The notes beneath the pieces were generated by a model that was given only the letters and a program-made list of their open reading frames with translations, did no database searches and was not told the origin of the DNA. Position numbers and translations under genes: made by a program. Below, piece after piece: positions 1-64,000 of a DNA stretch of 64,000 nt (position 1 is its first letter; each line of letters begins with the position of its first letter). This DNA comes from Amoebidium appalachense (taxonomy: Eukaryota > Protista > Ichthyosporea): positions 1,795,449-1,859,448 of the forward strand of contig CAVNZM010000004.1 in NCBI GenBank assembly GCA_963693365.1. The letters are read 5' to 3'.

Positions 1-479
1 AATTTCTGTGTGTATGTGTGTTTGGGGGGGAGGGGGGGGGAGGAGTTGGGGTGGGTGGGTGGGAGTGGGTGGTGTGTGCGTGTCCGTGCATGTGTGCGTG
101 TGTGCGTGCGTGCGTGCGTGCGTCCATGCGTCCGTGCGTCCATGCGTCCGTGTGCGTCCGTGTGTGTGTCTGCCAATATTACATTCTGTTAATGTGTGCT
201 ATGCACTCTGTGTTGTGTTGTCCGTCGTGAGTGTGTTATTTGTAATTTGTAACACATTTTAACCCCCCCTCCTACCCCGCTCCCCCCCCCCCTTAGCTTA
301 ACTAATCACCATGCACCATCGGACGATTAGACGTGTGATCTGGCTCGTAAAGAGTGTTTCTCTTTTCCCCTCAACCCGGTGGTGATTATACCGAGATTTT
401 TTTTTCTTTGCACCCGATGCAGCACCAGGTGATGTGCTATTGGTGTACCAACTGACCACACGACCACATGTCCTTACAG

Positions 480-600
480 GCCGGCAACTGTTCGAAACAG
501 ACAAGAACATGGCTGCTTCAGATGCTGCGTACATGGAGGAAGGTGTGTGCTTGTGTTTGTGTGTGTGTGTGTGTGTGGGTGCATGTGGGTGTGGGTGGTG

Positions 601-633
<33 letters not shown>

Positions 634-1593
634 GCGCGCGCGCTGCACGTAGGCCAGGGGTTGCCTGTGCATGCCTTTTGGTGTAGGTGTAGGTGTGTGT
701 ATGTGGTTATGTGTGTGGAGAGGGGGGGTTGGGGGGAAGGGGGGGGGGAGGGGGGGGGGGGGGGAGGGGTTAATCTGGACACCGATGTGGTGTGGAGTGA
801 AAAAAGGTGGGAATTTGTGGGTCATAGTTGTGCAGGTTGTTTCGGGTTTCTTGATTATTTCGTTTCCCATAAACTGCTTGTCCCCGTATTTCCTTCTCTC
901 TCTCTCTCTCTCTCCCTCCCTCCCTCCCTCCCTCCCTCCCTCCCTCCCTCCCTCCCTCCCTCCCTCCCTCCCTCCCTCCCTCTCTCCCTCCCTCCCTCCC
1001 TCCCTCCCTCCCTCCCCCCCTCCCTCCCTCCCTCCCTTTCCCCCTCCCTCTCTCTCTCGCTCTCGCTCTTGCTCTCTCTCTCTCTCTCTCTCTCCCTCCC
1101 TCCCTCCCTCCCTCCCTCTCTCTCTCTCTCCCCCCTCCCCCCCCCCCCCCCCCCCCCCCCCACCCGCCAACACCACCCCGGCCGCCGCCGCCACTGCCAC
1201 TGCCACCACCCACCCACCCACTTTCCGACCCACCGCCCATGTTGCCACACTCCGTTTTTCACCTTGTGTTTACCCTATTGTATCTTCACACACTAAATTC
1301 GGCCTTATTATATATCAATACACTGAAAATCACCTCCTCATATATCAAACACTTAAACTTACATTTTTATATATTCAAACACTTGAATTTACTTTATTAC
1401 ATCTCCTTACAAAACATTTACCGTATTGTATTTTCAAAACACTGAAACTGACCCAATTATCTCGTGTGTAGGGGACGAGGGTATCGATGTTGCAGCCGAG
1501 AGGGCGCTTGCGGCGCAGGAGGGTGAGGTGGACGTGGATGAGACCCTGTTTGAGGATGACGTGCAGCTGGAGTTCAGCGACGAGGACGACTAG
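480..1593 (+). CDS. RWDD1: RWD-domain protein 1 / Gir2 (DFRP2), last two exons; 5' part lies outside the window
   Basis: Exons 480-542 and 1472-1593 (AG/GT bounded, in frame) give GRQLFETDKNMAASDAAYMEEG-DEGIDVAAERALAAQEGEVDVDETLFEDDVQLEFSDEDD*. This matches the DFRP C-terminal motif of RWDD1 (G-K/R-QLFETD...VDESLF...acidic end). Confidence 0.8.
1277..1452. repeat. Degenerate ~30-bp AT-rich tandem repeat just upstream of a 3' splice site
   Basis: Units such as tattatatatcaatacactgaaaatcacct / cctcatatatcaaacacttaaacttacatt / tattgtattttcaaaacactgaaactgacc, ending about 20 nt before the AG at 1470-1471. Confidence 0.6.
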
Positions 1594-1808
1594 CGCTATA
1601 TTTAGTTCATTGCGCTATTTATAGTGTCATCGTGACGGGGCCGTTGGGTGGGTGGGTGGGTGTGGACGGGGGGGGGGGGGGGGGGGGGGGGGCTTTATTC
1701 TTCTTACTGATCGAAGGTGTGGAGCTTGCTCCCTTTGGTGTTCTTTTGTGCTTTGATTCGTCGTTGACGTCTTCTTCTTCTTCTTCTTTCTCTTCTTGTT
1801 GATTTTTT

Positions 1809-1858
<50 letters not shown>

Positions 1859-2053
1859 ATTGTGGTGATCTTTGTGCAATAAGTAGATCATGTTGTGGTT
1901 GCTGTTCGATTTACAAATTTATATTGCCCTTCTGATTGGGTAATCGTGTGTGTATCGCTGATAAGGGTACCTTGGGTCAGCAAGTACGTGAATGCATCCA
2001 CATGCATACCGACACATCTGTGCACCCACACACGTGCAGACACGCACACTACC

Positions 2054-2133
<80 letters not shown>

Positions 2134-2755
2134 CAGCCATTGATCTTGTTTACTCGCGTCATACTGTGCACGCATGCCCGTATTACACAATCTGTGAACT
2201 GACCGAGACATGATAGGATTGTCCGTGTTAGTCTGTACATGCACACAGTTCAACTTGTGCAAGTGACAAAGGTTTCTTGTGCGTTTTCAGGTTTTCTATT
2301 TCCCCAGAAAGCAATGGTATCACTGGCATGCACCGGTTGCATGCATCTCAAAATCCATTGTCACATAGACATGAGACCTCGTGTCAACCATAGTACATAA
2401 TATGGCGCTACCTTCCCCTCCCCCGCAACAGTAGTAAAACATCCTTCTCCCCTGTCAAGTTGCTCAGTCCGTTAGTGGGGTCCCAAAACGTTAAATACCC
2501 ATCATTTGCCAACGCTGTAGACATAGTCAAACACAAGTTCTATCACTGACGCCGCGCTTCACGTGCACGCCTCTGTGGAAAAACCAGCCGCCTGTTTTTG
2601 GTACGTAAAACCCAACCAAATCGGTCCCTCCCCCCCCCCCTCCCCCCCCCCCCCCCCCCCCCTTTCCACCTTGCATGCATTATTCTACCCCACGGCTCCC
2701 ACGACACATACACACTTCAATCCCATGCGCACAACATGGATACACAAAAGTATGT

Positions 2756-3301
2756 TCACCCCTCCTCCTCCCCATCATCCACAATGCGCAGAGCAACTAC
2801 CCTGCGTGGGTCCTTCACACAGTGTTCAGATCGGCGCACAGACGTGCCAGGCGGTGCATGTGCCGTGTCAGAGTGTGTCTGCCAGTTGTCTCCTGCAGCC
2901 CTCACCACGTGCACACGACCAGGCATCACAAGCACCTGGGAGCCAATGGGTGGAGCAGGTTGGTTACTGTATATGGAAAGAATGTTTGGAGGCCAAAGCA
3001 CTACACACGTCCGCATGCTAGCACTAGTTCCGAACCCTCAACTTACTGGTTGGGAAATGATTTACGAATTTGATGGTGATGGTATCGTGTATGGAGCCAA
3101 CTTTTTTGTGGTGAAATAAAGTACAACATGGCAAGGATTGCTGCAAGTGCACATAGGAGGGCAAGTGGCACCCAATGAGAACTATCGCAAAAGTTCATAA
3201 ATTGGTTGCGTATTTGTGTTTGTTAGTGTGTTTGTTTGTGTGTGTGTAGGTGGAGGTGGCGGTGGCGGTGGCAGCGATGGTGGTGGTGGTGGGTAGTGGA
3301 A

Positions 3302-3343
<42 letters not shown>

Positions 3344-3578
3344 GGAGGAGACGAAACTATGGGGGACGCATGCATACCTCGATCAGCACATCGCCAAAGG
3401 CCTTTGCCTTGCTCCTATCCTCCGTCACATACACCCCCGGCCCAAACATCCCACCGGAACTGGGCCGGAATCCCTCCTGGAATATAGCCCGGGCGGTATC
3501 GTGGCTGGGAGTGCCGTGATACATGATGACAGTGTGGCAGCCAAATTGGGCACGGTGCCCACGACGACCACACGTGTG

Positions 3579-3636
<58 letters not shown>

Positions 3637-4440
3637 AGGGGGGGGGGGGGGGGGGTGGAGAGATGAGGAAGGAGGGGGGGGGGGGGCGGGGGGAGGAGGA
3701 GTGGGCGGAGGAAAGGTCAATAGACGGCAGGGGGCAAAGGGGGACGTAGGATGGTTATGTGAAGATAATCGGTGCCAGTTTGTGTCCAAACTGGGAAAAC
3801 AGGTGGGATGGGGGAGCGGGGAGAGGGGGGGGGGGAGGGGGGGGGGGGGGGGGGGGTGGCAGTTTTGGTGGGTAAGAGCAGTCACTTGAAAGTGATAATA
3901 TGAAGTGAGCGCTAGAAAACACTACTGGTGCTTGGGGGGTCAGCCCATCAGAAACTATGGGGTGGATTCGGACGTATCCACCGGTGGCGCCACGACGCAG
4001 CATAGCAGCCGTGGCGGTGCCTGTAAGTGGCATAAATTTATATGTTTGTGTGTATATTTATATAGTAATCATATTTATTATCTTATATATTTGCACTATA
4101 TTCATACTTCATAACATATATTCATAAAAATTATATAATTTTCATACACTATTAGCGCTTCGCCTCGATTTTGGAATTTGGCGCAGTGGCTCAGATCAAT
4201 CAAGCCAACCAATCAGACAGCAGGAAACTTTGGTCCGGGCGGCCCGGTATCGGTGCCCATGTCGCCATTTTCACCACCGGCGGATACGTCCGTATCCACC
4301 CCATAGTGAAGCAGAAAGATGGGTTCGTATGTGTGTGGGTGGGGGAAGGGAAATAGGGAGACGGTGTTAAAGGCCAGGGGGAGGGGGGCGGCGATGGGGG
4401 GACCGGAGGGAGACAGGTTGTGTGTGTGGGGGGGGCCCAG

Positions 4441-4471
<31 letters not shown>

Positions 4472-5289
4472 ACAGGGAAGAAACAGAGAGGGGGGGGGGG
4501 GGGGGAGGTTACTTGTGACGGCGAGTGGTGTGTGTGGTACCACCACACAGCACACAGGGGGGGTGACGATAAGCAGTCAGATGTTTTTCATCAGCACGGT
4601 AACACCCAACCCCATGCATGCAGGGGGGGCAGGGTAAAGCCCCCCCTCCTTCCCTACCTCTACCAAACCCTTCACCCCCTTTGCCCCCTTGCTGGTGACG
4701 TCACATTTTTCACTGTGTTCACCGGTCCCCGTGGCGCATTCCTTGCAGCACGTGGTGAACCCTTGCTTCCGATTTGCCGGACGGCGGCAACCAATGGCAG
4801 CACAGGGACGGAGGATCACGTTTCCTGTTGGGTGGGTGGCTGCATGCAGGCGGGAGGTACATTCCTCAGTGTGTGTGGAGGTACCTTCGGCACAGCCACG
4901 GCAGCAGGTCGAAAACCCACGGGGGTTGGCGCCCTGCAAATAGTCATTGACACTCGGTTGAGACGTGCATGTTTTGATCATAAATTTCTTTCTACCATAA
5001 ATGCCGTAGGGATGGACACTTTGGCATCCCCCTCCCCCCTCCCCCCCCCCCCCCCCCCCCCCCCCCCCTCTCTCCCTTCCTCCCCCCCTCTCTCCCTTCC
5101 TTCCCCCCTTCCTCCCTCCCTCCTTGGATGACTCTGAATAGAAACATCAAAAATTTGGGTTCCGTTGCTTAACAATGCCCAATCATTCTCAAAGCCCCTA
5201 GCCAGTGCAGTGGGTTTCCTCTTATCTCAAGCCCCCTCTCTCTCTCCCCCCCCCCCCCCCCCCCCCCACACACACACCCTTTTTTTTTT

Positions 5290-5339
<50 letters not shown>

Positions 5340-6654
5340 AGAGAGAGAGCCGGGAGGAGGGGGGGGGGGGGGGGGCTTGAGGTAAAAGCGAAAACCAAGC
5401 GCTTCTGCACATAGAGATAGGCAGTATGCGCGGATTGAGGAAGTAAGCAATGGCACGGGTAGTTGTACGTGAAGGCGGGGGGAGGGGCGTGCAGGCCGGG
5501 TTTGCCCGGGGGGAGAAGGGGGGGGGGAGGGGGAGGAGGTGGGAGGGGTGGGGGGGGGGGGGGCACACATACATGAGTAGTGTTTGCGGCCCGGCCACAC
5601 CCCATCAGGCACGGGTGGGCCCTTGCCACCCCCCTGAGTGTGTAGTAAGCATCAAACCCCCTCTTGATGAGTCTTTGGCCCCTCTTGCATGTGGCTGTGT
5701 GTGCCTCATCCCCCCCACACCCCCCACAGCATGTGGTGTGACCTAGGTCATAACGGGCTAGACGGGTGCAGCCCAGGTGGGAGCAGAGGGCGGAGATGGT
5801 GGTTGAATCGACGATTTGTGAGCGGCCAATGGGCTGCAAGGGATAAAAAATCAAAAAATAGGCCGGAATGGGGTTTGTGTTGAGGGTTGAAGATGAAGTG
5901 GGGGATAGAATTTGGATTAAAGCTGAATACCATATCAACATCACAGCTCCTATCACCTCTTTTCTTTTTATTTTCTAAGTTGCAGGGGGAGGGGGGAAGG
6001 GGGGGGGAGGGGGGGGGGGGGGGGGGGGGTTTAGTGGTTTTTTTTAGTATGAACTTTGTTCGGAGAAGTGGGAGGGTGGGGGGGGATTCTGATTGGAAGG
6101 CTGGGAGAGTGGTCCTACAAAATCGTCAACTTGGGTGTGTTTTTTTTTTTTTGGGAAGAATGGGGGGGGGGGGGGGGGGGGGGGGGGGGTGTATGTATTT
6201 GCGCGTTTGTGTGTGCGTGTGTGTGTTGGGGAGGCGGCGGCGGCGGCGGGCGGGGGGCCGGGGGGGGGGGGGGGGGGGGGGGAGAGAGAGGGGCGGAGTT
6301 GGGGGGTAATGGATGCGCATATTTCATACCTGGCTGAGAGCGGTCTGCAGGATTGAGTCTGTGTCTGTCCCCCAGCCATGCACCCGTGCCTCACACTTGA
6401 GATCGTGGCCCTGGTGGGTGGGACACACACGGCAGCAGTAGAGCCCATGCGGTGTGTTGGGGCTACGTGGCCTCTCACACCTGAGGAGTGGGTTAAACCC
6501 AGTGTTAGAAGGGTTAGAATGGGTTGAAGAGGAATGACACGGGAGGGGGGGGGGGGGGGGGGGGGGATGCGTAGATTGTAGATAAAGTGAGGGACGGACT
6601 TGGATTATGGGACTGTAAGGGCGGAGCAGGAGAGGAGGGGCGGCGGCGGTTGCG

Positions 6655-6687
<33 letters not shown>

Positions 6688-7306
6688 GGGGAGGGGGGAG
6701 GGGAGGGGGGGGGAGGATCAGACAATGGCAAGCGGCCGGAACGTGTTGGTGGTAAGCGTGAGAACAAAAGAAAAATGGGGGGGGAAGGGGGGGAGGGGAA
6801 GTGAGCTCAGGTCATGTGCAATAGGGATGTTGAGCACAACAAGAACTGGGGGAGGATAGAAGTCTAGTTCCAAAGCCTTCGCATGAGCCCTTTTTTAACG
6901 ACACTGTTACAGGTGATTATCCATTCCCCCCCCCCCCCCTCCCCCCACCAAAAAAAAAAAAAAAAAAACTCACACAAAAAAGAAACAATTTGCGACAACT
7001 TTAAAACGGAAAATCTTGAACGGCAATAGTTATGGCCTGTTGGTTGCATTGGCTGGTGCACAATGCTCATTACACGGTGATATAACATCAAACTTTAATC
7101 CTCTACACCCGTACGTTTAATGTGGTTTAGCCTGCTTTCCGCAAGGTTGTTGCTTTTAGTGGGGCCGTCCGGGAAAGGGGAGAGGGGAGAAGGGGGGGGG
7201 GGGGGGGGGGGGGGTCTTCAGCTGGAAAGCATTCCTACCATGTTCACAGGTGTGTTAGGGATACTAAGTCCTCACACATTTGGTCCTTTTCACTGGTTTG
7301 TCAAGC

Positions 7307-7337
<31 letters not shown>

Positions 7338-7874
7338 TTCTGGTAGGAATGCTTTCCAGCTGAAGAACCCCCCCCCCCCCCCCTCCTCCCACACAAAAAA
7401 AGAAAAAAAATAGATAAATGAAAAATAGAAAATAAAAACGTCTGCACAGGACACAGACACAGCCATCACTAAAACCTTCCCCCCCCCCCCCCCTCCCCCT
7501 CCCCTCCCCCCTCCCCCCCCCCCTCTCTCTTTACCACAAAAAGGAATAAAAAAAATTTAAAATGAAAAATGAAACGAGAAACAAAATAGCAGCAACAAAG
7601 AATAGCGAGAAGAAAAAGAAGAAGAAAGAAACAGAAAAGAAGAACGATGATGACCGTCTGAGTGTTTCTTCACAGCCACCCATTTCTAACGAACGAGTGT
7701 TGATTATAGTTTTCGTTATCGCGTTTTATTAACACTATACTCCACACCAGTGCAGCTCCGGCTAAAAACCGAGATACGATATAATCCCCCCCCCCCCCCC
7801 CCCCCCCCCCCCTCCCCCCCTCCCCCCCCCCCCCCCCAAAAAAAAAAAAAAAAAAGCCTGAGAAAGAAAGAAAA

Positions 7875-7913
<39 letters not shown>

Positions 7914-8303
7914 GACACAGAAAGAAAGAAAAATAGAAAGAAAGAAAGCCTAGAAAGAAAAAGGAAAAGAAAAGAAGAAGAAGAAGAAGAAGAAGAAGAA
8001 GAAGAAAAGGAAAAAGAACGAAAAAAATCTTGCCTAAGAGGCGTATAGAAGACGCAAGCAAATCCAAAACAAAAGCTCTGTTCAACCCCATACCCACCTC
8101 TTGCACACCCACTCAAAGTCTGCAGCCAGGCCCTTTTTACGTCTTGCCTCGGCCTTTTCCACCGCTGCCACACGGGCATAATGCCCCCTAGGCTGCCCCT
8201 TGCTGCTCGACACACCCACAGATATGCCTGCTCCCGGTGCCATGCCCTCAGGCGAGGGCGAAAAGGTTGGGTTTGTGTGGGAGCTCGATGAATTTCCCTC
8301 CAT
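2756..8303 (-). CDS. Gig2-like (PARP-fold, H-Y-E) ADP-ribosyltransferase with four N-terminal Cys/His repeats and a CCHC knuckle-like motif, ~434 aa
   Basis: Seven exons: 8303-8098, 6480-6330, 5833-5573, 4933-4658, 3911-3886 (26-nt microexon), 3582-3378, 2935-2756. All introns are GT-AG and phases are consistent (1305 nt). The C-terminus IMYHGTPSHDTARAIFQEGFRPSSGGMFGPGVYVTEDRSKAKAFGDVLIEVLVMPGRVHVV...DTAHAPPG...RSEHCVKDPRRV follows the Gig2 pattern MYHGT..GF..S.GGM.G.GVY...KA...DTA..PP...E.CV.DP.R. Confidence 0.8.
3954..4307. mobile_element. Non-autonomous DNA transposon (MITE), 354 bp
   Basis: 36-bp terminal inverted repeats at 3954-3989 and 4272-4307 (33/36 identical, ACTATGGGGTGGAT.CGGACGTATCC.CCGGTGG.G), flanked on both sides by GAA (3951-3953, 4308-4310), a candidate 3-bp TSD. 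The interior is AT-rich and non-coding. Confidence 0.75.
7215..7366. repeat. Perfect 26-bp inverted repeat, extended outward by a G-run and a C-run
   Basis: tcttcagctggaaagcattcctacca (7215-7240) is the exact reverse complement of tggtaggaatgctttccagctgaaga (7341-7366). Confidence 0.85.
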
Positions 8304-9030
8304 TTTGTGTTAGTACCCTAGACTCCGCAAGACTCGGATATGTGCTTGTACGTGTGTGTGCAAACGTGCTAACTTTAGCTGCAGATGTAAATATAGGTAT
8401 GATAATAGTACCTCGTGCACGTGAGTGTAGAATCGAATTTGTACAGGATTACTCGACGGTGTAACTGAAAAACAAGAAAAGAAGAATTGAAACTGGGAAA
8501 AGTGTGCACGTAGTTTTTGTTTCAACGGATTTTTTGCGGTCTTTGTGCGCATGCAAAGCCCAGAAGCTTCGGTGTGAACCTTGTACGTCAGCCATTTTCT
8601 CTTTATTTGGTCCTCCCTCCATGTGCTCTGTAGTATACGTAAGTATCGTGTTTTTGAAGTGTTTTTGAACAGTTTCAGGCCCCAGGTCGGCGAAGTTGAG
8701 GTTCGCCTGGCTGCCATTGGCACATGAGCCGCCTCCCGCTGATTGGTGTTCACGTTTGCGGGTTTACCTAGTATGGCAACCTTTGTTCTAAATATAGTAA
8801 GTAAACACAATGCTCTTAACCATATTTGGCTACACAGTGCTTCACACAGAGCGGCAAGGCTGAGCACACTAAGCCAGGCTTCGGAAGTGTTCACTAATAT
8901 TAGACTGTACGTTAGCACACGAAAACAGGACGCAAACAACACGCGGGCCACCCCTCCACCTTCATGCTGAGCACAGGAGTCCGGCCCACGCTTTTGGGCC
9001 GTCGCTTTGCAGTAGCCGTTCTTTCGTATG

Positions 9031-9077
<47 letters not shown>

Positions 9078-9146
9078 ACCCGCCCGCCCGCCCCCCCCCC
9101 CCCCCCCCCCCCCCCCCTCCCTCGCCACCGTCCTCCCCGCGGCTGC

Positions 9147-9184
<38 letters not shown>

Positions 9185-9998
9185 GCCCAACTTGGCAACG
9201 CACACACAGAAGGCAACACACCTGCATGCACGCACGCACACATGGAACACACGAGCGCACGCACGCACGCACACAAATACACATGCACACATACGCACAC
9301 ACACGCACACACAAACACACGCCAGACACGCACACACACGCACACACACGCACACACACACGCACTCGCACACACACTCCATACACACACGCACACACAC
9401 ACACACACTCAGGTCTCTGTTGCCCGGTCTTATCCCCTTCTTCATACATACCCCTGCTTCTCTTACTTTGCACAAGCGTTCCCAGCTTGAAAGATGCCTT
9501 ACATGACACAGCCAAGTTTACAGCAGTACACATGGTCCACAGAGGCACACACCACACCTAGACCCCTCCCCCCTTCCCCCCCCCCCCAAAAAAAAAACAA
9601 AAAAAAAGACAAAAAAACAAACAAACTTGATTCCCTACATACGGGCCCAACCCTGAATATGGGAACAACACGCTCCTCAACTTTTGTAGCCATCAGCTTT
9701 ATTTTTCCTCAGTACTAACGGATATATGGACGCATCACACGTCCTCCTAAAGCTTCTTTTGACGCTGCAAATTCCACACTTTCAACCCCCCCTTCCCCCC
9801 TCCCCCCCCCTCACCCACCCAAACCCCCCCCCCCCCCCCCCCACCACCACCACTTATAGTTTTTTTGGGGGGCATGAGTTGGCGGAAGGGTGAGAGGGGG
9901 ATTTTTCCGGGGGTGGGTGGGTGCGGGGGGTGGGGGGAGGGAAAGGGGACAGGCGGGAAATGCCAATGACCTGAAGACTTGTGTCAAGCAGACGCAAC

Positions 9999-10756
9999 AT
10001 GCACCGGGCACCAGAACCATACACCCCGCCAGAATGGGCTGCACACCTGCCCAGCCCACCCACACGCATACGGATGGCACAGTTACCCACACCCGTGCAC
10101 GAGTGGAATCTACCTGGAAAACCGGATGGGTTCAATGTTTACATCAAGAGAGATGACTTGACTGGTTCAGCTCTTAGCGGCAATAAGGTGTGTATTGGGA
10201 TGGGGGAGAGTTGCCTTGGGTGAGGAATGGATGATTGAGAGAGTTTGTGTGAGGTTGTGCGTGTGTTCTTGGGTGCATGTGTGCATTTTGAAGGGTATCG
10301 GACGGGGACGGGAATAGGCTGTGGGTGGTTGCTAATCGTGGATGGGAATGTGTACGTGTGTGTGCACGTGAGTGTGTGTGCACGTGTGTGTGTTTGTGGG
10401 TAAGGATGTGGTTGGAGTAGCACTCGTGGTGTTGGGGGTGGATATAGTGTGTGTGTGTGTGTGTATTTAGGGGGGGGAGTGGGGGGGGGGGGAGGGGGTA
10501 GGAGAGAGAGAGAGAGATTGAGAGAAAGTGGGGAGGAGGGGGCTGGGAGAGGGGAGAGGGGAGGGGGGCAGGTGGCGAGGGGAAGGGGCCGGATACCGCG
10601 AATGAATGAGTGCAAGTTTTTTATTTTTTTATTATTTTTATTTTATTTTTTTTGGGGGGGGGGGGGAGGGGGGGGGGGGGGGGGTGGTTACTAAAGTGTG
10701 TGGCCTTTCCAGATGTTTCTTTAGGTAAGATTACACCAAAACATTGTTCTCCAGGG

Positions 10757-10790
<34 letters not shown>

Positions 10791-11941
10791 AGGGGGAGTG
10801 GTACTCACAGAATTTTTCGGACATACTGGTAGCTGTCTGCCCAACATTCGCCGGAGTCTGTGCCTTCCCCTCCCCTCGCTCTCCCGCGCCGTGGGTCCGG
10901 GGGGAGGGGGGGGGGGAGGGGGGGGGAGGGGGGGCAGGGGGATATGTTGGAGCGGGGGAGGAGAGGGTGGGGAAGAGAGTGGGAGAAACAGGCAAATATC
11001 TGTGATCTGACCCACCATGTTCAGGTGCGTAAACTCGAGTTTCTGATGGCGGATGCCCTATCCAAGAAATGTGACACAGTGATCACATGTGGTGCCGTGC
11101 AAAGCAACCATGCTAGGGCCACGGCTGTGGCTGCTAGAGAGCTCGGCATGTCTGCCCATTTGATGCTGCGTTCTGACGATCCAAACAATGCTGATATAGG
11201 CTCAAGCGGTAGCCTCCCCCCCCCCCTCCCCCCCCCCCCCCCTCTCCCGCCCCCGCCCCTCTTCTCTCTTTCTGCTCCTGCCACCCCCCTCTCCCCCCCC
11301 CCCCCCCCCCCCTCCCCTCCCCCCCCCCCCCCCCCCCCCCCCCCCTCTCCCCCCCCTCCCTCCCTCTCAACCCTTAATCCCGTTTTATATTAAGCCGTGA
11401 GGTCAACACAATCAACCACCATTCCTGGCACCGACGACTCCATTTTGTTGCTCTGCATGGCATTTCAAGGTTTGCCAAAGTCTATGTAGTGTTGGGTGAT
11501 GAAGGAGCTACCGTGTGCCTGTTGTCAGCAGGTGATTTGATAGAAGAGAGTGTGCCTACTCCCAGCCGGTGGGTGGGTGGGTGGTGGTGGTGGTGGGGGA
11601 AAGGGGGGGAGGGGGGAGGGGGGGAAAGAGAGAGAAAGGGAGAAGGGGAGAACGGGAGAGAGAGAAGGGACTGGCCGGGGGTGGGGGGTGGGGGGTATAT
11701 GGGAGGGAAAAAAACATTAGGGCCGAGGGTCCCATTTGTGGGGCGGGCTGCGGGGGAGGGCGGGAGAGGAGGAGGGGCTGGAATTAAGGGTTACTAGACG
11801 GAGGGGAAAGGGTTAAAAAGCAGTATAGTCAACGATTATATGGCCAACCACCAGTTCGTGTGTGTGTGTGGGGGTGGGTGGGTGGGTGGGGGGGGGGGGG
11901 GATGAAGGGGAGGCTGGGGAGGAAGGTGTGTGTGTGTGTGG

Positions 11942-11972
<31 letters not shown>

Positions 11973-11999
11973 TGGTCTTAGGAGGGAGGTGTGTGTGTG

Positions 12000-12088
<89 letters not shown>

Positions 12089-12481
12089 GCGCGTGTGTGG
12101 GCGCATGTGTTTATGTGGTTTGTGTGTGCGTGTGTGCATGTGTCTGTCTCTCTGTCTGTTGTCTCTCTCTCTGTGTGTGTGGAAATGGGTGTGTGTCTTC
12201 TTGTTTCACCCTAGGGACTCAAAAACAAAAAAAAAACTGACCGGCTGGTGTGTGGCAGCGCAGGCAATATCCTACTAGACCGCATGGTAGGGGCCAGCAT
12301 CTACTTGGTGCCCCGAGTACCGTACCTCACTGGTCTACTGCCCCGTATGGAGTATCTGGCATCAACACTGCAAGAGAAGGGACATAGGCCGTATTTGATT
12401 CCCGTGGGGGGGTCAAATACGGTGGGCCTGTGGGGTTACTTCGAGGGTATGAGGGAGATTTTGGAGCAGGTGGGTGGGTGT

Positions 12482-12520
<39 letters not shown>

Positions 12521-13406
12521 TGTGTGTGTTGGAGGGGGGGGGGGAGGGGGGGGGGGGGGAGGGAGGGAGGGGGAGGGGGGGGCGCAGCCACATGGGCTTA
12601 TTATCATGATGTTGCTACTATAATGTGTTAGTATAGGATTTGGTGTTGGACGCACATATGTTTGGAAGGTGGATTACACTAATATAGCCGTCTTTCTTGA
12701 TGGGGGGAAGGGCAGGGGGTAATCACGGGGGGGCCCACAGGATTGTTTCTATGTTTTCACCCTTCCCCTTTCTTTATTTCTTCCTTTATTTCTTTATTTC
12801 TTTTCTTTTTTTTCCCTTTTTTTTTTTTTTTTTTAAAGGGGGGGAAGGGAAGGGGGGGGGGGAAGGGGGGGGGGGATCGGGGGACGTAATCGACCAGCCC
12901 ACAAAGCCGGGATATATAGGTAAACGACGACGTGGGTGGTGTGGCTTCTTTGGCAAGGAAGTTTGTAACCGTGACAGAAGATGACATACGTCAGGCACAG
13001 ACACTTTTTGTCATTCGTTTCTTTCTTTTTGATGAGGCCCATGAGTAACAATCCCTATATTGATCTGGTGTGTCATATGCAGGGGCTATCAGGCAAGATC
13101 AGTGACATTGTTCTGAGCTGTGGCAGTGGAGGCACGGCCTGTGGTTTGGCTCTGGCCAACCATCTGGTGGGCAGCCCATTCAAGGTCCATGCTGGTATGT
13201 GAGGTGTCAATCTCCCCTCTTCCTCCCCCCCCCTCCCCTCCTCCCCCCCTCACCTCCAACAAGCAAATAAATAAATAAATAAATAAAAATATATAAACCT
13301 AACCACCTTTTCACCTCTACTTGTGCTACCATAGTTCTCATTTCAGTACCTACACAGCAGACACAGATGTATTGCAGCATGATAATAGAGCTGTAGGTTT
13401 CTCACT

Positions 13407-13452
<46 letters not shown>

Positions 13453-14276
13453 TCCCCCTCTCCCCGTCCCCCGCCTCCCCTCCCTCCCTCCTTCCCCCTC
13501 CTTCTTTTCTGGGGCCCCCGTGTTTGTCATTGACCGTGGCCAATCTGAAATCAAGCAGCAAGAGCATGCATAAATATAGAAAGCATTTTACTTCTTCATT
13601 TTGAGGTGATGCACAAACATGTTCAGTTGTGTCCCGTAATCCCTCTGAAAACACACAGACACACACCAACGCACGAACACACACACACAATCACACACGC
13701 CCACGATCTCGCACTCACACACAGACACATACCCCACCACCACGTGCTCACACCCAACCCTACCCACCTACCCACCATGCCTTCCTCCTGCCATCTTAAT
13801 TATCCCCCCCCTCCCCCCCCCCCCCCCCCCCCCTCCCCCCCCCCTCAACAAAAAAAAACAAACAAACAAACAAACAAACCCCCCTCCCCCCAATAAAGAA
13901 ACAAAAACACACATAAAAAAATTAAACACACACATACCTTTCTAACCTCCCCCCCCCCCCCCCCCCCCACCTCAAAAGTGAGTGTGTGTGACAATGCTGC
14001 ATACTTCCACGGACACGTGAACGAGACATTGCAGGAGCTCGGAATTACAAACCTGAAGTCTGAGGTGAGTGAGAGGATATATATAAGTGCAGAGTGGCGA
14101 AGTCGCTGGTGGTGTCGTGTGTGTAAACTTGGGCCCCGCTGAGTGCGGGTGTTGGACAGTGTCTTTCTCTTCCATACGTCCTTTTTTTTTTTTTTTTTTT
14201 AGGGTGGTGGTAGTGATCGTGATGGTTGTGGTGGGTTGGTGGGTGGGTGGGTGGAAGGTGGTGGTGGTTTTTTTTT

Positions 14277-14326
<50 letters not shown>

Positions 14327-14685
14327 CTGGGAGGAAGCGCATACACCGGGTGAAAGTCCTTTGCATTCACGGTTCTCGTGCCCACATCCCATCCCTCCGC
14401 TAACCAATCCATATTTAAATTTTTAGTCAGATAGAGGGGAGTGAGAACCAGGGGTTTTGTTTAGTGGGGTGTAGGAGGAGTAGTGAAGAGCTCTAAAACA
14501 CAAGGGTGATCATGAGATTGCCAGCCTTTGTGTAATTGTCTGTTGCCGAAGCGCTTTTGTTGTCTTCCCCGCTGACGAGATACAAAGATGTGAAGAGGGA
14601 TGGGAGGTGTTTCTCGTCTTCCCCTCTTCACCCATACTTTGGTTTCTTGTCTTTATAGAGGTGTTTTTGTGTGTGTGTGTGTTTA

Positions 14686-14724
<39 letters not shown>

Positions 14725-15224
14725 TGATGGGGGGAGGGAGGGGGGGAGGGGGGAGACGGAGAGAGGATCGGAAACAATCGAATAGGATAGCACATATAGC
14801 ATCATACTAATTACCTGTTGCAACCGCATCAGGTATACACAAAGCAGGATTGTAAACCAACGAATACCCCGCAGGCAGCTCAGTGAGTCACTCTCAGACG
14901 AGAAATTAATTATATTTTTCTTCCCCAGGAAATTCTGGATGTGATTGACGGCTACAAGGGGAAGGGCTATGGTGTGAGCACGGATGACGAGTTGACCCTT
15001 TTGCGTGACATTGGACGGTACATGTCCCCCTGAGCCCTCCCCCCCCCCCCCCCCCCCCACCCTTTCCCTTGTGTCTGCCTACCCCCCCCCCCCCCCCCCT
15101 CCACACACCTGGTTTGTTGCACAGCTATGTCCATGCCAGAATGCTCATTGTGTGTGCATCACGTAGCTCTTTGCTGTGTTTTTGGGTATGTTTGTTTTTG
15201 TACTACGTGCTATTCTCCCCCAAC

Positions 15225-15270
<46 letters not shown>

Positions 15271-15693
15271 ACATCCCAGCCCCACCTTCACACCCCACCC
15301 ACACGCACCCATCCAACCCCCGAACCCCTCCACTCTACCCCCCACCCAACCACACACATACGCACATCTCAGTGGCATCCCCACCCACCCACCAACTTTC
15401 TAACTTTTTTAACCCTCTCCCAGAGCCAAAACATACCAACTATCCCATTTCTAAACCGGGTTTGTGACAGGCAAACGGGGATTTTTCTGGACCCAGTCTA
15501 CACTGTCAAGGGAGCAAAAGGTCTTCTTACCGAGCTGAATCAAAATCCGAGACGGTTTGCAGGAAAAAATGTTATGTTCATTCATACGGGGGGAGTGTTT
15601 GGTCTTTATGACATGCGCATAGAGCCCTTTGTCTCGGGGTCGGTGGTGGTTTCGAATTTCAAGGTACCCAGCCCAAAAACAGAAAGAAGATAA
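9999..15693 (+). CDS. D-cysteine desulfhydrase / ACC deaminase family PLP enzyme, ~362 aa (true start may be further upstream)
   Basis: Exons 9999-10187, 11025-11208, 12264-12469, 13083-13194, 13979-14064, 14929-15017, 15471-15693. Motifs: [19 protein letters not shown]|VRKLEFL (PLP lysine), [36 protein letters not shown]. Confidence 0.92.
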
Positions 15694-15883
15694 AACTTGT
15701 CTTTTTATTAAAGCTAATAGCCTTAGCGAAGTATCATTAGAAATGTATTAATTAAGCAAATGTCTCAGGAAGCTTGGTATTCGTATTCCAATTCTTTTCG
15801 TTCTTAGATCCCCCCCCCCCCCCCCCCCCCCCCCCTCCCCTCCAGCACATGCACGCACGCACGCACACACGCACGCGCGCGCG

Positions 15884-15941
<58 letters not shown>

Positions 15942-16215
15942 CACACGTACATAAGTTTAATTTTGTTCTATAGATTTCCACACCAACGGCCGTGCATTGT
16001 TCTGCATGCACAGCATTTTGCCTTTTAGAGGCAGGGTTGTGGTGGATGAGGGAGAGTGGATCATATGGACGGAGTGGGATATTTCGGATTATCATAATAG
16101 CTCTCAAGGGGGTGGTGGTTGAGGGAGAGGGTGGCTCTGAGAGAAGGAGAAATTGAATATATAAGAGGTTCTCAGAGAGGGCCTCGGGATCCGGAGGGAG
16201 TGAGGGATGGGAAAA

Positions 16216-16248
<33 letters not shown>

Positions 16249-17720
16249 CTGGGTTTCAAAGAGAGAGAGGGTCGTAGGGGAAAAAGGTTCAGGCTCTGGG
16301 GGTGTGTGGGAGGGGAGGCCCGGCCAGAGGAGGGGAGACCATATGGGGGAGAGAGCGAGAGAGCTTATGAATGTATGAATTGCTTTGAACGTGTAACGTA
16401 GATAAACCACAGTACAATGTGTCATGACAGTATCGATATTTGCATATTTGTGCATGCCACCTACCAGGAAAAGTATTTATTATAGCTATATGCCAGTGAT
16501 GCCAGTGCGAGCTTCAGGATTTTGGGAGTAGGGGTGGGGTTGTGTGTGTGTGTGTGTGGCGGTGTGTGTACACATGTGTGCGTACACGTGTGTGTACACG
16601 TGCACATGCGTGTGTGTGTGTGGGGGGGGGGGGGGGGGGGGGGGAGTCATTCACATTCCTGGGCCGCTCTCATTCCAAAAAATAAAGACAGCCAATGAAC
16701 ACGCACTATGCATGACGACATTTCGGGGTGCCAAATTTTGATGTGCGAAAGTACACACCTGCCGGACCGCGCCGTGTTACTCGTTACTACAAAGTCATGA
16801 TGTCTTGGTAAAGTGCTCGTTGAAAGATAGTTTTTGAGAAGAAACTTTTTTATTATTATTTTTTAACTAGCTGGCCTCTTTATATTGCTGGGTGCAAGCT
16901 TTGATTATGCCACCCCACGCCTCTCCTCCCACATCTGACGATCATTGTCGATGAACAACAAGAAATGAGTATTTCCTACCCTGAATTATATATATATAAC
17001 CCACAAACAAAACCTTTGCGCGCGGAAACGGATGCACTCATGACCGGTGACGTCGTTCCGAGAGGGAGAGGTCAAAGAGAGAGAGAAGAGGTAGAGAGGC
17101 AGAAGAGACGAACACTATCTGGTGGGTTTTATAGTGTGAGGGGTTCTCAAAATAGGGGCTAACGGAATGCTAACTCATAAGTCATTGTTGGTAGAGCAAT
17201 TCACCAAACTTTCAAGTTCATCGGGTTGGTAGTGCTGCCTTAGTCCAGGCCCTTTGCCAAGCATACTGATTCTGGTGGATCCGGGCAAATATGAGGTGTA
17301 TAACGTGATTGCTTGTTTGCAAGCAGGCACAGAAAGCTTCCGAGAGCGGCATCAGGGATTTTTATGCTTTCACACGCTATTCACGTGCTCCTGTTCACAA
17401 TGATTGTAAGCTGTTCTGGAAGTTCAGTGGACCTAGACATCCCTGCCTCAAATTATGTAGTGGAGGTAGCACATCTCTGGCGCAAGGACTGTGCGACGTA
17501 GTTGTGCACGCGTATGGCTGTTATTTGCAGCTTAGGGTTATGCTCGGGGAAAAAAAGGTTTGGATATGAGGAATTCTCTGCTTTATCTACAGAGATTTTC
17601 ACTGTATGGGCTTTGCCAACGCTTAACGTTATGTAAGAAAATCTCATTCGTCATTTAGTGAATCTGGTTTAGTTTGTGACGATGTGGTTATGCTAACATC
17701 CGTCTCATAATACAGAGAGA

Positions 17721-24412
<6,692 letters not shown>

Positions 24413-24448
24413 GATGTGGGTGTACCGGTGTTTGGGGGGGGTGGGGGG

Positions 24449-24491
<43 letters not shown>

Positions 24492-24643
24492 GGAGGGGTC
24501 TTCTGGTTGGGTACCCTTGTCTGAGATATGGTCTATGTAGAAATGACATGATTGCGCCTCACAAGGAATCCTTAGTGATAGACTTGTTCATTAATTTAAT
24601 TAATTCGGTCACGATTTGTAGTCACAGATTATAGTATCCGCCG

Positions 24644-24675
<32 letters not shown>

Positions 24676-25396
24676 TCGTGTGGAAAGCTAGTTGATAGGG
24701 ATGAATCTATTGAGGTATGTGTCCTGATATAGTTATTGAGTAACACTGAGCTGCCAACAATGACCTAGGTGTTTATGATATTATATGAACTTTCCGTACA
24801 TATATGTTTTTCCTCATTTTGGTTCTAAATTGGGATATAGCTATAGCATTTAACTTAATGTATTTGCTCCCGCTAAATAAATTGAAACGGTTCAGTATAT
24901 GGCCCTATGGTGCAAATGGGCCGCCAGACACGGTGGAGGAGATGGGTTTTTTATTCTGGGGACCAAAGACATGTCGCACACTTCATCATTCATGCCATAT
25001 TTCTACCTTTTTTTGTGTTTTATAAAAACTATGGAGGCAGTATCATATCTGGTGTCAAATACAATTGAAATTCGATGTCAAGAATTTCTGCAAACAGCTG
25101 ATTGCATACTGTAACCCGCAGATAGCGGCCGACTACAAAAAAAAAAATAAAAAAAATAATAATAGGTACAAGCATAGGTCCTCCAAGACACACGAGATCG
25201 TCAAACATACCAAACAAAGCATACTAAATGTGCAGGAAGTGTTTTCCAAAGCGTAACTAACAAGAATACTACTGAGGCATGGCCCGGGCAGCCGCCAGCA
25301 AAAACCCATTCAAAAAAAAAAACAACAAAAAAAAAAAACACGGCCAAAGCACCAACAACAGCAACAAAAAAAAGACTTACAATAAATCATTAACTA

Positions 25397-26933
25397 CTAT
25401 GGTTTTGGCGCGGGGGTCACTCTTAGGTGGCGCCGGAAATCGTCAATATTCTCCTCGAAATGTTTTTCGAAGTAGACGTTCATGAGAAACTCGGATTCGG
25501 CCCCACACCTGTGTGGGTGAGTGTGAGTATCTAACAGGAAACGTAATAAACATTGTTAACCCAATGACAAGGTTTTCGATGGCATTTTTACTCGCCTAAT
25601 ACACACACACACATATCCAAACATCAAAAAAAAAAAAAAAATTGTGTTTGCATTGCCCTCCCTCTCCCTCGCTCTTCTTATTCCCCCCCCCCCCCCCCCC
25701 CCCCCCCCCGTCCTCTGTAGAGTAGACTGTCCTTCTCTCGCTCTCCCTGTTTTACCCACCCACCCACCCTCTTTCAGTCTCACAAATCATGCACACAAAA
25801 TTTAGCACTTAATCCCTCTCTGCCTCTCTTTCTCCCCGCCTCTCCCCTCCCCCCTCTCTCTGGCTTTCACGTGTGTGTTTGTGTAGTTCAGGCTGCAAAG
25901 AGGGAGAGGGGGGGGGGGGGGAGGAGAGGGGGGGGGAGGTTTGAGCGTCAGTGTGCATGTGTGCACGTCCGTGTACGTGTTTGCGTGTGCATGATATGTG
26001 ATGAGGGGGGGGGGGGGTTTGAGGGGGGGGGGGGGGGAGTAAGGCAGAGGGGGGAGGGGGGGGGGGGGGGGAAGGGAGTAAGGCAGAAGGAGGGGGAGGG
26101 GGGGGGGGGGAGGGTAGGTGGGAGGAGGGGAGTTCAATACTTCAAAGCCCAAGGCACCCACACGCCAAACACGTGGGCCATCTCCTTGGGAGGCAGGCGC
26201 ATGGGCCCAAAGAGAGACCCGGCCATGGTCATGGGTAGGCCAGTCTGCACCATCTCAAACCACTTGACGGCTATCTCCGCCTCAACACTGTACGTGTGTG
26301 TGTGTGTGGTGGTGGTGGTGGTGGTGGGGGGGGGGGGGGGGGGGGGGGGGTTAGAATGTGTTATAAAGTACGAAGAACACAATCATGACATACAACACCA
26401 TGCAAATTGCAAAGCACATATAAAGGGATTGGGGGGGGGGGGGGGGGGGGGGGGCTGGGTTCGCCCGAGACCGGGTGTTTGTGTCTTGTGTGTGTGTGTG
26501 CTTACCTGGTGTTGATGGATCATGGAAATGTTTCACATCTCTCCATCCCTGTCTCCTTTGCACCTGAGCCTATCTCCTTCTCCCCCTCCCCCACGACCCC
26601 CCCTCCCCCCTCCCCCCTTTCCCTCTTCCGCTTGGCGACACACACACACACGTACACCAGGCCACTCCTAATCCACCAACAACCCTCCCAGAGACCACCA
26701 ATACCAGACATGCACCGTGACATGTATCATTGACCTATACCTTATCGACACTATCACATATAACTTATCGACACTATCACATACCGGCTTTATGACTTTA
26801 AAAGGAAAACGAGAATCAAAAAAACTGAGCGTGGGCAGGTACCTGATAGGCATGTCCAGGAGGGTGTGCACAAAGTCGTGGATCTGGCGGTAGCGCAGCA
26901 TGACGTAGGCAAGATCGACACTGTCGACAAACC

Positions 26934-26992
<59 letters not shown>

Positions 26993-27026
26993 CCCGTGTG
27001 TGCGCGTAGGAGTTTTTTTTTTTTTT

Positions 27027-27070
<44 letters not shown>

Positions 27071-29203
27071 GTTGCATGCGATCATGTGATGTGTGTGTCG
27101 TGCTTGTGGGTCTATGGTTACAGGGGAGTAGGGGGCATGATGGAGTACATTCATCGAATATAATACTGTTCAGTACGGTGGGGAAGAGGGGGGGGGGGGA
27201 GGGTGGGGGAGGAGGTGGGAGCAAGCGAGGATAGAGGGAAAAAGAAATCGACAGACCGGTGTTTGTGTTTTGGGGCAAGGTGCCAAATAGGTGGCGGCGA
27301 TTTTTTTTTTTTTTTTTTTTTTTTGGGGGGGGGGGGCTTCTAGAAGTCGTGGGAGAGGGAGACAGGAGTTCTCTAACATGTGTGTGGGGGTGGGTGCGAC
27401 GGCGGCAGCTGCGGTGGTGGTTGGGGGGAGGGGAGAGGGGGAGGGGAGGGGGGAATGGGGAGAAGAGAAATGAGCAAGAGCCCAATAGAGGTGGGCGGGT
27501 GGGGGCGACGGCGGTGGGGTTCGTGTGCAGGCGGAAGGAGGGGCGGGGGGGGAGAGGGGGAGGGGGGGGGGGGGGGGGGGGGGTCGGGAGGGGGAGTCTG
27601 ACTACTCACATCATCTCTTGTGTCTGGAGACACATGGCAGTCATCCAAGAAGCGAACATACTCCCGACCAAACGTGCCCTCAGGGTAACTGCGCAGCTGC
27701 AAACATTTACAACAGCATCAACAAATGCCCCCTCCCCCCCCCCCCTTGACCCCCCTCCAACCCCCCCCCCCCCCCCCCCCCGCTTTCTCCGTCTCTCCGT
27801 CTCTGGCAGTTATATTTCTTTCTGCCTAGCTTTGGATTTGTGCAGTCTCATGCCCCCCTCCCCCCTCCCCTACCGGATAGCACCCAACCACACGTACACA
27901 CAACACGTGCACGTGCCACACCCGTGTGTAGCAGCCCATGGACATACATGCACAAACTGGCCTGCAACTCTTACGTGTACACTATTGGATGCCCTTGCCC
28001 ATCTTGTTAAATACATGCTTAATAGCTAATAGAGCACCCAACACAAAATAACCCACCAGAAGCACAAAACCCATCTAACAAAGCGCAACAATAAGAATGT
28101 AAAAACCCAGGCAATCACACACACACACACACACGCACACACACACCTACCCACGCATCCCCCCTCCCCCCCCCACCCATCCACCCACCCGCCCACCCAC
28201 CTTATCCACATCTACGCTCTGTGATGTGATATACGGCCTCTCTTTTAATATCTCAGCCCCCACGGGGTGTGAAATCATCCTATCGTACATGCGCTGCAGC
28301 GCCAGTCTGCCTGTAGTCTCCCCCAGTGTCGCTATCATGTCTGTACCACCCTTAGTAAGCACAACGGAATCACACATCCCCCCCCCCCCCCTCCCCTCCC
28401 CGCTCCTCCCACCCCCTCCGCTCCCCCCCCCCCCCCCCCCCCCAACTCTCCTCCCTTCCGTGGCCTAATAGGTTCAGGAGAAAAAAATGGGGGGTTCTCC
28501 TCTCCAACATCACCCCCTCCCTCGAAGCCCCCCTTTCTAAATAGAAGGGGGCCAGGGTGTGGAGGGGGGAAGGGGGGAGGGGGGAGGCCAAGGGGCAGGG
28601 GGAGAAATGAAAGTCGTAGATGAAGGACACAAGCAATACTGGGAGATCTAACAACTGTATGCACGTGCTAGGAAAGAAGCAAGGGAAGAGCTAGGGGACG
28701 GAGGGTGTACTTTCTAATTTTGGTTATTTTTGGGGTGGGGGGGGGGGGGGGGGGGGGGGGGGGAAGGGGGGGGGGGAGGGGGGTTTGAATGCGGAACACA
28801 GTACGAAGTACACATACACGATGAGAAGCATGGTGCAGGACACATGCAAAGGCAAACATTCAAGGAAGGGGGGGGGGGAGGGGGAGGGGTTGAGGAAGGA
28901 GGGGGGGGGGAGGGGGGGGGGGGGGGGAGTCTAGCTATCCAGAAAAGAGCTGCAAAGTACTGCGCATAGTAATAGACAGTGTTACAAAAAGAACCGGACG
29001 GTAGAGAGAGAGAGAGAGTTATGAAGCAAAGAGAGATGAGATGAGGTGAGGCAGATTGGTGGGGAGAAAGAGAGGGACAATAATCTGGAAGGGCAGAAGA
29101 GAAGAACGCCAAAAAGAAAATATGTACAGGCGACCAAGATGCCACAAGACAACGGAGTGTTGGTGGATAAAACACTGGGGGGGAAGGGTGTGTGTGCGTG
29201 TGT

Positions 29204-29234
<31 letters not shown>

Positions 29235-29654
29235 GGGGGGAAAGGTGTGAGGAGAGGCGGGGGGAGGTATGGACAAGACAAGATCACCAAGTGGAAGAAA
29301 ACACATGCGGAAAGAAATTACAGCTGCACAGGTATTGGAAACGGAAACCGTTGACTGTTTAAGTAAGGATACCATTCTCCAATTGCAAAGTAAAGTACAA
29401 TCTTTTAGACAGCTAGGAGAGGGGAAGATGGCTCACCCACCTCCCCTTGTCGGCTCAATCACTCCTACCAGCGCAGAGCCCACAGCAAGCAGGCCTTTTT
29501 GTAGCAAGCTGGTAGGAACATGTGTTGGGTAGAGAGGTGCTTGGTTGCCCAACGGCTTGGTGGGGTGGTATAGTCGCCTGGAATGAACTAATAGTGATGG
29601 CCGCAGGGATGCACTTGCCAGGCCCAGGGCTTTCAAGCATGGATTGGGTATCAT
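25397..29654 (-). CDS. COQ4: Ubiquinone biosynthesis protein COQ4, mitochondrial, ~264 aa
   Basis: Exons 29654-29441, 28340-28201, 27696-27610, 26937-26843, 26287-26141, 25508-25397. Motifs: LYPTHVPTSLLQKGLLAVGS, DMIATLGETTG, LRYRQIHDFVHTLLDMP (HDxxH), EIAVKWFEMVQTGLPM, NVYFEKHFE. The N-terminus is Arg/Leu/Ser-rich, like a transit peptide. Confidence 0.95.
26351..26427 (-). repeat. Copy of dispersed ~75-bp intronic element
   Basis: Minus strand reads ctttatatgtgctttgcaatttgcatggtgttgtatgtcatgattgtgttcttcgtactttataacacattctaa followed by a C-run. Confidence 0.6.
28784..28865 (-). repeat. Copy of dispersed ~75-bp intronic element
   Basis: Minus strand contains atgtgtacttcgtactgtgttccgcattcaaa followed by a C-run. 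Confidence 0.65.
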
Positions 29655-30236
29655 TTTTGTGAAGTATGCACAGAAATCCCCAACCACCAGTTATGTCTTG
29701 TATTTTGGGTTATATAAGGTTTGACAAAAAGTTAGAAGAGGGAAAATAACAGAAATACTGAAGTGGCGAAGACTTGAGGAGTGACTGTCCGACTCATGCA
29801 ATCCGAAAGGGAATCCTGTAAGATCTTTGTTTAGCCGATTTAAAGAGGTCAACTAGACCCTATTTGACGTCATACTATGGCAGACTATTCATATCTGCAA
29901 AACCTCGGGAGTCAAATGAATCCCACCTTATCGAGCCACACCGTGCAGCGCTGCCTCAGCTAGACGAGTGCGGTTCAAGGGAGAGTGTGATCTACGTGTG
30001 GTGCATTCTTTACTCTGAAAAAAGGGATTGAAAGTAGTTTTGTGGAACTAGTTGTGTGTGGGGCAATCTATAAGGACGAATGTACTTTATTTGGGTCGTG
30101 GTAACGCTATAAATAGGTGGGTAGGGTTTGTTCTCTTGGATTAGTGCTCGGGGCAAAAGCGTCTGTCATCAGGCAAGAAGAAAAGGGTTCAAATGCAAAC
30201 ACCAAGCAGCCCCTTCCCGGCCACACGCAAGCATCC

Positions 30237-34775
<4,539 letters not shown>

Positions 34776-34916
34776 TTTTTTGTTTGTATTTTCCTCATTT
34801 TTGTTGTTTGTTTGTTTGTTTGTTTTTTCACCCCCCCTTTTTTAGTGGTGTTGGCGGTGGTGATGGGTGGATGGATGGTGGTGGTTGGGGTGGTGTGTGT
34901 GGGTGGGTGGGTGGGT

Positions 34917-34971
<55 letters not shown>

Positions 34972-36219
34972 CTTCAATCAGAGTGGGGCCCAGGGGAGAG
35001 AGGTGCGAATGATGCAAGCATGAATGACTCTTGAGTAATATCGGAGTATTTTAATAATCTTGAATGAGAAAGCAAAATAACATTAAGGCAGAATATTAGG
35101 CGTGTGTAAGGAGTAAGTGGCGTGTTCACGTGGGCAATGTGAGGATACGCGTGTCACCTGTATCTGGCTAGCTCGGCTTAGATGTGTGTGCATATGCATG
35201 TGTGTGTGTGTGTGTGTGCGCGCGTGCGTGCGTGTGTGCGTGCACTCGCGTGCCGCGCTCGGGTGGGTGGGTGGGTGGGTGTATGTGATGTACACCAAAA
35301 CAAACGAAGCTATTCAGGTGATCGAACGAAGTGAAGTGAATGGGTTAATAAAGTTGAAGCACAAGTACATCACTGGACACAATTCATATAAATTTGAAAC
35401 TGTCTAAGAGCCATGGGATATCCCGAGTGTGCTCTGCCAATCCGAGCCTTTCTCCCCCTGCCCGCTCACGGATGCGGAGTTAGATCGACCATACACATAT
35501 TTTACTATCAACCAAACCCATATACAAAGCAAATACAACCTATAGTTTCACACACTCACCCGTGCACAAGCTTGTATACTGCATGCACACACCACACAGG
35601 CCACAGATGGGCGTGCACATATGCGTGTACACACACATGCAAGTGTTCGGATGGATGCAGTTGTGTGCACGCGTATTTGCAATTGAAATTTCTAACAGTT
35701 GAAAACGGGAGACTCGGTGTGCACCTTTCACGACACATAAAACTTGGCTGCTTTTACCCGAAAGATTCTTTTTATGTTTCGTGCACAGCACGTAGTAGAG
35801 GTCAGAGTTGAAGTGGTTATGTATGTACAGTGCTGTTTGATGTCTTACATTTGTGCCAACACCACGTTTGTTTGGTAGATAACAAATGTAAGTTATGTTC
35901 AATTGCACTAGGTCAAAAAAACAGAGACAGATCAACTCATCTTAATCATCCCCCCCCCCCCCCCCCCCCCCCCCCAAAAAAAAACAAAAACAAAAAAAAA
36001 CACCCCCACCCCACCGCACCCTTCCTCAGACTCCCGCCAAGCACGCATGCACACACACCCACCTACACTTTTTCTTGACACCCCAACATATATTATACAG
36101 TCATCGGCAACAGGGGAGGTGAGACTTTCCACCAAACACAGTGCCTAAGGATTGCACGTTAAACACTAAACAACCAATCTAAATACCAGGCGGAAAGCCT
36201 TAAAAGCCAATGCCCATGC

Positions 36220-44017
<7,798 letters not shown>

Positions 44018-44530
44018 CTTGAACTCTTAGAAGATTACTTACACGTAAATAAATAATCTTTAGAAGGCTCAGGCTCACCCGTTGAAAGAATTGCTAATGA
44101 TTCCCTGTTGCAAGGAGGAAAAACGTACTTGCAAGAAAACAAGTGAAGTCTCCTGACATCCATGCGCCGCGGCCCGTCACGGCGGGAGCTCATAAATCCG
44201 AAGTCACGCATGTATTTTGGCGTTTATAACAACCGAAAAATCAAACGCGGCAACATAGTTCAAATTTGTAGGTGCTCAACTATTGGATAGCTGGATTTTG
44301 TTTTCCCGCCAAAACTCTCGTTTTGTGATATTACAAAACAGCTCCTCACCAGAAAGCATTTTTGGTTGACGGTGTGAGGGTAGGCTTCCACACAGCTAGG
44401 TTAGTGAGTTAGGGAGTTTAGTTTCTTGACGGCGTTTGTATATTACACAAAAGATATACACACCTACTTCGGTTTCCTTGTCACCTTTTACTATTAAGTT
44501 TTATGCACGATAATTTTTTGTTTTCCAAAG

Positions 44531-44760
44531 ATGGCGGACCCAGCACCCACCATAGCGCACCTCCAGGAGGACCCTGACCTGAGGGTCCGCCACCTGTGTG
44601 AAAAGTTTGCTCCTCTGAAAGTCGTAAGTACGCTTTCCGCCCTTTCTGTTATCGTTCCTTCCTTGCTTTCTTGAGTGCCCGTCTCCTTCCACCTCCCCCC
44701 TCCTCCCCTCCCCCCCTCCCCCCCCCCCCCCCCGCCCCCCTCCCCACCCCCACCCCCCCC

Positions 44761-44793
<33 letters not shown>

Positions 44794-46357
44794 CTCAAAC
44801 TTTACCTGCCCTGTGAGGCATCCTCCACTCCGATGGTCACTCCGATGGTCACCATTTCTTTCCTTGCAGGTCAAACATGACTGGGTAGCCATAGGCCGGT
44901 GGCTCCGATACGGCCTAGTCCGCTATGGGAAGGAGGAGGAGGAGAAGCCTCTCACCTGGGAAACAGTCGAGAGAGCAAGACGAAACGGGCCTGTGGATGG
45001 TGTGGATGTGCTAGGTACTGAACCTTCATCCCTTTATCCACCTCTCCCCCCCCTCCCCCTATCTCCCGTTCCCGCGCAAAGTTCCCCTCTATTCTTCTGT
45101 TCTTTTGCTCCGCGGGGGAGGTTCCCCATGCAGTCTTATCCATGGAGTCCTTGTTTTCCTCCTACCCATCTGCTCATGCCAAATCCCTTTTCCACATCAG
45201 GCAGATACTTGTTTCTCCTTCACATTTCCTTTTGCGTTGAACATTTTTTTCTGTATCCCCCCTCCTCCCCCCCTCCGCCCCCCCCCCCCAACCCTCCCCC
45301 CTGAATCCCTTCTGGGAGAACTACCCCCTTGTGCTGGTAATGCCCATTTCTAACCCTAGTCATAATCGACCAGCTTTTCTGTTTTGTAGTTTGCTGTGAC
45401 TCGTGCCATTTTATAAGAACCTAATAAACCGTTAGTAAGCCCACCTCTCCTTCCGATCTCCCCCTCTTCCATCCACCCTCCACCCCTACCCCCGCTGCAC
45501 AACACCTGCAATTGATCTCCCCTTCTCCTCTCCATGTTTTTTTCGTCCAGTCGGTATGACCGATGCCCCTCCGCTCTTAGTGAGTGTCAGAAGGGGAGCC
45601 AGGTGCGTATGTGTTTGTGGCGCGCGGAAGGGGGTGAGGGGGGGAATTTCTTGTGTTACATAGAACATGCATGTTCACTCACTAGCTCAGTTTGAGTTTG
45701 TCTATTTATCGTTGTTGGAGACGGAAACTAGGGTTTTTTTTTGTGGGGGAGGGGGGGGGGAGAGGGGGCGGGGGGCGGGGAGAGGGGGGAGGGGGACGTG
45801 TGTCTGTGCCGGGGAAGGTTTGGGGGGAGGGGGGGGGGGAGGGGGGAGAGAGAGAAAGAGAGAGAGGGGGGGGGGGGGGCACTTGTGTTCTGTAAAAGTG
45901 AGGTCCCTTCTCATGTCCAACAAGTCACATGTAATACAAAAGTAGCTAACAGTTTCATTTTTACCTCCAGCCCTGGTGCGAAGTAAGTCATCACGTGCCA
46001 CCTATCTCGTGCTGGTGATTAACTATCGCCCACCTGTCGGCTGTGTGTGCATCGAGTTTCCCTCGGGTTTGGTGGACAGGGGAGAGTCACCGGAGGAGGT
46101 AAATGACAGTGGTGGGTTGATTACAAACAAACGAACAATACATTGATCGTGGTTTATTGATTGTGAGATAGCGAATTTATGTGTAATGGGTGTGTGTCGT
46201 CTTTTTGGAAATTTCCTAGTTGTGTGGTTTGTGTTTCTTCTGCCTGATTTGCTGTTTTGGGGGGTTTGTTCTACGGTTTTGTCATAGTGAGCTTCTCCTT
46301 TTCTCGGTTTGTAGTGGCATGCATATTTCTCCCTGGAACGAACTTTGTGTTTTGTTC

Positions 46358-46395
<38 letters not shown>

Positions 46396-46902
46396 GAAGG
46401 GGGGGAGGGGGGGGGGGGGAGGCATACGCTGGAAGGGGGGGGGGGGGGGGGGGGAGGTCTGTGTGTGTGTGTGTGTTTTTGTTTTTTTTGGTGTGTGTGT
46501 GTGTGTTAGGGTAGGGGGGGGGGGGGGGGGGGGGGGCAAAGGGGGGATGGGGGGGGGGTGTGTTTTGAGTGTAGGTGGATGGGAAGGGATGGAGGGGGGG
46601 GGGGGGGGGGGGGGAGGGGAGGCAAATGAAGCAATATCTCTAATTTTGATTTTTTTTGTTTTTGTTTTTCCAGGCTGGGTTGCGTGAGCTGAAAGAGGAA
46701 ACGGGGCTGACTGGCCGGGTGGTGAGGACATCACCAATTCTTCAGATAGACCCGTGGAAGAGCAACGAGTCCACGGTCATGGTGTGTGTGTGGGTTTTGG
46801 GGGAGGGGGGGAGGGGGGGGGGGGGGGTGGGCTGGTAGGGGGGTGGGTGGGTGGGTGGGCGGGTGGGTGTGGGTGTGTGCACATGTTTGAGGATGGTTCG
46901 GG

Positions 46903-46938
<36 letters not shown>

Positions 46939-47343
46939 CTGGGGAAGGGGAAAGACTGGGCTTTTTCGATGGGAGTACGGGTGGGGGAAGGCTGGGGCGG
47001 TTGGGGGAAGGGGGGGGGGGGGGGGGGGATGGGGAGAAGAATGGTGTCTCGGGTTGTGTTTTTATTGTTATGGCCTTGTAAGGGAGGAGTTCCGACTATG
47101 GGAAGAGTTGCTTGGGGGGACGGGTTAAGGCTATTTTTCTTTATTTATTTACTTTATTTACGGGAAAGGATTGCAGGAGAAAGGCAGAGGGGCAGGGTAG
47201 GTGCGAGAAGGGGGCGAGCAGGAAGTGGGAATGGGGGGATGGGGGGGGGGTGGGCGGGGGGGTATTCCTCCCTTTAGGGTTGGAGGCAGAGGACAATGGA
47301 ATTATGGATCGTCGATTAGTGTTTTTAATTTTTAAGTAATAGC

Positions 47344-47375
<32 letters not shown>

Positions 47376-47518
47376 CCATTCATTCATCTTTCCTCCCCCT
47401 CAACCCCCCTCCCCTTCATTTCTCTTTCCAACCCCCCCCCACCCCCACCCCCCCACCCCCTCCCTCACCCGTTCCCAACACACACACATACCCACTCACA
47501 CTCACACACACACACACA

Positions 47519-47556
<38 letters not shown>

Positions 47557-47657
47557 AATTTCTTCATTTCAGGTGGAAGTTGAGGTGGATGGCGATGACC
47601 CAACGAATGCTGGATGCCTCGTTCAAAAGTAATCATTCCTCCTAATCCCCCCTCCCC

Positions 47658-47688
<31 letters not shown>

Positions 47689-48205
47689 AAAAAAAAAAAA
47701 ACCTGGAAAGAAATCACATGTGCATATGAATATAACATGGTGGTTGACTTTCCTTTGTGCCAAGGATGTGCAGAGTTTTTTACTGAATACGTACCTGTGT
47801 CCGTGTTTGTGTTTGCTTGTCTTCCTACCTATACGCTTGACTGAGTTTGCTGTTTCCCTTTGAACTACGTGCTCTTCATTGCCCCCTTAACCGCCCCCCC
47901 CCCCAACCCCCTCCTTCTCCCTCCGCTCTCTTTTTCATATGTTCAGCCTAAGACCCACACGAATCCCCCCTCCCCCCCTTGCTGCTGCCCAGCAGCTCCG
48001 AACACACCCCTTAGCTCCAGAACCACTCGTTCCTCTGCAAATGTAATGGGGAAAGGTGCACGTGGTGGCTATCTGGCTTGCAGAAGCTAAGAGGCTCCGT
48101 GTAGTTGTCCCTGTGGGTTTAGATAAGAAAGACGGTGGTGGAAGATGAAAAGGGATGAAGGGAAGGGGGGAGGAGGGGGGTTCTTCTTTTTCTCTTCTCG
48201 GGGAG

Positions 48206-48246
<41 letters not shown>

Positions 48247-48707
48247 TGTCGGAATGGCTATACCTTAGTCTGTGGGCTGCTAGTGGATGAGTGGGTTGAA
48301 TTTTTTTTGTATGTTTGCTGTTTGGTTTCCTTTTTCAATTGGGGAAGGATATGATGGGGTGTTGGTGTGTGACCTTGTGTGACCGGAAAAAAAAAAGGGG
48401 GGGGGGGGGGGGGGGGGGTGGAGAAGAAGAAAGGAGGGGCAGAGCACGCTGGAGGAAATAAGGGAGGGGATGTTGGGTTTTATTCTTGGACACCTGGGTG
48501 GGAGGGGGGGGGAGGGGAGGGGGGGGGGAGGGGAGGGGGGGAGGAGGGAGGTCAACCGGCTTAGACCTATGCTGCTGTGTACATGTAAGGGGTGCATAAG
48601 CATGTGAACCCCATTTAATCCATGTAGGGTTTGAACTTGCCTTTTCGTGCATGAATCGCTTATTAGACACATGTTAAGCTGAGGTTTTCTCACTCCCTAC
48701 CCACCCA

Positions 48708-48758
<51 letters not shown>

Positions 48759-49409
48759 CTCCTGCGCATATCAATACATGCCTCCCTTTCCCTTTCCCTT
48801 TTTCCCAAACACCCTCCCCCCTCCCCCCCCAACCCCAACTCATTCCCCTCCCCCCCCTTATCCCTAAGGCCTCCGGTGCTCCTCTTTCTCCCTCCCTCCC
48901 CCCACCCCTCCTCCCCCTCCTCTCTCCTCTGCCTCTGTCTTATTCGCTCCCTCTCTTTGTGTGTCCCCGCACATTTCTCCCTTTCTTTCCCTCTTCTCTT
49001 CCTCCTACATGTTGAGCATACCATTTCTATAGGCTGCATAATTCTGTAGTCCTTTTTACAAGTATTTGTTGGCTATATCGTACAGTAACAAGTTCCCTTG
49101 TTTGAAAAACGGTCTGGCAAGTGTTTATTCATATTTTGCATAGTGTAGACTAACGATTTATACGTACATTTCATTTTGTCTTTTCTAACCCTGCATAGTG
49201 TAGACTAACCATTTATACGTACATTTCATTTTGTCTTTTCTAACCCTGCTCCACACAGGCTTGATGAACAAGAACACGTGGAGCCTGTGCTTGTGCCCGT
49301 ATCCGGCCTATTGGAAAGACTGCAGCGATATAAAGAGTGGGGTGTATTGGTCGACGCAAAATTATACACCCTGGCACATGGGTGGGCTTTTCCACCCCCT
49401 AGTGTGTAA
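44531..49409 (+). CDS. ADP-ribose/ADP-sugar pyrophosphatase (NUDT5/Ysa1-like Nudix hydrolase), ~226 aa
   Basis: Exons 44531-44623, 44870-45014, 45971-46098, 46674-46781, 47573-47628, 49259-49409. Motifs: WETVER, DGV, YRPPVG...[16 protein letters not shown]|[12 protein letters not shown] (Nudix box), [17 protein letters not shown]. Confidence 0.88.
49137..49249 (+). repeat. 55-bp direct tandem duplication of a branch-point/polypyrimidine region
   Basis: tgcatagtgtagactaac(g/c)atttatacgtacatttcattttgtcttttctaaccc occurs twice, with one mismatch. Confidence 0.9.
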
Positions 49410-49613
49410 TTTGATGGCATAAATTATACCGCATGTGTTTTGATCTTAGAGCAACCCATAATATGTGACATATACTGTATGCAACCCCGAAGGAGGGGGG
49501 TAGGGGGGGGGGGGGGGGGGGGGGAAGAGAAGGGAGGGTACAAGCGAAGGTTGGGAATGACCGTTGGCGTTTCTGGCATTTTCCTGTGTGAATGTGCTGG
49601 TTTTTTTTTTTTT

Positions 49614-49644
<31 letters not shown>

Positions 49645-50045
49645 GGGGGGTCTCTCCCGGGCCACTCAAACACACGTTTCCCAAATTGCTCGAAAGTACC
49701 GACGGCACCTGCCAATTTAGGATTTAGGCCTTTTCTGGTTGCTTGCTGATGATTTCTTTAAGGCGGTGGCGAAGGCATGCCGCAGCTGGGTTTTTGTTGC
49801 CCGTGGAAATTAAAGATGCAAACCGTCCACTGTGTGTACTGTCTACCAGCCAGCCGCCTTCTCATGAATGTGCAGAACCCTTGGACGTATCCCAGGGCGC
49901 TATGCTTAGCATTTTAACATATCAGATCAAGTTGATTTATTCCCCCATGATATTTTTATTTGGGGGGGGGGGGCGGGGGGGCGGAGGGGAGGGGCATTGT
50001 TCATGTGTTGTCGGTGGGTGTAGGGTGTGCGCGTACCTATGTTTA

Positions 50046-50085
<40 letters not shown>

Positions 50086-50204
50086 TGGTTGAGTGTGAGG
50101 AAGCTTCCACGTAGAGTGGCTAATTTTAGTTTGAGAGGAGAGTTTTCGGACATGTAGACGCACGCCGGCGCACGCATTTGCATATGCAGGCGCAGTGTTT
50201 GTAT

Positions 50205-50255
<51 letters not shown>

Positions 50256-51540
50256 TGTTAATTCGAGAATTTTGCAAATGTGCACCCGCACACGCACGCG
50301 CAAAAAAAAAAAAAAAATAATACACAAACACGCAGGCACGCACGCACACATACATACACACACACACAAGCACACACGCACATACGCTACCACAGACAAC
50401 ACACCGGCTCACAGATTCAGCAGAGACACATCGACACGTAGACACACAAACCGTGGGTGTGAACACATACATACATACTCACACACACACAGAGAGAGAG
50501 AGAGAGAGATGGGGGGGGGGGGGGGGGACACCATCGCCACCCTTCTGGCCCTCCCCCTCTTCCCCCCCGACCCCCCCCCCCCCCCCCCCCCTCCCCCCCC
50601 CCCCCCCCCCCCAACGAAAAAAAATAGCCCAATGCCACCCGCGCCCACACGCACACTAACCCCACCAACCACGTTTAACAACAACAGAAGCACACCCAAC
50701 CATACCTCGGTGCACATGAACATCATTTGATACCTAAATTCATACAAATCGTCAACGTTTTTGTTGCATTTAACAACTATGCACCAGCGGATTCTGCGTG
50801 GCATTGAGTTGCACAGTGCGTTCAACCAAGCGGTGTTTATCTACACGTGTCCGAAGGCCTGAGTTTAAAAATGCATGTGCGTAGCTAGGCATGCAAAGAT
50901 GTGTGTGCATGTGTACGTACATGTGCATGTGTGTGCCTGCTTGCTTTTGTGGGTGTTTGTTTGTGTGTGCGTATCATAGTGTGTGTGTGTGTCCGCGGGT
51001 GCCTGCGTGCACACGCATGTGTGTGTGTGCTTGTGTGGTGTGCTTGGCGCGCGCCTGTGTGTGTGTATTTTTGTGTGGTGTGCTTGTGTGTGCGAGCATA
51101 CCCACATAACCATAGTCATCTCAGTCATGAATGGCTATTAGTGTGCACGTGATTTTTATCCAATGGCTGACGCTGATTAAAAAACCAGCACCAGAAGCTG
51201 GCACAGCTGCTTCGATTGTGACGTCTATGAGTGGTTTGTTCTGCTTTATAAATAATAATTGTGCCAGGCGCCACCAGTGGTACCCACACACCATTTGGTG
51301 TATTCTGGAAAAACCTGTTACATCTCTCTTGTTTTCCTATCATGTAAACTCCTAAGGCGTCACGTTGCCGGGTGTCTATCGAGTCTGCGCAAACCTAGAA
51401 CCTAGATGAATCGGCTTATTCTAGATGTAGAAAGGTCGGACACACGATTTACACGGCTGCTTTACATCTAGTACTAGATACTATTAGATACCATCACCCC
51501 GAAGCGCACTGCTGAATTATGTGTGACATTCATACCGACG

Positions 51541-51576
<36 letters not shown>

Positions 51577-51753
51577 ACGACCACCACCACCACCACCACC
51601 ACCGGTACCACCACTACCACCATCACAAAAAAAAAAGAAAGAAAGAAAGAAAAAAAAGAAAAAAGAAGAGAAAAGAAAACTTTGAAGAAAAAGGAAAGAA
51701 AGAAAAAAAAGAAAAGAAAAAGAGGGAAAAGGCCAATCATACTGCTACACTTG

Positions 51754-54228
51754 CTACATCAAACCCCTCATCAGCGCCTCAGACAGTGCATGTGCAAGAT
51801 CATTGGGGGCCACCTTCTCCCCTGTGTGCTCTACGTTTTCTTCCATATTCTTTTTCTTTCCCTTCCGCCCCACCCCTACCCTACTCAGATCTAACCGCAG
51901 TGCCGTGGCACGTCTGGGAGACACAGTCCCCTCCGCATGTTTCTCTTTAACACTACTGGGACTGTTCAAATTCTCCTCCAGAGCCCATTTTTTGTAACGC
52001 GGGTAAATATCCCACAACAGAAGTCTGAATACTTCTGCTTGCGCAAAATCAAAAACGTCCCTTGCTGGCTCCTTCGATTGTGTGAGTGTGAGTTGCCGCA
52101 CGTCGTCCGGAAGATTCACTTCTTGCATGGCTCCGAATTCCACAAAATCGGCGCATATTTTGCGTGCGGTGGTTACCTTCTCTTCAGCCCCCATGGTGGG
52201 ATAGCAGGAGCAAAAAACCTCAACGGCATTCCAAAAATCCGTGTTTTCGTTGTTGAATTCTTTGCTCACAAACTCGTAGAAATTTGCGCTGTTTGCCGTG
52301 GCCCCCTTCTGTCTCAGAAGCTCGTACAAGGCGCTAGTGTTTGGGTTATTAAAGTCCCGTGCCTGTGCGATGCTTTGTTGCTGCTTTAAAGCAAGTTCAA
52401 TGTCCGATCGCTGCCGTACGAGTGCCTGTTTCAAACCATCTGCCGTTAAACCGGGATTCGCCGCTAGGAAAACGCGTGTTGTGCAGGTGGTGGGTAATTC
52501 ACCGTTGTCTTTTTTGGGGAATACGAAAGGGTTTGGAAAATCGGTGGTTTTGGTGGAAATCCACAAATTTGCCGAGCTCGGTGTGGGGCTGTGTTGCGAG
52601 GTGAAAAATGCGAGGGAAATATTCCGACCCTGCGCGTCGCGCCAATACTTCCCATTCTTTTGCGGGGCGTCAAAAACGGTGTTGTCGTCCAGCATGATGC
52701 TGGTGGAGTGATGAATATCGATATGTGGTGGGGTTGGGCGTGGCCGTGCGTGTTCAAGCGCTTCTTTATCCTGAAGCCATTTTTCAAAGTCGGCGGGGAC
52801 TGCATAGATGTTGGTGTCTGTCCCCTTGCCTGCTTGACTGGGTGTGCTCGCGCTGACGCACTTGGGTATAGTGGGTGCCGGATCAGTCTGGGCGACGTTT
52901 TTGTCGGTAGCTACCGTTTGCATGTTGTGCTGTGCGCACAGTACTGGATTTGTCAATCGCGTGATGAGGTCTTGGTGTATGGCCGCAGCGCTAGCACTCA
53001 GGTCGAGGAGCGAGTCTACGGACCGCGACTTTGTATACGGACTGGACTGCTTGTTCGCCGCCACATGTAGATCATCATCGATCGGGGGGTTGATGCGCAC
53101 ATCACAATCGTATTCCTCATCCAATATCGCCGATAGCGCTGTTCGTGTCCTTTGACTGCCCGCATTTGGGCTGCTACGGCTTGCACTGTTGCAACAACTC
53201 TGCAGTGGGCTACTCCGTGCAGAACGCGACGTGAAAAATGACGTCATCGCCTGAATACCCGCGACAGCGGCACCATGTGTCGCTTTCAAAACGCTTGCCC
53301 TGCGTCTCTGCGGCTGTGGCTCGGGGCTGCTTTTTGGGCTCCCGGACGGGGACTTGCACATGACGGGATACTCATATCCGCGGGTTTCGCTGGTGAAGAA
53401 TAGGGCACGACTAGGCCTCCGGAGGTTAGCCAAGGAGGTGACACCCGTCTGCAGTGGATTGCTCCAATCAAACGTTGGGGCACACAAGCAGTTTGCACCC
53501 GCACAACCGTTTGCCTCACACCCATCCCGGGGTGTCGAGTCCGTGTTTGCATCACCATGAGACTCGCTGCAATTGTCCACAACTGGAACCGTGTGAATTG
53601 CATCAAACTCAAGTGCATGCGTAGACGACGGCGTGCTGAGGCTTTGAACATATCGGCGGGAAGGCTTCATGCTACGCCGTACAGGCGTGCCACGGGATAT
53701 TTCCGCGTGGGCTTCGACGTGTGTGGGTAAGGGCGGGGCACTGTGGAACAGTTTGCTGTTGGTGAAATTTTCGTTCGTTGTTTCGCCGCCGGCCGTCGGT
53801 GTACGTTCCTTGGATGATTTGGTTTCGGTGGTGCTGTGCTTGGGACGTCTATTTTCCGCGTTGGCGGAATTGGTGGAGTGTCGCTTGCTTCGGTCGAACT
53901 TGGGGCTCTTGAAACTCACTTTCGGAACAGCACTTGCCCCAACCCCTATAGTCTTGTTTCGTTGCAATAAGTTTCGAAAACCATTCAGTTTGAACTCGGT
54001 GGCCTTTCTGGTTACAGTGGGCTCCACAAACGGTGGAGTTTCGGGCTGTATGCTGCCCGTGCCTGCGAGTGAGTTGCAACGCCCACCCACCTCTGTTTCA
54101 GAGTCCTCATCTGTGTCTGCCAGCCCACTCTCCAGCATCAACGGAGATTCGTACCAACTGGGGCCATGGCCGGTATACACGGGGGATTGCTCCCAATGCA
54201 TGTCAAAGGCGTGAGAATCGGGCTCCAT
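51754..54228 (-). CDS. Regulator of G-protein signalling (RGS) domain protein with long, probably disordered N-terminus, 824 aa, single coding exon
   Basis: 2.5-kb ORF free of microsatellites. The C-terminal FYEFVSKEFNNENTDFW...ARKICADFVEFGAMQEVNL...FDFAQAEVFRLLLWDIYPRY matches the RGS box (F..F...E...EN..FW; EVNL; F..AQ; D.YPRF). Confidence 0.88.
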   Translation of the reverse strand: MEPDSHAFDMHWEQSPVYTGHGPSWYESPLMLESGLADTDEDSETEVGGRCNSLAGTGSIQPETPPFVEPTVTRKATEFKLNGFRNLLQRNKTIGVGASAVPKVSFKSPKFDRSKRHSTNSANAENRRPKHSTTETKSSKERTPTAGGETTNENFTNSKLFHSAPPLPTHVEAHAEISRGTPVRRSMKPSRRYVQSLSTPSSTHALEFDAIHTVPVVDNCSESHGDANTDSTPRDGCEANGCAGANCLCAPTFDWSNPLQTGVTSLANLRRPSRALFFTSETRGYEYPVMCKSPSGSPKSSPEPQPQRRRASVLKATHGAAVAGIQAMTSFFTSRSARSSPLQSCCNSASRSSPNAGSQRTRTALSAILDEEYDCDVRINPPIDDDLHVAANKQSSPYTKSRSVDSLLDLSASAAAIHQDLITRLTNPVLCAQHNMQTVATDKNVAQTDPAPTIPKCVSASTPSQAGKGTDTNIYAVPADFEKWLQDKEALEHARPRPTPPHIDIHHSTSIMLDDNTVFDAPQKNGKYWRDAQGRNISLAFFTSQHSPTPSSANLWISTKTTDFPNPFVFPKKDNGELPTTCTTRVFLAANPGLTADGLKQALVRQRSDIELALKQQQSIAQARDFNNPNTSALYELLRQKGATANSANFYEFVSKEFNNENTDFWNAVEVFCSCYPTMGAEEKVTTARKICADFVEFGAMQEVNLPDDVRQLTLTQSKEPARDVFDFAQAEVFRLLLWDIYPRYKKWALEENLNSPSSVKEKHAEGTVSPRRATALRLDLSRVGVGRKGKKKNMEENVEHTGEKVAPNDLAHALSEALMRGLM

Positions 54229-56839
54229 TCTTCTAGGGCTAATTCATAGACTTACATTCAATGCTGGTTTATTTATTTTTGTGGAAATGTTTGGATTACG
54301 AATCACACACAAAAAACGATGTACTTAGTGAAGATATCCAGAGTCCCTTCTAGAGGATACGCCGAGTGAGACATCTATACGGGTGTTGTACAGCGTTGTA
54401 GCACGTCTCTATTAGCTACGCGTAAGACGCTGGAATGTTATTTATTTAACAGCTCTACGTGTGTTCCCTCTTGTGCTAGGTACAGGTGAGGTTTTTTCCT
54501 GCAGTGCCATGCCTGGAGCCAGCACACTGTGAGATGGCAGCACCAAACTTTATCCCTCCAGCCCCAGCTTCAGCCTTGCCCGGGAAATCTATTCAGATCT
54601 ATTCGGCGTGCAGTTATTGGTTATCTCACAGCTGCTAAATCCCCCTACACCTCAATCAAAAGTGGGGCTTATGGACGGTTACCGGCTCTATCAATTTTTT
54701 TTTATTATAATGACTTTATTGATATGCACAGCAAAAAAGAAGCCATCTCGGAGAAGAAAATACAAAAGCCCTCACTCTCGGATACGGAGGAGATAACGAC
54801 TTAAATAATCACACAAGTTGCACACACCCTAGAAAACTCGTTAACCCAGTAGCCACGCACCAATCAGTGTCCGGAATAAATTTGTTCCGAGCGGGTATCC
54901 GAATCAGATCGTCCGATTTTATCGGCTCCATTCCACCGGATAAAATTATCGTTGCCACTTTTCTTGTTAGAGGGGGCTGGGTAGGTACCAACGGGGCCTA
55001 CAATGCCCCATTAGCAAGCGCGCTGGCCGCCACAGTGTGGGCTGTGCTTGGTGGTGTGCGATCTCACTTTGCGTGGCTAGATGGTTAAACATACCGTGGT
55101 TCAACAGATAGTCAATAGACGTAATATCAGGATTATCTAAATAAGCCAGTCTTCTAATTTCTAACGGAATAATCTGAGATTAATAAACACATCTATCTAG
55201 GTGTTTACGAGAAAAAGGTTCTGCACAAAAGTGGCACAAACATTTATGGAAACAAAGGTTACAGCGCCAAAACAAACATTTCCAAGCTATATCACAATTG
55301 CAGGAGGGGTTAGAATTGCAAAATCGGTAAGTGTGGTAGGTTTACGAGAGGAAGGATAAATATAAGTAGCTAATTTACACAACGATTGTAAAGAAAATAG
55401 ACGAGTCTCTAATATAAAAGGAAGCACAGGCTCAAGATCTAGAGCCCTACCATGATACTCTTTATCACAACGATGAAGCAAAGGATAATGAGTATGAAAC
55501 CAAGTATTGTCAATTTTCTTGCCAACACTAGTACATAAGTATGTAGCTACGAAGTATCAGAACATTAGTAAGTAGCTAGTTAGTATCAAGGAAAAGGCAT
55601 TTTTTGCCTGCCCTAGCGGCTCCGCGAGGCTCTGGCCTAAAAGAAAACAAGTTAAAACTTTGGGGCATTAATTAAGCTCATCTATACATATAGGGGTTAA
55701 CGTTGCAATTGATCATGATCTATTGATGAATGCTCAAATCGGCCATTTGTGCCTACAAATATATTTTGAAAGTCTGAAAAAGAAATGGGAAAGTAATCGA
55801 TTTCTTGCGTGTTGGTTTTGTCTTGAAATCTTAGGTATGATATCGTGTTCTCCAATCTCGGAACTCACACCTTGTGACATAACTGCCCTTTGATCAAGAT
55901 TCTCAGCTTCTAAAGTATGGGGAGACTGATGGATGGATTCTATTGTCGGCGATCCAAAAACCGAACTCCAATCAGAGAACGCTAGCCTGTGACAGCCAAT
56001 CACAAGGCGCTTCCGTGTTCACATCAACGTTTTTCGAGTAGCACTGCACTTGGAAGCCTTGAAGGTCAACTTGGGAGTCGGGACACAACCAGATATCGAT
56101 CATGGGGAACGGCTGCGTAGTATGTATTCTATGAATTTATCAGCAGGAAAATAGCGAGCTTGCCAGAAATAATAATGATAGCAAAATTCCTGCGCATCTA
56201 GCAACACCGACCGTTACACCGTCAGACAGATGCGCATCCAATTATCGGATTCATGTTTGTTCCGTCGTGCATCCCGCGCACGCCCTCCACTGTCAGGCTA
56301 ATATCTAAAGCTTAGCCTGTTGATTTTTATTGGGGCTTCCCTCGAACGGCCTGGAACATTCCAGTGTCAAGGGGAGCGCGCGGGGTGGAGGGGGATGAGA
56401 GGGGGGGAGGGGGGAGGGGAGGGGGGGGGGGGGGGGGGGGGGGATAGCCGGGGGCCGGGAGGGCAAGGGGGGACTGGTCACAGGTGCCGCAGGCTCCCGG
56501 GTAGTTGTGTTGGTGCTGTTGGTACCCGTTGGTGGCGGACACATGATGCGGCGGGAGGATGGGAGATGGGGAGAGGGGGGGGGGGGGGGGGGGGGGGGTA
56601 ATAGATAGGAAAAAGGGGGGGGGGGGGGGGGGGTCCCGGAAGAGGGAGGGAGAGAGAAAGCAGAAGAGAGAGGCGAGAGGGGATGAAGCTAGAGTACTGC
56701 GGGCAGGGTGCCGGCCACAGAAGGGGAGGGGGAGGAGGAGGAGGGGGGGGGGGGGGGGGGTGTCTGAGATCGGGGCGGGTGCAGGGGGCGGGAAGGTGGG
56801 TGGGAGGGAGGGAAGGGCTCGGGGGAGGGGCCTGGGGAG

Positions 56840-56873
<34 letters not shown>

Positions 56874-57031
56874 AGAGGGGGGGGGGAAGAGGGGGGGGGG
56901 GGGGGAGGGGGGCGGGAGGGGGGGATTCCGAAGTGAGAAAGAGGCACAAGATGTCCTCAATCATTTGTTTTTGTGCCATCCCACCCAATCCTTTTTGTTT
57001 TTTTGGCCGATCGATATGTGATGTGTTGTAT

Positions 57032-57077
<46 letters not shown>

Positions 57078-59291
57078 AGTGCATATTAGTGTCATGGGGG
57101 GGGGGGGGGGGGGGTGGTTATCTATGCGCATTCAAGCCTTTCGAAATGTAACTTCCCCCCTCCTCCCACCCCCTGGGAGCGGGGCGAAGATACATTTGGA
57201 CCTTGCATATCTAAAGCCTCCCCCCTCCCCCCTCCCTCCCCCCGCCCCCTCCCTTCCCCCCCCCCCCCCCCCCCCAAAATCCCCCTTTCAAAGAACGGCC
57301 CCTGACCCCATTTCACTCAGTCACCCCTACATCCCCGCCCCCTCCCCCTCCCCCACCGGTGAGGCTGGTGTGTACTAGTAGTTAGTGGCGGTGTGTCGGC
57401 TTGGCTGATTGCACCTGTAGCACCCTAACTAGGTACAGTCGGTGCTGTGTGGAAGACGGTAGTTCCTATGAGGGCCCCCTGGGGTCCCTCCGGAAACAAA
57501 ACCGGATGATAACCCCCTCCTCCCCCCCCTCCGGATCCCCTGCGCCACTTTCCCCCCCCCCCCCCCCCCAACCCTTCCCCCCCAAACCCCCCCCTTCCCC
57601 CCCCCAAAAAAATAGTAATAATAATAATAATAAAATAAATAAATAAAAACCCTTCTCCTCCTCCCCCTCCCCCTCCCTTGTGCCCTCCCCCCCCCCCCCC
57701 CCCCTTCCCCCGCAACCACTCAAGAAATTTAAAAAAGGAAAATGTGCCCATCCCTTTGTTACCTCATTCTCCATTCCCAAACACAGACATTCACACGGGT
57801 TACCCCCTTTTTTCCTTTCTTTTCTTTTCTCCTTCTCCTTCTCCTTCTTCTCCTTCTTCTTCTTCTTCTTCTGCTTCTTCTTCTCTTCTTCTTCTTTTTT
57901 TTGGCCGATTGATATGTGTGTGTGTGGGCGGGCGCGGGATGGAGGGGGGAGGGGGGGGGAGGGGGGGGGGGAAAGGGGGGGGAGGGAGGGGGGGGTGGGG
58001 GGGGGGGGGGGGGGCGTTGTTTTTGCAATAACACATTTCTCTCCACCTCAACCCCTCCTTCTCCCCCTCCCCTCCTCTCCATGGGGGGATTGGATTACCA
58101 TGTAGGGGAGGGGGGTACAGTAGCGGGGGGATTAACTGTTACATTTGGACCTTGCATAGCTAACCCCCCCCCTCCCCCTACCCACCCACCCACCCCTCCC
58201 TCCCTCCCTCCCTCCCCACCGCCTTTACCCCGGGCATCTCACCCCGTCTCCCCCTCCCCTTCTCTCCCCCCACCCCTCCCTCCAAAAAAAAAGAAAGAAA
58301 AAAAAAAAAAAACCTCTGGGCCCATTCTCGGGGCCCCCATCACCCTATTACAACATTCCCCAAACACAAACAAAACACAAACACAGACATTGGTAGAAAC
58401 CTTGTGAAACACCTTCTCTCTCTATACTTTGGCCCAAAAAAAATCCCTCGTGATGGTTTCTAATCTGTTTACTTCTTCGTCTCCTCCCCTCACCAAGTCC
58501 TGCACCCAACCAAGCAACCCCTCCCCCCCCCCGCCCCCCCCCTCCCCCCCCCTTCCCCCCCCCCCTCCCACACACACACACAAACACCCATCACCACCAT
58601 CCCACCCACCCTCCCCACCCTCTCCCTCCCCCGGCTCCCTCCCTGAAACCCCACCCCCCCCCCTTCCTCCCCCCCCCCCCCCCCCCCCCCCCCCACCACC
58701 ACCACCACCACCACCATCACCACTCAACACAACCCCTTCTCAACCCAGGGCTACCCACCTAACGCCCCCCTTTCTATCCGAATTCACGTAGTAGACACAG
58801 CCAAGCACATATACACAGTTGAGTCTTTGGACACCGTGATGCACATAAACACGTACATGACAGCAATAGCCTGCTCTTCGGCTTCTTCTAATCGGTTAAA
58901 CCTTTGTGCTTCATAGTATATGTGCACACATAGCTCAAACATTATGGGTATTTGCAAGGTGTCAGGTGTGAGCGCTATCAAATTTTTGCACGATTGGATT
59001 CATGTATGTATATGCGTGGGAACTGAGGGGATAAGCGGGATGTCTTGCGGTGGCTCCCTTCCCTTGCTCGCTCTCGCTTTCCCTCCCCCTCCATACAGTC
59101 CTCCCCTCCCCCTCCCCCCCCCCCGCCCCCCTTTCCCTCTCCCCCCCCCCCCCCCCCCCGCCCTCCCCCCGCTCCTCTCGGTTTCCCTTTTCCTTCCCTC
59201 CATTTTCAGAGCCTCCCCTCCCCTCTTCCCCACCCCTCCTCTCTCATTCTTTCTCTCTCTATCCCTCCCTCCCTCCCTCCCTCTCTCTGTG

Positions 59292-59346
<55 letters not shown>

Positions 59347-59353
59347 GTCTGTC

Positions 59354-59386
<33 letters not shown>

Positions 59387-60038
59387 TTCTCCCCCCCCCC
59401 CCCCCCCCCCCCCACCTCCCCCTATGTAGTCAAGATTCATTGTTATCTTCCCCCTAAATACATAAAAATTGGGATCATCATAATATGTGTGTGTGTTTTA
59501 ACGAGGGAAAGGGGGGAGGGGGGGGGAGGGGGGAGGGGGGGCTGTGATGGGCTTTCGGATTCCGGGCTGGGTCTTTGTCACTATGTTTGTCAACACAAAA
59601 CTCAAAGTTTATTAGTGAGCTTCGTACACAAGGTGATAACATTCAATCAGCGGACAGCGGAAGCGCAAATTTCAAATGGCTCCGGATCCCGACCTGACAC
59701 AGTGCAGTTGGATGTACACTCGTACGAAAGTTTCACGTGTGACTATTCTACAATTGTTCTAATGCAAATGCTGCTATGATATTTGAATAATATCAAGCTA
59801 TTGCTTCTTATACCGTACTAATATAATGTAAACATAGAGGCATGCGTCCGTGGCAAGCAAGGGCAACAAAAACAAGTTATCCTAATAACAAACTTCAGCC
59901 GATAGCTATCTATGTCTTAGCTAGCTATACCTGTAGATGGAAAATATAGGATAGGAAGATTTCGTCCCGGTCTCTAGTACATACATGTATATTCTCCTTT
60001 TCTATGATACATATGTTTATATATACGGCGCCAAGTGG

Positions 60039-60422
60039 TTACGGGGAGTTGTAGTAGAATGGCTTGCAGCAGTAGTCGTATGTGCAGTGCTCGGTGGAGG
60101 TGCCACGGGGCTTGCAGCGGAGCACACCGCCTGTCTTGGGGTCTTTCTCGTATGTGGACCCCGGCTGACACGTAACGACCGTGTTGCAGGGCACGTACGA
60201 AGGAGGCACGGCGCAGCAGTAGTCGATGGTGCAGGGCTGTGTGGTGCCTGTACGGGGCTTGCACCGCATGATGCCGTGGGTCTTGGGGTCCTTCTTGTAG
60301 ACGTTGCAGTCGACCTTGGTGTCACACGTGACAAAAGAGGACGTGGTCTCGCGGCGTGCCGCATCGGCTGTACTGACGGCTACGAGGGCGGCAAAGGCAG
60401 CGAAGACGACCTTCATCACCAT
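60039..60422 (-). CDS. Small secreted cysteine-rich protein (copy A), 127 aa
   Basis: aaaATG start, hydrophobic signal-like N-terminus, two internal 6-Cys repeats, strongly C/G-ending codons, and a near-identical copy at 61017-61400. Confidence 0.85.
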   Translation of the reverse strand: MVMKVVFAAFAALVAVSTADAARRETTSSFVTCDTKVDCNVYKKDPKTHGIMRCKPRTGTTQPCTIDYCCAVPPSYVPCNTVVTCQPGSTYEKDPKTGGVLRCKPRGTSTEHCTYDYCCKPFYYNSP

Positions 60423-60515
60423 TTTCTTTGGTTTGGTGCGGTATTTATCTCCTAAGTTCCGAAAAGTATTTGTTTTCTGTTGCGATTTGTTCTTGGACTG
60501 CCCTTGCAGCGCGCG

Positions 60516-60563
60516 TTTATATATTGCTTTATATGTTCCCCCCAGAAAGCTGAAGAACCAATC
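60516..60563 (-). promoter_or_regulatory. Putative TATA box (TATATAAA on minus strand) and nearby CCAAT element upstream of copy A
   Basis: tttatata at 60516-60523, about 95 nt upstream of the ATG; ccaat at 60559-60563. Confidence 0.4.
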
Positions 60564-61016
60564 AGATTACAGTTCAGATTCTTCCTGGATCTAGATATCT
60601 TGTTGTTGGCAACTTGAATAAACCGTTGGTTCAATGCCATCTCCATGTACAGGTTCTATGACCCGGAAAAAGCTAAAAACCGCGTTGTTTCATCACTGCT
60701 TTTGTTTAGTGCAACTTTAGAGCCCTTCGGTGTGTTGTAAACGACTTGGTGGCGCTGCTTTTTTTGCTCACGTTCGTTCATGATGGGCATTCCAGAAGAC
60801 ATTCCAGAAAGCCTTCTATGAGATAGCATTGATTTGATTGGTGCGTCTGTTTTGACAGATTACGACTGACACTGATTGGCTTATGCTCTCCCAACAGCGA
60901 GTATTTATCAGATTCAATGCACTCAGTTGACCAGTTCATTCCTGTTCATTCCCCAATATACACTTCGGTTTACTGAGTCGACAGTTCACTTCGATCGAGA
61001 ATTCCATTCACGTAAA

Positions 61017-61400
61017 ATGGTGATGAAGGTCGTTTTCGCTGCCTTTGCCGCCCTTGCGGCCGCCAGCACAGCCGATGCGGCACGCCGCGAGACCACGTCC
61101 TCTTTTGTCACGTGTGACACCAAGGTCGACTGCAACGTCTACAAGAAGGACCCCAAGACCCACGGCATCATGCGCTGCAAGCCCCGTACAGGCACCACAC
61201 AGCCCTGCACCATCGACTACTGCTGCGCCGTGCCGCCCTCGTACGTGCCCTGCAACACGGTCGTCACGTGTCTGCCGGGGTCCACATACGAGAAAGACCC
61301 CAAGACAGGCGGCGTGCTCCCCTGCAAGCCCCGCGGCACCTCCACCGAGCACTGCACATACGACTACTGCTGTAAGCCATTCTACTACAACTCACCCTAA
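61017..61400 (+). CDS. Small secreted cysteine-rich protein (copy B), 127 aa
   Basis: 123/127 aa identical to copy A; aaaATG at 61017, TAA ending at 61400. Confidence 0.85.
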   Translation: MVMKVVFAAFAALAAASTADAARRETTSSFVTCDTKVDCNVYKKDPKTHGIMRCKPRTGTTQPCTIDYCCAVPPSYVPCNTVVTCLPGSTYEKDPKTGGVLPCKPRGTSTEHCTYDYCCKPFYYNSP

Positions 61401-61814
61401 GAAAAGAAGGTCGAGTCATACATAGTATGTATGTTTGAAATATTAATTACCTCATATACCTTACTCATTTTCTCGGTCCTCTATCCTGAGATTTGAATAT
61501 TATGCACACCGCGTGCCACCGGTGCAACCTAATGTACATGTGCAGTTTGCAGCATACACATGTACAGTCATGTTATATAAATATGGACCACACTTGAGCG
61601 TGGCACTCAATGATTCCTCCTCCTATAATGGAAATTCAACAATAAAGATAATAGCCACGGTTACGAAACACAGTTTATGCTCTGTGAACAGTCTTGCAAT
61701 TGTGAGTAGTACTATGACTATGATCGTACTACTAGTGTTTACTGTTATTGAGGTCCTTAAAATTTCTGCAGTGTCGATCAACGGGACAATGTGTGTATGT
61801 GTGTAATCGTGTAT

Positions 61815-61973
<159 letters not shown>

Positions 61974-62016
61974 ATGTGTCTGTGTCTGTGTGTGTCACTG
62001 TGTGGTGCGTGTGCAT

Positions 62017-62128
<112 letters not shown>

Positions 62129-62413
62129 TAGTATATTTTCGAAGGAGGAGGAGTTGGGGAAGTGGACAGGGGAGGGCAAGGAAGAACTCCATCACACTGC
62201 GAACGTGCCGGCGCCACATTCATGGTTATCTCTTCATCGTGTTGGTTACTAACAATACCCTCCTCTTTTGCTGAGCCCCTTTTAACTCGTCTTCCTCAGC
62301 TAGCAGAAAGCAAAAAATAAAAAAAGCTCTGATCCGCCCGCATCCCCCCCCCTTCCCCTCCCCCTCTCCTCCTCCCCTCCTTTCCTCCAGGCCCGGACCG
62401 GATCCCATCCAGA

Positions 62414-62451
<38 letters not shown>

Positions 62452-63599
62452 CCCCCCCCCCCCCTCCCCCTCTCCTGGTCCTCCCACTCAATCTCTCTCA
62501 ATCCGAACCGCTCGCACCGTTCAAGTAAGCCGAGAGACATTGCTGCGTCCACTCAGTTTTCAAAACAACCTTGCCTCTATCATAATAATATTGATCAGAA
62601 GGTATATGTCAGTGCAAATTCATACGAGGTATCATGCGACGACAACTAAAAGATGTAATAATCATAGGACCAACAATAAACACGGTGCACTGACTACCAC
62701 CAAGACAGCTTCTCTTCTATCATTTGACCCGACAGCAAGAAATGTCGTCGTTCGTCGTTGTAACAGTAACTACTGGGCCTTTGCCTTTGTATTACACATG
62801 AATCATGACATGATGCATCATGCAGGCGGCGGGTGCACCCAGTTCGTGCTTTTGACGTACGTGGCAATATTGCAATTTTCTTGAATGTAGATGGCCGCTT
62901 TTCTCACGGCGTAACAAAATACCATGACAAGGGCATTATCAAGTAATGCACGTACGGCGTGGTCGTGCGGCCACGCAAAACATGTTGAAGCTGACACTTG
63001 GCAGGCAAGAAACTGGCGACGAATCGATGGATCAAATCAAGATGCATACCATTGAATAAACAAACTTTCCAACATCCAATCCGATTTCCGACTCGCACGA
63101 CAAAGAAATATTCCTTTTCTTGAGCCTTTTTTTCCAGTGTACACCTTTAATTTGATAATTGATATGCCTTGATATGTATATAGCATGTATGTAAATATTG
63201 CCATAATATAGTCTTTACAAGCCAGAAAATCTTTATATTGTGTTTAATTTACAAAGGATAATGTGCTGTCCGATCACCTGCATACAAAGTGATAAGACGT
63301 CGCCTTGTCCCCATAATTACTGTTCATTTATATCCTTGACCAATCATATGGCTAGGACGTTACGACCTAATCATCATATCAAATCATCACGAAGCGTCAC
63401 ACTTCTTGCAAGTATATAAACAGCACCAGCACATCCAACCCTCTCATCAGTTCAAAATCAAAGCCCCAAGTTGACTTTGCAGCAAAAAGAACAGCACACG
63501 GCTCGCTTTCTGCCATAGCCTTCCTGTACACTACCTGGCTAGCTATATTTATTACGCATATTCGCTCAGCATATTTTCCTGCCACGCACACACACAACC

Positions 63600-64000
63600 A
63601 TGCAGCTCATCGTCGTCGGCGCTCTTTTGGCCCTCTCAGCCCACCAAACAGAGGCCAATTGGGGTCCCAACACATGGTGGGGATGGAATCCATCCAACAC
63701 AGCCACGGTCACAACCAAGACCACTAGCGCCCCCGCGGCCAACAACTGGGGCTGGGGATGGAACTGGGGCAGCAACTGGGGCCCATGGGGGGTGAAGCCA
63801 GCAGGGGCCAACCTGTGGGGGTCATGCCTTCAGGGCCATTGGCAGTGGCGCACGGGCTGCCGCGCCATTCCCGAGTGTGCGCCCGGGCAGGCCTGGAAGG
63901 GCTGGGCGTCCGGCTGCTGCAAAAACGACTGCCCGATCAACCAGACGTGGGACCCACGCACCGGCCGCTGCTGCGCCGTGCCCACGTGTCCTGCCGGCCA
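63600..64000 (+). CDS. Secreted Trp/Gly/Asn-rich and Cys-rich protein, runs off the window end
   Basis: accATG at 63600, open to the end: MQLIVVGALLALSAHQTEA-NWGPNTWWGWNP...NNWGWGWNWGSNWGPWG...CRAIPECAPGQAWKGWASGCCKNDCPINQTWDPRTGRCCAVPTCPAG. Signal-like N-terminus and C/G-biased third positions. Confidence 0.8.
   Translation, partial: MQLIVVGALLALSAHQTEANWGPNTWWGWNPSNTATVTTKTTSAPAANNWGWGWNWGSNWGPWGVKPAGANLWGSCLQGHWQWRTGCRAIPECAPGQAWKGWASGCCKNDCPINQTWDPRTGRCCAVPTCPAG

Follow-up and report, generated by a model that had tools for sequence, protein, structure and literature searches.

A probable fusion of undescribed Cys/His repeats with a predicted poly-ADP-ribose-binding finger and a Gig2-like ADP-ribosyltransferase domain in Amoebidium appalachense

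In the present study, a spliced gene in a stretch of 64,000 nucleotides of Amoebidium appalachense DNA (hereafter, the window) is suggested to encode one 474-aa protein that acts as an ADP-ribose reader-writer recruited to existing ADP-ribose chains, most plausibly in DNA-damage or stress signaling. We assign this reading a probability of approximately 45%. A predicted PBZ finger would bind existing poly-ADP-ribose (PAR) chains and bring a small Gig2-like ADP-ribosyltransferase (ART) domain to PAR-carrying sites, at which the enzyme would move ADP-ribose from NAD+ onto nearby targets, in a mono or chain-forming manner. Four Cys/His repeats may hold zinc and determine which partner, substrate, or site is selected. 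The setting in PAR signaling during DNA damage or stress is proposed by analogy with other PBZ proteins.

Results

Gene model

The gene lies on the minus strand, from an ATG at 8303 to a stop at 2756, and all of its introns are GT-AG in the window sequence, as the sequence-only reading had also found; an in-frame stop is located three codons upstream of the ATG. It comprises six exons (Table 1), assembled from the window sequence and one extra G taken from public runs. The gene is expressed and spliced: four of the five exon junctions were present in spliced contigs among the eight public runs examined (24 listed), namely 8098/6480 (X14, X9, and X11), 6330/5833 (X14 and X9), 5573/4933 (X12), and 3378/2935 (X10). 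The types of these runs were guessed (X14 as RNA, X9-X12 as DNA), and none is recorded as RNA. In X14, the loose ends found at 2939 and 4658 were taken as short chance matches. No paralogue was found within the window, and protein searches yielded no orthologue with the same domain architecture, the latter counting against the reader-writer.

Table 1. Positions in the window of the gene's exons, motifs, and neighboring features.
Feature	Position	Strand	Description
Exon 1 (aa 1-69)	8098..8303	-	ATG, N-terminal low-complexity stretch, and opening residues of repeat 1; 3' junction in X14, X9, X11
Exon 2 (aa 69-119)	6330..6480	-	Remainder of repeat 1 (aa 67-98)
Exon 3 (aa 120-206)	5573..5833	-	Repeat 2 (aa 136-168, 5687-5785) plus the initial half of repeat 3
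Exon 4 (aa 207-347)	4513..4933	-	Remaining half of repeat 3, then repeat 4 (4703-4804), PBZ, and knuckle 1; 5' junction in X12, proposed donor 4513
PBZ finger (aa 311-331)	4560..4622	-	Predicted PAR reader
G7 run	4623..4629		G8 in public runs; most likely an assembly error of one base, concealing the PBZ
Knuckle-like motif 1 (aa 333-346)	4515..4556	-	C-x2-C-x4-H-x4-H; from sequence only
MITE-like high-copy element, intron 4	3954..4307		32-bp terminal inverted repeats, 2 mismatches
Exon 5 (aa 348-415)	3378..3582	-	Knuckle 2 and N-half of ART domain; 3' junction in X10
Knuckle 2	3537-3581	-	C-x2-C-x4-H-x5-C
H369	3516-3518	-	Catalytic position
Y398	3429-3431	-	Catalytic position
Exon 6 (aa 416-474)	2756..2935	-	C-half of ART domain, short acidic tail, stop; junction in X10
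E452	2825-2827	-	Catalytic position

The extra G stands behind 4622 in exon 4 and was read in X3 (34.1 of 34.1), X11 (9.68 of 9.68), and X1 (9.74 of 21.8), the remaining five of the eight examined runs having no cover of the G run. Since runs of three studies read one G more, the window most likely carries an assembly slip at this site. With the extra G, the gene has six exons and 474 aa; the seven exons and approximately 434 aa of the sequence-only reading could not be rebuilt, and a tiny intron at the frame break is ruled out because an X11 contig covering 4733-4516 is unspliced there. Reading through the G run reveals the PBZ finger and a second knuckle, both of which had been missed.

Junction 4513/3582, through which the repeat half would connect with the enzyme half, was not seen in the eight runs, which counts against the reader-writer. 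The only AG in an open frame ahead of YHGT is at 3582 (phase 2), and we infer the donor at 4513 because the X11 contig reads past the other phase-2 donors; this join would thus be the sole open-frame solution. A 39-nt in-frame candidate exon (3982-4020) was omitted because it is inside the intron-4 element and contigs there continue into other loci; in DNA runs, bin depth was 110-970 on this element versus about 5-37 on the exons.

The gene may instead produce two transcripts, one for a 347-aa repeat-PBZ protein with a stop just behind exon 4 and the other, possibly driven from the intron-4 element, for a short stand-alone ART whose first residue is M367. In addition to the unseen junction, the X11 contig stops at the exon-4 edge, and YHGT is directly preceded by a Met, which is also the case in the Emiliania Gig2-like ORF; contigs of the spliced runs leave 3424-3582 uncovered, a lack of cover that proves nothing. 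However, repeats masked by the search tool border the junction on both sides, and the GTAACC donor and CAG acceptor are unique, phase-matched, and yield two tandem knuckles when joined. We regard two transcripts as improbable.

ART domain

The C-terminal 105 aa (aa 363-467) form a predicted Gig2-like ART domain with the motifs YHGT, GVY, and SEHCVKDP and an intact H-Y-E triad, which defines ARTD/PARP-type transferases (PMC8932523). The earlier assignment of these positions to YHGT, GVY, and the Glu of RSEHCVKDP was borne out as H369, Y398, and E452, the first two aligned to tankyrase and E452 assigned by visual comparison with Gig2 motifs. Exon 5 matched tankyrase chains (E 0.011) and scored 26.0 bits (E 7.6e-6) against Pfam PARP PF00644, just below the cut-off of 26.7; this score counts against the reader-writer. 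In a comparison by eye, with no tool score, against three sequences from Table S1 of the Gig2 paper (PMC3617106), approximately 40 of 100 residues were identical to carp and Karenia Gig2, C-terminal motifs included, and exon 6 matched the conserved family-specific Gig2 C-terminal motifs. Exon 5 matched only phrog_6170 in PHROGs (E 3e-5), a family of unassigned function, and NCBIfam gave no match. No relatives of the ART exons were found in proteins, viral contigs, metagenomes, phages, or plasmids; two matching loci were chance matches inside bacterial genes. The proposed fusion between a Gig2-like ART and unfamiliar repeats is supported, with the connecting junction inferred.

The domain shares with the Gig2 family (carp CauGig2Ia, Karenia brevis KbrGig2, and Emiliania EhuGig2; PMC3617106) the minimal ART unit, an N-terminal stretch with faint resemblance to the PARP signature, and the motifs M-Y/F-H-G-T, G-G-M-x-G-x-G-V-Y, D-T/A-A-x-x-P-P, and E-x-C-V-x-D-P, and KbrGig2 also has a Cys/His stretch ahead of its ART. 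Gig2 units are approximately 150 aa and stand alone or in tandem, whereas the present protein is multidomain, with a PBZ, two knuckles, and four repeats. Gig2 proteins are built solely from basic units, of which they have one, two, or four; since the ART unit here is preceded by other domains and takes up 105 of the 474 aa, we file it as a Gig2-like domain and not as a Gig2 gene. A list of Gig2-like genes from microbial eukaryotes was available by 2013 (PMC3617106) and includes one whose N-terminus carries a Cys/His extension. No assay of Gig2 catalysis was found in the literature searched. The ART domain of NEURL4 may be linked to Gig2; we found no paper naming both. It is likewise a non-PARP H-Y-E domain and ADP-ribosylates in vitro (PMC8932523).

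PBZ finger and knuckles

The Cys2-His2 PBZ finger scored 25.7 bits (E 1.1e-5) against Pfam PF10283, above the cut-off of 22.7, and matched APLF PBZ structures (E 8.9e-7) with its C-Y-R motif kept. In comparison with the APLF PBZ (PDB 2kqb), the first aromatic residue is His. This His, at a position where the consensus has F/Y behind the first Cys, and the missing leading K/R count against the reader-writer, and because of them PAR binding may be weak. PBZ domains are PAR binders characteristic of DNA-damage proteins, and they share a chain with a PARP domain in Dictyostelium, Entamoeba, Capsaspora, and the lancelet (PMC4245714, PMC9404506, PMC5087659). The PBZ-bearing PARPs of these organisms (PMC4245714) thereby resemble the arrangement predicted here; however, they have a full PARP domain, whereas the present catalytic domain is of the Gig2 type and has undescribed repeats in front. 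The knuckle of the sequence-only reading was found again together with a further one. Knuckle 2, in exon 5, scored 13.9 bits against zf-CCHC PF00098, below the cut-off of 20.8, its last spacer being x5 versus the x4 of C-x2-C-x4-H-x4-C.

Cys/His repeats

The four repeats described earlier are present as four matches to C-x3-C...T-C-C-x2-C...H-x3-C, a pattern drawn from these repeats themselves and matched at least once in 3 of 20,000 shuffles. They likely bind zinc. No Pfam family matched them. A repeat profile from the window alone had no match in a word-indexed search or in the PDB, and repeat profiles had none in viral contigs. The repeat is a mobile module in six other protein groups: a dinoflagellate family with EF-hands and a SopF-like ART (the largest), C2, calpain, and PF25972 groups, and two repeat-only groups. 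With more than 300 example units, it is a compact, well-predicted, unannotated domain. A model of the repeat from homologue P0028 had a pLDDT of 84.5 (versus a poor pLDDT 55 when the repeats of the window itself were modeled) and reached a best E of 2.4 in Foldseek and a best Z of 2.6 in VIA against the PDB, the VIA rows covering mostly residues 1-79. No fold match was found with Foldseek, VIA, or viral folds, which does not establish a new fold; giant-virus NADAR proteins accounted for three of the five best viral fold matches, none of them significant (E 0.029, 0.041, and 1.4; TM <0.2). NADAR proteins of interest for the repeat are A0A1V0SEI8, A0A3G5A324, and A0A6N1NF62.

The dinoflagellate family combines an EF-hand, DUF3626 (the SopF-like ART), and three repeats, which matched the window repeat with a profile-profile probability of 96.5 (E 7e-10). 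A 23-sequence profile of the family matched SopF structures (E 9e-4), single proteins giving no match. Counterparts of SopF Y224, Y240, and E325 are kept, the Glu motif in 96 of 108 members, and a CaaX-like C-terminal end occurs in 21 of 108. Both proteins carry the same repeat and an ART-type domain on one chain; however, in the dinoflagellates the ART type is unrelated, the repeats are C-terminal, and EF-hands replace the PBZ. The presence of the repeat on this second ART-type family supports the reader-writer. No publication on a eukaryotic SopF-related family was found in the literature searched.

Discussion

ART domains are absent from five of the six other groups that bear the repeat, which counts against the reader-writer, and the repeat may thus serve interactions in general. 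As an adaptor that binds zinc and is often attached to calcium- or membrane-linked proteins, it would make the present protein a scaffold with a weak, NADase, or incidental ART, as is suggested by its partnership with EF-hands, C2, and calpain, the CaaX-like ends of the large family, and the two departures of the PBZ from its consensus. The retention of H, Y, E, and the Gig2 C-terminal motifs argues against a scaffold, as does the recurrent pairing of a PAR reader with an ART domain, and we consider it unlikely.

The sequence-only reading had proposed a sensor-plus-ART layout similar to ZAP/PARP12 and a candidate antiviral system. ZAP/PARP13 and PARP12 share with the present protein an N-terminal zinc-finger array, a PAR reader, and a C-terminal ART domain, zinc and PAR binding being predicted here; they differ in their CCCH fingers, WWE domain, and ART type. 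Across the seven exon pieces, Pfam yielded no CCCH family with an E of up to 1, and the ligand pattern of the repeats differs; no WWE domain was found on these pieces, and the 474-aa layout leaves no space for one. The proposed layout was therefore not retained, the PBZ being the one recognizable reader. An antiviral or anti-parasite effector, in which repeats and knuckles would detect nucleic acid or protein of foreign origin and thereby activate the ART, nevertheless has points in its favor. Viruses or interferon induce the Gig2 genes of fish, one of which gives cells protection from virus (PMC3617106); among the ARTs of microbial eukaryotes, some are implicated in defense against viruses, and giant viruses carry NADAR erasers (PMC9503650), the type among the non-significant fold matches above. 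Patchy domain shuffling may also suit conflict genes. On the other hand, neither CCCH fingers nor a WWE domain was found, there is no paralogue in the window, transcription was seen in runs with no recorded condition, and the only reader identified is a PBZ. The antiviral claim is not supported, the PBZ being tied to PAR binding and DNA-damage proteins, and such an effector appears rather doubtful; it is compatible with the reader-writer, which could act during infection.

The new part of this gene is the undescribed repeat, and the rest varies a known theme. A bolder and unlikely proposal is that the repeat is an ADP-ribosylation module, either an ADP-ribose reader or a targeting and activating unit, independently fused with a Gig2-type ART in this gene, with SopF-type ARTs in dinoflagellates, and possibly with giant-virus NADAR erasers, and that it marks a conflict system based on ADP-ribose in which microbial eukaryotes face their viruses. 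The trail of the repeat also revealed a large eukaryotic family akin to the Salmonella enzyme SopF. Gig2 proteins shield fish cells from viruses, and a Gig2-type domain beside a predicted PAR reader would tie this enzyme type to PAR signaling and provide a tractable protein for assays.

Structure and expression of the gene

In this stretch of eukaryotic DNA, which is intron-rich and contains long simple repeats, the gene under study comprises six exons on the minus strand separated by GT-AG introns of 1617, 496, 639, 930, and 442 nt (introns 1 to 5). Contigs from public sequencing runs in two studies were spliced at junctions 8098/6480 (runs X14, X9, and X11), 6330/5833 (X14 and X9), 5573/4933 (X12), and 3378/2935 (X10); X9-X12 were classed as DNA by an automatic guess and are treated here as RNA because their joints are exact introns. 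The gene is real and expressed. Four of the five junctions were seen in this way; the repeat-to-enzyme link itself, 4513/3582, was seen in none of the eight runs and is flanked on both sides by masked repeats. Since 3582 is the sole AG within the open frame ahead of the YHGT motif and requires a phase-2 donor, and since the candidate donors 4552 and 4549 are read through unspliced in X11, 4513 remains, and the repeat half would be joined to the enzyme half through 4513/3582 as the only solution.

In the assembled window, the reading frame of exon 4 is interrupted. One additional G after 4622 was present in three of the eight runs examined (24 runs on the list), from three studies, with a cover of 34.1/34.1 in X3, 9.68/9.68 in X11, and 9.74/21.8 in X1; the remaining five had no cover at this G run. 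An assembly slip in the G run is the likeliest cause; part of the X1 cover is without the extra G, and a genuine one-base allele of the strain in the window is a less likely alternative. Read as a slip, with the G restored, the product is 474 aa long, and the seven exons and 434 aa claimed earlier could not be rebuilt.

Features of the gene, its predicted protein, and the rest of the window
Feature	Position	Strand	Remarks
Exon 1	8303-8098	-	Open frame, GT-AG
Exon 2	6480-6330	-	Open frame, GT-AG
Exon 3	5833-5573	-	Open frame, GT-AG
Exon 4	4933-4513	-	Frame broken as assembled; GT-AG
Exon 5	3582-3378	-	Open frame, GT-AG
Exon 6	2935-2756	-	Open frame, ends gene
Low-complexity stretch	aa 1-66		
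Repeat 1	aa 67-98		
Repeat 2	aa 136-168		
Repeat 3	aa 194-231		
Repeat 4	aa 250-283		
PBZ	aa 311-331		
Knuckle-like motif 1	aa 333-346		
Knuckle-like motif 2	aa 348-362		
ART domain	aa 363-467		
Acidic tail	after aa 467		Short, C-terminal
MITE-like element	3954-4307		Inside intron 4; high-copy, 32-bp inverted ends; one copy in window, also in spliced-run contigs of other loci
3' end of convergent gene	386-1593	+	Acidic tail; presumably RWDD1-like; no Pfam match in two pieces scanned
PLP enzyme	from 10833	+	D-cysteine desulfhydrase-like by eye
G-alpha subunit	from 18241	+	
NUDIX-like exons	~45950-46800	+	Resemble ADP-ribose pyrophosphatases by eye; no Pfam match in two pieces scanned
RGS-domain protein	51757-54243	-	Single long exon
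Inverted duplicate	60039-60425 / 61014-61400		95.6% identity; each copy codes a short Cys-rich protein with signal-peptide-like start and internal repeat; no Pfam match for one copy scanned
ORF start	63543-64000	+	Trp/Gly/Asn-rich and Cys-rich, signal-peptide-like stretch; ends at window edge; no Pfam match

PBZ and enzyme domains

A Pfam scan detected a PBZ finger (25.7 bits, cut-off 22.7), which also matched APLF structures (E 8.9e-7) and retains C-Y-R with the first Tyr replaced by His; owing to its position beyond the frame break, it had been overlooked. Exon 5 matched the Pfam PARP family slightly below the cut-off (E 7.6e-6, 26.0 bits) and the tankyrases with E 0.011. The Gig2-like H-Y-E ART proposed earlier is supported, with H369 and Y398 placed by the tankyrase alignment and E452, in an alignment by eye, on the E-E-x-C-V motif of Gig2, at its second Glu (PMC3617106, Table S1). 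Carp CauGig2Ia and Karenia KbrGig2 from the same table align along the entire unit, at approximately 40 of 100 residues counted by eye. The enzyme domain is, judging from these alignments, a Gig2-like ART, and the gene is placed outside the strict Gig2 family because PMC3617106 defines that family by short basic units; the same paper already records Gig2-like genes, two algal and five marine. Our literature searches turned up no assay for Gig2 catalysis. NEURL4 is probably kin to Gig2. The H-Y-E domain of NEURL4, which is not a PARP, is active in vitro (PMC8932523).

The Cys/His repeat and its relatives

The repeat (C-x3-C...T-C-C-x2-C...H-x3-C) is covered by no family in Pfam, NCBIfam, or PHROGs. 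When the four units of the window were combined into a profile, it retrieved 5 proteins among 1.84 billion, and enlargement with these 5 retrieved 156. Among the matches listed (120 of 156), our own count gave 101 with PF12294 (DUF3626), 8 with PF25972, one each with C2 and calpain, and 9 with none; the size of the DUF3626 family is biased because the enlarged query already contained one of its members. With the repeats masked, the 122 proteins collected formed six groups of 108, 8, 3, 1, 1, and 1. The few named matches were all from dinoflagellates (Effrenium and Symbiodinium). In 332 units extracted with a pattern demanding six Cys and one His, five positions outside those required (Gly, Gly, Arg, Thr, and Gly) were conserved at 87-98%. 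Profiles free of window sequence gave strong scores to repeats 3 and 4 of the window (21-33 bits) but only weak ones to repeats 1 and 2 (4.5-12 bits), with the same picture with or without the large family, and the profile-profile probability between window repeats and relatives was 96.5. A model of a three-repeat homologue (pLDDT 84.5) showed little secondary structure, which would fit small metal-bound modules, and matched nothing in PDB structure searches.

Proteins P0002 and P0008-P0122 of the enlarged search represent a large, mostly unnamed family, from dinoflagellates where a name is given, with EF-hands, a SopF-like DUF3626 ART retaining NAD-binding residues, and three Cys/His repeats. 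DUF3626 covers residues 178-338 of Salmonella SopF (PMC6682159), an ART with an I-Y-E triad (7DN8 and 7DN9; PMC10333799), the activity of which requires Y224, Y240, and E325 (PMC11937434). A 23-member profile of the large family matched both structures (E 9e-4 and 4e-3) and retains the equivalents of these three residues, and the Glu motif is present in 96 of 108 members. The family is, from its sequences, likely a calcium-regulated eukaryotic relative of SopF. Because it matches the SopF structures and keeps the key residues, the repeat occurs on two unrelated ART types, in two of seven architectures including the present gene; this is only a hint of a tie between the repeat and ART domains, as the remaining five carry none. 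Literature searches, mostly outside subscription journals, returned only Salmonella work on DUF3626, with nothing on this family, and nothing on SopF together with dinoflagellates.

Possible functions

Poly-ADP-ribose is the ligand of PBZ fingers, which are found chiefly in DNA-damage proteins, at times with a PARP domain (PMC4245714, PMC9404506, PMC5087659). The simplest working model for the 474-aa protein, every step of which we infer, is that of a reader-writer: PBZ would bring the protein to poly-ADP-ribose chains made by another PARP, the Gig2-like domain would then attach ADP-ribose on the spot, and the repeats and knuckles may choose the partner or substrate.

An antiviral role is possible considering the record of Gig2 in fish and the existence of viral erasers, although the gene lacks the features of ZAP/PARP12, so that the sensor-plus-ART layout likened to these proteins in the sequence-only reading was not upheld, and no paralogue lies within the 64-kb window. 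Giant-virus NADAR proteins ranked 1, 2, and 5 in a viral fold search with the repeat model, at non-significant scores.

The combination of a Gig2-like ART with PBZ had no second case among the searches made here, and the novelty of the gene lies in an undescribed repeat domain and a new combination of known parts.
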